This document shows, piece by piece, positions 1 to 64,000 of a DNA stretch of 64,000 nt. Position 1 is the first letter of the stretch; each line of letters begins with the position of its first letter. The notes below the pieces were generated by a model. The model saw only the letters and a list, made by a program, of their open reading frames with translations, did not search any database and had not been told where the DNA came from. The translations under genes and the position numbers were made by a program. The stretch is taken from the NCBI GenBank assembly GCA_030538675.1, contig JAUNTM010000002.1:4824-68823 (forward strand), in the 5' to 3' direction. Source of the DNA: Capnocytophaga sp. Lineage in GTDB: Bacteria > Bacteroidota > Bacteroidia > Flavobacteriales > Flavobacteriaceae.

Positions 1-251
1 AATCCGTAGCCGGGATGTATGGCATCGGCGTTGGTAATTTCCGCAGCAGCGATGATATTCGGAATTTTCAAGTACGAATCCTTGCTTGGCGGTGGTCCGA
101 TGCACACGGCTTCGTCGGCAAACCGCACGTGCAGACTTTCCGCATCGGCTGTGGAATACACCGCGACCGACTTGATGCCCATTTCGCGGCAGGTACGGAT
201 AATCCGAAGTGCAATCTCGCCACGATTGGCTATTAATATTTTCTTAAACAT
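1..251 (-). CDS. accC: Acetyl-CoA carboxylase biotin carboxylase subunit (5' part, runs off window start)
   Basis: Manual minus-strand translation from ATG at 251: [36 protein letters not shown]...AIHPGYG. Follows accB. Confidence 0.97.
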
Positions 252-350
252 ATTTTCTTACATTAAATAAACAATCCCTGCCAAAAACGGATTTCTTGCT
301 TTTGCAGTTTTTATTTTTCTATTTTAGAAGAATTTCTTCTGAAATACACC

Positions 351-845
351 TTATGACGGGTCAACCAAGAATAACGGTTGGTCAAACTCTACCGGCGATG
401 AATCGTCCACCAGAATTTTAACGATTTTGCCCGAAACTTCCGATTCGATTTCGTTGAAAAGTTTCATCGCTTCAATGATGCACAGCACGCTTCCTTTGCT
501 GATGGTCGAGCCGACTTCGACAAATAATGGTTTGTCGGGGGCTGGCTTGCGGTAGAACGTACCAATCATCGGCGACTTGATGGTGATGTATTTGCTGTCG
601 GCTTCGGGCGCTGCGGATTGTACTGCCGGTGCCGCTTCCGCAGAAAACGAAGGCGCTTGCTGTACCGCAGGGTATTGGGCAATCTGTTGAGGAACAGAAA
701 GTTGCTGAACGTAGACTTGCTCGCGGTTTTGTTCGTCAAGGCTGGTTTTGATAGTAATCTTGATGTCTTCCATTTCGAGTTTTACCTCGCTCGCCCCTGA
801 TTTTGCTACAAATTTAATCAGATTTTGAATGTCTTTTAAATCCAT
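351..845 (-). CDS. accB: Biotin carboxyl carrier protein
   Basis: [10 protein letters not shown] biotinylation motif and Ala/Pro linker. Confidence 0.97.
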
Positions 846-883
846 ATAGTATAGTGTTTTAGTAGATTTTTAACAAATAATTT

Positions 884-1873
884 TTAATATGCCCATTTCA
901 GATAGATGGAACCCCAGGTAAATCCACCACCGAAAGCAGCGAAAATGATGTTGTCGCCTTTCTTCAACTGCGATTGATAATCCACGAGTGCCAGCGGAAT
1001 GGTCGCCGAAGTGGTGTTGCCGTACTTGTGAATATTGACCATCACTTTGCTTTCATCGAGTCCCATGCGGTGTCCTGTAGCATCAATGATACGTTTGTTC
1101 GCTTGATGCGGTACGAGCCAACTCACATCGTCTTTTGTGAGATTGTTGCGTTGCATAATTTCGGCGGAAACATCGGCCATCCCGGATACGGCGTATTTGA
1201 ATACGGTTTTTCCGTCTTGGAAAACAAAATTTTTGCGGTCTTTGAGCAATTCTTCCGTCATCGGATACATGGAACCGCCTGCCTGAATGTAAAGGTGATT
1301 CCGCCCGACACCGTCGCTTCGGAGGATTTCGTCTTGCACGCCAAGTCCTTCATAATTAGGCTCGAAGAGTGCCGCACCGCCGCCGTCGCCGAAGATGATG
1401 CACGTGGCACGGTCGGTATAGTCGATGATGGACGACATTTTGTCTGCCCCTACGAGCAGTACTTTTTTGTAACGCCCCGATTCGATGTATTTTGCTGCGG
1501 CAGAAATCCCGAAAAGGAAACTCGAACACGCTCCTTGCAAGTCGAACGAAAAGGCATTGACCGCCCCGATTTGGCTCGCTACATAAGGGCCGGTAAGGGC
1601 TACGGGCATATCGGGCGTAGCCGTTGCCAATATCACCAAATCAATTTCTTTGGGGTCAAGCCCTTTTTTGTCAATCAAATCTTGTGCAGCTTTAATCCCC
1701 AAGAAAGAAGAGCCTAAGCCTTCGCCTTTGAGAATGCGGCGTTCTTTGATGCCCGTACGCGACTGAATCCATTCATCGTTCGTTTCGACCATCGTTTCGA
1801 GAATGGCGTTGGTCAGTACATAATCAGGCACATATCCGCCAATAGCCGTAATAGCGGCAGTAATTTTTGTCAT
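884..1873 (-). CDS. fabH: 3-oxoacyl-ACP synthase III
   Basis: GACSS catalytic Cys, PHQAN and YGNT motifs. Confidence 0.97.
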   Translation of the reverse strand: MTKITAAITAIGGYVPDYVLTNAILETMVETNDEWIQSRTGIKERRILKGEGLGSSFLGIKAAQDLIDKKGLDPKEIDLVILATATPDMPVALTGPYVASQIGAVNAFSFDLQGACSSFLFGISAAAKYIESGRYKKVLLVGADKMSSIIDYTDRATCIIFGDGGGAALFEPNYEGLGVQDEILRSDGVGRNHLYIQAGGSMYPMTEELLKDRKNFVFQDGKTVFKYAVSGMADVSAEIMQRNNLTKDDVSWLVPHQANKRIIDATGHRMGLDESKVMVNIHKYGNTTSATIPLALVDYQSQLKKGDNIIFAAFGGGFTWGSIYLKWAY

Positions 1874-1926
1874 ATTCTGATGATTAATTTTGCCCCGATT
1901 TTATTCAAAAGGGACGTAATTCTATG

Positions 1927-1934
1927 CAAAAGTA
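1927..1934 (-). promoter_or_regulatory. Bacteroidetes -7 promoter element (TACTTTTG) for fabH-accB-accC
   Basis: Matches TAnnTTTG about 55 nt upstream of fabH. Confidence 0.65.
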
Positions 1935-2001
1935 AGGAATTATTGCTCATATTTGACAAAAACTCTTTTTTTCGCTGAAAATTTTTGTCGGATATGAAGT
2001 T

Positions 2002-2080
2002 TTATGGCGCTGAATGAGACTTGAATTTCAGTTTTGCCCAACACGGCAGTCGGAAATGGTTTCGCAGTGGTTTATGAGGT
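2002..2080 (-). pseudogene. Degenerate duplicate of the 3' end of the EEP-family gene
   Basis: 2021-2048 matches 2900-2927 at 27/28. Reads ...ISD/PCWAKLKFKSHSAP* versus ...ISDHLPCWAKLKFKPRR*, with a 4-nt deletion. Confidence 0.8.
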
Positions 2081-2084
2081 TTTT

Positions 2085-2783
2085 TTATTCCTTGTAAGTA
2101 AGTATTCCTTCTATTTTTTGCCAATATTTATGAAAATCTGTTTTGGCTTTATCCGTATAAAAAACATAGATTTGAGCATATCCGTGCCCTTTCTTTTGGA
2201 TGTAAAGGGCATCAACATATTTGAAATGCTTTTTGTAAAAATCTTTTTCCCGCAACGGAATGTGAAAGCGGATTACGCTGTCTGCCTTGAAATGTTCTTT
2301 CGCTTCGGTTTCGGGATAGTAGGTTACGTGCTTTTTCCAATTTCCGGCGGTTTCTTTTCCTAAATATTCTAAAGCTCCTTTCAGTTGTGGGATATGCTGC
2401 CTGTCCACCAGACTTGGTTCATCGGTAGGAAATATGCCCCTCACTCTATCTTCAAATTCAGAAGTGTAAATGCTGTAAACGGAGATTGATATAATGACAT
2501 TTTCATCATTGGAAATCAGCGAATTGGCTAAACTGCTAAAAACCTTTTTGAGTTCCGGATACCCTTTAAAAAAAGTATCTTGATACGGCTTAAAACCTTC
2601 AGGACGCACATATACCATTTTCTTGTCAAAAGCCAGTGTATTCGATGAAGATTTGGAAAAATCCGTATAAACGTGAGGTAACGTATCCGTAGTATCATCT
2701 ACCACAAAAATCCGTAATTTGCTACCGCAACTGCTTAAAAAAGAAGCTAAGCATAAACCGAAATAAATCAGAAATCGTTTCAT
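2085..2783 (-). CDS. Hypothetical lipoprotein
   Basis: 232-aa ORF with SPII-like signal MKRFLIYFGLCLASFLSS-C and its own TATATTTG element at 2810-2817. Confidence 0.75.
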   Translation of the reverse strand: MKRFLIYFGLCLASFLSSCGSKLRIFVVDDTTDTLPHVYTDFSKSSSNTLAFDKKMVYVRPEGFKPYQDTFFKGYPELKKVFSSLANSLISNDENVIISISVYSIYTSEFEDRVRGIFPTDEPSLVDRQHIPQLKGALEYLGKETAGNWKKHVTYYPETEAKEHFKADSVIRFHIPLREKDFYKKHFKYVDALYIQKKGHGYAQIYVFYTDKAKTDFHKYWQKIEGILTYKE

Positions 2784-2886
2784 GAAAAATTAATTGTTAC
2801 TATATAGCACAAATATACTTAGTGAAAATATTGTTAACAATAATAAAAATCAGTTTCTATCAAATATAGCCAAAATACGCCTCCCG

Positions 2887-3882
2887 CTATCTCCTCGGTT
2901 TGAATTTCAATTTTGCCCAACACGGCAAGTGGTCGGAGATAGCACCGTAATTTTTCAAAATTGCCGCATCAATTAAGTCAAAATCTTTTTTGCTGTAAAT
3001 GATGTAATCAAGGCGTTCTTCGGGGGCATCGCTCGGATAGGTTTTGTCGGCTTGGGTGGGCGTTTGCGGGTTGATGGCGGCGTGTCCCATTGTCGGGTCG
3101 TCCAAAAACGCTGTAATGGCAGCATCGGGATAGGCGGGGTCGCTGTTGAAATCGCCGATGAGGATAACGGGCAATTCACGGTTTTTTTCTTCAAAAAGCT
3201 GATTCACAAACGCTAACTGCCGTCTCCGGGTGGGTGCATCAAAGGCTTCGACGTGGATGTTAATAAGATAAAAATCCTGTACGGGATGTTCGATTTTTAC
3301 CACTTGGGCGATGCGTTCCAGATAAAATGCCTTGTAAAAAATATCTTCATCGGCAACACGCTCTAATACGATATGGTCATTTTCCAAAATTGGGAATTTG
3401 CTCACAACGGATTGTCCTGAAAGCATTTTTCCGAAGTGAACCGAAACCGGAAATGTCGGGAATGGCACGTAATTTTTATCCCAATTGACGGCAATTGCCG
3501 ACGAAGGATAACCGCTTTGGGCAATCATCTGATGCTGGTTTACGTTATACGAACGATTGCTCCCGAAGTCAATCTCCTGAAAACCAATAATATCGGGATT
3601 GGTTTCGGCGATTAGTTGGACGGCAAGCTGTTCGTTTTTGCGGTAGAAATCTCGGGACGTTTTCACGGCGAGATTGTTATTCATTCCCGAAAGGTAGCCG
3701 ATGTTATACGTCATTACGGTGAGGGTGCTGTCGGTAACGGCAGGCAATTTTTGGGAAGTGTTTTCCACGACGGCGTATTGGTTTTCGGCAAGTGTCGGGG
3801 TTTTCGCCCAAAAGAAAAATACAAAAAATGCCACCGCCAATATGGCAACCAAAATACTTGTAAAACGAATTATTTTTTTCAT
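2887..3882 (-). CDS. Endonuclease/exonuclease/phosphatase (EEP) family protein with N-terminal anchor
   Basis: TYNIG, QE, GDFN, LDYI and SDH motifs. Start moved to MKKIIRF (3882) because a TATTTTTG element lies at 3904-3911. Confidence 0.9.
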   Translation of the reverse strand: MKKIIRFTSILVAILAVAFFVFFFWAKTPTLAENQYAVVENTSQKLPAVTDSTLTVMTYNIGYLSGMNNNLAVKTSRDFYRKNEQLAVQLIAETNPDIIGFQEIDFGSNRSYNVNQHQMIAQSGYPSSAIAVNWDKNYVPFPTFPVSVHFGKMLSGQSVVSKFPILENDHIVLERVADEDIFYKAFYLERIAQVVKIEHPVQDFYLINIHVEAFDAPTRRRQLAFVNQLFEEKNRELPVILIGDFNSDPAYPDAAITAFLDDPTMGHAAINPQTPTQADKTYPSDAPEERLDYIIYSKKDFDLIDAAILKNYGAISDHLPCWAKLKFKPRR

Positions 3883-3967
3883 AAAATGATATTTAAATAT
3901 CTGCAAAAATAATCATTATAACGAAACGATTTGCACAAAAAGGAGAATGATAACCATTTGTTAATTA

Positions 3968-4175
3968 ACGTGAGTTCGATGTAACAAGTTATTGATTATT
4001 AGTATCTTATTTTCGTGGGAAGAGGGTGTCCGAAAAGATTATTTTTGAACAAAGTTGGGTTTTTAAATTGCTGAAAACAAGCGTTTTATATTTTAAAAAA
4101 TCACTAAAATCAGACTTTTCGGACACCCTCAATTAAGGCGTTGATTTACAATGTTTTATTATATCGAACTCACGT
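3968..4175. mobile_element. MITE with ACGTGAGTTCGAT termini (IS982-like ends), flanked by TAATTA direct repeats
   Basis: Left end ACGTGAGTTCGATGTAA, right end TTATATCGAACTCACGT, TAATTA at 3962-3967 and 4176-4181, no transposase ORF. Family assignment is by recalled similarity only. Confidence 0.75.
4022..4130. mobile_element. Inner 109-bp MITE with perfect 16-bp TIRs (IS1182-like ends)
   Basis: GAGGGTGTCCGAAAAG (4022-4037) and CTTTTCGGACACCCTC (4115-4130). Confidence 0.75.
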
Positions 4176-4319
4176 TAATTAACGTGATCTTGATGAAAAC
4201 GAAATGGTGTAAATCGATGAATTTTCTGGCAAACATACGGGTTCCCATTTCGTTTTAACATTTTCATCTTGGCAAATCGGATATTTTGTAGTATCTTGCC
4301 CAGCTTTTTATTTTTTGGT

Positions 4320-4811
4320 ATGAGAGTTTTTATATACATCATAACTATTATAAGTCTATCGAGTTGCAAATATTACAACTTTACGGGCGGAAGTACAGGC
4401 AGTGCTACATCGTTTCAGGTGAATTTTTTCCGTAATGACGCACCACTTGTAGAGCCGGGCTTGGATAGAGATTTTACGTTGGCGTTGCAGGATTTGATTA
4501 ACAATCAAACCAATCTTTCCCTGACCGACCGCAACGGCGACCTTGTGTACGAAGGCGAAATTGTAGATTACACCATCACCCCGATGACCGCCACTGCCCA
4601 GCAAACTGCTGCCCAAAACCGCCTGACTATCGCTGTCAACGTGCGTTTTACCAATAATACCGAAGAAAATAAAGATTTCGAACGGCGCTTTTCGTTTTAC
4701 TACGATTATCCCGGAGCGGCACAGCTGAGCGCTGTCAAAGATGCGGCACATGCCGAAATATTTGAACGCATCACACAAGATATTTTTAACGCTTCATTGG
4801 CAGATTGGTAG
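4320..4811 (+). CDS. lptE: LptE-family LPS assembly lipoprotein
   Basis: Lipobox LSSC followed by YNFTGG, ends in the Bacteroidetes LptE-like DIFNASLADW, lies upstream of secG. Likely start MRVFIY at 4320. Confidence 0.8.
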   Translation: MRVFIYIITIISLSSCKYYNFTGGSTGSATSFQVNFFRNDAPLVEPGLDRDFTLALQDLINNQTNLSLTDRNGDLVYEGEIVDYTITPMTATAQQTAAQNRLTIAVNVRFTNNTEENKDFERRFSFYYDYPGAAQLSAVKDAAHAEIFERITQDIFNASLADW

Positions 4812-4812
4812 C

Positions 4813-5688
4813 ATGACACTCGACGAATTTGCTAAAATATTACACAAACCAAGCGAGATTACTGCCTCGCAAACACATGAGTTGGACAACATCGTGGAGG
4901 AATTCCCGTACTTCCAAGCGGCACGCGTACTACAACTCAAAGTAATGCACAACCAAGGAAATTACCGCTACAACAAAGCCCTGAAAAAAGCTGCCGTACA
5001 TGTAGCCGACCGCTCCGTATTGTACGATTTTATTCATGAAGTCCCTCAGAAAAATCATCATTCGGAAATCGTAAAAACAGCTGTAAAAAAAGCAGAAAAA
5101 ACCATTGCTGCACCGCTGTCCGGGCTTGCCGAAGTGATTCATCCTACGCCGATATCCGCGGCACCTGTACAACCCGAATTACCGCCAAAGCTCTACAAAA
5201 GAGCTACGTATTACGACGAACCCAACGGAGGAAGTGAAGCCCCAACACCATTTGGGCTATCCGAACGAAACGAAATCTCTGAAAAAAGAACTGCCGAAGC
5301 CCAACAAACCGACAGCCTGTATTCATTTACGCAATGGCTGAAAAATATTTCGGCAAATACGGCTACAACATTTTCTTCAGAAGAAAAAAAAGAAGCCACT
5401 TCCGAAAAATTCAAACTCATCGACCGCTTTTTGGAAACCAATCCCAAAATAGAAACCAAAAGCATTGAACAAATCAATTTTGACACGCCCAATGTCAATC
5501 TCGCCGAAAAATCAACCGCGGCACCACAACAGTTAATGACCGAAACACTTGCCCAAATATACGCCAAACAAAAGAAATATAAACTCGCCATACAGGCTTA
5601 TGAAATATTAATTTTGAAAAATCCAGAAAAAAGTGGTTACTTTGCAGACCAAATAAATAACATAAAAAATTTACAACAAAATAATTAA
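4813..5688 (+). CDS. Conserved hypothetical TPR-like protein
   Basis: EEFPYFQAAR N-terminal block and MTETLAQIY..Q..Y..AI..Y..L..KNPEKS.YFADQI C-terminal block. Likely start 4813. Confidence 0.75.
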   Translation: MTLDEFAKILHKPSEITASQTHELDNIVEEFPYFQAARVLQLKVMHNQGNYRYNKALKKAAVHVADRSVLYDFIHEVPQKNHHSEIVKTAVKKAEKTIAAPLSGLAEVIHPTPISAAPVQPELPPKLYKRATYYDEPNGGSEAPTPFGLSERNEISEKRTAEAQQTDSLYSFTQWLKNISANTATTFSSEEKKEATSEKFKLIDRFLETNPKIETKSIEQINFDTPNVNLAEKSTAAPQQLMTETLAQIYAKQKKYKLAIQAYEILILKNPEKSGYFADQINNIKNLQQNN

Positions 5689-5694
5689 TAAAAA

Positions 5695-6045
5695 ATGACA
5701 GCATTCAACATCTTTTTAGTACTTATATTAGTCGTTTGCGTTCTATTGATGGTAGTCGTATTGGCTCAAAATCCCAAAGGAGGCGGACTTTCATCGGCTT
5801 TTGGCGGAAATACTCAAGTAGTGGGGGGCGTAAAGAAGACGGGTGACTTCCTTGACAATAGTACATGGACTTTCGCTACCTTGCTTATTGTGCTCATTCT
5901 TGTAGCCAATACATTGCTTATGGGGCAATCTGTAACTTCTTCAGACTCCAAACTATTGGAAGGCATTAATACTTCGGCACCGCTACCAACCACTGCCAAT
6001 CCGTTGACAACGCCACCAAGTACTGCAACGCCAACAGAAAACTAA
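5695..6045 (+). CDS. secG: Preprotein translocase subunit SecG
   Basis: QNPKGGGLSSAFGG between two TM segments. Confidence 0.92.
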   Translation: MTAFNIFLVLILVVCVLLMVVVLAQNPKGGGLSSAFGGNTQVVGGVKKTGDFLDNSTWTFATLLIVLILVANTLLMGQSVTSSDSKLLEGINTSAPLPTTANPLTTPPSTATPTEN

Positions 6046-6093
6046 ATTATCCGCTGATAAACGGAAGGCTTTACGCAGGGTTGTAAAAATACG

Positions 6094-6131
6094 AAACGCC
6101 AATTGTAGGACTGACAAATTGGCGTTTTTTT
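6094..6131 (+). terminator. Intrinsic terminator after secG
   Basis: AAACGCCAATT...AATTGGCGTTT stem plus T run. Confidence 0.7.
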
Positions 6132-6233
6132 ATTTACAAAATGTCAGTTTTTTTGTCTTGGCACACTTTCTGACTACCATAAAAAAGATTTTATCAATCA
6201 TAAAAACAGAATAAAATTTAAACTTTTAAAAAT

Positions 6234-6512
6234 ATGTCAAAAATAACCATTAAGCCATTGGCTGACAGAGTTTTGATCGAGCCGGCTCCCGCTGAAACTA
6301 CAACCGCTTCAGGCATCATCATTCCTGATACCGCTAAAGAAAAGCCCCAACGTGGTATCGTGATTGCCGTAGGCCCCGGAACGAAAGACGAACCCACAAC
6401 CCTCAAAGTAGGCGATGTTGTCCTCTACGGAAAATACGCCGGAACAGAACTTAAACACGAAGGGAAAGATTATCTCATTATGCGCGAAAATGACGTGTTG
6501 GCAGTAATCTAA
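6234..6512 (+). CDS. groES: Co-chaperonin GroES
   Basis: [23 protein letters not shown]. Confidence 0.98.
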
Positions 6513-6535
6513 AAAAATCAGATTTTTAAAAATAA

Positions 6536-8182
<1,647 letters not shown>

Positions 8183-8215
8183 GAGATTTCATCCATAATT
8201 TGATTTTTTTAATAG

Positions 8216-8244
8216 AAAAGACCGCTTGCAAAGGCGGTCTTTTT
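8216..8244. terminator. Bidirectional terminator between groEL and rpiB
   Basis: AAAAGACCGC...GCGGTCTTTT between convergent genes. Confidence 0.85.
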
Positions 8245-8259
8245 GCATTTGGCTTTTTG

Positions 8260-8697
8260 TCAGCGGCAGATTTTATCGACCCTGCTTTGGTGCCGTCCGC
8301 CTTCGAAAGGCGTTTCGACAAATGTTTTTACGATTTCTACGGCTTGTTCTATGGCGGTAAACCGTGCAGGAATGCTCACAATGTTAGCGTCATTGTGTTG
8401 GCGGGCGAGGGCAGCGATTTCTTTTGTCCAGCAAAGAGCGGCACGTATATTTTTATGTTTGTTGACCGTCATCGCGATACCGTTGCCGCTTCCGCAAATG
8501 ACAATTCCGAAATCTGCCTGTCCTGCTTCGACAGCTTCTGCGACAGGATGCCCAAAGTCAGGATAATCTACGCTATCAAACGTATCGGTACCGAAATTAA
8601 GGACTTTAATAGAAAGATTTTCTAAATATTGGACAATGGCTTTTTTGTATGACGGACCTGCATGGTCGTTGCCGATGGCGATAACTTTTGGTAACAT
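8260..8697 (-). CDS. rpiB: Ribose-5-phosphate isomerase B
   Basis: DHAG, VDYPD, CGSGNG, RQHNDAN, FEGGRH. Confidence 0.96.
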   Translation of the reverse strand: MLPKVIAIGNDHAGPSYKKAIVQYLENLSIKVLNFGTDTFDSVDYPDFGHPVAEAVEAGQADFGIVICGSGNGIAMTVNKHKNIRAALCWTKEIAALARQHNDANIVSIPARFTAIEQAVEIVKTFVETPFEGGRHQSRVDKICR

Positions 8698-8881
8698 AAA
8701 TTGGAATATTGTTTTTATGTCGGCTAAGATAAAAAAAAGACTAAGATAAGATGCGTTTGACGAAATTTTATTTTTGTTAAAATAGCGGATATGTATGAAT
8801 AAAATACATTAGACAAAGGTTAAGTATTTCGTCTATATTTATTTATAAAGGATAAAAAGTAAAACAAATCACAATAAAAAC

Positions 8882-8899
8882 GGGGGGGGGTAAAAAAAA
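8882..8899 (+). repeat. G9 homopolymer followed by T and A8, in an AT-rich promoter region
   Basis: GGGGGGGGG (8882-8890) then TAAAAAAAA. Confidence 0.9.
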
Positions 8900-8957
8900 T
8901 TAACTAAAAAAGTTAATAAAATAATTTCGTAATTTAGGTTTGTATTTCTTTTTTGTG

Positions 8958-8965
8958 TACCTTTG
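8958..8965 (+). promoter_or_regulatory. -7 element TACCTTTG for the WecA-like gene
   Basis: TAnnTTTG with a TTTG upstream at 8939-8942. Confidence 0.65.
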
Positions 8966-8992
8966 TGTCACAATTTAGCTGTTGAGACAATT

Positions 8993-10198
8993 ATGAATAT
9001 AACGGAATTTTTACAATCTTCGAATGTAATGGCTTTTTTAGTCTTCATTTTGTCATCGTTGGTAAGTTACTTAACCATCCCACGAGTGATTTCGGTTGTT
9101 AAAGCTAAAGGACTAATGGATGACCCCAACGAACGCAGTTCACATACGCAAAAAACACCAACTATGGGCGGGGTAGCATTCTATGTTAGTTTGATGATTT
9201 CATTATTTTTTATTCGTAAATTCGATGTCAACGGCACGAGTATTAACATCGTAGCAGGACTTACGATGTTGTTTTTTGTGGGTCTTAAAGATGATTTGGT
9301 TGGGGTCCGCCCGATGACTAAGATTTGGGGACAAATTATTGCTACGTTGATTTTATTTTTCAGTATCGGGATTGAAATACATTCTTTTGACAATTTTTTG
9401 TGGATTAACGAAATCCCCTTGTGGGTGTCGATACCCTTTGGATGTTTTTTGGTGTTATCAATAGTCAATGCGTATAATCTTATTGATGGGATTAATGGGT
9501 CGGCTTCCATGGTCGGGATTGTTATATTTGCTTGTTTTGGGTTTATTTTTTATAATGCAGACAAGCCGTATTACTTTCTGATGTCGGTGTTGTGCATAGG
9601 TTTTTTAACCTCTTTTTTAAGATATAACCTTTCTTCAAAAAAGAAAATATTCATGGGCGATACGGGCTCGATGATAGTGGGCTTTATGATAAGCGTACTG
9701 GGATTGCGTTTTTTGTCGTTATCACCAGCGGAGTTGGAGAGCGCATGGATACATCCGTCTAACAAAATATTAATACTGATAGCTATCATATTCGTTCCGT
9801 TTATCGATACTACGAGAGTCTTCCTGTCCCGCATCTTACGGCACGGCAAGCCTTTTAAGGCAGACCGCAGCCACGTACACCATGTGATGATTGACTATAT
9901 CAATTTGAGTCATGGCTGGGCGAGTGTCATCTTGGCATTGGTCAACATAATTATTTTTTCACTGATGATGTATGTCAACACGATGTTTACTTCGGGCTAT
10001 GTACTTGTTTTTCTGATATTGTTTTCAATCGCTACGGCAGTTATACTTTTTTATTTTAACAAAAGTTATACCGTAAGGAAAGACAAACAAAAGATACGAA
10101 AAGTTCTTAATGAGTTTACTTCTCAGCAAGACGAAAATAAAAGCAAGAAAAAGAAGAAACGAAAGCAGGCTAGCGGCGTAATCTATAGGAAAGTCTAA
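8993..10198 (+). CDS. WecA/MraY-family polyprenyl-phosphate sugar-1-phosphate transferase (glycosyl transferase family 4)
   Basis: TPTMGG, GLKDD, NAYNLIDGING, FMGDTGS, DRSHVHH and multiple TMs. Likely start MNITEF at 8993. Confidence 0.92.
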   Translation: MNITEFLQSSNVMAFLVFILSSLVSYLTIPRVISVVKAKGLMDDPNERSSHTQKTPTMGGVAFYVSLMISLFFIRKFDVNGTSINIVAGLTMLFFVGLKDDLVGVRPMTKIWGQIIATLILFFSIGIEIHSFDNFLWINEIPLWVSIPFGCFLVLSIVNAYNLIDGINGSASMVGIVIFACFGFIFYNADKPYYFLMSVLCIGFLTSFLRYNLSSKKKIFMGDTGSMIVGFMISVLGLRFLSLSPAELESAWIHPSNKILILIAIIFVPFIDTTRVFLSRILRHGKPFKADRSHVHHVMIDYINLSHGWASVILALVNIIIFSLMMYVNTMFTSGYVLVFLILFSIATAVILFYFNKSYTVRKDKQKIRKVLNEFTSQQDENKSKKKKKRKQASGVIYRKV

Positions 10199-10314
10199 TA
10201 AACAGTGATTTTGATAAAATTTGTTAGATGAGAGCAATTGCTGTTTTTCAGAAAGTTTTTTGACCAAATTACCGTCCAAAGTTTAAAAAAATCACTATTT
10301 TCGTCCAAAAAAAT

Positions 10315-11679
10315 ATGGATTACACTGCATTAGTACTATCACAACGCCATTTTTTCCTTTCGGGGAAAACGCTCAGCATTGATTTCAGAAAAGAACAATT
10401 ACGAAAACTGAAAGAAGCTGTTTCGTCAAATGAAAAACGGTTGTATGATGCTGTTTATAAGGATTTTGGGAAATCGAAGTTTGACACGTACGCAACAGAA
10501 CTTTCGTTAATTTATTCCGAAATAAATTATTATCTCAAAAAAATAAAATCCCTTTCCCGCCCCCGCCGCGTCCCGACCAATCTTACCAACCTTCCGGGCA
10601 TGAGCCGTATTCATCACGAACCTTACGGCTGTTGTTTGGTTATTGGCGCTTGGAATTATCCATATCAGCTTAGTATCGTACCGGCAATAGCAGCTTTGGC
10701 AGCAGGCAATACGGTCATCATCAAACCGAGTGAACTCGCGAGCAATACGATGCGTATTATGGCAGAAATCATCAATCAAACATTTGATAATCAGTTGTTT
10801 TGTGTAGTAGAGGGTGGGGTGGAAGAGGCTTCGGCATTGCTTGGCAACAGATTTGATAAAATATTTTTTACGGGGAGTACACGAGTCGGAAAAATAGTAT
10901 ACGAAGCAGCGGCAAAGCATCTCACGCCCGTAACACTTGAATTGGGCGGCAAAAGCCCCGTCATCATTACGCCGAGTGCCGATATAGAGGCTGCAGCCAA
11001 ACGTATCGTATGGGGCAAATTCCTCAATGGCGGACAAACCTGCGTTGCCCCCGATTATGCTTTGGTTCATAGTTCCGTTAAAGGAAAATGGCTCGAGAGG
11101 GTGCGCTCCCATATGGCGAAAAATGGATATTCGCCCAAAAGTGATTCCTATACAAGGATCATCAACCGAAATCATTTCGAACGGATTAAAGCATTGATTG
11201 ACAAGGATAAAGTTCTTTTTGGAGGCAACGTAGAAGAGGAAAATCTGTATATAGAACCTACGGTGATGGACGGCGTACATTGGGATGACCCCGTGATGCA
11301 GGAAGAAATATTCGGTCCTGTATTGCCCGTATTGGAATATACAGATTTTAACGAAATGCTTATCCTTTTACAGCAAAAAGAAAAACCGCTGGCAGCCTAT
11401 TTATTTACATCTAATAGTAAAGAAAAACAACAATTTAGCGAACGCTTGTCTTTCGGAGGAGGTTGCATCAATGACGTGGTGATGCATTTGACAAATCCAC
11501 ATTTGCCATTTGGCGGTGTTGGAAATTCCGGCATCGGGAATTATCACGGAAAGCACGGATTTGAAACTTTTTCGCATCAAAAATCAGTGTTGCAGCGTGC
11601 TACTTGGGGAGAGCCTTCATTGAAATATCCGCCGTATTCGGCAAGCAAATTGGAGTGGATAAAGAGATTGTTGGGATAA
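10315..11679 (+). CDS. Aldehyde dehydrogenase (ALDH3-like)
   Basis: WNYP, FTGS, LELGGKSP, GQTCVAPDY, EEIFGP. Confidence 0.95.
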   Translation: MDYTALVLSQRHFFLSGKTLSIDFRKEQLRKLKEAVSSNEKRLYDAVYKDFGKSKFDTYATELSLIYSEINYYLKKIKSLSRPRRVPTNLTNLPGMSRIHHEPYGCCLVIGAWNYPYQLSIVPAIAALAAGNTVIIKPSELASNTMRIMAEIINQTFDNQLFCVVEGGVEEASALLGNRFDKIFFTGSTRVGKIVYEAAAKHLTPVTLELGGKSPVIITPSADIEAAAKRIVWGKFLNGGQTCVAPDYALVHSSVKGKWLERVRSHMAKNGYSPKSDSYTRIINRNHFERIKALIDKDKVLFGGNVEEENLYIEPTVMDGVHWDDPVMQEEIFGPVLPVLEYTDFNEMLILLQQKEKPLAAYLFTSNSKEKQQFSERLSFGGGCINDVVMHLTNPHLPFGGVGNSGIGNYHGKHGFETFSHQKSVLQRATWGEPSLKYPPYSASKLEWIKRLLG

Positions 11680-11683
11680 ATAC

Positions 11684-11715
11684 AAAAAAAACCGCCCTTT
11701 TCAGAGCGGTTTCTT
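11684..11715. terminator. Terminator between convergent ALDH and susD
   Basis: A-run-ACCGC...GCGGTTT. Confidence 0.75.
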
Positions 11716-11729
11716 CATGAAAAAAATTC

Positions 11730-13328
11730 CTAATAGCCCGGATTGTTCGGGTTCAGGTTTTTGTTTTTGTCAATCGCCGACTGCGGAATAGGAAGCAGGT
11801 AATTTTTGCCTGCGTCAAATGTCCGCACTTCGATTTCGTTGGCAGGGAGGTTTAGATTTACATCAAAATCGCCATTTGCTTGGGTAGTGGTGAGTACTGT
11901 TCCCCTACGGGTTCCCATGAGGGTTGTATTCAGCACGTCGGGGGCGGTTTTCCAGCGGATAATGTCCCAACGGCGTAAACCTTCCATGGCGAGTTCCACG
12001 CGGCGTTCGTTACGGATAAGGTTGCGTAAGGTTTCTTTCGTATTGTACTTGGCTTGGTCAACACTCGGCATTCCGGCTCTGTTGCGAATCTGGTCAAGAG
12101 CGGCATACACTTCAGCCGAAGGTCCTGAAACTTCATTACTTGCTTCAGCAATGGTAAGCAATACTTCGGCATAACGGAAGATAAACACATCAGCTCCCGA
12201 ATTCCAATACGCTGCACCGGGATTGGCATCGTAATGATTGAGGTATTTACGATAATTGTAGCCTGTTTTGGTAGCGTTATCGGCTTTGTTGTGATAATTG
12301 TTATCGCCATCAACGATGGAAGCAAACGGTTTTCCTTGCCACAGTTGTCCGGGATAGATGACGGTGGCTCTCAGGCGTGGGTCTCTGTTTTTGTACGGAT
12401 TGGCAGGGTCGTATGTGCCGGCGGCTTGTGCTTCGGCGATGGTTGTTCCGTCTGCCATTTCGTAAGCATCTACAAAATCCTGCGTAGGTACTACCGATGA
12501 CCAACCGCCGCTTCCGTTAGGCAAGAAAGGCGTGAAATCCACACGGTACAAATCCTGTGTTTGCTGTACGGAAAGAATGACTTCGCTGTTCTTTTCATTT
12601 TCAGGGTTGAAAAGTCCGCTGTATGACGGGAACAGGCTGTATCCGCTAATGCTTTTGGCAACACTGAGGGCATTGGCGTTATCGCCTTTGTAGAGATAAT
12701 ACCGCATCAGCAGGGCTTGGGCAGCGCCTTTGGTAATTTTCCCGTAGTCTTTTGTGTCGTATGAAGCCGGCAATAGCGGAATGATGGCCTCCAATTCCGT
12801 TTTGATAAATTCGGAAACGGTGGCACTTGGGTCACGCGGCACTTTGGCTTCTTCGGGAGTTGCAAAGTTCTTGAGCGTCAATGGCACGTCGCCGTAGCTG
12901 ATGTTCATCAAGAAGAAGCGGTACGCCCTTAGAAAACGCGCTTGGGCTTTGTAGGCTTCTTTAGCATCATTGGACAAAAACGTAGTACCCTCAATACCGT
13001 CCAAGAACTCGTTGCAGCGGTTGATAATGGCATACGAATAGTAACCCGAACCGGGGTCGGCAGCGGTGAGCGTTCCGTTGGCAATGTTCTTGAATCCTTC
13101 CCAAGGGAAATTGTTGTACGCATCATCGGAAGCACAATCGCGGTACATAATGGAACTACTGCTTTCAAAACCTCTGTAACAACCTGTTAAGGCGAGTTCT
13201 ACGTCTTTTTGGGTTTTCCAGAAAGTAGAAGGCGATAAGGCATCTTTCGGTACGGTGTCCAAATCTAACGAGCATCCGGCTAACAAAACCGCCAATGCAA
13301 AACCGTAAATATTTTTAAACTTTTTCAT
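11730..13328 (-). CDS. RagB/SusD family outer-membrane lipoprotein
   Basis: LAGC lipobox, ARFLRAY, RDPRL, FRYAEVLL, NERRVELAMEG.R..DI.RW, LLPIP...NPGY. Confidence 0.96.
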   Translation of the reverse strand: MKKFKNIYGFALAVLLAGCSLDLDTVPKDALSPSTFWKTQKDVELALTGCYRGFESSSSIMYRDCASDDAYNNFPWEGFKNIANGTLTAADPGSGYYSYAIINRCNEFLDGIEGTTFLSNDAKEAYKAQARFLRAYRFFLMNISYGDVPLTLKNFATPEEAKVPRDPSATVSEFIKTELEAIIPLLPASYDTKDYGKITKGAAQALLMRYYLYKGDNANALSVAKSISGYSLFPSYSGLFNPENEKNSEVILSVQQTQDLYRVDFTPFLPNGSGGWSSVVPTQDFVDAYEMADGTTIAEAQAAGTYDPANPYKNRDPRLRATVIYPGQLWQGKPFASIVDGDNNYHNKADNATKTGYNYRKYLNHYDANPGAAYWNSGADVFIFRYAEVLLTIAEASNEVSGPSAEVYAALDQIRNRAGMPSVDQAKYNTKETLRNLIRNERRVELAMEGLRRWDIIRWKTAPDVLNTTLMGTRRGTVLTTTQANGDFDVNLNLPANEIEVRTFDAGKNYLLPIPQSAIDKNKNLNPNNPGY

Positions 13329-13337
13329 GTCTTTTCT

Positions 13338-16300
13338 TTAAAAAGTTACACTTAAACCAATGGAATTAATCATCACAACCGGATATCCGCTACCTCTTCC
13401 CGACGGAGCTTCGGGGTCAAAGCCTTTCAAGTAATCGGTAATGGTAAGGAGGTTCTGACCGCTGTAATACAGTCGTAATGATGATATTTGGAATTTCTCC
13501 AATACGTTTTGAGGCAGGTTGTAACCTACTTGCAAACTTTTGAGGCGCAGGTAGTCGGTGCTTCTGAGCCAGTATTCGAGGGTGTTGTTCTGCGGCATGC
13601 TTGTTGCGGCAACCGTCCCGACGGGCAGGCGGGGAACGCTTGCATTCACGTTATCGGGTGTCCAGCGGTCACGCCACAGTACGTTGGGCTTTTGGGCATC
13701 ACCGTTCGCTCCGCCAACCGCGTCGAAGTCCATGTATCCGTAGCCGCCGAGCGTTCCTTGGAATATCGCAAGGAAATCAAAATTCTTGTAGCCCAGCCCG
13801 ATGTTAAACCCAAAATGGTATTTGGGGAACGAACTTCCGAGAATGGTACGGTCGGCAGTAGTAATCTGGTTGTCGCCATCAACATCAACATAGCGTAAAT
13901 CGCCCAATTGTACTGCTCCCACGCGGTTAGGTGCCCACTCGGTCAGGTCGGCAGCGGTGCGGTACAGTCCGTCGGTTTTATATCCGTAGAAAGCATCTAT
14001 CGGGTTGCCTATACGGCGGATGTAACGTCCGGTGATGATTTCGTTTGTGCCGGCAAGCTCCAATAGTTCGTTTTTGTTGTACGATACGTTTCCGCTCAGG
14101 TTCAAGTCAAATTCGCCGAACGTGTCGCGGTAATCCACCATCAGTTCGATACCTTTGTTTGATACACGCCCTACGTTGTCGTAATAATTGCTCAAGGCAA
14201 ATGTTTCAGGAGCAGGAACGTTCATGATGATACCGGTAGTCTGCTTGTCGTAATAGTCGAGGGTAACGTTGATTTTGTTTTTGATGCCCAAATCAAGCCC
14301 GATGCCCCACGTTTCGAGTCCTTCCCATTTGAGGTTACGGTTACGCGCTTCGGCAATGGCAGCCCCCGATACGATGGTACTGTTAAACGGATAATCGTAC
14401 CCCAAAGAGAGCGTCGGTACGGTTGGGTAATAGGCGGTATTTCCTGAATCCAAAGCGTCTTGGTTCCCTAATTTACCCCATGAAGCACGGACTTTCACGT
14501 TGTTAAACGTTTCTCTGGCATTTTCAAAGAAAGCCTCTTCGGATATTCTCCACGCAGCAGACAGCGAAGGGAACGAACCCCAGCGGTTTTCTTTCGCAAA
14601 GCGGGAAGAAGCATCGTAACGCAAGTTGGCTTCAAACAAATAGCGGTCGAGTATCGAATAATTCAGCCTTCCGAAATAGGAAATCATGTTCAGTTCGCGG
14701 GTGTAGCCTTCCGCTTTCATTCCTTGCGTAGAACCTCCGTTTAAATCCTCAAGAGAAGTGCTTGGGAAATTTTCACGGTACGCATACGTGCGTTTGAAAT
14801 TGTACGTTTCCATGTGATACCCTGCCAATGCCGAAAGTGTGTGTATGCCGAACGTTTTGCTGTAATCTACCGTAAAGTCGGTGATGAAACGCTGGTCAAA
14901 ATCGGAATAAATAGACAACTTGGTAGGTCCTTGATATTTGGTAGGATTGTACTGGATTTCGTTGTTTTTCTCGTTATAATCCTGATTATAAGTACGTAAT
15001 GACATTAATCCTTTGATACGCAAATCTTCAATCGGGCGTATTTCAAGCGAACCGATTCCTAAAAAGTAGTCGCGGCGTTTTTTAAGCTGTGCTCCTTGGT
15101 CAATCCACGCGATGGGGTTTCCGTCGGAAATCGTGCCGTAAGTGCCGTCTTCATTTCGGTAAGGAATCCAAGGGGCGATGCGGTACGTTTGCCGCACGAT
15201 TTGGTCAAGACCACCGCCCACATAGCTGTTGTTGGGTTCTTCCAGATTTTGGCGGGTGAACGACATATTCATCGTTCCGGTAAGCCATTTTTTGGGTGTC
15301 ATCACCAAATTCAAACGGGCGTTGTATTGTTTTTTACCCGTGTACTTAATGATACCGTCTTGGTTTTGATGCCCGATAGAAGCCCGGTAGGTACTTTTTT
15401 CGTTACCGCCCGAGAACGACAAATCGTGGTTGTACAGCAGTCCCGAACCCGAATAAAGCAAATCCAACCAATCGGTATTAGGGTGCGTGTACGGACTTGT
15501 GCCGTTGCGGAAGAGCTCAATATCAGCATCGGTAAAGCGGGTACTTCCGGCATCTTTGTAGATAGTGGCGTACTCAGCCGAACTCATATACTCGGGAAGT
15601 TGTGTGGGAGCTTGATAGCCTACGCTGGCAGCGTAATTGACCGTGAAAGTATCTTTTTTACCCGATTTGGTGGTAATGAGAACGACTCCGTTGGCGGCTT
15701 TTGACCCGTAAATGGCAGCCGAAGCCGCATCTTTCAGTACCGAAATAGAAGCGATGTCATTAGGATTGATTTCGTTCATTGACGATTCCACACCGTCCAC
15801 GAGTACCATTGGGTTGGAGTTGTTGAGCGTCCCGATACCGCGAACCCGGATAGTAGCTCCGTCGCCACCGGGCAAACCGCTGGATTGTCGGATAGATACG
15901 CCGGGCAGAAGCCCTGCAAGCCCTGAAGAAACGCTTGTCATGGGGCGGCTTTCAAGAAGTTTGTTGTCAATGGTCGCCACCGAACCTGTTAAATTTACTT
16001 TTTTCTGAACCCCGAAACCAACGATGACAACTTCGTCAAGCTGCTGGGTGTCTTCTTTTAGTAATACATTGATAGTCAGTGAATTACCCCCCCCCACGGA
16101 TATTTCTTGCGAAATAAATCCGATGGAGCTGAATACCAGCACCTCGCCTTGTGCGGCATCAATGCGGTACTGTCCTTCGAAATCGGTAGCCACCCCGCGG
16201 GTAGTCGATTTCACCATCACGCTGACACCGGGTAGCGGAACTCCCTCAGCATCAGTAACCACGCCCGACACAGATTTGTTTTGTGCCAATAGCGAGTGGA

Positions 16301-16352
16301 ACGCCGTTGTCAGTACAAAGACTGCCAACGACAACAAAAATCGTTTTGTCAT
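13338..16352 (-). CDS. SusC/RagA family TonB-dependent transporter
   Basis: N-terminal extension, DIASISVLKDAASAAIYGSKAANGVVLITTK plug motif, C-terminal F. Confidence 0.97.
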   Translation of the reverse strand: MTKRFLLSLAVFVLTTAFHSLLAQNKSVSGVVTDAEGVPLPGVSVMVKSTTRGVATDFEGQYRIDAAQGEVLVFSSIGFISQEISVGGGNSLTINVLLKEDTQQLDEVVIVGFGVQKKVNLTGSVATIDNKLLESRPMTSVSSGLAGLLPGVSIRQSSGLPGGDGATIRVRGIGTLNNSNPMVLVDGVESSMNEINPNDIASISVLKDAASAAIYGSKAANGVVLITTKSGKKDTFTVNYAASVGYQAPTQLPEYMSSAEYATIYKDAGSTRFTDADIELFRNGTSPYTHPNTDWLDLLYSGSGLLYNHDLSFSGGNEKSTYRASIGHQNQDGIIKYTGKKQYNARLNLVMTPKKWLTGTMNMSFTRQNLEEPNNSYVGGGLDQIVRQTYRIAPWIPYRNEDGTYGTISDGNPIAWIDQGAQLKKRRDYFLGIGSLEIRPIEDLRIKGLMSLRTYNQDYNEKNNEIQYNPTKYQGPTKLSIYSDFDQRFITDFTVDYSKTFGIHTLSALAGYHMETYNFKRTYAYRENFPSTSLEDLNGGSTQGMKAEGYTRELNMISYFGRLNYSILDRYLFEANLRYDASSRFAKENRWGSFPSLSAAWRISEEAFFENARETFNNVKVRASWGKLGNQDALDSGNTAYYPTVPTLSLGYDYPFNSTIVSGAAIAEARNRNLKWEGLETWGIGLDLGIKNKINVTLDYYDKQTTGIIMNVPAPETFALSNYYDNVGRVSNKGIELMVDYRDTFGEFDLNLSGNVSYNKNELLELAGTNEIITGRYIRRIGNPIDAFYGYKTDGLYRTAADLTEWAPNRVGAVQLGDLRYVDVDGDNQITTADRTILGSSFPKYHFGFNIGLGYKNFDFLAIFQGTLGGYGYMDFDAVGGANGDAQKPNVLWRDRWTPDNVNASVPRLPVGTVAATSMPQNNTLEYWLRSTDYLRLKSLQVGYNLPQNVLEKFQISSLRLYYSGQNLLTITDYLKGFDPEAPSGRGSGYPVVMINSIGLSVTF
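16087..16095 (-). repeat. G9 tract inside susC (codons 86-89, VGGG), followed by TAA out of frame
   Basis: Coding strand TCC GTG GGG GGG GGT AAT TCA CTG. Confidence 0.95.
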
Positions 16353-16580
16353 TTTTAAAAAAGTTTGGTTAGTTTTAGTTTTGTCTTTATTGAAAGACGA
16401 TGTAAAATTAACCGTTTCTTACATTAAAAGCAAGAAGAATCTAATATTTAACATTTGAATTTTTACGATTTTACTTCGTTTAATTTCGAATAGAAATGTT
16501 TGCAGTAAAATACGTAACATAGGTATGTATCTTAAAAGAGTATATTGGTTTTTATAGATTTCTTTGTATGTAAATAACGA

Positions 16581-17909
16581 CTATTTAGCATCCACAAAAT
16601 TTTTCCAAAAATGAAGTGCCAACAGTAATGCCCGAAGTGTCATCCATACGAAGAATGCTGCCCAAATGCCGTGCAAGCCCCAATGCCAATGTTGAAATAA
16701 AAACAACGAGGGCAAAAAACCAAAAAATGTGGCGGTAATCAGCACGTTGCGGAGCGGTGGTGTTTTTCCGATGCCTTTGTAAATACCGTCGAACAAAAAT
16801 GCCACGGAATTTATCGGTTGCATCAGTATCACAATCCAAAAAGTAGCGTAAAAAAGCGGTAATACAGCTTCACTTTTGGTGAGCAATCTCCCGATAGGGT
16901 AATACAAAATGAAATAAACCGATGCCAACGCCAAGCCGATAGCGAAAACCATTTTCAGCAAATCTTTGACTAACAGTACCATCGTGCGGATTTGTTTCGC
17001 TCCGAAGAGTTTCCCCGAAAGGGCACTTCCGGCACTCGAATAGCCATCGAGAAGGAATGCCGAAAACATCCAGATTTGTATCAAAAGTGTGTGCGTTGCG
17101 ACCAATGAATTATCGTCTGTTCCACCGAGCTTCGTCGCTACACGGAAAGCCGCAAATAACGCTAACTGTAACGCCATCGTGCGGAGCAATAAATCAAAAC
17201 TCATTTTCAGTGTTTTGGAAAATTCGGGATGTATCGGAACGATTTTCATCAATCGGAAAGGCGTATAGCGGAACAAAAAGCCCATTGCCAAAGCGAACAT
17301 CACGGCTTGCGAAATAAGACTCGCCCACGCCACGCCCTCAACGTCCCAACCGAAATAAAACACGAAAAGCACGTCAAGAACTGCATTAAGCACGCCACCC
17401 GTAAGGCTTATCCGCATTGCCCACGAGGTGTTTTGATAGCCACGAAAAACCCCGTAAAGCGTGAGTGTGAGCAGTGTCAGCGGAAATCCCCACACACGGA
17501 TATTAAAATATTGCAGACAGATTTCGAGCAGTTTTCCGTCCGCACCATAAAGTCGGAAAAGATTTTCTGCAAAGAAAAATGCCAAAATAGAAAACAATGC
17601 CGACACCGCCAAATTGAAATAAAAAAGTTGCGACACGAGCCGTTTTAGTCGTTTCAAACGATTTTGCCCGTACCCTTGAGCAACCATTGAAGCAATGGCA
17701 TTGGAGGTTTGTGCGAATATCCACACCATCGCCGAAATGAATGACCCAACGATGCCTACCGCTCCGAGTATCTCATTGGTATGCAGCGGAATATGTCCCG
17801 CCACGACGGTGTCGGTCAGCGAAATGAGCGGCTCAACGATGCCTGCCACAATTGCCGGAATGGCAAGGCGGTTGATTTCCTTAAACGGAATTTTTTGGGT
17901 GGATTGCAT
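16581..17909 (-). CDS. MATE (DinF-like) efflux transporter
   Basis: LAIPAIVAGIVEPLISLTDT, GVFRGYQNT, about 12 TMs. Confidence 0.92.
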   Translation of the reverse strand: MQSTQKIPFKEINRLAIPAIVAGIVEPLISLTDTVVAGHIPLHTNEILGAVGIVGSFISAMVWIFAQTSNAIASMVAQGYGQNRLKRLKRLVSQLFYFNLAVSALFSILAFFFAENLFRLYGADGKLLEICLQYFNIRVWGFPLTLLTLTLYGVFRGYQNTSWAMRISLTGGVLNAVLDVLFVFYFGWDVEGVAWASLISQAVMFALAMGFLFRYTPFRLMKIVPIHPEFSKTLKMSFDLLLRTMALQLALFAAFRVATKLGGTDDNSLVATHTLLIQIWMFSAFLLDGYSSAGSALSGKLFGAKQIRTMVLLVKDLLKMVFAIGLALASVYFILYYPIGRLLTKSEAVLPLFYATFWIVILMQPINSVAFLFDGIYKGIGKTPPLRNVLITATFFGFLPSLFLFQHWHWGLHGIWAAFFVWMTLRALLLALHFWKNFVDAK

Positions 17910-17923
17910 GATAGCGAATATAC

Positions 17924-18598
17924 TTATTTTACTTTGAACCGTATGTATGTAATCGGCTTATTTTGAGATAGATACTGCTGTTCGTAAAACGTTTGTATGC
18001 TAGTGGCATCTTCGGGAACGCCATCGCTGTTATAGATATGGTGGTTGGCGTACAACACTTCGTGTCCCGCTCCGTGAAGCAAACCGAGCGTATAGCCGTG
18101 CATAAATTCGCTGTCGGTTTTCAGGTGGATAAAACCGTTTTCGGTCAAAACATGTTTGTATTTCGCCAGAAAATCCGCATTGGTCAGGCGGTGCTTGGTG
18201 CGTTTGTATTTGATTTGCGGGTCGGGGAAGGTAATCCAGATTTCGCTGACTTCGCCTTGCGCGAAACAATCCGTAATTAGCTCAATTTGAGTGCGTAAGA
18301 ATGCCACATTCGGGATATTTTCTTCCAATGCCGTTTTCGCCCCACGCCAAAATCTCGCCCCTTTAATGTCGATACCGATAAAGTTTTTCTGCGGATTTTT
18401 CTTTGCCAACGCCACCGAATATTCGCCCTTGCCGCAACCGAGTTCCAGCACTATCGGGTTTTCGTTTTTGAAAAAAAGCTCGTTCCACCTCCCTTTGTAT
18501 TCAAAAAGATTGGCTGTCAGTGTGTTACGTTCGGGCTGGAGAACGTTCGTAAAAGTTTCGTTTTCTTTAAACCGTTTGAGTTTGTTTTTGCTTCCCAC
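17924..18598 (-). CDS. trmB: tRNA (guanine46-N7)-methyltransferase
   Basis: LELGCGKGE, TFPDP, LKTD. GTG start. Confidence 0.95.
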   Translation of the reverse strand: MGSKNKLKRFKENETFTNVLQPERNTLTANLFEYKGRWNELFFKNENPIVLELGCGKGEYSVALAKKNPQKNFIGIDIKGARFWRGAKTALEENIPNVAFLRTQIELITDCFAQGEVSEIWITFPDPQIKYKRTKHRLTNADFLAKYKHVLTENGFIHLKTDSEFMHGYTLGLLHGAGHEVLYANHHIYNSDGVPEDATSIQTFYEQQYLSQNKPITYIRFKVK

Positions 18599-18619
18599 AA
18601 CTTTAATTTAATTATTTGG

Positions 18620-18663
18620 CAAAAATAAGGAAATATGGGTTACCAAAAAAAAGTGTAATTTTG
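18620..18663. promoter_or_regulatory. Divergent -7 elements for trmB (18620-18627, minus) and the glycosyltransferase (18656-18663, plus)
   Basis: TATTTTTG on minus and TAATTTTG on plus. Confidence 0.65.
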
Positions 18664-18668
18664 TAGTT

Positions 18669-19724
18669 ATGCAAAAGAGAATATTAGTTGCCCCGCTGAA
18701 TTGGGGTTTGGGACACGCCACGCGTTGCATTCCCATCATCAAAGCCCTTTCCGAATGCGGTTTTACACCCGTGATTGCTTCCGATGGCGTAGCTTTGGCA
18801 TTGCTGCGGAAAGAATTTCCCGAAGTGGAATCCATCGAACTGCCGTCGTACCAAATCAAGTACGCCAAAAAAGGGAAATTCTTCAAGCTGAAGATGATAA
18901 TGGATTCGGACAAGCTCATCAAAGCCATCAATAAAGAGCACAAAAAACTCAAAGAAATCGTGAAAACGCACCGTATTGACGGTGTTATTTCCGACAACCG
19001 TATGGGGCTGTATCACAAGAAGTTACCTTGTGTATTTATTACCCATCAATTGCGGGTTCTCAGCGGCAACACCACGTGGATAAGCACCAAATTGCATCAG
19101 GCTTTTATTAAGAAATTCGATGCGTGCTGGGTGCCTGATACCGAAGGAAAACCCAACCTCACGGGCAAACTCGGACACTTAAAAAAAACGAAACTTCCGC
19201 TGAAATACATCGGGGCGCTGAGCCGTTTGGAAAAGCGGGATTTGCCACAAATTTACGAGTATATGATACTGCTTTCCGGCCCCGAACCGCAACGCACGAT
19301 GCTCGACGAATTGCTCACAGCGCAACTTGAAAACGTTGGTGAAAAAGTACTTTTTGTAAGAGGATTTATTGAAGAAGAACAAAAAACCGAACAGAAAGGC
19401 AACGTTCTTTTTTACAATTTTATGAATTCAGAGCAGTTGGAAGAAGCCTTCAACCAAAGCGGATTTGTGGTCTCGCGGAGCGGCTACACGACTGTGATGG
19501 ATTTGGCAAAATTGGAGAAAAAAGCCTTTTTCATTCCCACACCGGGGCAGTTTGAGCAGGAATATCTCGCCGAGAAATTAGACGAAAACGGCATCGTTCC
19601 GTATTGCAAACAAGACAAATTTTCGTTGGAAAAATTACAGAAAATTGAAAATTACACAGGATTGCAAAATTTAAGCGTCCCCGTCGATTTCCGCGAATTG
19701 TTCCGCCTTTTCGAGGGAAAATGA
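18669..19724 (+). CDS. GT-B glycosyltransferase (GT28 C-terminal-like)
   Basis: LNWGLGHATR, SRSGYTT, PTPGQFEQ. Confidence 0.88.
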   Translation: MQKRILVAPLNWGLGHATRCIPIIKALSECGFTPVIASDGVALALLRKEFPEVESIELPSYQIKYAKKGKFFKLKMIMDSDKLIKAINKEHKKLKEIVKTHRIDGVISDNRMGLYHKKLPCVFITHQLRVLSGNTTWISTKLHQAFIKKFDACWVPDTEGKPNLTGKLGHLKKTKLPLKYIGALSRLEKRDLPQIYEYMILLSGPEPQRTMLDELLTAQLENVGEKVLFVRGFIEEEQKTEQKGNVLFYNFMNSEQLEEAFNQSGFVVSRSGYTTVMDLAKLEKKAFFIPTPGQFEQEYLAEKLDENGIVPYCKQDKFSLEKLQKIENYTGLQNLSVPVDFRELFRLFEGK

Positions 19725-20747
19725 AAACTCTGACCCTACGCCCGGCAGGCTTTCTACATAGATTTTCTGCCGATGGGCTTCGATGATGTGCTTGACGATA
19801 GAAAGCCCCAGCCCGGAGCCGCCTTCCTGCCGGTTGCCGCTTTTGTCCACCCGGTAAAACCGCTCGAACAGCCGGATAAGGTGTTCTTTGGCAATACCTT
19901 CGCCGTTATCGGTTACGCGGACGATAATTCTCCCGTTGGGAGCATTTTCAAGGCTCACTTCGGTGGTGCCGTTGTCTTTTCCGTATTTTATCGAGTTGAT
20001 AATCAGGTTTGAAATCACTTGCTGTATGCGTTCGCGGTCGGCGTAAACGTAAATAGGACGTTCATACGGCATATCAAATACGAGCGATATGTGGCGTTTG
20101 GCAGCGTGCATTTCAAACATATCGAACACGCTTTGTATCGTTTCTACGATGTTAAACTCTTCATAATCAAGATTGAGTTCTCCGGCTTCGAGTTTGGAAA
20201 TCATTTCGAGGTCTTTCACCACGTAGATGAGCCGTTCGACACCTTTGGCGGCGCGGCTGAGATACTTTTTGCGCAAGGCTTTATTTTCCATTGCCCCGTC
20301 GAGCAGGGTCAGAATGTAACCTTGCACGGTAAAAAGCGGCGTGTTCAGCTCATGCGAAATATTTCCGATGTATTCTTTGCGGTAGTCTTCACGTATTTTG
20401 AGCGTTTCGATTTCGAGTTTTTTGCCTTTGGCGAATTTGTTGATTTCGTCGCTAAGGGCACGGATGTCGGTCGTAATGGGGCGGCTTTCGATTTCGGTAG
20501 ATTGCAAGAGTGACACATCGTTGTAAATTTTCTGTATCCTTCGGTAAATGAAGTGTTCCACGCGGTATTGAAGCACGGCAAAGCATATCACGTACAATAT
20601 AATAATGTATAATACGAGCATCCACAGCGAAAATCCGTCGGTAAAATCCGTAAAATAGGCAAACACCGCCAACAAAACAGTGGAAATCAACGAAATAGGC
20701 AACGATGATTTCAGAGCGAAGCGGTACGATTTTTTGAGTTTCCGCAT
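19671..20747 (-). CDS. Sensor histidine kinase (PhoR-like)
   Basis: SHELNTPL H-box, N/G1/F/G2 boxes (FERFYRVD, GSGLGLSIV), 2 TMs. Confidence 0.93.
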   Translation of the reverse strand: MRKLKKSYRFALKSSLPISLISTVLLAVFAYFTDFTDGFSLWMLVLYIIILYVICFAVLQYRVEHFIYRRIQKIYNDVSLLQSTEIESRPITTDIRALSDEINKFAKGKKLEIETLKIREDYRKEYIGNISHELNTPLFTVQGYILTLLDGAMENKALRKKYLSRAAKGVERLIYVVKDLEMISKLEAGELNLDYEEFNIVETIQSVFDMFEMHAAKRHISLVFDMPYERPIYVYADRERIQQVISNLIINSIKYGKDNGTTEVSLENAPNGRIIVRVTDNGEGIAKEHLIRLFERFYRVDKSGNRQEGGSGLGLSIVKHIIEAHRQKIYVESLPGVGSEFSFSLEKAEQFAEIDGDA

Positions 20748-20753
20748 CGTTTG

Positions 20754-21440
20754 TTAGTTAGCGAATTTGTAGCCTACGCCTTTGATAGTTTTGAAGTGTT
20801 CGTCACCGATTTTTTCGCGGAGTTTTCGGATATGCACGTCAATAGTACGTCCGCCGACAACCACTTCGCTTCCCCAGACTTTGTCGAGGATTTCTTCTCT
20901 TTTGAAGACTTTTCCGGGGCGTGAAGCCAAGAGTGAAAGCAGTTCGAATTCTTTTCTCGGGAGTATCATTTCTTCACCTTCGTGAGAGATTTTGTATTCG
21001 TCCCGATTGATGATAAGACTTCCTATTTTGACCACCGAACCCACTTCTTCCACCGTATCTTTAAAACGGCGGAGTAAGGCTTTCACTTTGCTGACCAGTA
21101 CTTTAGGTTTGATGGGTTTGGTAATGTAGTCATCGGCACCGGCTTCAAATCCGGCAAGCTGCGAATAATCTTCGCCCCGAGCGGTGAGGAACGTGATGAC
21201 GGTTTCGGAAAGTTCGGGTATCTTGCGGATGCGTTCGCACGCCTCAATTCCGTCCATTTCGGGCATCATTACATCCATGATGATGAGTTGGGGCTGTTCG
21301 GCTTTTGCTTTTTTCACGGCTTCCGCACCATTTTTGGCAGTAACTACCTGATATCCTTCGGCAGTAAGATTGTAGCCGACAATTTCCAAAATATCGGGTT
21401 CATCATCGACAAGCAGAATTTTGATGTCCTTTTTCTTCAT
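20754..21440 (-). CDS. OmpR/PhoB-family response regulator
   Basis: LVDDE, DVMMP, GADDY.TKP, RTIDVHIRKLR. Likely start MKKKDIK at 21440, with TACATTTG at 21539-21546. Confidence 0.94.
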   Translation of the reverse strand: MKKKDIKILLVDDEPDILEIVGYNLTAEGYQVVTAKNGAEAVKKAKAEQPQLIIMDVMMPEMDGIEACERIRKIPELSETVITFLTARGEDYSQLAGFEAGADDYITKPIKPKVLVSKVKALLRRFKDTVEEVGSVVKIGSLIINRDEYKISHEGEEMILPRKEFELLSLLASRPGKVFKREEILDKVWGSEVVVGGRTIDVHIRKLREKIGDEHFKTIKGVGYKFAN

Positions 21441-21844
21441 TATTATAATAGTTTTAAAAGGTATGTTTTGGCGTATATGGTTCTCATAGCATGCAAAAAC
21501 ACTAACTAAATAATTTCTAACTACCTTTATTGCTTTTGCAAATGTAAAGATAATAAAAAATAGGTAACAAACAAATTTAACAAGGTAACACAATGGTAAT
21601 TTTATATTTACAATTTAGAAACAAACGAAAGATTTGTTTTTTATTTAGAAAAATTTAGGTTTTTTGGTGGAAAATAGTAGGTTAGAAGGTTTTTATTTTC
21701 AGAGAAATCGTTGTACCTTTGAAACCCAATATTTCCCTGTTTTTTAAAAAGAAAACACGGGTCTATCAATAGGTGGTTGAGAAAACGGGTTAAGAACAAA
21801 AAAATAGATACTAATTACGGCTAACAAATTAATACCATACAACG

Positions 21845-22882
21845 ATGAAAGAGCAATTGGAAAAAGAATTACTTTCTTTAGCAGAAAATATCGTAGCGAG
21901 CAAGGGGCAATGGGATTTGACAGAACTCAAGCAGCAAGCGAATAAACTTAATGAAAAGATTACGATTCTTAATTTTGTACAGAAATATTACCAACATCTC
22001 GGTGCTTCGGAGAACCATATTAAGGTATCGATGTCCAAAACGTCTCGTTTTATAACCGACGAGCTTCTTCCAAGCCAACCCAAGCCCGAAGAGGAAGAGG
22101 TTGTAATTTCTGAGGAAAAATCCGTGGTAGAAACGCCTCATCATCATCCGTGGGAACATTTTGACGCAACAGAAGCAGAAAACATACAGGAAGAAATAAC
22201 CGAACCTGCCCGCAACACCGTAGAAGAACCAACAGAAGAGCCAATAATAGAAACCGAAAAACCTGCGGAAGTAGTTACTTTTGCTGACTTACGCGCAGAA
22301 CCTGTCGCAGAACCAGAACCGCTACAAGAACAACCGACCCTACAAGACGAGCCACAAATTGTTTCTGAACCTGAAGATAGTCCTTCTGCAGAACCGGCAC
22401 CTGCCAAAGAACCCGCTTTTAGCCTGCCTCAATTCGACACGCCATACGCTGTTGGTGAACCAGTGGTAGAGGAACAACCTACCAACGATACGGTTGAATG
22501 GGTCATAAAGCCAGAAGAAGAAGCTACGAAAGCATCACAGCATTTGACCGATTCGCTCGACCAAATCCTTGCACAAACACCTTCTCATCCAGGTTTTGAA
22601 ATAAAAACGGAAGAAGAGGCAAAACCGCTATCCATCAATGACGCTCTTGGAAAATCTTCTCAAATAGGACTCAATGACCGATTGGCATTTATCAAAAACC
22701 TTTTCATCGGGAGTGAGAGCGAATACAATAGGGTTGTCGAAAAACTCAACGGATTCGGAACTGCCGCCGAGGCGGTTATCTATCTCGAGCAAGAGGTCAA
22801 ACCGATATATAATAATTGGAAAGGAAAAGAAGAATACCAAGACCGATTTATGCAATATGTAGTGAATCGCTATGAAGCCTAA
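21845..22882 (+). CDS. Conserved hypothetical protein with a long acidic Pro/Glu linker
   Basis: 345 aa with C-terminal IGLNDRLAFIKNLF block. TACCTTTG at 21714-21721. Stop overlaps the rsmI start. Confidence 0.8.
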   Translation: MKEQLEKELLSLAENIVASKGQWDLTELKQQANKLNEKITILNFVQKYYQHLGASENHIKVSMSKTSRFITDELLPSQPKPEEEEVVISEEKSVVETPHHHPWEHFDATEAENIQEEITEPARNTVEEPTEEPIIETEKPAEVVTFADLRAEPVAEPEPLQEQPTLQDEPQIVSEPEDSPSAEPAPAKEPAFSLPQFDTPYAVGEPVVEEQPTNDTVEWVIKPEEEATKASQHLTDSLDQILAQTPSHPGFEIKTEEEAKPLSINDALGKSSQIGLNDRLAFIKNLFIGSESEYNRVVEKLNGFGTAAEAVIYLEQEVKPIYNNWKGKEEYQDRFMQYVVNRYEA

Positions 22883-23577
22883 TGAGTAAACTTTACCTGA
22901 TACCCACACCCGTTGGCAACCTTGAAGATATTACACTTAGAGCTTTGCGTATTCTCAAGGAAGTTGACGTAATTTTGGCAGAAGATACCCGAACGAGCAG
23001 TAAGTTGCTGAAAAACTACGCGATAAGCACCAAAATGCAGAGCTACCACATGCACAACGAGCATAAAATGGTAGATGCGTTGGTACAGCGGATACAATCG
23101 GGTGAAACGATGGGATTGATTACCGATGCCGGAACACCCGGTATTTCCGACCCCGGATTTTTGCTCGTGCGTGCCTGCGTGGAGCAGGGCGTTGGCGTGG
23201 AATGCCTGCCCGGTGCCACGGCGTTCGTGCCGGCACTCGTCAATAGCGGATTGCCCAACGACCGCTTTGTTTTTGAAGGATTTCTGCCCGACAAAAAAGG
23301 ACGACAAACCCGGCTCAAAGCCCTTGCCGGAGAAACCAAGACAATGATTTTCTACGTGTCGCCTTATAAATTGGTGAAAACACTCGCCGAACTCGCCGAA
23401 ATACTCGGTGCGGAACGCCGTGCAAGCCTCTCACGCGAACTGACCAAAATCCACGAAGAAACCCGGCGCGATACACTACAAAACCTGCATAACCACTACC
23501 AAGCCAATCCCCCGAAAGGAGAAATCGTTTTGGTGGTAGAAGGTTGTGGGATGCGAACCGAAAAAAATAAAACGTAA
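22882..23577 (+). CDS. rsmI: 16S rRNA C1402 2'-O-methyltransferase
   Basis: TPVGNLEDIT.RA, AEDTR, DAGTPGISDPG, RELTKIHEE. Confidence 0.96.
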   Translation: MSKLYLIPTPVGNLEDITLRALRILKEVDVILAEDTRTSSKLLKNYAISTKMQSYHMHNEHKMVDALVQRIQSGETMGLITDAGTPGISDPGFLLVRACVEQGVGVECLPGATAFVPALVNSGLPNDRFVFEGFLPDKKGRQTRLKALAGETKTMIFYVSPYKLVKTLAELAEILGAERRASLSRELTKIHEETRRDTLQNLHNHYQANPPKGEIVLVVEGCGMRTEKNKT

Positions 23578-23761
23578 TCCCGTCAAAATAATTGGCATTT
23601 ATCCAAACTGCTGAATAAACTATGGGGGCAATACATTTGAATGTTTTTGTCCTGCCGAGAACTTCAAAAACAAATCTCTTTCAAACTTTTTTCTTACATT
23701 TGCCCAAAACTAACAAATCAGATATTTTACACATCTGACTTTACCATAAGAATAAACAGCT

Positions 23762-24688
23762 ATGGGCAGATTATTAACCATCGGCACGTTGGCATTTGAT
23801 GCTATCGAAACACCGTTTGGAAAAACATCTAAAACGATGGGAGGTGCTGCGAATTACATCAGTATTGCGGCTTCCCAATTTGGCACAGAGTCAGCGGTAG
23901 TGTCGGTAATAGGCGATGACTATCCGCAAAAATACCTTGACATTCTCAAGCAGCGAAATGTCGATATAAGTGGTATAGACCACATCAAAGGTGGAAAAAC
24001 ATTCTTTTGGAGCGGGCGTTATCACAATGATATGAACACCCGTGATACGATGGATACACAACTAAATGTGTTGAGTGAGTTCCGCCCAAAAGTTCCTGAC
24101 GAGTACAAAAATGCGGAAGTGCTGATGCTTGGCAACCTGCACCCCGGCTTGCAGCTTGATGTGTTGCGGCAGATGGAAACCAAACCCAAAGTGACCATTC
24201 TCGACACGATGAATTATTGGATGGAAAAAACGCAAGATTTGCTCGCCGAAGCCATCTCCCACGCCGATGTACTTGCCATCAATGACCAAGAAGCACGCCA
24301 GCTCACAGGCGAATATTCTTTGGTGAAAGCCGCCCAGAAGATAATGGCGATGGGTGTTCCGTATGCCGTCATCAAAAAAGGTGAACACGGAGCGTTGCTG
24401 TTCCATAACGATATGGTATTCTACGCACCTGCCCTGCCGCTTGAAGAAGTATTTGACCCGACCGGCGCCGGCGATACGTTTGCAGGTGGCTTTGCCGGAT
24501 ATTTGGCAAAAACCGAAGATTATTCATTCAATAATATGAAAAATGCCGTCATTTACGGTGCTAATCTGGCATCGTTCTGTGTCGAAAAATTCGGAGCGGA
24601 GCGGATGTTGTCATTAACCAAAGATGAAGTGCTCAAACGGCTTTTGCAATTTAGAGAACTAACACAATTTGATATAAAAATAGCATAG
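23762..24688 (+). CDS. PfkB-family carbohydrate kinase
   Basis: GGAANY, KKGEHG, DPTGAGDTFAGG. TACATTTG at 23695-23702. Confidence 0.92.
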   Translation: MGRLLTIGTLAFDAIETPFGKTSKTMGGAANYISIAASQFGTESAVVSVIGDDYPQKYLDILKQRNVDISGIDHIKGGKTFFWSGRYHNDMNTRDTMDTQLNVLSEFRPKVPDEYKNAEVLMLGNLHPGLQLDVLRQMETKPKVTILDTMNYWMEKTQDLLAEAISHADVLAINDQEARQLTGEYSLVKAAQKIMAMGVPYAVIKKGEHGALLFHNDMVFYAPALPLEEVFDPTGAGDTFAGGFAGYLAKTEDYSFNNMKNAVIYGANLASFCVEKFGAERMLSLTKDEVLKRLLQFRELTQFDIKIA

Positions 24689-24886
24689 AATTTGACTGGC
24701 TTCGCCGTTTGTGCCTTCGGCAGTTTGATTTAGTTCGATGCCTTCGGCGTTTGATGTTTCGCATTTGATTTGTCTTCGGCAGTTTGAAACGGTATCGAAC
24801 AAAATCAAACCACATCGAACAATTTCAAATAATATCAAACAAAAATCCAACGCCGAAGGCATCAAACCACATCAAACCAAACCATT
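24689..24886. repeat. Fold-back micro-repeat element with UUCG mini-hairpins
   Basis: Left half: GTTTGAT/GTTCGAT units with GCCTTCGGC-type hairpins. Right half: 10-nt periodic ATC(A/G)AACnnn units and GCCGAAGGC. Confidence 0.85.
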
Positions 24887-26785
24887 ATGAGCGACGCCAT
24901 CAAACACGAATGCGGTATAGCCCTGATACGGCTGCTGAAACCCCTTGAGTATTACAAAGAAAAATACGGTTCGGCTTTCTACGGAATCAATAAAATGTAC
25001 CTGATGCTCGAAAAACAGCACAACCGGGGGCAAGACGGGGCCGGACTTGCCAGTATCAAGCTTGATATGCAGCCCGGCGAACGCTACATCAGCCGTATCC
25101 GTTCCAACGAAAACCAACCCATTCAGGATATTTTTTCGCAAATCAACGAACGTGTCAATGCCGAAATGAAGCAATTTCCCGAATTGAAAGACGATGTTGC
25201 TTTGCAGAAAAAACAACTTCCGTACATCGGCGAAGTTATTCTCGGGCATATCCGCTATGGGACTTTCGGGAAAAACAGCATCGAGAGCGTTCACCCGTTT
25301 TTACGACAAAATAACTGGATGCACCGCAACCTTATCGTGGCTGGAAATTTCAATATGACCAATGTTAATGAGCTGTTTGCCAACCTAATACGCATCGGGC
25401 AACATCCTAAAGAAAAAACCGATACCATTACCGTAATGGAACGCATCGGGCATTTTCTCGATGATGAAGTGGAAAAACTCTACCGCAAATTCAAAAAAGA
25501 AGGCATCAGCAAAAAAGATGCTTCGCCGCTAATTGCCGAACATTTGAGCATCAGCAAAATACTCAAACGCGCCGCCAAAAATTGGGACGGCGGTTACGCT
25601 ATGGCGGGAATGGTCGGGCACGGCGATGCGTTTGTAGTTCGCGACCCGGCAGGCATCCGTCCGGCGTACTATTATAAAGATGACGAAATCGTAGTGGTAG
25701 CTTCGGAGCGTCCTGCTATTCAGACGGTTTTCAATATTGCCTACGAAAAAATCAAAGAACTCGAACCCGGACACGCCGTTATCGTCAAGAAAAACGGAAA
25801 GGTTTCTGTTAAAAAAATTACCGAACCTGTGGAGCGGAAAGCCTGTTCGTTTGAGCGGATTTATTTTTCGAGAGGAAACGACACCGAAATCTATCAAGAA
25901 CGGAAAAAACTCGGTCATTTGCTTTTTCCGAGAGTAGCGAAATCTATTAAAAATAATCTTAACGAAACCGTTTTTGCGTACATTCCCAATACCGCCGAAA
26001 CTTCGTTTTTGGGTTTGGTAGAAGAAGCTGACCGCCATTTGGACGAAATCAAAAAGAAACAAATTCTCAACGAAGGCGACAACCTTACCCCCGAACGGCT
26101 GACGGAAATCCTCTCGCAAAAAACTCGGGTTGAGAAAGTTGCGATTAAAGATGCCAAACTACGGACATTCATTACCGAAGACAGCAGTCGCGATGATTTG
26201 GTCGCCCACGTATATGACATTACCTACGGTTCGGTACAAAAAGGAGACAATCTTGTTATTGTCGATGACAGTATCGTGCGGGGAACAACGCTCAAAAAAA
26301 GTATTTTGAAAATTTTAGGACGGTTGCATCCGAAGAAAATCGTTGTCGTATCGTCTGCACCGCAAATCCGTTACCCCGATTGCTACGGAATTGATATGGC
26401 GAGATTGGAAGATTTGGTGGCGTTCCAAGCCGTGTTGGCATTGCACGAAGAACGGGGCACCTATCACATTATCAAGGAAGTATATGACAAATGTCTGACA
26501 CAAATCGACCTTAGTGATGACAAAGTGGTCAATTACGTGAAGGAGATTTACGAGCCGTTTACCGACGAAGAAATCTCACAAAAAATAACACAATTATTAC
26601 TTCCTACGGATTTTACTTCGGAAGTAGAAGTGATTTTCCAAACGGTGGATAATTTGCACATCGCTTGTCCGCACAACTTGGGCGACTGGTATTTCACAGG
26701 CGATTACCCAACCGACGGCGGCAACCGAGTGGTGAACCGTGCGTTCATCAATTTTTACGAAGGAAATAAAGAACGGGCGTATTAA
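24887..26785 (+). CDS. purF: Amidophosphoribosyltransferase (long Bacteroidetes form)
   Basis: HECG N-terminal nucleophile, QHNRGQDGAG, CSFERIYFSR, VDDSIVRGTT. Confidence 0.9.
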   Translation: MSDAIKHECGIALIRLLKPLEYYKEKYGSAFYGINKMYLMLEKQHNRGQDGAGLASIKLDMQPGERYISRIRSNENQPIQDIFSQINERVNAEMKQFPELKDDVALQKKQLPYIGEVILGHIRYGTFGKNSIESVHPFLRQNNWMHRNLIVAGNFNMTNVNELFANLIRIGQHPKEKTDTITVMERIGHFLDDEVEKLYRKFKKEGISKKDASPLIAEHLSISKILKRAAKNWDGGYAMAGMVGHGDAFVVRDPAGIRPAYYYKDDEIVVVASERPAIQTVFNIAYEKIKELEPGHAVIVKKNGKVSVKKITEPVERKACSFERIYFSRGNDTEIYQERKKLGHLLFPRVAKSIKNNLNETVFAYIPNTAETSFLGLVEEADRHLDEIKKKQILNEGDNLTPERLTEILSQKTRVEKVAIKDAKLRTFITEDSSRDDLVAHVYDITYGSVQKGDNLVIVDDSIVRGTTLKKSILKILGRLHPKKIVVVSSAPQIRYPDCYGIDMARLEDLVAFQAVLALHEERGTYHIIKEVYDKCLTQIDLSDDKVVNYVKEIYEPFTDEEISQKITQLLLPTDFTSEVEVIFQTVDNLHIACPHNLGDWYFTGDYPTDGGNRVVNRAFINFYEGNKERAY

Positions 26786-27050
26786 AGAAAGTAATGTATT
26801 TTGGTTTTAATCCACTGAATAATATCAAGTTCCGCTGATGCTGTTTTATACAATGCAGAACAGAAGGTTATTTTTTGAGAAATAGTTGTAAAAAAAAGTA
26901 TCACATCACTAAATAAATTGTACTTTTGGTAAGTGGAAAAAGTTTTGTTTAGTTCAGGCTTTTCATCGAAGATTTTTAGGGAGAGTTCTGAACTGTAATA
27001 AAGTCTTTTTTGTTAAGTGTAATTGTTTCACAACATATATGTATAAAAAC

Positions 27051-27498
27051 TATGACAGAAATAGATAAAATAAATGAAGAATTAAGGAATTATAAACTAT
27101 TTAAAATCCAAAGAATAAATGTTAAGGAAAAAGAATTTTCTGAACTTAAAAAAGATCTTTTAAAAATTCAAAGGAATGAAATTCTATCTTACGTAATCGC
27201 AACTTTAAATCTTTTAGCAGTTATATTTTTGATATATAACATCGTAAAATCTATTTCGAATCCTGATTTTTACCAATTAAATAAAGAATTAATAATAATT
27301 AATTTTTTTATAATTACTGTCCTGTCAGTTTACTTTACAATTGCGTACTTACTAACGACTAAAGCATTAAAAAAACATATAAAATCAAGTGAAAATGCTG
27401 TAGCCTATTTTGCGAGCGAAAGTGAAAAATTAAAAGCTATATATGAAAATTATATTGAAAATTACCTCGATGAGGTAAAGAAAGGAAGGGTTAGATGA
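27051..27498 (+). CDS. Hypothetical two-TM membrane protein, AT-rich
   Basis: Two hydrophobic segments flanked by helical regions. TACTTTTG at 26921-26928. Likely start MTEIDK. Confidence 0.65.
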
Positions 27499-27750
27499 TA
27501 GTTGGAGTTCAAAAATAACAATTTTATTTTTTGTAATTTAGCAGGTGAAGATGAGCTTTTGTTGATTGTCGTCTAAGTAGAAACCTTAAGAGGGTACAAT
27601 TTTAGTCACTATCGCATAATAAAACCACCACTTTACTATATTTTGCTAAACAGTTGATGTTAAATTTAAAACAAGAGTTCCTCAATTGCTTTAGGAAAAG
27701 CCAAGTAATCATTTTTGTGTGTATAACGTATTTAACATTCAAAAAAATAA

Positions 27751-29385
<1,635 letters not shown>

Positions 29386-29431
29386 CTAATATCCGCAAGC
29401 AGAAACACTGTTTGTATTGAATAGAAAACAG

Positions 29432-29713
29432 ATGAAAGTAGAAATAGTTACACCAGAAGCCATTTTGTACAAAGGAGATGTTACGTCTTTGTCTGTGCCG
29501 GGCGTCAATGGTGAATTTCAAATGCTGAACGACCACGCGGCTATTATATCCGTTCTTACCAAAGGAAATATAAAACTCTATGGTGCTATCCAACCCAAAG
29601 AAAGCGTAGCTTCAAGGTTCATCAAAGGGGATAAGCCCAATGAGTTTTTGCTGTCGATTGACGGCGGTACGTTGGAGTTCAATAACAATAAAGCCACTAT
29701 ACTGGCAGATTGA
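29432..29713 (+). CDS. atpC: F1F0 ATP synthase epsilon subunit (short form)
   Basis: VEIVTPE, PGVNGEFQMLNDHA. Confidence 0.93.
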   Translation: MKVEIVTPEAILYKGDVTSLSVPGVNGEFQMLNDHAAIISVLTKGNIKLYGAIQPKESVASRFIKGDKPNEFLLSIDGGTLEFNNNKATILAD

Positions 29714-29734
29714 TTTTTAAATTTTATTATTACA

Positions 29735-29772
29735 GAAAGACAGTTTTTATCCATGTAAGAACTGTCTTTTTT
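29735..29772 (+). terminator. Intrinsic terminator after atpC
   Basis: AAAGACAGTT...AACTGTCTTT plus T run. Confidence 0.8.
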
Positions 29773-29893
29773 CATACTATTTGTGTTGATTTTGAACGTT
29801 ATGAAGGCTCAAGAAAACATATTTTTCGTCCACTTTGCGTAACGAGAAGCATTCCCCGTATGGGAAAATAATAGCTGTTAATATATTCTTTTC

Positions 29894-30358
29894 ATGAAAA
29901 TATATACTGTTGACGAAGCGAAACTAAGGCTCGAAGCGTATTGTGCTTACCAAGAGCGTTGCCACAAAGAAGTTACGAATAAGTTACGGCAAATGGGGAT
30001 GATTCCGTTGGCGGTTGATGCGATTGTGGCTCACTTGATTGAGCATAACTTCCTGAATGAAACCCGTTTTGCCAAGAGTTTTGCGAGGGGAAAATTCCGG
30101 CAGAAAAAATGGGGAAAAAACCGTATCCGGCAGGAATTGAAATGGCGGGAAATTTCGGCGGTCAATATCCGCTTGGCTCTTTCGGAAATAGATGAGGCAG
30201 AATACAACGAAACGTTTCACGCTCTTGCTGAAAAAAGAGCATCGCAAATTCTTGAAACCAACACGCTGAAAGCTAAAAAGAAACTCGCCGATTATCTTTT
30301 GTACCGAGGTTGGGAATCGCAATGGGTGTATGAGAAAATTGCTGACCTTTACGATTGA
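29894..30358 (+). CDS. recX: RecX regulatory protein
   Basis: YCAYQERC, FLNETRFA, WGKNRI, YLLYRGW. Confidence 0.9.
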   Translation: MKIYTVDEAKLRLEAYCAYQERCHKEVTNKLRQMGMIPLAVDAIVAHLIEHNFLNETRFAKSFARGKFRQKKWGKNRIRQELKWREISAVNIRLALSEIDEAEYNETFHALAEKRASQILETNTLKAKKKLADYLLYRGWESQWVYEKIADLYD

Positions 30359-30364
30359 ATCGGA

Positions 30365-31024
30365 TTATTTCCCTGTATGAAATGGCTTTAAGTAGTCGGG
30401 TTCAAAATACGCAATGTCGGCAAAATCGTTTTGTAGGTAAGAAGTGTATGCCAAGGCTGCCATATCACGGGCTTGTGGATAGGCATCGGGGATAAAAACA
30501 GCGTTGGGGTGCGGGCATATTTTTGCAAACTTGGCAGCGCCATCGCCTATAAATGTTATTTTTTGATTTTTTTTGAACCATTCTGCATAGCTGTTCTCGT
30601 CTAAAATTACAGCTTTAGTGGCTTCCAAAAGTTGGTGCGAATGGTCGTAGACAGCACTGTATACTTCCATGCGTCGGGCATCGAGCATTGGGATAATAAT
30701 TTCATTTTCAGTCTGTTGTGATACTATTGTAAGTGTTGGAATAGCTATCAGCGGGATGTCCAGCGCATAGCATATTCCTTTGGCAGAAGCTACCCCGATA
30801 CGCAGCCCTGTGTACGAACCGGGTCCTGCACTGACGGCAACCGCACTAAGTTCCTTATGAGAGAGTTGCAAATCTGATAATAGTTGTTCAATGAAAACGT
30901 GTAGTTTTTCGGCATGGGTAAAATTCCCCGTATTTTCGGATAGTTCCCCAAGCAGCTTTCCGTTTTTTGCAACGGCTACCGAGCAGTTGATTCCCGAACT
31001 TTCTATGCAGAGTATGTAATTCAT
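30365..31024 (-). CDS. tsaB: tRNA t6A biosynthesis protein TsaB
   Basis: GPGSYTGLRIG, DARRMEVY. Confidence 0.95.
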   Translation of the reverse strand: MNYILCIESSGINCSVAVAKNGKLLGELSENTGNFTHAEKLHVFIEQLLSDLQLSHKELSAVAVSAGPGSYTGLRIGVASAKGICYALDIPLIAIPTLTIVSQQTENEIIIPMLDARRMEVYSAVYDHSHQLLEATKAVILDENSYAEWFKKNQKITFIGDGAAKFAKICPHPNAVFIPDAYPQARDMAALAYTSYLQNDFADIAYFEPDYLKPFHTGK

Positions 31025-31097
31025 TTTTTGAGGATAAAGGAGTTTAATTTTTTAAGGATGAGTTGTGGATAGCGGTGTGTTTGGATTCATCACTCGC

Positions 31098-32627
31098 TTA
31101 GTTTTTTCTTTTTCGCCGGACGTCATATAAATCCAAACGGCGGTCTTTGAGCGTGCGGACACTTCCGAACTCGTGCAATTCTTTGAGTAAATCCATATCA
31201 ACATCTACAATGAGCGTCATTTCGGTATTGGGAGTAGCTTCGGCCTTGATGCCGTTGGTCGGGAAAGAAAAGTCAGATGGAGTAAATACGGCGGCTTGCC
31301 CGAATTGGATGTCCATATTGTGTACTTTTGGCAGATTGCCTACGCAACCTGTAATGGCGACATAGCATTCGTTTTCAATAGCTCTTGCTTGTGCACAGCG
31401 GCGTACTCGTGTATATCCGTTTTGGGTGTCGGTCAAAAAAGGGACGAATAGTATTTGCATCCCCTCATCAGCCATCAGCCGTGAGAGTTCGGGAAATTCT
31501 ACATCGTAGCATATTAAGATGCCGATACGTCCGCAATCGGTGTCAAAAGTTTTGATTTCGCTGCCGCCGCTCATTCCCCAATGGGTTACTTCATTGGGCG
31601 TAATATGTAGTTTTCGGTACATTTCCGAAGTGCCATCCCGTTTGCACAAAAAGCCTACGTTGTACAGCAAATTATCGGCAGTGTCCAAGTACGGAAGGCT
31701 TCCTGTAATGATGTTGATGTTGTACGAGATGGCAAATTCTTTGAACTTTTCATGAACAGGTTCGGCGTAGCGGGCGAGTTCTTTGATGGCATCGGCTTCT
31801 GAGAGATGGTTGAAATCTGCCATCAGCGGCGCGATGAATAGTTCGGGAAATAATGCAAAATCCGAACCGTAGCCCGACACGGCATCGATGAAAAACTCGG
31901 CTTGCTCGAACAGGGCATCCAAGTTGGATAGCGAACGCATTTGCCATTGGATAAGTCCCAGACGGATGGTGGACTTATTATTGTTGAATAGTTTTGGACT
32001 TTTTTCGTAATAAATGTTATTCCATTCCATCAGCACGGCGTAGTATGCCGATTCTACATCATCTTCCAGATAGTTGGTAATAACTCTCACTACGTGGAAA
32101 TCATTGCTTAGCTGAAACGATAATACGGGGTCGTAAATTTCTTTGCGTTGTACTTTTTGGATGTATTCTTTTGGAGAAAATTGGGAGGCATATTGGCTGT
32201 AATGAGGAATGCGCCCTGCAAATATAATTCCTTGCAGATTGAGTTTTTCGCACAATTCTTTACGCGCGTCATAGAGCCGGCGCCCGATACGAAGTCCCCG
32301 AAAGTCGGGGTGTACAAAGACTTCGATACCATACAGCACACTTCCCTCGTTGTGATGGCTTTTGAAGTTTTCGCCCACTACTTCAACATATGTGTGGTTC
32401 GATTCGGCAAATAATTGGGTTACTTTGACCGATAACGCACATCCCACCACTACGCCGTCTGCCAATATCACGAGTTGTCCTTCGGGGAATATCCGCAAGA
32501 GTTTCTTGATGTCCTTTTCATTCCAATACATGCCATACTGTCCGTACGATTCGGTCATCGCTTCGCGTAAGGCTTTGTAATCGTTGATTTTGAGATTCCG
32601 GAGTTCTATTTTTTGAATTTGACTCAT
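31098..32627 (-). CDS. Fused GNAT acetyltransferase / carbon-nitrogen hydrolase
   Basis: VHPDFRGLRIGRRLY acetyl-CoA motif, plus nitrilase triad motifs FPE, YRKLH, ICYD. Confidence 0.92.
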   Translation of the reverse strand: MSQIQKIELRNLKINDYKALREAMTESYGQYGMYWNEKDIKKLLRIFPEGQLVILADGVVVGCALSVKVTQLFAESNHTYVEVVGENFKSHHNEGSVLYGIEVFVHPDFRGLRIGRRLYDARKELCEKLNLQGIIFAGRIPHYSQYASQFSPKEYIQKVQRKEIYDPVLSFQLSNDFHVVRVITNYLEDDVESAYYAVLMEWNNIYYEKSPKLFNNNKSTIRLGLIQWQMRSLSNLDALFEQAEFFIDAVSGYGSDFALFPELFIAPLMADFNHLSEADAIKELARYAEPVHEKFKEFAISYNINIITGSLPYLDTADNLLYNVGFLCKRDGTSEMYRKLHITPNEVTHWGMSGGSEIKTFDTDCGRIGILICYDVEFPELSRLMADEGMQILFVPFLTDTQNGYTRVRRCAQARAIENECYVAITGCVGNLPKVHNMDIQFGQAAVFTPSDFSFPTNGIKAEATPNTEMTLIVDVDMDLLKELHEFGSVRTLKDRRLDLYDVRRKRKN

Positions 32628-32653
32628 GGGGTAGGGGTTAGGGTTCTTCTAAA

Positions 32654-33214
32654 TCACTTCCACCGCAAAGTTTCCATTAGTTTTTTTACGTCATTTTCCA
32701 AATAATGCGAAGCGGGCTGTATCGAATCATAATTGGGGACTGCCTTAAAATAGACCGAACCCGAGATAAAATGCTGTGTGCTATCGGTTGCGTAAAATTG
32801 GGCTTGTGAGGCAGCATTGCCGTACACTTGATAAAGCATACCATAGACTTTGGTACTGTCGTTCACGAAAGGAGTGGAAGCGATATTATCCGCTTTGACA
32901 GTATGCTCAAAGGTAAATTTTTGGGCGTCACGGAGCAGCGTTCGGATGTCGCCATGAACTTTTTTATATGACAAATAGAGGGTTGCTTTCATCGTTGGGT
33001 ATTCGATGTTGAGGTCGCAACTGTGTGGTCTTTCCGATAAGCGGGCTATGGTATTCATCTCGAAAGTAAAAGGGCAATGCCCGCTGGTGTGGCTTTCTGC
33101 GTATTGGGGTTGCGGATAGCTAAGCCTTAGTACAGCTTTGGGCTTCGGGAGCGTGTCACCACCACAACTGCTCATGATAATTCCTAAAAAAAAGATACAG
33201 TTACGATACCACAT
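32654..33214 (-). CDS. gldD: Gliding motility lipoprotein GldD
   Basis: MSSC lipobox, PKPKAVLRLSYP, GNAASQAQFYATDS..HF. Confidence 0.92.
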   Translation of the reverse strand: MWYRNCIFFLGIIMSSCGGDTLPKPKAVLRLSYPQPQYAESHTSGHCPFTFEMNTIARLSERPHSCDLNIEYPTMKATLYLSYKKVHGDIRTLLRDAQKFTFEHTVKADNIASTPFVNDSTKVYGMLYQVYGNAASQAQFYATDSTQHFISGSVYFKAVPNYDSIQPASHYLENDVKKLMETLRWK

Positions 33215-34541
33215 GGCGAACAGTTTTTATTTGTTTGATACGTTTTTTGTCAAAAGCTTCCACCGTAAAAGTGTAATTCTCGAAAGTAATCGGGACGTTT
33301 TTCTGCGGAAAAGCCCCCGCCGTTTCGAGTAAAAATCCAGCGAGGGTCTCGGCATCGCCTTTTGTATCTTCAAAGCGGTCTTCATCGGCATCGCTGACAT
33401 CCATAATCCGGTAGAAATCTTTCAACACCGTCTTTCCTTCAAAAATAAATGTATTTTCATCTAATTTTGAATATATCACGTCTTCGTCATCAAATTCATC
33501 ACTGATATCGCCTACGATTTCTTCGATAATATCTTCGAGGGTAATGATGCCGCAAGTGCCTCCATACTCGTCAACTACGATTGCCAAATGTATTTTTTTT
33601 TCTTGAAATTCGCTTAGCAAATCATCCAATTTTTTGTTTTCAGGAACGAAAAAAGCCTTACGTTTGACGCTAAGCCAATCGAAATCAACGCGGTCGATGT
33701 GGGGCAACAAATCCTTGATGTAGATAACACCCGTGATATTGTCCAAGTGTTCGCTGTAAACAGGCATACGCGAATATCCCATGCTTTTGATGCGTTCGAG
33801 AACTTCCGAAAACAGCAACAAATCGTTCAGGGCAAAGATGTCCACGCGAGGCACCATCACTTGGCGTATTTCGGTACTTCCGAAAGAAACGATACTTTCC
33901 AATATTTTCTTTTCTTCGTGGGTTGTATCTTCCGCAGAGGCCAATTCCAATGCTTGCGAAAGCTGTCCGACAGAAATATTAGATGATTTTTTGCCTAATT
34001 TTTTATGAAGCCACACAGTCATATTCCGCATCGGGACGCTCAATGGCGAAAAAATCACATCAAGTACATAAATAGGATACACAATACGCGAGGCAAAAGC
34101 CAAATTGTTACGATTTGCGTATATTTTCGGTAGAATTTCGCCGAATAACAAGATGAAAAAAGTAACTACCCCTATGTCCATCACGCTTCGAAGGCTCACC
34201 AAATCAAAAATGCGGTAGTTGCCAAAACCTGAAAACAGAAATTCGCCCAAATCAACAAACACCAACACAATAGAAATATTGATTAAATTATTGGCTATCA
34301 ATACGGTAGCAAGGAGTTTTTTGGGGCGGGAAAGCAAGCGTACTATCAGCTGTTGCGTGGGCGAATCACTATCGCGAGCTGTATTGATTTCAGTTGAAGA
34401 AAGTGAAAAAAGTGCCACTTCAGCACCCGATATGAGTGCAGAGCATGCCAAAAGCACGAAAAATATGGCAAATTGTACCAACAACGTGGCGTCCGTCATC
34501 AGTAAAGGCAAAAATAATAAACTCGGGGGCTCCGTGTCCAA
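33201..34541 (-). CDS. gldE: GldE (CNNM/CBS/CorC hemolysin-type protein)
   Basis: [19 protein letters not shown] pair, VVDEYGG. Lies next to gldD. Confidence 0.92.
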
Positions 34542-34565
34542 AATAATAGATTTAGTTAAACAATA

Positions 34566-34973
34566 TTAAAAAGGAAATTTTTTATCCTCTAAATTTTCGT
34601 CAGATTTGTTGTTTTCCGAAGGTGGTGAAGGGTCTTTTTTATTTTGCAAAAACGTAAAATCCGAAACGTGAACTTCAACCGTATAACGAGTAATTCCCTC
34701 ATTATCTTGCCATTGGCGAGGTTTGAGCTTTCCTTCTACATAGATACGGTCGCCTTTGGAAGCATATTTTTCGATGACTTCTGCAGCCTTGTTGCGTACC
34801 ACAATGGTATGCCAGTCGGTGTTGGTAACTTTTTCATTGGTGGCTTTATTCGTATATACATCGTCCGTTGCCAATGAAAAGCGTCCCACACAGTTACCGT
34901 TGTCAAAATAAGTGAGCTTTATGTCTTCCCCCATTCTACCGATGAGCATTACTTTATTCAGTGTCCCGTTCAT
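34566..34973 (-). CDS. ssb: Single-stranded DNA-binding protein
   Basis: LNKVMLIGR, TDWH, C-terminal PF. Start MNGTLN at 34973, with TATCTTTG at 34993-35000. Confidence 0.93.
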   Translation of the reverse strand: MNGTLNKVMLIGRMGEDIKLTYFDNGNCVGRFSLATDDVYTNKATNEKVTNTDWHTIVVRNKAAEVIEKYASKGDRIYVEGKLKPRQWQDNEGITRYTVEVHVSDFTFLQNKKDPSPPSENNKSDENLEDKKFPF

Positions 34974-35013
34974 AATGATATATGATTTTTTCCAAAGATA
35001 TATAAAAAAATGA

Positions 35014-36066
35014 TTATCCACCAAATTCATTCCAAAAATTAGCAATTACAACAGGCATCGGATATTTTTTAAGATGCTCTTTGTCAATGCTTCCAGCGAT
35101 AGTATCCGGGGTGTGTACAATCCAAAACTGGCACTGCAAATGCTGATGTGATAGCTTGTGAATCAGCGGTTTGTGGTAAAATTTATCAATGCTCTGATAG
35201 CGGATATTTCGCTGGTCAAGCCAATTTTTGACATCCTTGAGGCTTCCTGTCCGGGCAGTTTCGCACAGAGGAGGTTCGTATAAACCTTGCCAAATATCTT
35301 TTTCCACACGTTTTCTCAAAATCGTATTTCCTTGATTATCAATCAATACGGCATAATTAAAATACCGCTTGCGAATGCTGTTTTTCTTTAGCTTGACAGG
35401 AAGTAATTCTATTTTATTTTCAGCCAACGCACTGCATTTGTCATTCATCACACACTGCTCACAATCAGGCGACTGTGGTTTGCATTGCAAGGCACCAAAT
35501 TCCATAAGCGCTTGGTTGTACGTGCCGGGCTGTGCTTTGTCGAGCAGTAATTCAGCCAATTGCTTGAAGCGAGCCGTGCCTTCGGTGGTGTTAATGGGAA
35601 CATCAATCCCGAACACCCGGGCAAGCACTCTGAAAACGTTTCCGTCCACAACAGCACGAGCCTCGTCAAAACAAATAGAAGCAATGGCACTCGCCGTGTA
35701 ATCGCCTATTCCTTTGAGAGTTATGAGTTCATCATAGGTTTCAGGAAACGAACCTCTGTGTTGGCAGGCAATTATTTTAGCGGTGGCGTGTAAGTTTTTG
35801 GCTCTTGAATAATAGCCCAAACCCTGCCAAAGCTTCATCACGGTCTCTTCATCGGCATCCGCCAAATGCTTTACTGTAGGAAACGCTTCGAGCATTCGTT
35901 TGTAATACGGAAGACCCTGGGCCACGCGGGTTTGCTGGAGAATAATCTCCGAAAGCCATACGTTATACGGCTCGGAATGTTCCCGCCACGGCAAATCGCG
36001 CTTGTTCGCACCATACCAGGCGATAAGCCTTTCGGAAAAAAAAGAATACGTTTCGGAAAACTCCAA
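35014..36066 (-). CDS. mutY: A/G-specific adenine glycosylase
   Basis: RDLPWR, WLSEIILQQT, WQGLGYYSRA, VDGNV, Fe-S cysteines. Confidence 0.96.
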   Translation of the reverse strand: MEFSETYSFFSERLIAWYGANKRDLPWREHSEPYNVWLSEIILQQTRVAQGLPYYKRMLEAFPTVKHLADADEETVMKLWQGLGYYSRAKNLHATAKIIACQHRGSFPETYDELITLKGIGDYTASAIASICFDEARAVVDGNVFRVLARVFGIDVPINTTEGTARFKQLAELLLDKAQPGTYNQALMEFGALQCKPQSPDCEQCVMNDKCSALAENKIELLPVKLKKNSIRKRYFNYAVLIDNQGNTILRKRVEKDIWQGLYEPPLCETARTGSLKDVKNWLDQRNIRYQSIDKFYHKPLIHKLSHQHLQCQFWIVHTPDTIAGSIDKEHLKKYPMPVVIANFWNEFGG

Positions 36067-36079
36067 TGATACGGATAGG

Positions 36080-36277
36080 TTAATTTTCTTTCTTTTCGTC
36101 TATTTTTTTCGTGTCTTTTGAATCTTCTTTGGAGGCATCTTTGAATTCCTTGATGCCGCTACCGAGCCCGCGCATCAGTTCAGGGATTTTTTTCCCACCA
36201 AAAAGAAGTAGTACCACAATCACAATAATTATGATTTGCGGTGTGCCAATCATTAGAAATATGTTTGCTGTTGTCAT
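36080..36277 (-). CDS. tatA: Twin-arginine translocase TatA/E
   Basis: [23 protein letters not shown]. Start uncertain (36253-36286). TATATTTG at 36301-36308. Confidence 0.93.
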
Positions 36278-36389
36278 TGTCATCATTTGATTTATTTTGG
36301 CAAATATACAAATAAATATGTATGAACGAATGTTTTGATTTGGACAAATTAGGTTGTAATTGCTCAAATGACAACTATGGGGCTGTCGA

Positions 36390-37589
36390 TTATGTTTTTT
36401 TCGCTATTTTTTGTTTATTATTGCGTCCCCACCAAACTAAAAATCCTGTAACAGGAAGTGAAGCACAAATTAGGGAAACGATAAAGGCAATGATTTTACC
36501 AAAGAGCCCCAGAATAGCACCTACGTGGATATCATAGTTGGCGGAAATAACTTTTTCTCCGAAATTTTTTTCTGAATGCGGACGGTTATAGAGTACTTCG
36601 CCTGTATTTTCATCAAAATGAATTTCGTTATTGATGTAATACGAGCCTTTGTTCTGTGCGACATAAACCGAGAAGGTTGGGTGTTCGTGTTCGTCAAGGT
36701 GTTCGTGTCCTAAATCAATGCTGTAACCATACGCTTTTGGATAGAGAGTTTCAACGGTTTCACTAATGCGGTCGAGCCTGTTTTCAACCCGTAAACTGTC
36801 GGGCGAAGTCGTCCGATATACCGACATATCAGGGTATTGGGTTTGCCCTGCTGAAAAGATAAAATAAATCACCGCCGGAATGAACCGAAACGCATAAAAA
36901 GCGCCTGTTATAGCAATTATTAGGGCAAAAATAGAGCTGTAAAATCCTAAAATGCTGTGCAAATCGTAGTTTTTGCGTTTCCATTTTTTGATGTTTTTCC
37001 ACTGAAACCAAAAACGTTGCCGTGCCATATTCCTATTTTTAGGCCACCACAAAATGATTCCGGTAACGAGCATCACGATGAAAGACAGCGTAGCAATGCC
37101 TACCACCCAAGAACCTATGGGGCGCGACAGCAGTAATGAGAAATGAATGGCTAAGACAATACCGAAAAAACCGTTTTTCTCATCATACACACCTACTATT
37201 TCGCCCGTAAACGGATTGATGTAAACGGACTTGTAGATGATAAATTCGTCAAAATAATGCCACGAAGATTCAGGATTACGCTCGTAGTAATAGAAGCGGT
37301 ACGATTCGTTTTTATCAATTGGGATAGAAACCCAATGTACCGGATACTTCTCTTTTGTGTAAGCGTTGACTTTTTCTTCCAAAACCAAAAGCGGTAAGGT
37401 TTTCTTTGTTTCGGGATTGGGTTCTCCGTGATAAATAGCGCTCTGCCGACTGATGTTTTGTATTTCGTCTTTGAAAACATACAACGCACCGGTAATCCCT
37501 TCTATGAACACGATGACACCTATGGTAAGACCTAACCAAAGATGCAGTTTGCCTGTTATTTTTTTGAATAATTTCTTTTTTTTAAACAT
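36390..37589 (-). CDS. PepSY-associated TM domain protein (iron-uptake associated)
   Basis: [33 protein letters not shown]. Confidence 0.92.
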
Positions 37590-37606
37590 AGATGTGTTGT
37601 TAGATA

Positions 37607-37640
37607 TAACAACTTCCCTTAGCAAGAAGGAAAGTTGTTA
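37607..37640 (-). terminator. Intergenic stem-loop between the receptor and PepSY genes
   Basis: TAACAACTT...AAGTTGTTA with no clear U tail. May be an mRNA-stabilising hairpin or partial terminator. Confidence 0.55.
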
Positions 37641-37655
37641 AAAGTCTTGTTTCTT

Positions 37656-39770
37656 TTAAAATTTATACGCTACGCTCAGTCGCCAGTTGCGGGGAGCTTC
37701 TGCTTGATAATAATAGTAGCTGTTATAGGGGCTTCCGCTGTACAAATATTCGTCGAACATATTATAAATATTGAGCACTACATGTAACTTTTCGTTGCTC
37801 CAGAATATACCTCCGTCTACTTTTTTGTAATCGTCCATTTTTTGTTGTCCCGAGCCGTTCCAGTTCCACGAGCTTCGGTCGCCGAGAAAAGTACCGCCCA
37901 AAGACAAACCGGCACCTCTTAGTTTTCCGTCAAGAAATTCATAACTGATCCATGTATTTGCCGTATGTTTTGCGTATCCTGCTATCCGGTCGCCTACATT
38001 TATGTTGGGAGTGTTGGATTTTGTAATGGTATTCTCTGTAAAAGCGTAATTTAGTATGACACGTAATGAAGCTGTTATTTGCCCTTTCACATCCAGTTCA
38101 ACACCTTTTGCCTTTGATTGCCCCATTACGATGGAGTACGCTTCCCCGGCTGCGTTTGCCGGATCGGTAGTGAGTTGGTTGTTTTTCTCGATTTGGTATA
38201 CAGAAGCAGTGGCGTTCCATCGTTTGTTGAAAAAATCTTTTTTCATTCCGATTTCCATATTGTTACCCGTGATGGGTTTTATGTTTCCGCCATTGCGTAA
38301 AATTCCCGCTTGAGGTACGAATGCTTGGTCAAATAATGAATATACAGAAGTATTTTCGTCAAAAAGGAAACTCAACCCTATACGCGGCGTCCATCGGCTG
38401 GCTTTGGAAACCCTACCGTAGTTGTCGTTAGCGGCATCGGTGTATCGGGTCGCCAAAGTCAGGCGTAGTTGATTGTTGAAAAAACCCAATTCGTCTTGAA
38501 AATAAAGCCCTGTATATCGTTGTTGTATACGCGATGCACCCGGGCGTTCTTCCAGCGGTGTGGAACGATTGAACTCGGGATATCCGTTTGAAGGAGCTTG
38601 ATAAGCCGTTACTGTTAGGTCAAAAGGAGCAGCGGCAGTGTCCAAATCGTGGGCTTGCGACCAGTCTGCCACATAATTTTTCAGCCCCGCATCAAGTCCT
38701 GTGAGTATGGTATGGCTTATTTTTCCCGTTTGAAATTTTCCGTTAAGGAATACTTGTGCAAATTTCATTTTATTGACGGCATCGAAAATACTTACGTAAC
38801 GCACCAGTGATGTGGCAGTAGGAGTCCCTTTGATCCAAAGAGAACTGCCTTCGGTTATATTTTCGAAATAGGATAACTGTGATGTCAACTTCCAATCATC
38901 GCTGAAACGATGCTGTAAGTTTACGTTTAGAGTGTGGTCGTCCATTTTGCTCGGTTCAAGTTTTGGATCGCCTAATGAAAACTCTCTGGGGAACGTTTTA
39001 TATCCTTCCGTACTGAAGACGTAGGCGGTTCCTATGTTTGCCATTTTCACTTTTTGGTATATGTACTGTGCTGTCAGCGTTGTTTTTTCGTCAAGTTCAT
39101 AGCGTAATGATGGCGCAGCGATGTAACGGTTGTTATAATCGTAATTGCGGAACGAATTACCTTCCTGCCCCATCAAGTTTATGCGAAACGACAGTTTTCC
39201 GGTAATTTTGGAGTCAATATCGGCTTCACCTCTGTAAAGGTCAAAACTTCCGGTAGTGAAGCGTACCGACCCATTAGTATCCCTGCCTGTAGGTTGCTTC
39301 AAAACTATATTGTAAATACCGCTCGGCTCGCCGTTTGCCATCATAAATCCGGCAGGACCTTTTACGAACTCTACCCGCTCTACATAACTCATGTCTTCGG
39401 TTAAAGGCCCCCAAGTGGTCGTAACATTCACACCGTTGAGGAATGCGGCCGCGCGGCTTCCCCTCATATTTACCCGTGCATACGAATCCCCCCAATGCTC
39501 TAAGCGCGTAGCACCGCTTACGTTGCGTAAAAGACCATCACTGAGGCTAAGAACAATCTGGGCATCAAGGTCTTCTCTGATAATTTCTTGTATGTTTTGA
39601 GGAATAGCAATGAGCGGTGTCTGCAATCGGAGTGATGATGACACATTCTCAGTTACTTTAGCTTTTTTCGAAGCTTTCACTTCAACCCCTTCAAGTTTTA
39701 TAGGTTCATCTTGGGCATATATTCCTAAAGAACTCCCCAAGGCAAGTAAAATTAAAAGTTTGGTTTTCAT
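37656..39770 (-). CDS. TonB-dependent siderophore-type receptor
   Basis: Signal peptide, IPQNI plug, VERVEFVKGPA, APRNWRLSVAYKF C-terminus. Confidence 0.93.
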   Translation of the reverse strand: MKTKLLILLALGSSLGIYAQDEPIKLEGVEVKASKKAKVTENVSSSLRLQTPLIAIPQNIQEIIREDLDAQIVLSLSDGLLRNVSGATRLEHWGDSYARVNMRGSRAAAFLNGVNVTTTWGPLTEDMSYVERVEFVKGPAGFMMANGEPSGIYNIVLKQPTGRDTNGSVRFTTGSFDLYRGEADIDSKITGKLSFRINLMGQEGNSFRNYDYNNRYIAAPSLRYELDEKTTLTAQYIYQKVKMANIGTAYVFSTEGYKTFPREFSLGDPKLEPSKMDDHTLNVNLQHRFSDDWKLTSQLSYFENITEGSSLWIKGTPTATSLVRYVSIFDAVNKMKFAQVFLNGKFQTGKISHTILTGLDAGLKNYVADWSQAHDLDTAAAPFDLTVTAYQAPSNGYPEFNRSTPLEERPGASRIQQRYTGLYFQDELGFFNNQLRLTLATRYTDAANDNYGRVSKASRWTPRIGLSFLFDENTSVYSLFDQAFVPQAGILRNGGNIKPITGNNMEIGMKKDFFNKRWNATASVYQIEKNNQLTTDPANAAGEAYSIVMGQSKAKGVELDVKGQITASLRVILNYAFTENTITKSNTPNINVGDRIAGYAKHTANTWISYEFLDGKLRGAGLSLGGTFLGDRSSWNWNGSGQQKMDDYKKVDGGIFWSNEKLHVVLNIYNMFDEYLYSGSPYNSYYYYQAEAPRNWRLSVAYKF

Positions 39771-39792
39771 GGTATAAAATTTATTTAGACGG

Positions 39793-39828
39793 CAAATATA
39801 AAAAATTATTTATATCTAATCTAAATAA
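39793..39828 (-). promoter_or_regulatory. -7 element (39793-39800) with an adjacent palindromic operator TTATTTAtA-N5-TCTAAATAA (39806-39828), putative iron box
   Basis: Near-perfect inverted repeat just upstream of TATATTTG. Extra half-site TTATTTAGA at 39781-39789. Confidence 0.65.
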
Positions 39829-39836
39829 ATTTTATT

Positions 39837-42272
39837 TTATTCCTCTTGGCTAAGGCTCAACAGATTCACAAATAGCCGATATGCACCCGGTACACCCGCC
39901 GGTAATTCCCGAAAAAACGAAAGTCCTGTTTGCACATAATATCCTTTGCCATAATGGTTTACCAAAAGAATTCCTTTTGTTGCCCGTTCGCCTGTATCGT
40001 TCCCTTCGAGTAGCGGTGTATATTCTTTGCCCCAATCTTCGGCAAAATACAGTCCGCGTTCCTGCACCCAATTTTCAAAATCAGTTTGCGTAATGATGTT
40101 CGGAAAACGCAATGCTTTATGTTTTGGAGCGATGATTTTCAGCGGAGCATCCTCTTCAGCGATGCGTTTACGCCCGAGTTTGAGCGGTGTTGGGGCGATA
40201 TTGGGCGTGAGCAAATCGCTATTGGTGTTGTACTGCACGATGACCGTTCCGCCTTCATGCACATATTTCCACAAATCTGCGGTGTGAAAAGGCAAGATTT
40301 CATTTACATTAAATGCTCTGATACCCAACACAATAGCATCGTATTTGCGAAATTCCTCAAACGAATAATGTTCGTTCGGAATACGCTTTGCATCAATGCC
40401 AATTAAGCGAAGCGATGGCAAAACAGCATCGCCCGAACCATCGATATAGCCAACTCGTAGCGGCAGCGTTTTTATGTTAATTTTGACAGACGGAACGGTT
40501 GCTTCCCGTATCCAAATTTGTTTGTCGATATGCGGATAATTTACTACTTGCATCGACTTTGAAAAAACGCTTTTTTCGGTAGTTACAACCGCTTTTATAG
40601 TATCTTTTTCTTTTAAAAAAGAAGGATTGACTGTAAAGACAAATGCTTTTCGCTCGCCTTTTTTACGAAAATAAAAAGGTTGTTTTTCTGTTAAAAAAGC
40701 ATTGTTTGTTGAGATTAATTGTACATTTCCCTGAGCGTTATCCTCCCACGATTGTAGGTTCAAACGGATTTCTTTTTCGCTTTCGCGGAATACATAACTG
40801 CTTTCCGAAAAATCGGCAACAACGGCAGGCACGACATAAAAAGGCTGGTAGCGCTCGCCCACCGCCGGATTGACGGTTTTATTTTTTAAAAAAACGTCAT
40901 AAGTAATCGTGTGTCCGTTTACTTTCAGAGCAATGTGTTGGGACAACAGCGGAAGATTTTCGGACACACCTCTTTCATGAGGATTTCCTTGAGGATAAAA
41001 TTGCGCTACCGCAGGTGATTGCAACCAATACGGCACGGAATATACGTCGGAATTAATGACAAACGGCTGACGAATTTTCCGACTTTCGTTGGGGGCGATA
41101 CTCAATAACTGTCCGCCTCCAACCGTTACGTTTACGGTATTGGAACTGCGATTGGTCAATTCGAGAGTTGTCGCGACAGATTGTCCGTTTACGCCGTATT
41201 CTTCAGTCGTAACCCATTCGAAATAAAACCCTTGTATGTTGGCGATAAGATTTTCAATTTCTTTTATTTTTATGGAATTGGCGTTGTTTTTTCTTGCCAA
41301 ATCGTAAATTTCCAAGAGTAACGGCAGTGATTTTTCAGGCGAAAGAAAATCAAAATCATGGATTAATTTATCCATCAACGGATTAATTTCTTGTATATTC
41401 CATTGAAAATCAATACCTTCAAAAATATCGTTGTTTTTGGGTTTGCTTCCTTTGAGCCATTCGAACCATTCGGTTTGCGAACCTCTGTTGAGGGCAGCTC
41501 CAAATCCTTGGCAGGCGTGTTTGCTACGAGCCCGAAGTGCGATTTCGTTGTTTGAATTTCCCAAATGGGGATAATAGATGCCTGTATCGACCGGGAATTT
41601 CCCTGTTTTATCTACTTTATCAAAGGCTTCTTGGCTTCCGTAGAAAAACCAACTCATGTTGAAAAACATCCGTTTGGGTTGCCAGAGTGACACGTATTGA
41701 AGTTGTTCGGGAAAGGCATCGGGGTCGTTCGCCATATCAAAAGCCTTCATGGCGAGCAATGCCGATGTGGTGTGGTGTCCGTGGGTTTTCCCGTTGGAAT
41801 CGGGGTGAAACCGAGTGATGATGACTTGCGGTTGGTTCTTCCGTATCGCCCAAACCACATCAGAAAGCAGTGTTTGCTCGTCCCACATCCGTAGTGTTTC
41901 GTCGGTAGTTTTGGAATAACCGAAATCGACCGCTCGGGTAAACCATTGCCTGCCCTTGTCGGTTTTGCGTGCTTCGAGTAATTCTTGTGTACGGAGGAGT
42001 CCAAGTAATTCGCCTTTTTCCGTCCCGATAAGATTTTGTCCGCCATCGCCGCGTGTAAGCGATAGGTATACAGCATCCAAATGCTTAGCGTGAGCGAGCC
42101 ACGAGATGACTTGCGTATTCTCGTCGTCGGGGTGTGCGGCTAAGTACATAGCACTTCCGTAATTGCGAATCCGCAGCATATCGTCGTAGAGTTCGGCAGA
42201 TGATTTTGGATGCGATTGGCCGTATATAAGAGAAGTTGCCAAAAGGCAAACAAACCACAATGTCTTTCTCAT
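39837..42272 (-). CDS. PIG-L/LmbE family deacetylase (large secreted form)
   Basis: AHPDDE, TRGDGGQN, RTQEL, HGHH, C-terminal class I GATase-like region. Likely start MRKTLW at 42272. Confidence 0.9.
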   Translation of the reverse strand: MRKTLWFVCLLATSLIYGQSHPKSSAELYDDMLRIRNYGSAMYLAAHPDDENTQVISWLAHAKHLDAVYLSLTRGDGGQNLIGTEKGELLGLLRTQELLEARKTDKGRQWFTRAVDFGYSKTTDETLRMWDEQTLLSDVVWAIRKNQPQVIITRFHPDSNGKTHGHHTTSALLAMKAFDMANDPDAFPEQLQYVSLWQPKRMFFNMSWFFYGSQEAFDKVDKTGKFPVDTGIYYPHLGNSNNEIALRARSKHACQGFGAALNRGSQTEWFEWLKGSKPKNNDIFEGIDFQWNIQEINPLMDKLIHDFDFLSPEKSLPLLLEIYDLARKNNANSIKIKEIENLIANIQGFYFEWVTTEEYGVNGQSVATTLELTNRSSNTVNVTVGGGQLLSIAPNESRKIRQPFVINSDVYSVPYWLQSPAVAQFYPQGNPHERGVSENLPLLSQHIALKVNGHTITYDVFLKNKTVNPAVGERYQPFYVVPAVVADFSESSYVFRESEKEIRLNLQSWEDNAQGNVQLISTNNAFLTEKQPFYFRKKGERKAFVFTVNPSFLKEKDTIKAVVTTEKSVFSKSMQVVNYPHIDKQIWIREATVPSVKINIKTLPLRVGYIDGSGDAVLPSLRLIGIDAKRIPNEHYSFEEFRKYDAIVLGIRAFNVNEILPFHTADLWKYVHEGGTVIVQYNTNSDLLTPNIAPTPLKLGRKRIAEEDAPLKIIAPKHKALRFPNIITQTDFENWVQERGLYFAEDWGKEYTPLLEGNDTGERATKGILLVNHYGKGYYVQTGLSFFRELPAGVPGAYRLFVNLLSLSQEE

Positions 42273-42329
42273 AAGATGTAAAATCAGGTAAATAGACGGC
42301 GAAGATAGGAAATTTGCAGAAGATATATG

Positions 42330-42378
42330 AAAAACAAAAACCAAGAACATAGAATACATTCATCGTTCTTGGTTTTTT
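42330..42378 (-). terminator. Intrinsic terminator after the cox operon
   Basis: AAAAACCAAGAAC...GTTCTTGGTTTTT. Confidence 0.8.
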
Positions 42379-42424
42379 GCAGTAATCTTCGTTTAACGAT
42401 TAAACAAAATACTTGAGTATTGTT

Positions 42425-42808
42425 TTAAAAATTCCAAGTAACAAAACTGTTTTTAAGTGTTTCGTGGATATAGTTTCCTTCTGTCAAGAAAATAAAGAGC
42501 AGATACGGCACGTATACCAACAGCGGTAATACGATGACGTATTTGAGGCTTTTCATCTCGTCGCGCATGTGCATAAAATCCCACACGATGTAGTACGCTT
42601 TGACGATGGTGAGGATGATGAATATCCAATTCAGAAGCTTCATATAGAGGAACTTAGTTTCCAGGAATTCGGGACGGATAATTCCTAAAACAACTTCAAT
42701 AGCGGTTACGACCGAAAGTAAAATGAGTACGCCCCATATTTTTTGTTCATTGGATTTGAACTTGATTGCTCCTCTGAATATTTCCAATTTATGTTCTTTG
42801 TGTGCCAT
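42425..42808 (-). CDS. Cytochrome c oxidase subunit IV family protein
   Basis: LSVVTAIEV, LTIVKAYYIVWDFMHM. Likely start MAHKEH at 42808. Confidence 0.85.
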   Translation of the reverse strand: MAHKEHKLEIFRGAIKFKSNEQKIWGVLILLSVVTAIEVVLGIIRPEFLETKFLYMKLLNWIFIILTIVKAYYIVWDFMHMRDEMKSLKYVIVLPLLVYVPYLLFIFLTEGNYIHETLKNSFVTWNF

Positions 42809-42827
42809 GATTTCCGATTTTTTACGA

Positions 42828-43811
42828 TTATACCAAATAGAAGAAAGTGAATACAAATACCCAAACCAAATCAACGAAGTGCCAGTAAAGTCCTGTTTTC
42901 TCAACCATCTCGTAGCTTTTTCGTTTTTCATAAGTTCCGAGTAACACATTGAAGAAAATGATGGTGTTGATTAGGATTCCCGTGAATACGTGAAATCCGT
43001 GAAACCCTGTGATGAAGAAAAAGAAATTTCCAAAAAGGCGGTGTCCGTATTCGTTATGGATAAGATTTGCCCCTTGCACTACGTAGCGTACATTTTCCAT
43101 TTGTTTGATTGATTCGGCACGCGAGAGCACGGTTTTGTGTCCGTCGGCATTGAGCTTTTCGGTACGTACAAGCAGGTTGTCATTCGCTTTGAAAGAGGTT
43201 ATTACATCGGCGACTCGGTAGTCGGGCAATGGTTTTTCTTTCATAAACCAAACGCCTTGGCTTGCAGTCTGTTGTGTACGGTCGTTTTCTGAGGTTTTTA
43301 CAAAATCGGCGAGAGCGATTTGTCGGTTTGTTTTAGCATCGACAAACTGTAAGATGTTGCCTGCCTTGGTTTCTACGGCACCAAATTCGCCTTTGATGAA
43401 AGTCGCCCATTCCCAAGCCTGTGAGCCTAAGAAGACAAGTCCGCCAATGATAGTTAGTAGCATGTAGAGGGCTACTTTTTTCTGTTTCATTTGATGTCCG
43501 GCATCTACCGCCAATACCATCGTTACCGACGAAGCGATGAGGATAAAGGTCATAAAAGCGACAAAAATCATCGGTTGTGGTGCCCCATGGTAAAACGGAA
43601 TGTGGGTGAATACTTCATCGGCTATAGGCCATATGTCGATAAATTTGTAACGCATCAGCCCGTAAGCTGCCAAAAAACCCGAAAAGGTAAGGGCATCGGA
43701 CACGATGAAAAACCACATCATCATTTTGCCGTAGCTAACCCCGAAAGGCTGTGCATCGCCGCCGCCCCAGAGCGTTTGTTTTTTTTCAGAATTTGCAATT
43801 GCTGCTTCCAT
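42828..43811 (-). CDS. Cytochrome c oxidase subunit III
   Basis: KMMMWFFIVSD, FFFITGFHGFHV, GLYWHFVDLVW. Confidence 0.93.
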   Translation of the reverse strand: MEAAIANSEKKQTLWGGGDAQPFGVSYGKMMMWFFIVSDALTFSGFLAAYGLMRYKFIDIWPIADEVFTHIPFYHGAPQPMIFVAFMTFILIASSVTMVLAVDAGHQMKQKKVALYMLLTIIGGLVFLGSQAWEWATFIKGEFGAVETKAGNILQFVDAKTNRQIALADFVKTSENDRTQQTASQGVWFMKEKPLPDYRVADVITSFKANDNLLVRTEKLNADGHKTVLSRAESIKQMENVRYVVQGANLIHNEYGHRLFGNFFFFITGFHGFHVFTGILINTIIFFNVLLGTYEKRKSYEMVEKTGLYWHFVDLVWVFVFTFFYLV

Positions 43812-43853
43812 AGTGAGTGAATATCAGTTTTTAAAGTTAGTGTTTTTAGAAAG

Positions 43854-44447
43854 TTAGCGGTAAAAATAAAAAAATATTATTAAGTACAACCACAATAGGT
43901 CAAGAAAATTCCAAAAAGTAAGTCCGAGGTCTATACCGAGCATGTTTTCGGAGTTGTATTTTCGTTGGGCATGGCGGTAAAGTATGGACAGTATCACTAT
44001 CAAACCTGCTACCACGTGCATGATGTGTAAAAAAGCAATGACGTAAATATACGAAACGGTAATATTACTTTCGCTTCCTGTGAAATAGTACCCTTGTGCT
44101 ACGAAATCGGAAAAACCAAGAAATTGAAGTACGATAAATACGACTCCAAGAACAAAAACAGTCCAAAGTAATGCCGTAGCTGTACTGTGCTGCGATTGCC
44201 GGATACATTTTTTGGCATACCAAAAAAGCAGACTGCTCATAAGAAGCACCGCCGTACTGATATAAAAATACGTAGGAATTACCAAATCATACAACCAATC
44301 GGGGCGTCCGCTTCCGCTGACCACATAGGCGCTCGTGAGCCCGGCAAAGGTCATCGAAATACTGACGATACCAAACCAAAGCATCATTTGTTTGGCTCGT
44401 TTTTCTTTTTTTGTAAATGTCGTTATACTATCCATATCCGAATCCAT
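43854..44447 (-). CDS. Cytochrome c oxidase subunit III-like (second copy)
   Basis: MMLWFGIVSISMTFAGLTSAY, LHIMHV, FWNFLDLLW. Confidence 0.9.
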   Translation of the reverse strand: MDSDMDSITTFTKKEKRAKQMMLWFGIVSISMTFAGLTSAYVVSGSGRPDWLYDLVIPTYFYISTAVLLMSSLLFWYAKKCIRQSQHSTATALLWTVFVLGVVFIVLQFLGFSDFVAQGYYFTGSESNITVSYIYVIAFLHIMHVVAGLIVILSILYRHAQRKYNSENMLGIDLGLTFWNFLDLLWLYLIIFFYFYR

Positions 44448-45355
44448 TTGTCAGTTACATATACGATTTGTATGAGTGTAATGTATATGACGCTTGCAAA
44501 CATGAGTTTGCGTGCGGCTTGCTGCGTAAGTTGGTTGTACAATTGGAAAGCTTGCCATAGCATCATACAACCGAGTAAAGTAACTATCAGGGCGGCAAGC
44601 CGGGAAAGGTGTAAATCGCCTGTCCACCCAAAGGCAGGAAATACAGCCGCAAGCATCATCCATATCGTGTACATAATGATTTGTACAACGGTACTTTTAC
44701 TTTTTTTATCGGTAGGCAACAGCTTAAAGCCTGCCCGCTTATAATCATCATCTAACAGCCAGCCGATAGCCCAAAAATGAGGAAATTGCCAAAAAAATTG
44801 TATCATGAACAGCGTACCTGCTTCGATGCCGAAATTATTGGTTGCAGCGACCCAGCCGAGCATAAAAGGAATTGCCCCGGGGAAAGCTCCTACAAAAACC
44901 GATAGTGGCGTGCGGGTTTTCAAGGGTGTGTAAAATCCCACATAAAGCAATACCGATATCGCTGAAAACATGGCGGTTTTCATATTGACAATGGCAAGCA
45001 AAGAAAGTCCTGCTATGATGAACACACCGCCTATAAACAATGCGAGGGGAACAGAAATACGCCCTGTGGGAATAGGACGGTTTTTGGTGCGGTTCATCAG
45101 CGCGTCTAAGTCTTTTTCGATAATTTGATTGAATACGTTGGAGGCACCGACCATGAAGTATCCGCCGAAAGCCAGTAATAACAACACGTATAAAGAAACC
45201 GTATCAGCCCCAAGCAAATAACCTGCGACAGACGAAAACACGACACTCGCCGAGAGTCCCGCTTTGGTAATTTGTTTAAAATCCCGATAAGCCTCTGCAA
45301 ATGTAGTGGTATGTGATATAGTTGTAGACAATGTTTTTTTAGTTAGTGCCGACAA
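44423..45355 (-). CDS. cyoE: Heme O synthase (protoheme IX farnesyltransferase)
   Basis: NQIIEKDLDALMNRTKNRPIP, YTPLK, WQFPHF. Confidence 0.94.
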   Translation of the reverse strand: MSALTKKTLSTTISHTTTFAEAYRDFKQITKAGLSASVVFSSVAGYLLGADTVSLYVLLLLAFGGYFMVGASNVFNQIIEKDLDALMNRTKNRPIPTGRISVPLALFIGGVFIIAGLSLLAIVNMKTAMFSAISVLLYVGFYTPLKTRTPLSVFVGAFPGAIPFMLGWVAATNNFGIEAGTLFMIQFFWQFPHFWAIGWLLDDDYKRAGFKLLPTDKKSKSTVVQIIMYTIWMMLAAVFPAFGWTGDLHLSRLAALIVTLLGCMMLWQAFQLYNQLTQQAARKLMFASVIYITLIQIVYVTDKWIRIWIV

Positions 45356-45508
45356 ATATACAGCCTCAAACGGAATCTACAAAATGAAAGTGTATTTTTT
45401 GTGGAAGAAACAGCCGAAAATAGGAGGAATGAGCGCTATTTATACATTTCCATGAGGATTTATTGCTGAAAAAACCGTACAAAATTATATTTGTATTATT
45501 TTTGTGGT

Positions 45509-47320
45509 ATGGATACATCTATTGATATACAATTACAGACGTTGCCCGACTCGCCCGGTATTTACAAATATTTTGACAAAACGGACTCCATTATATATAT
45601 AGGTAAGGCGGTGAATCTCAAAAAAAGGGTTTCGTCGTATTTTACGAAAACGCATGATTCGGGGAAAACACGCATGCTTGTCAAAAAAATCGTCCGTATC
45701 GAGTACATCGTCGTGGAAACGGAAAGTGATGCGTTGTTACTCGAAAACAATCTCATCAAAAAATACCAACCCCGATACAATATTTTACTCAAAGACGATA
45801 AAAGCTACCCGTGGATTTGCGTCAAGAAAGAACCTTTTCCGAGAGTGTTTTTTACCCGCCGGGTTATCAAAGACGGCTCATTGTATTTCGGACCATATAC
45901 CAATAAGTTTATCGTGAGGACACTTCTGGAGCTCATTCGGGAACTCTATCCGTTACGGACCTGCAATTACGATTTGTCAGCACAAAACATCCAAAGCGGA
46001 AAGTACAAAGTCTGTTTGGAATATCACATAAAGAATTGCAAAGGGCCTTGTGAAGCCCTACAATCCGAAGCCGACTACATGGACGATATTGCTGAGATTA
46101 CACAAATTCTCAAAGGCAATTTCGGTGATTCCATCAAGCGTTTTCGCCAGCAAATGCAGCAATTGGCAACCGAATTGAGGTTTGAAGAAGCTCAGCAAAT
46201 CAAATCAAAACTCGAAGTGCTCGAAAACTACCAAGCCAAATCGACCATCGTAAGCACTCGTATTCACAATGTGGATGTATTTTCAATTGTTTCCGACGAA
46301 GAATACGGCTATGTCAATTTCTTACAAGTAGCTTACGGGGCTATCGTCCGAGCCCACACCATCGAAATCAAAAAGAAACTCGAGGAAACCGACCGCCAGC
46401 TCTTAGAATTGGCCATTTTGGATTTCCGTGAGCGTTTTCATTCCAATTCCAAAGAACTCATCGCTCCTTTTGAGGTAACATTGCCCGAAGCATTACAGCT
46501 GACGATTCCCAAGCAAGGGGACAAACATCAATTGCTTGAACTTTCGCTTCGCAATGCGAAATTATTCCGGCAAGAGCGGTTCAAACAAGAGAAAATCATT
46601 GACCCTGAACGACATACCAATCGTATTTTGTCGCAAATGCAACGCGATTTGCACCTGTCATCGCCTCCCGTACATATCGAATGTTTTGACAACTCAAACA
46701 TACAAGGCACAAATCCTGTGGCTGCTTGCGTCGTATTTAAAAATGCCAAACCGAGCAAGAAAGAATATCGGCATTTCAGCATCAAAACAGTAGAAGGCCC
46801 TAATGATTTTGCGTCTATGGAAGAAGTTGTATTTCGCCGCTACAAACGCCTGCTCGACGAAGCCCAGCCGTTGCCGCAACTCATCGTCATCGATGGTGGT
46901 AAAGGACAATTATCATCGGCACTCAAGGCGTTGGACGACTTGGATTTGCGAGGTAAAATAGCCATCATCGGCATCGCCAAACGGCTGGAAGAGATATTTT
47001 TCCCCGAAGATACTATTCCGTTGTATTTGGATAAAAAATCCGAAACGCTCAAAATAATCCAACAACTTCGCAATGAAGCCCACCGTTTCGGGATTACATT
47101 TCATCGCCAGAAACGAAGCAAAGCCTCTATCGTATCCGAACTTGACAACATCAGCGGGGTAGGCGAGAAAACCCGCGAGATGCTATTGAGGCATTTCAAA
47201 TCCGTAAAACGAATAAAAGAAGCCTCACGCAAAGAGCTGAACGAGCTTATCGGAAGCAGCCGTGCCGAAAAAATCTGGAGTTATTATCACAAAACAGCTG
47301 AAAATCAGCCTGAAGCGTAA
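45509..47320 (+). CDS. uvrC: Excinuclease ABC subunit C
   Basis: GIY-YIG domain, CFDNS, IDGGKGQ, HhH. Start MDTSID at 45509. Confidence 0.97.
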   Translation: MDTSIDIQLQTLPDSPGIYKYFDKTDSIIYIGKAVNLKKRVSSYFTKTHDSGKTRMLVKKIVRIEYIVVETESDALLLENNLIKKYQPRYNILLKDDKSYPWICVKKEPFPRVFFTRRVIKDGSLYFGPYTNKFIVRTLLELIRELYPLRTCNYDLSAQNIQSGKYKVCLEYHIKNCKGPCEALQSEADYMDDIAEITQILKGNFGDSIKRFRQQMQQLATELRFEEAQQIKSKLEVLENYQAKSTIVSTRIHNVDVFSIVSDEEYGYVNFLQVAYGAIVRAHTIEIKKKLEETDRQLLELAILDFRERFHSNSKELIAPFEVTLPEALQLTIPKQGDKHQLLELSLRNAKLFRQERFKQEKIIDPERHTNRILSQMQRDLHLSSPPVHIECFDNSNIQGTNPVAACVVFKNAKPSKKEYRHFSIKTVEGPNDFASMEEVVFRRYKRLLDEAQPLPQLIVIDGGKGQLSSALKALDDLDLRGKIAIIGIAKRLEEIFFPEDTIPLYLDKKSETLKIIQQLRNEAHRFGITFHRQKRSKASIVSELDNISGVGEKTREMLLRHFKSVKRIKEASRKELNELIGSSRAEKIWSYYHKTAENQPEA

Positions 47321-47451
47321 TTGGAAAACCTCAAAAAAACATGTCCTAACAACCCTAACAGCTATTTTCTAAAAACTTTTGTCCGGATGAATGCTTTTCC
47401 GAATAATAAAATTCCGTATCTTTGGGGTTATTATTTTTTAATAAAATCAAC

Positions 47452-48843
47452 ATGCAAAACGTACAAGACTATATTGAGAAAAACAAGCAGCGATTTGTCG
47501 ACGAACTCATAGAATTACTTCGTCTGCCGTCTATTAGCGCCGATTCGGCTCATTCTCAGGATGTTATCAATACTGCAGGGGCGGTCAAAGAAGCGCTTCT
47601 CAAAGCCGGTTGCGACACGGTAGAACTATGCGAAACTCCGGGTTATCCTATCGTTTATGGCGAAAAAATCATCAATCCCAAACTGCCCACCGTATTGGTT
47701 TATGGGCACTATGATGTACAGCCTGCCGACCCGCTTGAATTGTGGAACTCAGACCCTTTTGAACCCGTCGTCCGCACGACCGAGAAGCATCCGCAGGGAG
47801 CGATATTCGCACGGGGAGCTTGCGATGACAAAGGGCAAATGTATATGCACGTCAAAGCCCTCGAACTGATGACCCAAACAGGGCAACTGCCTTGTAATGT
47901 GAAATTTATGATTGAAGGTGAAGAAGAGATAGGGTCAGAAAGTTTGGCTTGGTTCGTAGCCCGAAATCATGAGAAGCTACGCAATGATGTCATCCTTATT
48001 TCCGACACGGGAATGATAGCCAACGACATTCCGTCTATCACAACAGGATTGCGAGGGCTCAGCTATGTAGAAGTGGAGGTAACAGGAGCAAACCGTGATT
48101 TGCATTCGGGGCTTTATGGCGGTGCGGTAGCCAATCCTATCAATGTGCTTTCCAAGATGATAGCTTCGTTACACGACGACAATCTCAGGGTAACTATCCC
48201 CGGATTTTACGATAAGGTAGAAGAACTTTCTGCCGGCGAGCGCCAACAAATGGCAAAAGCACCTTTTTCCCTCGAGGCGTATAAAGAAGCACTTGACATT
48301 GATGCAGTATATGGAGAAAACGGCTATTCGACCAACGAGCGCAATTCTATCCGCCCGACACTCGACGTGAATGGTATATGGGGCGGTTACACAGGCGAAG
48401 GAGCAAAAACAGTCATTCCGAGTAAGGCTTTCGCCAAAATTTCCATGCGGCTCGTGCCTAACCAAGATTGGGAAGAAATCACCGAATTGTTCAAAAAGCA
48501 CTTTGAAAGCATTGCCCCCGAAGGAGTCCGCGTAAGCGTAAAACCGCATCACGGAGGACAAGGTTACGTTACGCCTACCGACACGGTTGGCTACCAAGCG
48601 GCTGCCAAAGCATATACACAGACATTTGGCAAAGAGCCTATCCCGGTACGTTCGGGGGGAAGCATCCCGATCGTTGCGCTCTTCGAGAAAGAATTGGGAA
48701 GCAAGTCTATCATGATGGGATTTGGGCTGGATAGCGATGCGATACACTCGCCCAACGAACATTTCGGAATATTCAATTTCCTCAAAGGAATCGAAACAAT
48801 TCCGTATTTTTTTAAATATTTTACGCAGATGAATAAGGCATAA
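47452..48843 (+). CDS. M20 family dipeptidase
   Basis: YGHYDVQP, RGACDDKG, EGEEE, HSPNE. TATCTTTG at 47417-47424. Confidence 0.93.
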   Translation: MQNVQDYIEKNKQRFVDELIELLRLPSISADSAHSQDVINTAGAVKEALLKAGCDTVELCETPGYPIVYGEKIINPKLPTVLVYGHYDVQPADPLELWNSDPFEPVVRTTEKHPQGAIFARGACDDKGQMYMHVKALELMTQTGQLPCNVKFMIEGEEEIGSESLAWFVARNHEKLRNDVILISDTGMIANDIPSITTGLRGLSYVEVEVTGANRDLHSGLYGGAVANPINVLSKMIASLHDDNLRVTIPGFYDKVEELSAGERQQMAKAPFSLEAYKEALDIDAVYGENGYSTNERNSIRPTLDVNGIWGGYTGEGAKTVIPSKAFAKISMRLVPNQDWEEITELFKKHFESIAPEGVRVSVKPHHGGQGYVTPTDTVGYQAAAKAYTQTFGKEPIPVRSGGSIPIVALFEKELGSKSIMMGFGLDSDAIHSPNEHFGIFNFLKGIETIPYFFKYFTQMNKA

Positions 48844-48866
48844 ATACCATATAATATTGATTTTTC

Positions 48867-48903
48867 AAAAATCCCGAGAAGATTTACCGACTCGGGATTT
48901 TTT
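48867..48903 (+). terminator. Intrinsic terminator
   Basis: AAAAATCCCGAG...CTCGGGATTTTT. Confidence 0.85.
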
Positions 48904-49013
48904 GTAAAATCAGATGTTTTAAGAGAAAAACTAACCGAATAGTTTTTAGTATTAGAAGAAAAGTTTTATTTTTGGAAAATCATTTTTTCATTAAAAACAA
49001 AAGTTCCAAAATT

Positions 49014-49421
49014 ATGTTCAAAGAAAATAAAAAAGGTATGGCAGAGAACACCAGCGGAGGTAACGGGAGCAACCGTATTGTAGCGGAAACCAAATTCAAA
49101 GGCGAAGTGGTTTCAAAATCGGATTTTCGGATTGATGGCGAATTGGAAGGCGAAATACAAACCGCAGGACGCTTGGTTATCGGGCGAAATGGCGTCATCC
49201 GAGGAAAAGTCATTTGCGAAAATGCTGATGTAGAAGGGCGTGTCGAAGGTAATATACTCGTGAAAAATGTATTGACACTCAAATCAACCGCTTATATTGA
49301 AGGAGATGTAGAGGTAGGCAAACTTTCCATAGAACCCGGAGCGATATTCAATGTAGCTTGTAAAATGGGACAGGGCAAATCTTCGCCTAGCGTAAAAGCA
49401 GACGAAATAAAAACCAAATAA
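49014..49421 (+). CDS. Bactofilin (polymer-forming cytoskeletal protein)
   Basis: RIDG..EG, IG..G...G, IEG, IEPGAIF beta-helix repeats. TATTTTTG at 48967-48974. Confidence 0.9.
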   Translation: MFKENKKGMAENTSGGNGSNRIVAETKFKGEVVSKSDFRIDGELEGEIQTAGRLVIGRNGVIRGKVICENADVEGRVEGNILVKNVLTLKSTAYIEGDVEVGKLSIEPGAIFNVACKMGQGKSSPSVKADEIKTK

Positions 49422-49667
49422 ATGCCGCTAATGGCAGAAAAAAACAAACGCCCCATTGGCAATCTCAATACATGGATTAAATTTTCCAACATCGGATTGC
49501 AGATGGCGGCAGTCATTGCGTTTGCCGTTTGGGCAGGAACCCGGCTCGACGGAAAATTCCCGGATTGGCAACCGTTTTTTACGGTCACATGCTCGCTCTC
49601 GGGCGTTTTCGGGTCGCTGTATTGGGTAATTGTACAAGTCAAAAAAATGCAGGACAAGGAGCGATGA
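49422..49667 (+). CDS. AtpZ/AtpI family protein
   Basis: IGLQM...G..LD two-TM pattern upstream of atpB. Confidence 0.85.
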   Translation: MPLMAEKNKRPIGNLNTWIKFSNIGLQMAAVIAFAVWAGTRLDGKFPDWQPFFTVTCSLSGVFGSLYWVIVQVKKMQDKER

Positions 49668-50053
49668 AGACAGCGGCTTATTTTTTAATTCTGACTGTAG
49701 CGATTACCGTGATGATGTATTTCGTTGCTCAACAAATTGTTGATTCACAAGGAATTACATTATATCGCGGAGTCCGTTTGATATATGTCTTTCACGGTGT
49801 GCTATCGGTATTTGTGCTTGGATTTATTCTCACGGTATATTATATTGCACCAAAATATACAGGTTTTGCGTTTTTAGGAAGTTCCTTGTTCCGTTTGGTA
49901 GGTACGGTACTTTTCTTACTCCCTTTAGTGGGTGGAAAAGCAGAAAATCCTGAAGCAGAAATAATGTTTTTCATGCCTCCTTATTTTTTATTGACTGCCA
50001 TTGAGGCGTATTTTGCGGTTCGATTATTGCAAATTCAAAAAAACGATATGTAG
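49664..50053 (+). CDS. Four-TM hypothetical membrane protein of the atp leader region
   Basis: ATGA overlap with the AtpZ/AtpI gene. GFAFL and FFMPPY..L..E motifs. Confidence 0.75.
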   Translation: MKTAAYFLILTVAITVMMYFVAQQIVDSQGITLYRGVRLIYVFHGVLSVFVLGFILTVYYIAPKYTGFAFLGSSLFRLVGTVLFLLPLVGGKAENPEAEIMFFMPPYFLLTAIEAYFAVRLLQIQKNDM

Positions 50054-50211
50054 TACATATATATAGGTGTAAAAGCGAAAGAATTTTTCTAAAAAACAAC
50101 TTTAACATATTCAAATGAAAAAAAACCGGCGAAAAGTTCCAATAATTCATTTGAAAATGTAATTTTGCAAAAACATAAGTTACACACAATTTTTTTATTA
50201 TATAAATACAA

Positions 50212-51294
50212 ATGATTGTCCAGAGAATAATACGTACGATAGTTCTACCAATACTTTTTTTGCTTCCTAATCTGGCGGCGGCTTCTGATGCCGAAACGAC
50301 TGATAATCAACCCGAAGAATGGAACGTTACCGAAATGATTATGCACCACATCGGTGATTCGCATGAGTTTCACGTGGGCGATTGGAACGGGCGTGCTATT
50401 TCGTTTGCACTTCCTATAATCCTTTGGACGGACAATGGATTGGTAACATTTATGTCGAGCGAATTTCATCACGATAACAATGGTAAAGTAGCGGTAGAAC
50501 GCGCAGGACAAAAATTTGTTCGCTATCACGAAGAAGTTTATTACGCGGATGCCAACGGGAGCGTAGCATACGATGAAGAACACAAAGTAATCAACAGCCG
50601 TCCGCTTAATTTTTCCATTACGAAGAACGTATTTTCGCTTGTTTTGGCTTCTTTGTTGATGCTTGCCGTGTTTATTCCCGTAGCAAATTCTTACAAAAAG
50701 AATAAACGGGCACCGAAAGGATTAGCTGCTTTTGTTGAACCGATAATCCTTTTTGTGCGCAACGACATCGCCATTCCGAATATCGGCAAAAAGAAATACG
50801 AGCGCTATATGCCGTATTTACTGACGGTATTTTTCCTTATTTGGATAGGAAACCTCTTCGGACTCATTCCGTTCTTTCCGTTTTCAAGCACACTGACCAA
50901 CGATATTATTTTCACCGGATTTCTGGCGGTAATGACGCTTCTCATCACGCTTTTCAGCAGTAATAAAAATTATTGGAGACACATTTTTGCCACGCCGGGC
51001 GTTCCCGTATGGTTGTTGCCGCTGATGATAGTCGTGGAGATATTAGGGATATTCACCAAGCCGTTTGCATTAATGGTGCGTTTGTTCGCCAACATTACGG
51101 CAGGACACATTATTATATTGAGTTTAATTTCATTGATTTTCATATTCGGTTCGGTATGGGTTTCACCCGTATCGATACTATTTGCCTTGTTCATCAACGC
51201 CCTTGAGTTGTTGGTGGCAGTGCTGCAAGCCTATGTGTTTACGTTGCTTTCGGCGCTATTTATCGGGCAGGCGGTAGAAGAAGAGCATCATTGA
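50212..51294 (+). CDS. atpB: ATP synthase F0 subunit a
   Basis: KPFALMVRLFANITAGH, LQAYVF. TAATTTTG at 50160-50167. Confidence 0.97.
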   Translation: MIVQRIIRTIVLPILFLLPNLAAASDAETTDNQPEEWNVTEMIMHHIGDSHEFHVGDWNGRAISFALPIILWTDNGLVTFMSSEFHHDNNGKVAVERAGQKFVRYHEEVYYADANGSVAYDEEHKVINSRPLNFSITKNVFSLVLASLLMLAVFIPVANSYKKNKRAPKGLAAFVEPIILFVRNDIAIPNIGKKKYERYMPYLLTVFFLIWIGNLFGLIPFFPFSSTLTNDIIFTGFLAVMTLLITLFSSNKNYWRHIFATPGVPVWLLPLMIVVEILGIFTKPFALMVRLFANITAGHIIILSLISLIFIFGSVWVSPVSILFALFINALELLVAVLQAYVFTLLSALFIGQAVEEEHH

Positions 51295-51371
51295 GTTTAG
51301 GTTTCAGAGGTTAGGGTTTAGAAGCGAATCTGCCCCCCCCAACCTCTAAAACCCGAACCCGAACCCCTAAC
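51295..51371. repeat. G/T-rich versus C/A-rich 6-7-nt micro-repeat fold-back with a central C8 tract
   Basis: GTTTAG GTTTCAG AGGTTAG GGTTTAG ... C8 ... CTAAA ACCCGA ACCCGA ACCCCTAAC. Confidence 0.7.
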
Positions 51372-51404
51372 ATTATTTTTTAACTATTTAATATTTTATT
51401 CACT

Positions 51405-51608
51405 ATGGTAACTTTAGCAGGAATTGGAGCCGGAATCGCCGCTTTGGCAGCCGGAATCGGTATCGGTAAAATCGGTACAGCAGCTATGGAAGGTATTGCA
51501 CGTCAGCCTGAAGCAGCTTCAAAAATTCAAACTGCGATGATTATTGCTGCCGCACTTATCGAGGGTGTTGCCCTCTTTGCTGTGGTTGTGGCTCTTATCG
51601 CAGAATAA
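51405..51608 (+). CDS. atpE: ATP synthase F0 subunit c
   Basis: GxGxG, ARQPE, IEG (H+-type Glu). Confidence 0.97.
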   Translation: MVTLAGIGAGIAALAAGIGIGKIGTAAMEGIARQPEAASKIQTAMIIAAALIEGVALFAVVVALIAE

Positions 51609-51614
51609 TGAAAA

Positions 51615-51649
51615 TAACTGCTTTACAACGGTTGGTTGTAAGGCAGTTA
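51615..51649 (+). other. Stem-loop between atpE and atpF (mRNA stability or stoichiometry element)
   Basis: TAACTGCTTTACAAC...GTTGTAAGGCAGTTA. Confidence 0.7.
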
Positions 51650-51701
51650 CCTTTATTTGGAAAAAAATTATCGAATATAACTTAAAATAATATCATTCAC
51701 A

Positions 51702-52193
51702 ATGAACCCTACACATCCTGAAAGTTTGATTTTTTGGGCAACGGTCATCTTTGCTATTTTATTTTTCTTATTGGCAAAATATGCGTGGAAACCCATTCTT
51801 TCCGCCGTAAAAGAACGTGAAGACTCTATCAATAACGCTCTTGATGCCGCCGAGGAAGCGCGTAAACAAATGGCGAATCTCAAAGCTGATAACGAACGCT
51901 TGGCTGCCGAAGCCCGTGCCGAACGCGACCTTATGCTTAAGGAAGCCAAAGAAATAAAAGACAAAATTGTAGCCGAAGCTAAAGATGTAGCCCAAAAAGA
52001 AGGGGAAAAACTCATCGCTCAAGCCAAAACGGCCATTGAAGCTGAAAAGAAAACTGCCGTAGCCGAACTCAAAGAGAAAGTAGCGGGGCTATCTATCGAA
52101 ATAGCCCAAAAAGTAATGCAGAACGAACTTGCCGACGGAAACAAACAAGCCAACCTTATCAAAGATTTTTTGAAAGACGCTACGCTAAACTAA
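51702..52193 (+). CDS. atpF: ATP synthase F0 subunit b
   Basis: TM followed by KYAWKPIL...RE and a coiled coil. Confidence 0.96.
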   Translation: MNPTHPESLIFWATVIFAILFFLLAKYAWKPILSAVKEREDSINNALDAAEEARKQMANLKADNERLAAEARAERDLMLKEAKEIKDKIVAEAKDVAQKEGEKLIAQAKTAIEAEKKTAVAELKEKVAGLSIEIAQKVMQNELADGNKQANLIKDFLKDATLN

Positions 52194-52199
52194 ACCGAG

Positions 52200-52751
52200 A
52201 TGATACAAGGAAACAGAGCCGCCAACCGATATGCCAAAGCATTGCTGGATTATGCTATTGAGCAAAATAAACTTGATGAGGTATATGCCGATGTTACGCT
52301 CGTACACAATACAATTAAGAACAATAAAGAGTTACAGCGCCTCCTGATGTCGCCTATCGTAAAGACATTAGTCAAGAAAAATGTACTCGAGAAAATATTT
52401 ACCAATGTAACCGATGAAGTGAAAGGACTTTTTAGGCTCCTTATTGAAAACCGAAGGCTCCCGATACTTTATCCTATTACAGAAAAATTTGTCAATCAAT
52501 ACAATACGTTCAAAAATCATCAAATTGCAGAGGTAACAACTGCAGTGCCGATGGATGACGAACTGAAAAAACAGGTGTTGGCAAAAGTAGAAACACTTAC
52601 CAACAATACCAACATTACGCTCGTGAATAAAGTAAATCCGAATATCATCGGAGGGTTTATTCTCAGAGTCGGCGATGTGCAATACAATGCCAGCGTGGCA
52701 TTCAAATTGAATAAATTAAAACAAGACTTTAAGGAAACCCTTTTTGTATAA
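52200..52751 (+). CDS. atpH: ATP synthase delta subunit
   Basis: RYAKAL, IIGGFIL. Confidence 0.96.
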   Translation: MIQGNRAANRYAKALLDYAIEQNKLDEVYADVTLVHNTIKNNKELQRLLMSPIVKTLVKKNVLEKIFTNVTDEVKGLFRLLIENRRLPILYPITEKFVNQYNTFKNHQIAEVTTAVPMDDELKKQVLAKVETLTNNTNITLVNKVNPNIIGGFILRVGDVQYNASVAFKLNKLKQDFKETLFV

Positions 52752-52808
52752 CAACAGAGTAAGAAATTTCCCGAAAGGGAGATACCACTAAATAAAAAAA
52801 CATCAAAG

Positions 52809-54389
52809 ATGGCAGAGATAAAAGCAGCTGAAGTATCAGCAATCTTAAAAGAACAATTGGCAAACTTCGATGCTACTGCTTCGCTCGAAGAAGTCGGAAC
52901 GGTATTGCAAGTAGGCGATGGTATCGCTCGTATATTCGGGCTTTCAAACGCTCAATATGGTGAATTGGTAAAATTTGACAACGGATTGCAGGGCATCGTG
53001 TTGAATCTTGAAGAGGACAACGTGGGGATCACCCTGCTCGGTTCTTCTACCGATATCAAAGAAGGTGATACGGTAAAGCGTACAGGGCTTATCGCTTCTA
53101 TCAATGTAGGTGAAGGTATCGTAGGGCGTGTGGTGGATACACTCGGAAACGCTATCGACGGGAAAGGGCCTATCACAGGGAAACTCTACGAAATGCCACT
53201 TGAGCGCAAAGCTCCGGGGGTTATCTTCCGTCAGCCTGTAAACGAACCTTTGCAAACGGGTATCAAATCGGTTGATGCGATGATTCCTATCGGGAGAGGG
53301 CAACGCGAACTCGTTATCGGCGACCGACAAACGGGAAAAACGACGGTTTGTATCGATACGATTCTCAATCAAAAAGAATTTTATGATGCAGGCAAACCTG
53401 TATATTGTATTTATGTAGCCATCGGGCAGAAAGCATCGACGGTAGCGGCTATTGCCAAAACGCTGGAAGACAATGGAGCTTTGGCATATACAACGATTGT
53501 GGCTGCCAACGCCTCTGACCCTGCCCCGATGCAGGTATACGCTCCTTTTGCGGGGGCGGCTATCGGCGAATATTTCCGCGATACGGGTCGCCCGGCACTG
53601 ATTATTTACGATGATTTGTCCAAGCAGGCGGTGGCGTACCGCGAGGTGTCGTTATTGCTTCGCCGTCCGCCGGGGCGTGAAGCCTATCCGGGAGACGTAT
53701 TTTACTTGCACTCTCGTTTGCTCGAGCGTGCCGCTAAAGTGATTGCCGACGACAGCATCGCTCAGAATATGAACGACCTTCCCGAAAGCCTCAAACCAAT
53801 TGTAAAAGGCGGCGGTTCGCTTACGGCACTTCCGATTATCGAAACCCAAGCGGGCGACGTATCGGCGTATATCCCAACGAACGTGATTTCGATTACGGAC
53901 GGACAGATTTTCCTCGAATCGGATTTGTTTAACTCGGGCGTGCGACCTGCGATTAACGTAGGTATTTCGGTATCGCGCGTGGGCGGTTCGGCACAAATCA
54001 AATCGATGAAAAAAGTGGCGGGAACGCTCAAACTCGACCAAGCCCAATACCGTGAATTAGAGGCATTTGCGAAATTCGGCTCCGACCTCGATGCCGCTAC
54101 AATGGGCGTTATCGAAAAAGGAAAACGCAACGTGGAAATTCTCAAGCAATCACAAAATGACCCTTATACGGTTGAAAATCAAGTAGCTATCATCTATGCC
54201 GGCTCGAAAAACTTGCTCCGACAAGTTCCTGTGGATAAAGTCAAAGCGTTCGAGAAAGAATATCTGGAATTTTTGAATCTTCGGCACCGTAACGTATTGG
54301 ATGACCTCAAAGCAGGACAGCTGACGCAAGAAATTACCGATACACTTGAAGTTGTGGCGAAAGAAATTGCGGAAAAATACGCGAAATAA
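52809..54389 (+). CDS. atpA: ATP synthase alpha subunit
   Basis: [31 protein letters not shown]. Confidence 0.99.
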
Positions 54390-54419
54390 AAATAACATTT
54401 GTAAACTTTTGCACTTATA

Positions 54420-55274
54420 ATGGCAAATTTAAAAGAGATACGAAGTAGAATATCGTCTGTGGGTTCAACGATGCAGATTACCAGCGCTATGAAAATGGTG
54501 TCGGCTGCTAAGTTGAAAAAAGCACAAGATGCTGTTACCGCCATGAAGCCTTACGCCTACAAGCTACGGCAATTGCTGGAACAGTTGAGTTCTGCTTTGG
54601 GAAGCGACAGCCAATACAATGCTCGTCCGGACGAAATTAAAAAAGTACTCATCGTACCAATCACTTCCAACAGGGGCTTGTGCGGGGCTTTCAATGCCAA
54701 TATTTCGAAGCGAGCCCTCGAATTGGAAGCTACTCAATACAGCGGATTGGACGTGCAGTTTTATACCGTTGGGAAAAAAGGAAATGACGTATTGAAAAAA
54801 ACGGGGAAAGTATTCCACCATGATACGCACCTTATCAACGCATTGACGTATGCCGACACGGCAAAGCTCGCAGAAGAATTGATGGAACTTTATACTTCCG
54901 AAGCGTTTGATACTATTGTGTTGGTTTACAACAGTTTCAAAAATGCAGCAACGCAGATTATCACCGATGAAGTTTTCTTGCCGTTGCAATCGGTAGAGGA
55001 AGAAAAAGAAGCAGCGAGCGATTATTTGTTTGAGCCTTCGAAAGAGGAAATCGTAAAAGAACTTATCCCTCGTTCGCTTAAAATCCAGTTGTTCAAAGCG
55101 TTACGTGATTCTGTTGCTTCGGAACACGGTGCGAGAATGACGGCCATGCACAAAGCTACGGACAACGCCAATGAACTGCGAAATCAGCTTAAATTGACGT
55201 ACAACAAAGCCCGACAGGCGGCTATCACAGGCGAAATCCTCGAGATTGTGGGGGGAGCCGAGGCACTTGGTTAA
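54420..55274 (+). CDS. atpG: ATP synthase gamma subunit
   Basis: QITSAMKMVSAAK, GLCG, RMTAM, RQAAIT. Confidence 0.98.
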   Translation: MANLKEIRSRISSVGSTMQITSAMKMVSAAKLKKAQDAVTAMKPYAYKLRQLLEQLSSALGSDSQYNARPDEIKKVLIVPITSNRGLCGAFNANISKRALELEATQYSGLDVQFYTVGKKGNDVLKKTGKVFHHDTHLINALTYADTAKLAEELMELYTSEAFDTIVLVYNSFKNAATQIITDEVFLPLQSVEEEKEAASDYLFEPSKEEIVKELIPRSLKIQLFKALRDSVASEHGARMTAMHKATDNANELRNQLKLTYNKARQAAITGEILEIVGGAEALG

Positions 55275-55294
55275 TAGACTCTGAATAATAAAAT

Positions 55295-55336
55295 AAAAAC
55301 GCAAATCATTTATTAATAGTGATTTGCGTTTTTTTT
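55295..55336 (+). terminator. Intrinsic terminator after atpG
   Basis: AAAAACGCAAATCA...TGATTTGCGTTTTT. Confidence 0.85.
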
Positions 55337-55349
55337 ATAAACTTAAAAA

Positions 55350-56053
55350 ATGACACATTTTAAAAAAGAATTTTTTCGACTTCATGGACGCTAAATTGGA
55401 GGAAGAGCAGAAGTCTTTTGAACAGGCAGAGAAGGAGTATGAAACCAAAGAACGACGTGATAAAATAAAAAATACGGATGCCGATTTTCAAAAAATTTAT
55501 AAAAAGCTGGCTAAAAAAATACACCCTGATTTGTACAAAGATGAAAATGAAAAGCAGCACAAAGAAGAGCTGATGAAAACGCTTTCGGCGCTGTGGGAAA
55601 ACAGAGATTATTTGGGATTAATACAGCTGACTCTTACAATAGATCCTGATAATGAGGATGATATAGGACTTTCAGAGGGAAACCTTAGGGGTTCGGGGTG
55701 AGGGCTCCTGCGAAAATAAAATACTAATATTCAACAACTTGTTACATCGAACTCACGTTATTATAGAAAAAGAAGCGGAGATTTACAATACCAAATTCAG
55801 GTCGGAGTATGCGATGTATTACAAAATTTTTTCAGGTGTGAGTACTCAAAAAGGGTATCAGAAAAGGATGGAAAAAGTTAAAACCGATATGCGGGAAATC
55901 AATCGCTCTATAGAAAAATCTATTGAAAAAACGAGAACGTTGGCTTCTTTGGAGGAGGTTTTGGAAGAGGAGTATTATCGGCGTGAGGACAGTTTTTCTC
56001 CTTTTGGACTTGACGATATAGATTTGGAGTCTCTTTTCAGGGATAACGATTAG
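55350..56053 (+). pseudogene. Disrupted HPD/J-domain-like coiled-coil protein gene (fragments 55384-55701 and about 55759-56053)
   Basis: YKKLAKKIHPD motif. Split by a MITE end. Upstream ATG at 55350 is one base out of frame. Confidence 0.7.
55705..55758 (-). mobile_element. Partial second copy (one end, about 54 bp) of the 3968-4175 MITE
   Basis: GCGAAAATAAAATACTAATATTCAACAACTTGTTACATCGAACTCACGT is the near reverse complement of 3968-4016. Confidence 0.85.
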
Positions 56054-56149
56054 GGTATATAGCAATATCGGGCAATTTTTTGTGTCGAACTCAGGATAGT
56101 TTGCTATTGGCTAATTCCTATTCCCTTAATTTCTTTTCCCTGCTTCCCT

Positions 56150-56288
56150 GCGTGAGGGATAGTAGCGGAAATAAAGCGAAGCGAAACGCTATTTTTTGCC
56201 GATACTGCAGGGGCGACCGGAGGAAGCCACTGCAGGTCGTGCAAAAAAAGCGTTTTTGCGAGTGTATTGCAGCGGAAAGCCCGACCCC
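56150..56288. repeat. Structured intergenic element (GCGTGAGGGATAG.AGCGGA ... GCAGCGGAAAGCCCGACC) with nested stems
   Basis: AAACGCTATTTTTTGC/GCAAAAAAAGCGTTT and CTGCAG/CTGCAG nested stems. Resembles a Flavobacteriaceae dispersed repeat (from recall). Confidence 0.6.
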
Positions 56289-56415
56289 AAAAAATGAAAA
56301 AATGAGATGACTTGGAAATTTGAAAATGTGAGCCGATAGACACTATTTTCGGGCAATAACGAATCTTTTTTTGGGGGCACGCCCTGACAAAAAAGGTGTT
56401 CTGTATGAGGTTTGT

Positions 56416-56450
56416 AAAAAAAAATCCGTTCCCTGTTTTGAGAACGGATT
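56416..56450 (-). terminator. Intrinsic terminator after the S8 protease
   Basis: AATCCGTTC...GAACGGATT with an A run on plus (U tail on minus). Confidence 0.8.
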
Positions 56451-56473
56451 ATCTGTTTTTGAAAAACTAGTAT

Positions 56474-58093
56474 TTATTTTTTGGCTTTGCTCATTTGTGC
56501 AGCGATGATGATGGCGTTGCGGGCGTTGACTATTTTGCCTGAAGCGGATAGGATGGCAAAATCTTCTTCGGTATTGTCTTCGCCTACTTCTACTTTCATT
56601 TTTGGTGCTACGCCCGATTGCATGATGGCTTTTTTGACTTGTGCGGCAGTCAAATTGGGGAAATAAGACCGTATCAAGGCGGCTAATCCTGCTACTTCGG
56701 GTGAAGCCATGGATGTTCCTTGTAAGAATTTGTAGCTATTTTCGGGTGCGGTAGACCATATTTTTACGCCGGGGGAGAATATATCTACGTTGCGCTGGCC
56801 GAAATTGGAGAATGAAGCCACGAGGTTTTTGTCGAATGTGTAATTCAACGCACCTACGGTGAGGAAGTTGTCGGCAATTTCTTTGCCGTTGATTTCATCA
56901 TTGGGATATACTTCGTGTTCGTCGATGTTTTTGCTGTCGTTGCCTGCGGCATTGACTATGAGCATGTCTTTTTCGGCAGCGTATTTGATGGCATCGTGTA
57001 CCCATTGGGTGTGTGGCGAAAAGTCTTTACCGAAACTTGTATTGATTACTTTAGCTCCGTTGTCGGCTGCGTAGCGTATGGCAAGGGCGATATCTTTGTC
57101 GTACTCATCACCGTCGGGAACGGCTCTTAGTGCCATGATGGTGATGTTGTCAGCGACTCCGTTCATACCGATACCGTTGTTGCGTACCGCTCCGATGATG
57201 CCTGCTACGTGCGTGCCGTGTAAGGCTTCGTCAATGTCCGGTCCTATGACGTTGTTGTCGCCATATACGCGGTCGTTGATGTCGTCAGGATTGTCGCCTA
57301 AGAGTTCTTCGCGCGGACTGTAGTCGAGGTTTAGGTGGTAATTGAGTTTGGAATCAAAGTATTTGATAGCGTCGCCGAGTTCTTCTTTGGCTTTGTCGGG
57401 TGAGCCTGCGAATGCTATCATTTGCCCCATGAAGCCTGCGTATTGCTGTATCATATCATCATTGGTCTGTAAGTCCATGAGGTCTTCAACGGTGTAATCA
57501 TCCTTTTTGGTGGCTTTTTGCAGTGCAGGGTGTGCTGTTTCAACCATTTTGACGAGTTGCTCGTAGTATAATTTGTTCTGAATGGCATCGTTGTACTCTT
57601 GGTCGTATTTTTCTTTTGCCGTCAGATACTCGGGGTTCATCTTGTCATTCGTTTTGAGAATACGTACGAATTCAAGGTTTTCATGATTGATGTTGCCTAA
57701 GAAATTCCAGCCGTGAACATCATCAATGTATCCGTTGTTGTCATCATCAATACCGTTGCCGGGAATTTCCCCCGGGTTAACCCAGATAACTTCTTTGAGG
57801 TCTTCGTGGTTGATGTCGATGCCTGAGTCGATGACCCCAACAATGACATTGGTCGATTTGAGCCCTTTGAGTAAATCATACGCCCCTTGTAGGTTCATTC
57901 CGGGAAATCCGTCGGTTGCCAAATTGGCGTGTGGCCATGTTTTGAGTGTTTCTTCGGAGACTTCCGCTGCTTGCGATGGCACATTGCTTGGGATGGTGTC
58001 CAAAGGTGTTTTGGCTATCTTGGAAAGTGGGCTACACCCTGTGATGAATATCGCCGAAGCTACTATCCATGCTGATTTTCTGATATTTATCAT
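56474..58093 (-). CDS. S8 (subtilisin-family) serine protease, lipoprotein
   Basis: VIDSG, HGTHVAG, GTSMASP and ITGC lipobox. TATCTTTG at 58131-58138. Confidence 0.95.
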   Translation of the reverse strand: MINIRKSAWIVASAIFITGCSPLSKIAKTPLDTIPSNVPSQAAEVSEETLKTWPHANLATDGFPGMNLQGAYDLLKGLKSTNVIVGVIDSGIDINHEDLKEVIWVNPGEIPGNGIDDDNNGYIDDVHGWNFLGNINHENLEFVRILKTNDKMNPEYLTAKEKYDQEYNDAIQNKLYYEQLVKMVETAHPALQKATKKDDYTVEDLMDLQTNDDMIQQYAGFMGQMIAFAGSPDKAKEELGDAIKYFDSKLNYHLNLDYSPREELLGDNPDDINDRVYGDNNVIGPDIDEALHGTHVAGIIGAVRNNGIGMNGVADNITIMALRAVPDGDEYDKDIALAIRYAADNGAKVINTSFGKDFSPHTQWVHDAIKYAAEKDMLIVNAAGNDSKNIDEHEVYPNDEINGKEIADNFLTVGALNYTFDKNLVASFSNFGQRNVDIFSPGVKIWSTAPENSYKFLQGTSMASPEVAGLAALIRSYFPNLTAAQVKKAIMQSGVAPKMKVEVGEDNTEEDFAILSASGKIVNARNAIIIAAQMSKAKK

Positions 58094-58210
58094 TTCGTAC
58101 TTATATTTAATGCTACTTTCAATTGAACGCCAAAGATAATGATTTTTTGGAAAAAGCAGGAATTGATTTGAAAATTGTCATTGTACATCTATCGGCTTTT
58201 TTATGGAATA

Positions 58211-59263
58211 TTATTTCCCGTACATCGTGTCGTAATACTTTTGGTAATCGCCGCTGGTTACGTGGTCAAGCCATTCGGTATTTTCCAAATACCATTTCAC
58301 GGTTTTGGCGATGCCTTCCTCAAACTGCAGTGAGGGCTGCCAGCCGAGTTCGTTTTTGATTTTGGAAGCGTCGATGGCGTACCGCAAATCGTGTCCGGCA
58401 CGGTCGGTAACATAGGTTATCAGGCTTTCGGAGGTGCCTTCGGGACGACCCAATTGTTTATCTACTTGTTTGATAATCACTTTGATAAGGTCGATGTTTT
58501 TCCATTCGTTGAACCCACCGATGTTGTACGTATCGCCGTTTTTTCCTTTGTGGAAAACGGTATCAATCGCCGAGGCGTGGTCTTCCACGAAGAGCCAGTC
58601 GCGGACATTTTCGCCTTTTCCGTACACGGGAAGCGGTTTGTTGTGCCGTATATTGTTGATAAACAGTGGAATGAGTTTTTCAGGAAACTGATAGCTTCCG
58701 TAGTTGTTCGAGCAATTGCTGATGACGACAGGCAATCCGTAGGTGTCGTGATAGGCACGTACAAAATGGTCGGAAGCCGCTTTGGAAGCCGAATAAGGCG
58801 AATGCGGGTCGTACTTGGTTTGTTCGGTGAACATCACATCGTTCATTTCGAGCGTACCATAAACTTCGTCGGTGGACACGTGGTAAAATCGCTTGCCGTG
58901 GTAGTTCTCGTTCCACGCTTCACGGGCGGCTTGCAGTAGCGTTATCGTTCCCATAACGTTGGTTTGGGCAAAAGCGAGCGGGTCTTTGATGCTTCTGTCC
59001 ACGTGGCTTTCCGCCGCCAAATGGATAATATCGGTGATTTTTTCGTTTTTAAGAAGATTTCGCATCGCCTCGATGTCGCAAATATCGTCTTTTACGAAAC
59101 GGTAATTAGGTTTACTTTCGATGTCTTTTAAGTTTTCGAGGTTGCCTGCATACGTGAGTTTATCAAGGTTAATGATTTGATATTCAGGATATTTATTGAC
59201 AAATAACCGTACTGCGTGCGACCCGATGAAGCCGGCACCGCCTGTGATGAGTATTTTTTTCAT
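58211..59263 (-). CDS. rfbB: dTDP-glucose 4,6-dehydratase
   Basis: GGAGFIGS, AAESHVDRS, STDEVYG, YSASK. Confidence 0.97.
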   Translation of the reverse strand: MKKILITGGAGFIGSHAVRLFVNKYPEYQIINLDKLTYAGNLENLKDIESKPNYRFVKDDICDIEAMRNLLKNEKITDIIHLAAESHVDRSIKDPLAFAQTNVMGTITLLQAAREAWNENYHGKRFYHVSTDEVYGTLEMNDVMFTEQTKYDPHSPYSASKAASDHFVRAYHDTYGLPVVISNCSNNYGSYQFPEKLIPLFINNIRHNKPLPVYGKGENVRDWLFVEDHASAIDTVFHKGKNGDTYNIGGFNEWKNIDLIKVIIKQVDKQLGRPEGTSESLITYVTDRAGHDLRYAIDASKIKNELGWQPSLQFEEGIAKTVKWYLENTEWLDHVTSGDYQKYYDTMYGK

Positions 59264-59275
59264 TTTTATGGATTT

Positions 59276-60409
59276 TTACATTTTAAAATAATTTCGTTTA
59301 AGCCATTCTTTGTAAATGGGGTCTTGAAAATACAATCCTGCGTTTACTTCATCAATGATGTCCTTTTGTATCAACGCATTTTTAGCTCTGGACACATTGG
59401 CTGAAGTGCCGATTTTGTATTTTTTTAGCGTTTTTTGTGATGTCAATTGTGTTTCATTATTAAGCATCGCCCTCAAAAACTCTACTTGCGAAGTAGGCAG
59501 ATTTTCCGTTAAGGAAACAAAAAGCAAACTCAATTGGCTGATTAAGTCTTCGTGTGCTTGCTCTATAATAGCTTCTGTAACAGCACTTTGAGTGCGAAAC
59601 CATACTTGTTGTGAAAGCTGTTGCACATAATACGGATGGTTTTCTACCCGCAATGCGATTGCCCTTGCACGGCTTTCCGATATGGTTCTTCCTGTTTCGG
59701 CAAAGCTGTGCACGATGTATTTTTCCCATTCCGTTTCCGAAATTTTGTCAAGGAACATCAGGTCGCCAAACTTGTAAAAAGGCATTGAAGCATCGGTAAA
59801 AACATCGAGCATCATATGCCGCTTACTTCCGTAAAAACAGTAGGTTACATTCTGATGGACTTGAAAATGAGCCCGTAATTTCTTTTGGAAAGCAAGCGGT
59901 TCGGCAAAGGTGGCGATATTCTGAAACTCGTCAAAACACACCACAATCCGCTTCTTTTTTTTCAGTGCGACCGACTCGGCAAGGTTCAAAATAGCATCTG
60001 CATTTTCCCCAACATCTTCCCACGCAACGCCGAACGTGAGCGGTGTCTGGTTATCGGCAGTTAAGGTAATTTGCGGCAACAATTTTGACAGAAACGCCTT
60101 GGAAAGTGCCGCTATTTCTTCCCATTTGCTTGCCGAAGCACTCATGACGGCATTGGCATAAGCGATATAAAAATCTTCTTCGCTGCGGATATTGAACAGG
60201 TCTAAGTCACATATTATCAGACTTTTATCTTCGGAAAGAGATTCTTTAACCTTCGCCACGAGCGATGATTTTCCCCAGCGGCGTGGTGATATGATGACTG
60301 TATTGACCCCAAAACTGAAATTCGTTTTTAAGCGTTCTATATCCGCCAAGCGATTGACAAAATAATCGCCTGTAACTATTTTTCCAAAACGAAACGGTAC
60401 TGTATTCAT
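59276..60409 (-). CDS. AAA-type P-loop ATPase (archaeal-ATPase-like), probable C-terminal winged helix
   Basis: Walker A SPRRWGKSS, Walker B VCFDEFQ, YGS, HPYYVQ. Confidence 0.88.
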   Translation of the reverse strand: MNTVPFRFGKIVTGDYFVNRLADIERLKTNFSFGVNTVIISPRRWGKSSLVAKVKESLSEDKSLIICDLDLFNIRSEEDFYIAYANAVMSASASKWEEIAALSKAFLSKLLPQITLTADNQTPLTFGVAWEDVGENADAILNLAESVALKKKKRIVVCFDEFQNIATFAEPLAFQKKLRAHFQVHQNVTYCFYGSKRHMMLDVFTDASMPFYKFGDLMFLDKISETEWEKYIVHSFAETGRTISESRARAIALRVENHPYYVQQLSQQVWFRTQSAVTEAIIEQAHEDLISQLSLLFVSLTENLPTSQVEFLRAMLNNETQLTSQKTLKKYKIGTSANVSRAKNALIQKDIIDEVNAGLYFQDPIYKEWLKRNYFKM

Positions 60410-60428
60410 AAGTACATTTTTTCAGAAG

Positions 60429-60481
60429 CAAAGATAATAAACATTTTTGTTTGTTACAAATATGTAATAAATAAAAATGTT
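60429..60481 (-). promoter_or_regulatory. -7 element TATCTTTG (60429-60436) next to a 42-bp imperfect palindrome (60440-60481)
   Basis: AACATTTTTGTTTGTTACA-AATA-TGTAATAAATAAAAATGTT, arms match 17/19. Confidence 0.65.
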
Positions 60482-61331
60482 ACACAACTTCGCTCCTCTG
60501 CAAACTCTCTTTCCAATGCGGAATGTCAATCCCGAAATCGGTTTTGAACTTTGATTTGTCCAATACCGAATAGGCGGGACGGGTTACTTTGCTCGGAAAT
60601 TCGGCGGACAGACAGGGACGTACCCGGCAGGCATTCCCCGTAAGGGAAACGATTTCCGCGGCAAAATCGTACCACGAACAAACGCCTTCGTTTGAGAAAT
60701 GATAGGTTTCTTTTTTGTTTATATACAATTCATTATCAATGATATGTACGATTGATTTCGCCAAATCGGCGGCGTTGGTCGGTGTGCCTGTTTGGTCGAA
60801 AACTACGTTGAGTTCGCTTCGTTCGCCGCTGAGTTTTTGTATGGTTTTCACGAAATTATGTCCGAAACGCGAGTACAGCCACGAGGTGCGGATAATGAGA
60901 TGATTTGCTCCACTTTGGCGGACGGCTTCCTCGCCGAGCCATTTCGTTTTGCCGTAAATGCCCAACGGCGACACTTCGTCGGTTTCGGTGTAAGGCGTAT
61001 TTTTCGTACCGCCAAACACGTAATCGGTGGAAATATGTATGAGCGTAACTTTCCCTTTTTCAGTGATTTCCGCCAAATTTTTCACCGCCAGATGATTGAT
61101 TAAATTGGCTTTTTCGGATTCTTCTCCGGCTTTGTCCACATTGGTATAAGCGGCACAATTAACGATAATTTTAACGTTGTTTTGAGAAATGAAACCGGCA
61201 ACTGCCTGCCTGTCGGTAATGTCCAATTCGGCAGTGTCCGTAAAAATAAAATTTTCTCGGTTGGCGATGGACTTGATTTCAGACCCCAACTGACCGTTTG
61301 CTCCTGTGATGAGAATTTTTTTATTCGGCAT
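60480..61331 (-). CDS. rfbD: dTDP-4-dehydrorhamnose reductase
   Basis: TGANGQLG, STDYVF, YGKTK, DQ.GTPT. Likely start MPNKKIL at 61331. Confidence 0.96.
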   Translation of the reverse strand: MPNKKILITGANGQLGSEIKSIANRENFIFTDTAELDITDRQAVAGFISQNNVKIIVNCAAYTNVDKAGEESEKANLINHLAVKNLAEITEKGKVTLIHISTDYVFGGTKNTPYTETDEVSPLGIYGKTKWLGEEAVRQSGANHLIIRTSWLYSRFGHNFVKTIQKLSGERSELNVVFDQTGTPTNAADLAKSIVHIIDNELYINKKETYHFSNEGVCSWYDFAAEIVSLTGNACRVRPCLSAEFPSKVTRPAYSVLDKSKFKTDFGIDIPHWKESLQRSEVV

Positions 61332-61893
61332 AATAATCTGTGTTATAGTCAAATACGAAACCGGCATCGGTCAAAAGCGGACTTTCGGCGTCTTTGGCGG
61401 ATAGAATGACGGCTTCGGGGGCGATTTGCCAGTCGATGCCGATAGCGGGGTCGTTCCACGCAACCGACCCTTCGGATTGGGGTGCGTAATAATTGTCGCA
61501 TTTGTACTGGAAAACGGCCTCTTCGGACAGCACTACAAATCCGTGGGCGAAGCCCCTGGGGATAAAAAACTGCCGTTTGTTTTCTTCGGATAATTCGACC
61601 GCTACGTGCTTGCCGAAAGTGGGCGAACCTTTGCGGATATCGACCGCCACGTCGAGAACTTTGCCTTTGACCACACGCACCAATTTGGACTGTGCGTGGG
61701 GCGGTTTCTGGAAATGCAGTCCGCGAAGCACGCCGTAAGACGACTTGGATTCGTTGTCTTGCACGAAGGTTGTTTTACAGATTTCTTCAAACTTCTGTTG
61801 CGAAAACGATTCAAAAAAATAGCCCCGTTCATCGCCGAAAACTTTTGGTTCGATGATGAAAAGGTCTTTTATGTCGGTAGAAATAAGGTGCAT
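61321..61893 (-). CDS. rfbC: dTDP-4-dehydrorhamnose 3,5-epimerase
   Basis: DERGYF, VQDNES, LRGLHFQ, GFAHGF. Confidence 0.97.
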   Translation of the reverse strand: MHLISTDIKDLFIIEPKVFGDERGYFFESFSQQKFEEICKTTFVQDNESKSSYGVLRGLHFQKPPHAQSKLVRVVKGKVLDVAVDIRKGSPTFGKHVAVELSEENKRQFFIPRGFAHGFVVLSEEAVFQYKCDNYYAPQSEGSVAWNDPAIGIDWQIAPEAVILSAKDAESPLLTDAGFVFDYNTDYYAE

Positions 61894-61906
61894 TTTTTAG
61901 ATTTTA

Positions 61907-61930
61907 GGGGAGAGGGGCTGGGGGTGAGGG
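61907..61930 (+). repeat. G-rich REP-like half element / canonical G-quadruplex motif
   Basis: GGGG-AGA-GGGG-CT-GGGGG-TGA-GGG in the rfbA-rfbC spacer. Confidence 0.65.
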
Positions 61931-61938
61931 TTTCAAAA

Positions 61939-62814
61939 CTATTCTTTCGTAAGTTCTATCAAATATTGTCCGTATTGGTTTTTTATCATCGGTTGGGCGA
62001 GTTCGATAAGTTTCTCTTTGGAAATCCAACCTTTTTTGTAGGCGATTTCTTCCAAGCACGATATTTTCAGTCCTTGCCGTTTTTCGATGGTTTCCACGAA
62101 GTTGGAGGCTTCGCTGAGCGAATCGTGCGTGCCGGTGTCGAGCCAGGCAAATCCGCGTCCGAGCAGCTGTACTTTGAGTTCTTTATCTTTGAGGAATTCT
62201 TGGTTTACGGTGGTGATTTCGAGTTCTCCTCTTGCCGACGGTTGGATGTTTTTGGCGACTTCTACGACTTTATTAGGATAAAAATACAACCCGACCACAG
62301 CGTAATGTGATTTGGGTTTTTCGGGTTTTTCTTCAATGCTAAGCACATTGCCGTCCGCGTCAAATTCCGCCACGCCGTAACGCTCGGGGTCTTTTACGTA
62401 ATAGCCGAACACGGTGGCTTTTTGTTCGTTTTCAGCACTTTGCACGGCTTCCGAAAGCATTTTTGAAAAGCTTTGTCCGTAGAAAATATTGTCGCCCAAT
62501 ATCAGGCAGGCACTGTCATTCCCGATGAATTTTTCACCGATGATGAATGCCTGTGCGAGTCCGTCGGGGCTGGGTTGCTCGGCGTATTCCAACCGTATGC
62601 CGAAATCGCTACCATCGCCTAATAACCGCCTAAATCCGGGCAAATCGTGCGGCGTGGAAATGACCAATATCTCACGGATGCCCGAGAGCATCAGCACCGA
62701 CAACGGATAGTATATCATCGGTTTGTCATAAACGGGAAGTAACTGCTTGCTTACGCCTTTGGTAATCGGGTAAAGCCTTGTGCCTGAGCCGCCTGCGAGA
62801 ATAATTCCTTTCAT
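61939..62814 (-). CDS. rfbA: Glucose-1-phosphate thymidylyltransferase
   Basis: [31 protein letters not shown]. Confidence 0.98.
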
Positions 62815-62947
62815 ATCTTAGTTGTTGTTTGATGTGAAATAAGTTATAGTAAAATACACCAAAGAAAACACCAGTCCAAGCAAAGACCAAAACCTCAAGG
62901 AGGTTTTCCTCCGCCTTTGTCCGAAAAAAATAAGTATTCTTCTCTGT

Positions 62948-63010
62948 AAAAATTGCTTTTACTAATGAAATCTATAGCCGTTGACCTATTCCAGCGATGA
63001 GAATATTCAT
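62948..63010 (-). pseudogene. Remnant 5' end of a deleted gene (MNILIAGIGQRL*ISLVKAIF)
   Basis: ATGA overlap with the GT4 stop and an in-frame TAG at 62972-62974. Resembles the N-termini of ATP-grasp proteins in polysaccharide loci (recall). Confidence 0.5.
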
Positions 63011-64000
63011 TTAAAAAGATTTTCTACTAATTCAGCATATTGTGTTGTTACTTTCTTTTTTGTATAATCTTTTGTTATGTGAACGTATCCATTTAGCCCT
63101 TTTTTCTCATGTTTGTCAGTTGTTTCATGTAACAAAATTGTTATTATTTCATCTATTTTCTTGTCCATATTTTTTTCTGTAACCAAGTAAGCGCATTCTT
63201 TATTGCGTAAAAAATTGATTATAGGCGTTGTTTCCCCCGAACACACTAACATTGGTTTGGCACAAGCCATAATCGTATACACTTTTGATGGAAATCCGTG
63301 TCCTTCCGTTTCAGGACTCATGAAAATAAACTGTATATCGGCGTAAGCCAATAATGAAGGCATTAAATTACGAGGCTGGTAATCCAACAAATGAAGTCTT
63401 GTTAAGCCATATTCTTTCTTTTTCTCCCATAGGAAATCCTTCATCACACCTTCGCCAATTACAAAAAAATCAATTGCTTGCTCTCTGAGTTTTATCGCTA
63501 AAGCTATAAGCGTTTCCCAATCTTGTGCAAATCCGATGTTACCTGCGTACATCAATTTGATTGAATTACTTTCGGGGAAAAGAGACGGATTAAGGATTTC
63601 CGTTGTTGCATTGGGTCGGTACAAATCCGTATCTACAAAATTGGGAATAATGTACAATTTGGATTTGTCTTTAAAACGTGGGATTATCGTGTCGTAGAAA
63701 ATCTTATCAATCGTTGTAACCGCATTTGAATTGTTGTAAACGAATCGTTCGAGCCACTTCAACACCGAAATTACAGGCTTTGATTTCAATCCGCTGTTTT
63801 CTATTAACAAATCAGGGTAAATCTCTTGTACATTGTAAATTACTTTCGCACTTTTAATTTTTCCGATTAAAATATTCAGAAAACCAATCGTAAGAGGAGG
63901 CGAAGGGGATAGGATGACATCAATTTTACGCTCAAAAATGCCCAAAAAGAAAGATATTATATGCCAATACAAAAAGCCAATGATTCGCAATAACGTATTT
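63007..64000 (-). CDS. GT4 (WbuB/WcaI-like) glycosyltransferase, 5' end outside window
   Basis: SPPLT, VQEIYPD, IPNFVD, YAGNIG..Q, FPSK. Confidence 0.9.
   Translation of the reverse strand, partial: NTLLRIIGFLYWHIISFFLGIFERKIDVILSPSPPLTIGFLNILIGKIKSAKVIYNVQEIYPDLLIENSGLKSKPVISVLKWLERFVYNNSNAVTTIDKIFYDTIIPRFKDKSKLYIIPNFVDTDLYRPNATTEILNPSLFPESNSIKLMYAGNIGFAQDWETLIALAIKLREQAIDFFVIGEGVMKDFLWEKKKEYGLTRLHLLDYQPRNLMPSLLAYADIQFIFMSPETEGHGFPSKVYTIMACAKPMLVCSGETTPIINFLRNKECAYLVTEKNMDKKIDEIITILLHETTDKHEKKGLNGYVHITKDYTKKKVTTQYAELVENLFK

Follow-up and report, generated by a model that had tools for sequence, protein, structure and literature searches.

A poly-G tract in the N-terminal extension of Capnocytophaga SusC transporters, probably a slipped-strand ON/OFF switch

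The window, a 64,000-nucleotide stretch of DNA from a Capnocytophaga sp., carries on its reverse strand a susC gene followed by susD (Table 1). The SusC protein scored 934 bits against TIGR04056 (cut-off 368) and 62.2 against the TIGR04057 signature (cut-off 46.2), and with its N-terminal extension (NTE), plug and barrel and the adjoining susD it belongs to the SusC/RagA class. The two genes are likely co-transcribed, and the hairpin beyond susD is likely a terminator. They form a single susCD pair, with a MATE gene on one side and a convergent aldehyde dehydrogenase gene on the other, and no recombinase was found among the 16 window proteins scanned around them. For these reasons we rejected a shufflon or invertible locus of the type described in Bacteroides (bioRxiv 10.1101/521070; PMC9881135; PMC11868660).

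Table 1. Features of the susCD locus, and G-run loci of two further types found in the genus
Feature	Position or locus	Strand	Remarks
susC, SusC/RagA TonB-dependent transporter, 1004 aa	13338..16352	(-)	N-terminal leader, NTE, TonB box, plug, barrel
NTE-coding segment, about residues 27-98	16059..16274	(-)	candidate portable module
G9 homopolymer, in-frame allele	16087..16095	(-) (coding strand)	C9 on the forward strand; end of V86 and G87-G89, loop late in the NTE
TAA read immediately on a +1 slip	16084..16086	(-)	89-aa product
TGA read on a -1 slip	16076..16078	(-)	91-aa product
susD lipoprotein gene, 532 aa	11730..13328	(-)	PF07980/PF14322; 9 bases past the susC stop
Hairpin with flanking A/T runs	11684..11716		between susD and the aldehyde dehydrogenase gene; read by eye
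Promoter-spacer-type runs	L020, L021, L034, L036, L038, L039, L054, L057, L062, L064, L067, L070, L088		
AATATTCGC-arm element	L018, L024, L025, L032, L033, L035, L086, L087		

Near the 5' end of susC the coding strand reads GTG GGG GGG GGT AAT TCA CTG, in which V86-G87-G88-G89-N90 are encoded. The initial annotation had read this run as a switch in which G10 gives an 89-residue and G8 a 91-residue product, and in which only G9, or a run differing from it by three Gs, yields the full transporter. Altering the run length in silico reproduced the codon reading and each of these predictions: runs of G5 to G13 gave products of 90, 1003, 88, 91, 1004, 89, 92, 1005 and 90 aa, respectively, so that G6 and G12 joined G9 in encoding a full transporter and all other lengths ended after 88 to 92 residues. 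The products of a single slip in either direction end upstream of the TonB box, plug and barrel.

The NTE (PF13715) lies upstream of the TonB box and has an Ig-like seven-strand fold in Bt1763 (PMC7782687; PDB 6ytc), and deletion of the Bt1763 NTE was reported to abolish growth on levan (PMC7782687). The window NTE is the same domain in the same place before the TonB box; unlike the NTE of Bt1763 and other solved SusC proteins, however, its late loop is longer by about two residues, and PDB alignments place the glycine run there. In the AlphaFold model of the window SusC (mean pLDDT 76) the glycines are in coil after strand 58-61, late in the NTE, with a local pLDDT of about 69. The model and the alignments thus agree with the location late in the NTE that had been assigned to the tract, and the natural occurrence of in-frame G6 and G12 alleles argues that extra glycines are tolerated there, as had been presumed.

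Long G runs are in excess in this genome. G/C runs of length 5 to 10 in the 2.70-Mb genome number 1198, 123, 16, 10, 9 and 2, respectively, and the decay seen in the shorter runs extrapolates to about 2 runs of length 8 and 0.2 of length 9, compared with the 10 and 9 observed. Runs of at least 8 number 21, and 10 of them lie in susC genes. GGG makes up 15% of the glycine codons, and GGG GGG opens only 8 of the 276 Gly-Gly-Gly tripeptides in ORFs of at least 300 aa; seven of these eight are in susC genes and the remaining one is in a gene that we take, by motif, to be mreB-like. A G8 run alone proves nothing, because in-frame G8 runs are also present in two housekeeping genes, presumably mreB-like and guaA-like on sight.

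The suggestion that paralogous susC genes share the tract was confirmed in the same genome, where 8 of the 29 susC genes with a scorable NTE carry G8-G10 at the homologous loop. The run is in frame in C36 (the window gene), C44, C62, C96, C99 and C103, and frameshifted in C11 (G8) and C178 (G10), which have open frames of 931 and 921 codons behind it; none of the 21 other scorable susC genes is shifted at the loop site. A second tract position lies directly after the predicted leader, with a frameshifted G8 at C113:5002 (L128:1503-1510) and an in-frame G9 at C113:11832 (L128:8333-8341), and a post-leader G10, also in frame, is found in another genome (L144). Full-length copies of the C178 and C11 genes were sought in the same species and none was found. 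For C11 and C113, exact look-up of three short or downstream ORFs in the protein collection gave no match, although the C11 downstream ORF does occur as P0247.

It is well established that G runs are error-prone, and PCR slippage has been reported above 10 G (PMC3786947). The frameshifted alleles could then be homopolymer errors of sequencing or assembly, with all the genes naturally in frame. In an A/T control, 166 runs of at least 8 flanked by coding-like sequence gave 12 flags, which we read as one frameshift within a gene and 11 gene junctions, two of the latter uncertain. About 1 in 166 coding A/T runs is therefore shifted, in contrast to 3 of the 10 susC G runs of the same assembly. G-run flags in this control amounted to 2 of 12, both in susC, the C113 case being too close to the start for scoring. 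The ORFs behind the tract in C178 and C11 recur in Logan contigs of other lengths (8331 and 5147 bases), perhaps built from the same reads, and one post-tract protein was found on 31 contigs. Errors would also leave unexplained why the runs cluster at one site, and we consider it very improbable that they account for the frameshifts. An A9 run at G000:C152:3029 (-) shows an apparent frameshift inside a gene, the downstream part of which we assume, by motif, to resemble an HD-domain/Pycsar-effector-like protein. Both mutS and mutL are present in the genome, and loss of mismatch repair was accordingly rejected as a cause; their presence may keep switching rates low.

Among 30 other genomes of the genus, 12 contain a total of 36 susC genes with G8-G12 at the loop site, five of them frameshifted. 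Most of these sites were retrieved by patterns requiring eight Gs or TAA, so G7 alleles are undercounted; a TAA-free pattern added one further gene. In eight genes, all in frame, the three glycines are specified by mixed codons, and the poly-G switch is therefore not universal. The orthologue of the window gene (L205/P0121) carries its own G9. A tract-less susC in another genome, L046 (G013:C36), has a frameshift at a run of five As (A5) that precedes the homologous loop by a few codons. At L043:6930-8552 (G023:C149) only the 3' 540 codons of the window-gene orthologue are left, with susD still next to them, and a 540-aa form of this orthologue occurs on several contigs.

Metagenomes contained alleles of different length in closely similar genes. 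The loop site of susC accounted for 15 of 33 pattern matches; 14 of these were scorable, with five frameshifted and two carrying an in-frame G6, and the natural alleles at the site span G6-G12. In the closest pair, L164 (G8, in frame) and L169 (G9, shifted), the flanks agree at 880 of 880 and 879 of 880 positions, i.e. at 1759 of 1760. L157 (G10, shifted), L174 (G9) and L167 (G6) represent one gene with 98-99% identity downstream, and L151 (G8, shifted) is 98.4% identical to L063 (G9). The differing alleles stem from different assemblies, any single record of which may hold a homopolymer sequencing error. Paralogues, relatives and near-identical copies thus all include frameshifted alleles. 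The absence of such alleles would have told against the initial annotation, and their presence supports the phase variation by slippage that it put forward.

Split forms of one gene, another expectation of slippage, were also seen within protein clusters. One cluster has 278 members, of which 15 were listed, in a list that favours named members and includes three other fragments. These 15 comprised six full-length forms, present on 81 contigs, and six forms whose start coincides with the tract or follows it closely, present on 45 contigs of up to 179 kb. A C. canis cluster of nine forms comprised two full-length and seven post-tract proteins, one of the latter on a 2.63-Mb contig. Forms starting with MGGGK match, at the protein level, an AAT-G8 site after the gain of one G. 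These post-tract forms are known as protein sequences, and some may be contig-edge calls. P0002, which is the P0121 protein from just past the tract, was found on 7 contigs versus 10 for the full form, and edges may contribute to it because the contigs are short. For the window gene, the best other match (77-78%) was well short of a second near-identical copy, and exact look-up of its 89- and 88-aa truncated products in the protein collection, where short products are often uncalled, gave no match.

A scan of a genome collection, which missed some known sites of the genus, placed at least 24 of 64 matches at the susC site, 23 labelled Capnocytophaga and one labelled Bacteroidota bacterium. A pattern running from G8 to the TonB box matched none of 400 genomes of the family and none of 400 of the phylum; the same pattern finds only three of the eight genes of the window genome and missed two tract-bearing genomes of the genus, so these negative results carry little weight.

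Stops had been described as placed in both slip frames. An immediate +1 stop is present in 55-56 of 57 tract genes, with 22.5 expected from codon use; the observed number is inflated because most sites were retrieved by TAA-containing patterns; in the eight own-genome cases, which were retrieved without TAA, it is present in all eight. A -1 stop within four codons was found in 49 of the 57, compared with 38.3 expected, and is mostly a product of a Leu codon followed by Ile or Thr codons. A random frameshift at the site runs into a stop after a median of 13-14 codons. Mixed-codon genes, which do not slip, have the +1 stop in 5/8 and the -1 stop in 7/8, and the tract-less paralogues C71 and C116 have the +1 stop too. 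Shared ancestry accounts for most of the stop conservation, and selection possibly maintains the +1 stop. The description of the stops as placed is thus only partly supported.

A nearly invariant +1 stop, together with the ability of the NTE to fold alone (PMC7782687), might be read as a sign of transcriptional or ribosomal slippage, by which a single DNA allele would yield two products, the full transporter and a secreted NTE fragment. The truncated product, however, stops before the last NTE strand and is therefore likely unfolded, and length variation in the DNA already accounts for the data. G runs, moreover, are not the usual motif for polymerase slippage. We find slippage at the level of expression barely credible.

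G runs were also observed outside the NTE site. The window has a second G9 run at 8882-8890, which is intergenic, about 70 bases before a TAnnTTTG motif and upstream of a gene for a WecA-like sugar-phosphate transferase (PF00953); it possibly tunes surface polysaccharide expression. We take TAnnTTTG to be the Bacteroidota -7 promoter element. Of 43 runs of G8-G15 outside the NTE site, 13 end 7-9 bases before this motif and likely sit in the promoter spacer, and several of them precede short ORFs that are lipoprotein-like or outer-membrane-like; promoter phase variation is likely across the genus. In L031 and L050, G8 and G10 runs lie within ORFs whose N-termini resemble, as we presume from motifs, type I restriction specificity subunits, and these runs could possibly lead to variable methylation. 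An intergenic element that recurs in several genomes of the genus has G9-G10 between near-repeated AATATTCGC-like arms.

The NTE and the rest of the transporter have different relationships. The window NTE is 73-76% identical in amino acids to those of C99 and C11, whereas the bodies are 31% identical; C99 and C11 share 86% in the NTE versus 32% in the body. Between the window gene and its own orthologue the values are 59% for the NTE, 86% for the plug and 76% for the barrel. None of the full-length, more distant homologues compared, 113 for the window gene and 37 for the C178 gene, has the GGG(K/N/S) loop. When 82 fetched genes were grouped by plug-region identity, tracts fell in 21 of 44 transporter families, which is not a frequency because the set is enriched for tracts, and tract genes often have mixed-codon or tract-less orthologues in the same family. 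These comparisons suggest that NTE segments recombine between paralogues, and some swaps look recent. On an NTE tree, which is weakly supported and built on a domain too short for counting origins, the tract state needs 5 changes versus 7.1 with shuffled labels, with 28 of 500 shuffles as low.

Exchange of this kind could also operate on a neutral hotspot: the glycine loop would have arisen once, in a single NTE lineage, chanced on GGG GGG GGT and spread by gene conversion, and the frameshifts would be one-way losses of dispensable transporters. The partial relatedness of the tract NTEs by descent fits such a history, as do the mixed-codon versions, the L046 susC broken without a G run and the remnant in L043. 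It does not predict the rarity of GGG GGG at Gly-Gly-Gly stretches and its concentration in susC, nor the retention of the run in 13 genomes while the preceding codon varies (GTG, ACA, CGA, AAT, ACG, AAG, ATG and others). Moreover, five frameshifted genes have full bodies (921-1048 codons) with no further decay, and a second susC site and promoter-adjacent runs exist. We regard neutral spread followed by loss as unlikely.

At the level of sequence, the run behaves as a repeat contingency locus. The length of an in-frame homopolymer sets the reading frame, as in the window G9; the repeat is commoner than expected and restricted to one class of genes for surface proteins; and in-frame and frameshifted alleles of the same gene occur among the homologues, the window gene itself being known from one copy, with G9. 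We therefore consider it highly probable that the window G9 is a member of a genus-wide set of NTE-loop poly-G tracts, in frame and frameshifted, and a reversible ON/OFF switch operated by slipped-strand mispairing. Replication slippage would flip the state in both directions, and an OFF cell would make only the leader and an incomplete NTE; it would therefore have no surface SusC, and SusD would be without its partner. The glycine loop would be used because one glycine more or less is tolerated there and because the NTE segment is exchanged between paralogues, and such exchange would carry the switch to unrelated transporters. The weakest step is the proposed benefit: in the mouth, costly surface targets would be concealed from phages or antibodies, and part of the population would still retain each importer. 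The least supported parts of the proposal are a polar effect of slips on susD and selection by phages or antibodies, for which Neisseria receptors and Bacteroides shufflons provide the analogy.

A more ambitious version, toward which we are nearly neutral but lean slightly against, is that the NTE module with its poly-G switch acts as a plug-in cassette: by recombining onto susC genes that have been newly acquired, it would render them phase-variable. With the post-leader site and the promoter-spacer G runs it would generate a combinatorial surface code over glycan and nutrient importers (ten switches and 1024 states for this genome), and mixed-codon alleles would be locked ON.

Poly-G phase variation is known for the HmbR and HpuAB systems of Neisseria meningitidis (hmbR, hpuA; PMC3786947), which resemble the present case in that an in-frame G tract of a TonB-dependent uptake system turns expression ON and OFF by frameshift. 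In Neisseria, as described there, two haem systems have a single tract in each receptor, whereas Capnocytophaga has one homologous site in 21 SusC families, and its tract, unlike that of Neisseria, seems to move along with an exchangeable domain. Reversibility has been established in Neisseria; for Capnocytophaga it is inferred. In Bacteroides, a recombinase-driven SusC/SusD shufflon of the BT1040-46 type has been described (bioRxiv 10.1101/521070), and programmed inversions are enriched in SusC/RagA genes (PMC9881135). There too the surface element that varies is a SusC-type transporter, susC genes exchange 5' ends, and phage pressure is the proposed cause; those systems, in these accounts, depend on inverted sites and a tyrosine recombinase and select among alternative variants, whereas in Capnocytophaga every gene would switch separately, by run length. 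In a search with most subscription journals and supplements outside its range, no publication was found that describes susC genes of Capnocytophaga as switched by poly-G tracts. The "phase variation" considered in PMC4358021 concerns cell shape and was rejected there.

SusCD importer phase variation has thus been described in Bacteroides by way of DNA inversion, and the present case points to a repeat-slippage route in an oral genus of Flavobacteriaceae that includes commensals and opportunists of humans and pets. An invertase study in B. fragilis is likewise said to have dealt with recombinase-driven SusC/SusD phase variation. If the switch operates as proposed, many N-terminally truncated SusC entries in databases would be OFF states rather than pseudogenes, and differences between strains and colonies in glycan use and surface antigens would be predicted. 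The tract would also provide an ON/OFF marker readable in metagenomes, with which selection by phages, antibodies or diet could be tested, and new contingency loci would arise in an unusual manner if a switch spreads together with a shared domain.
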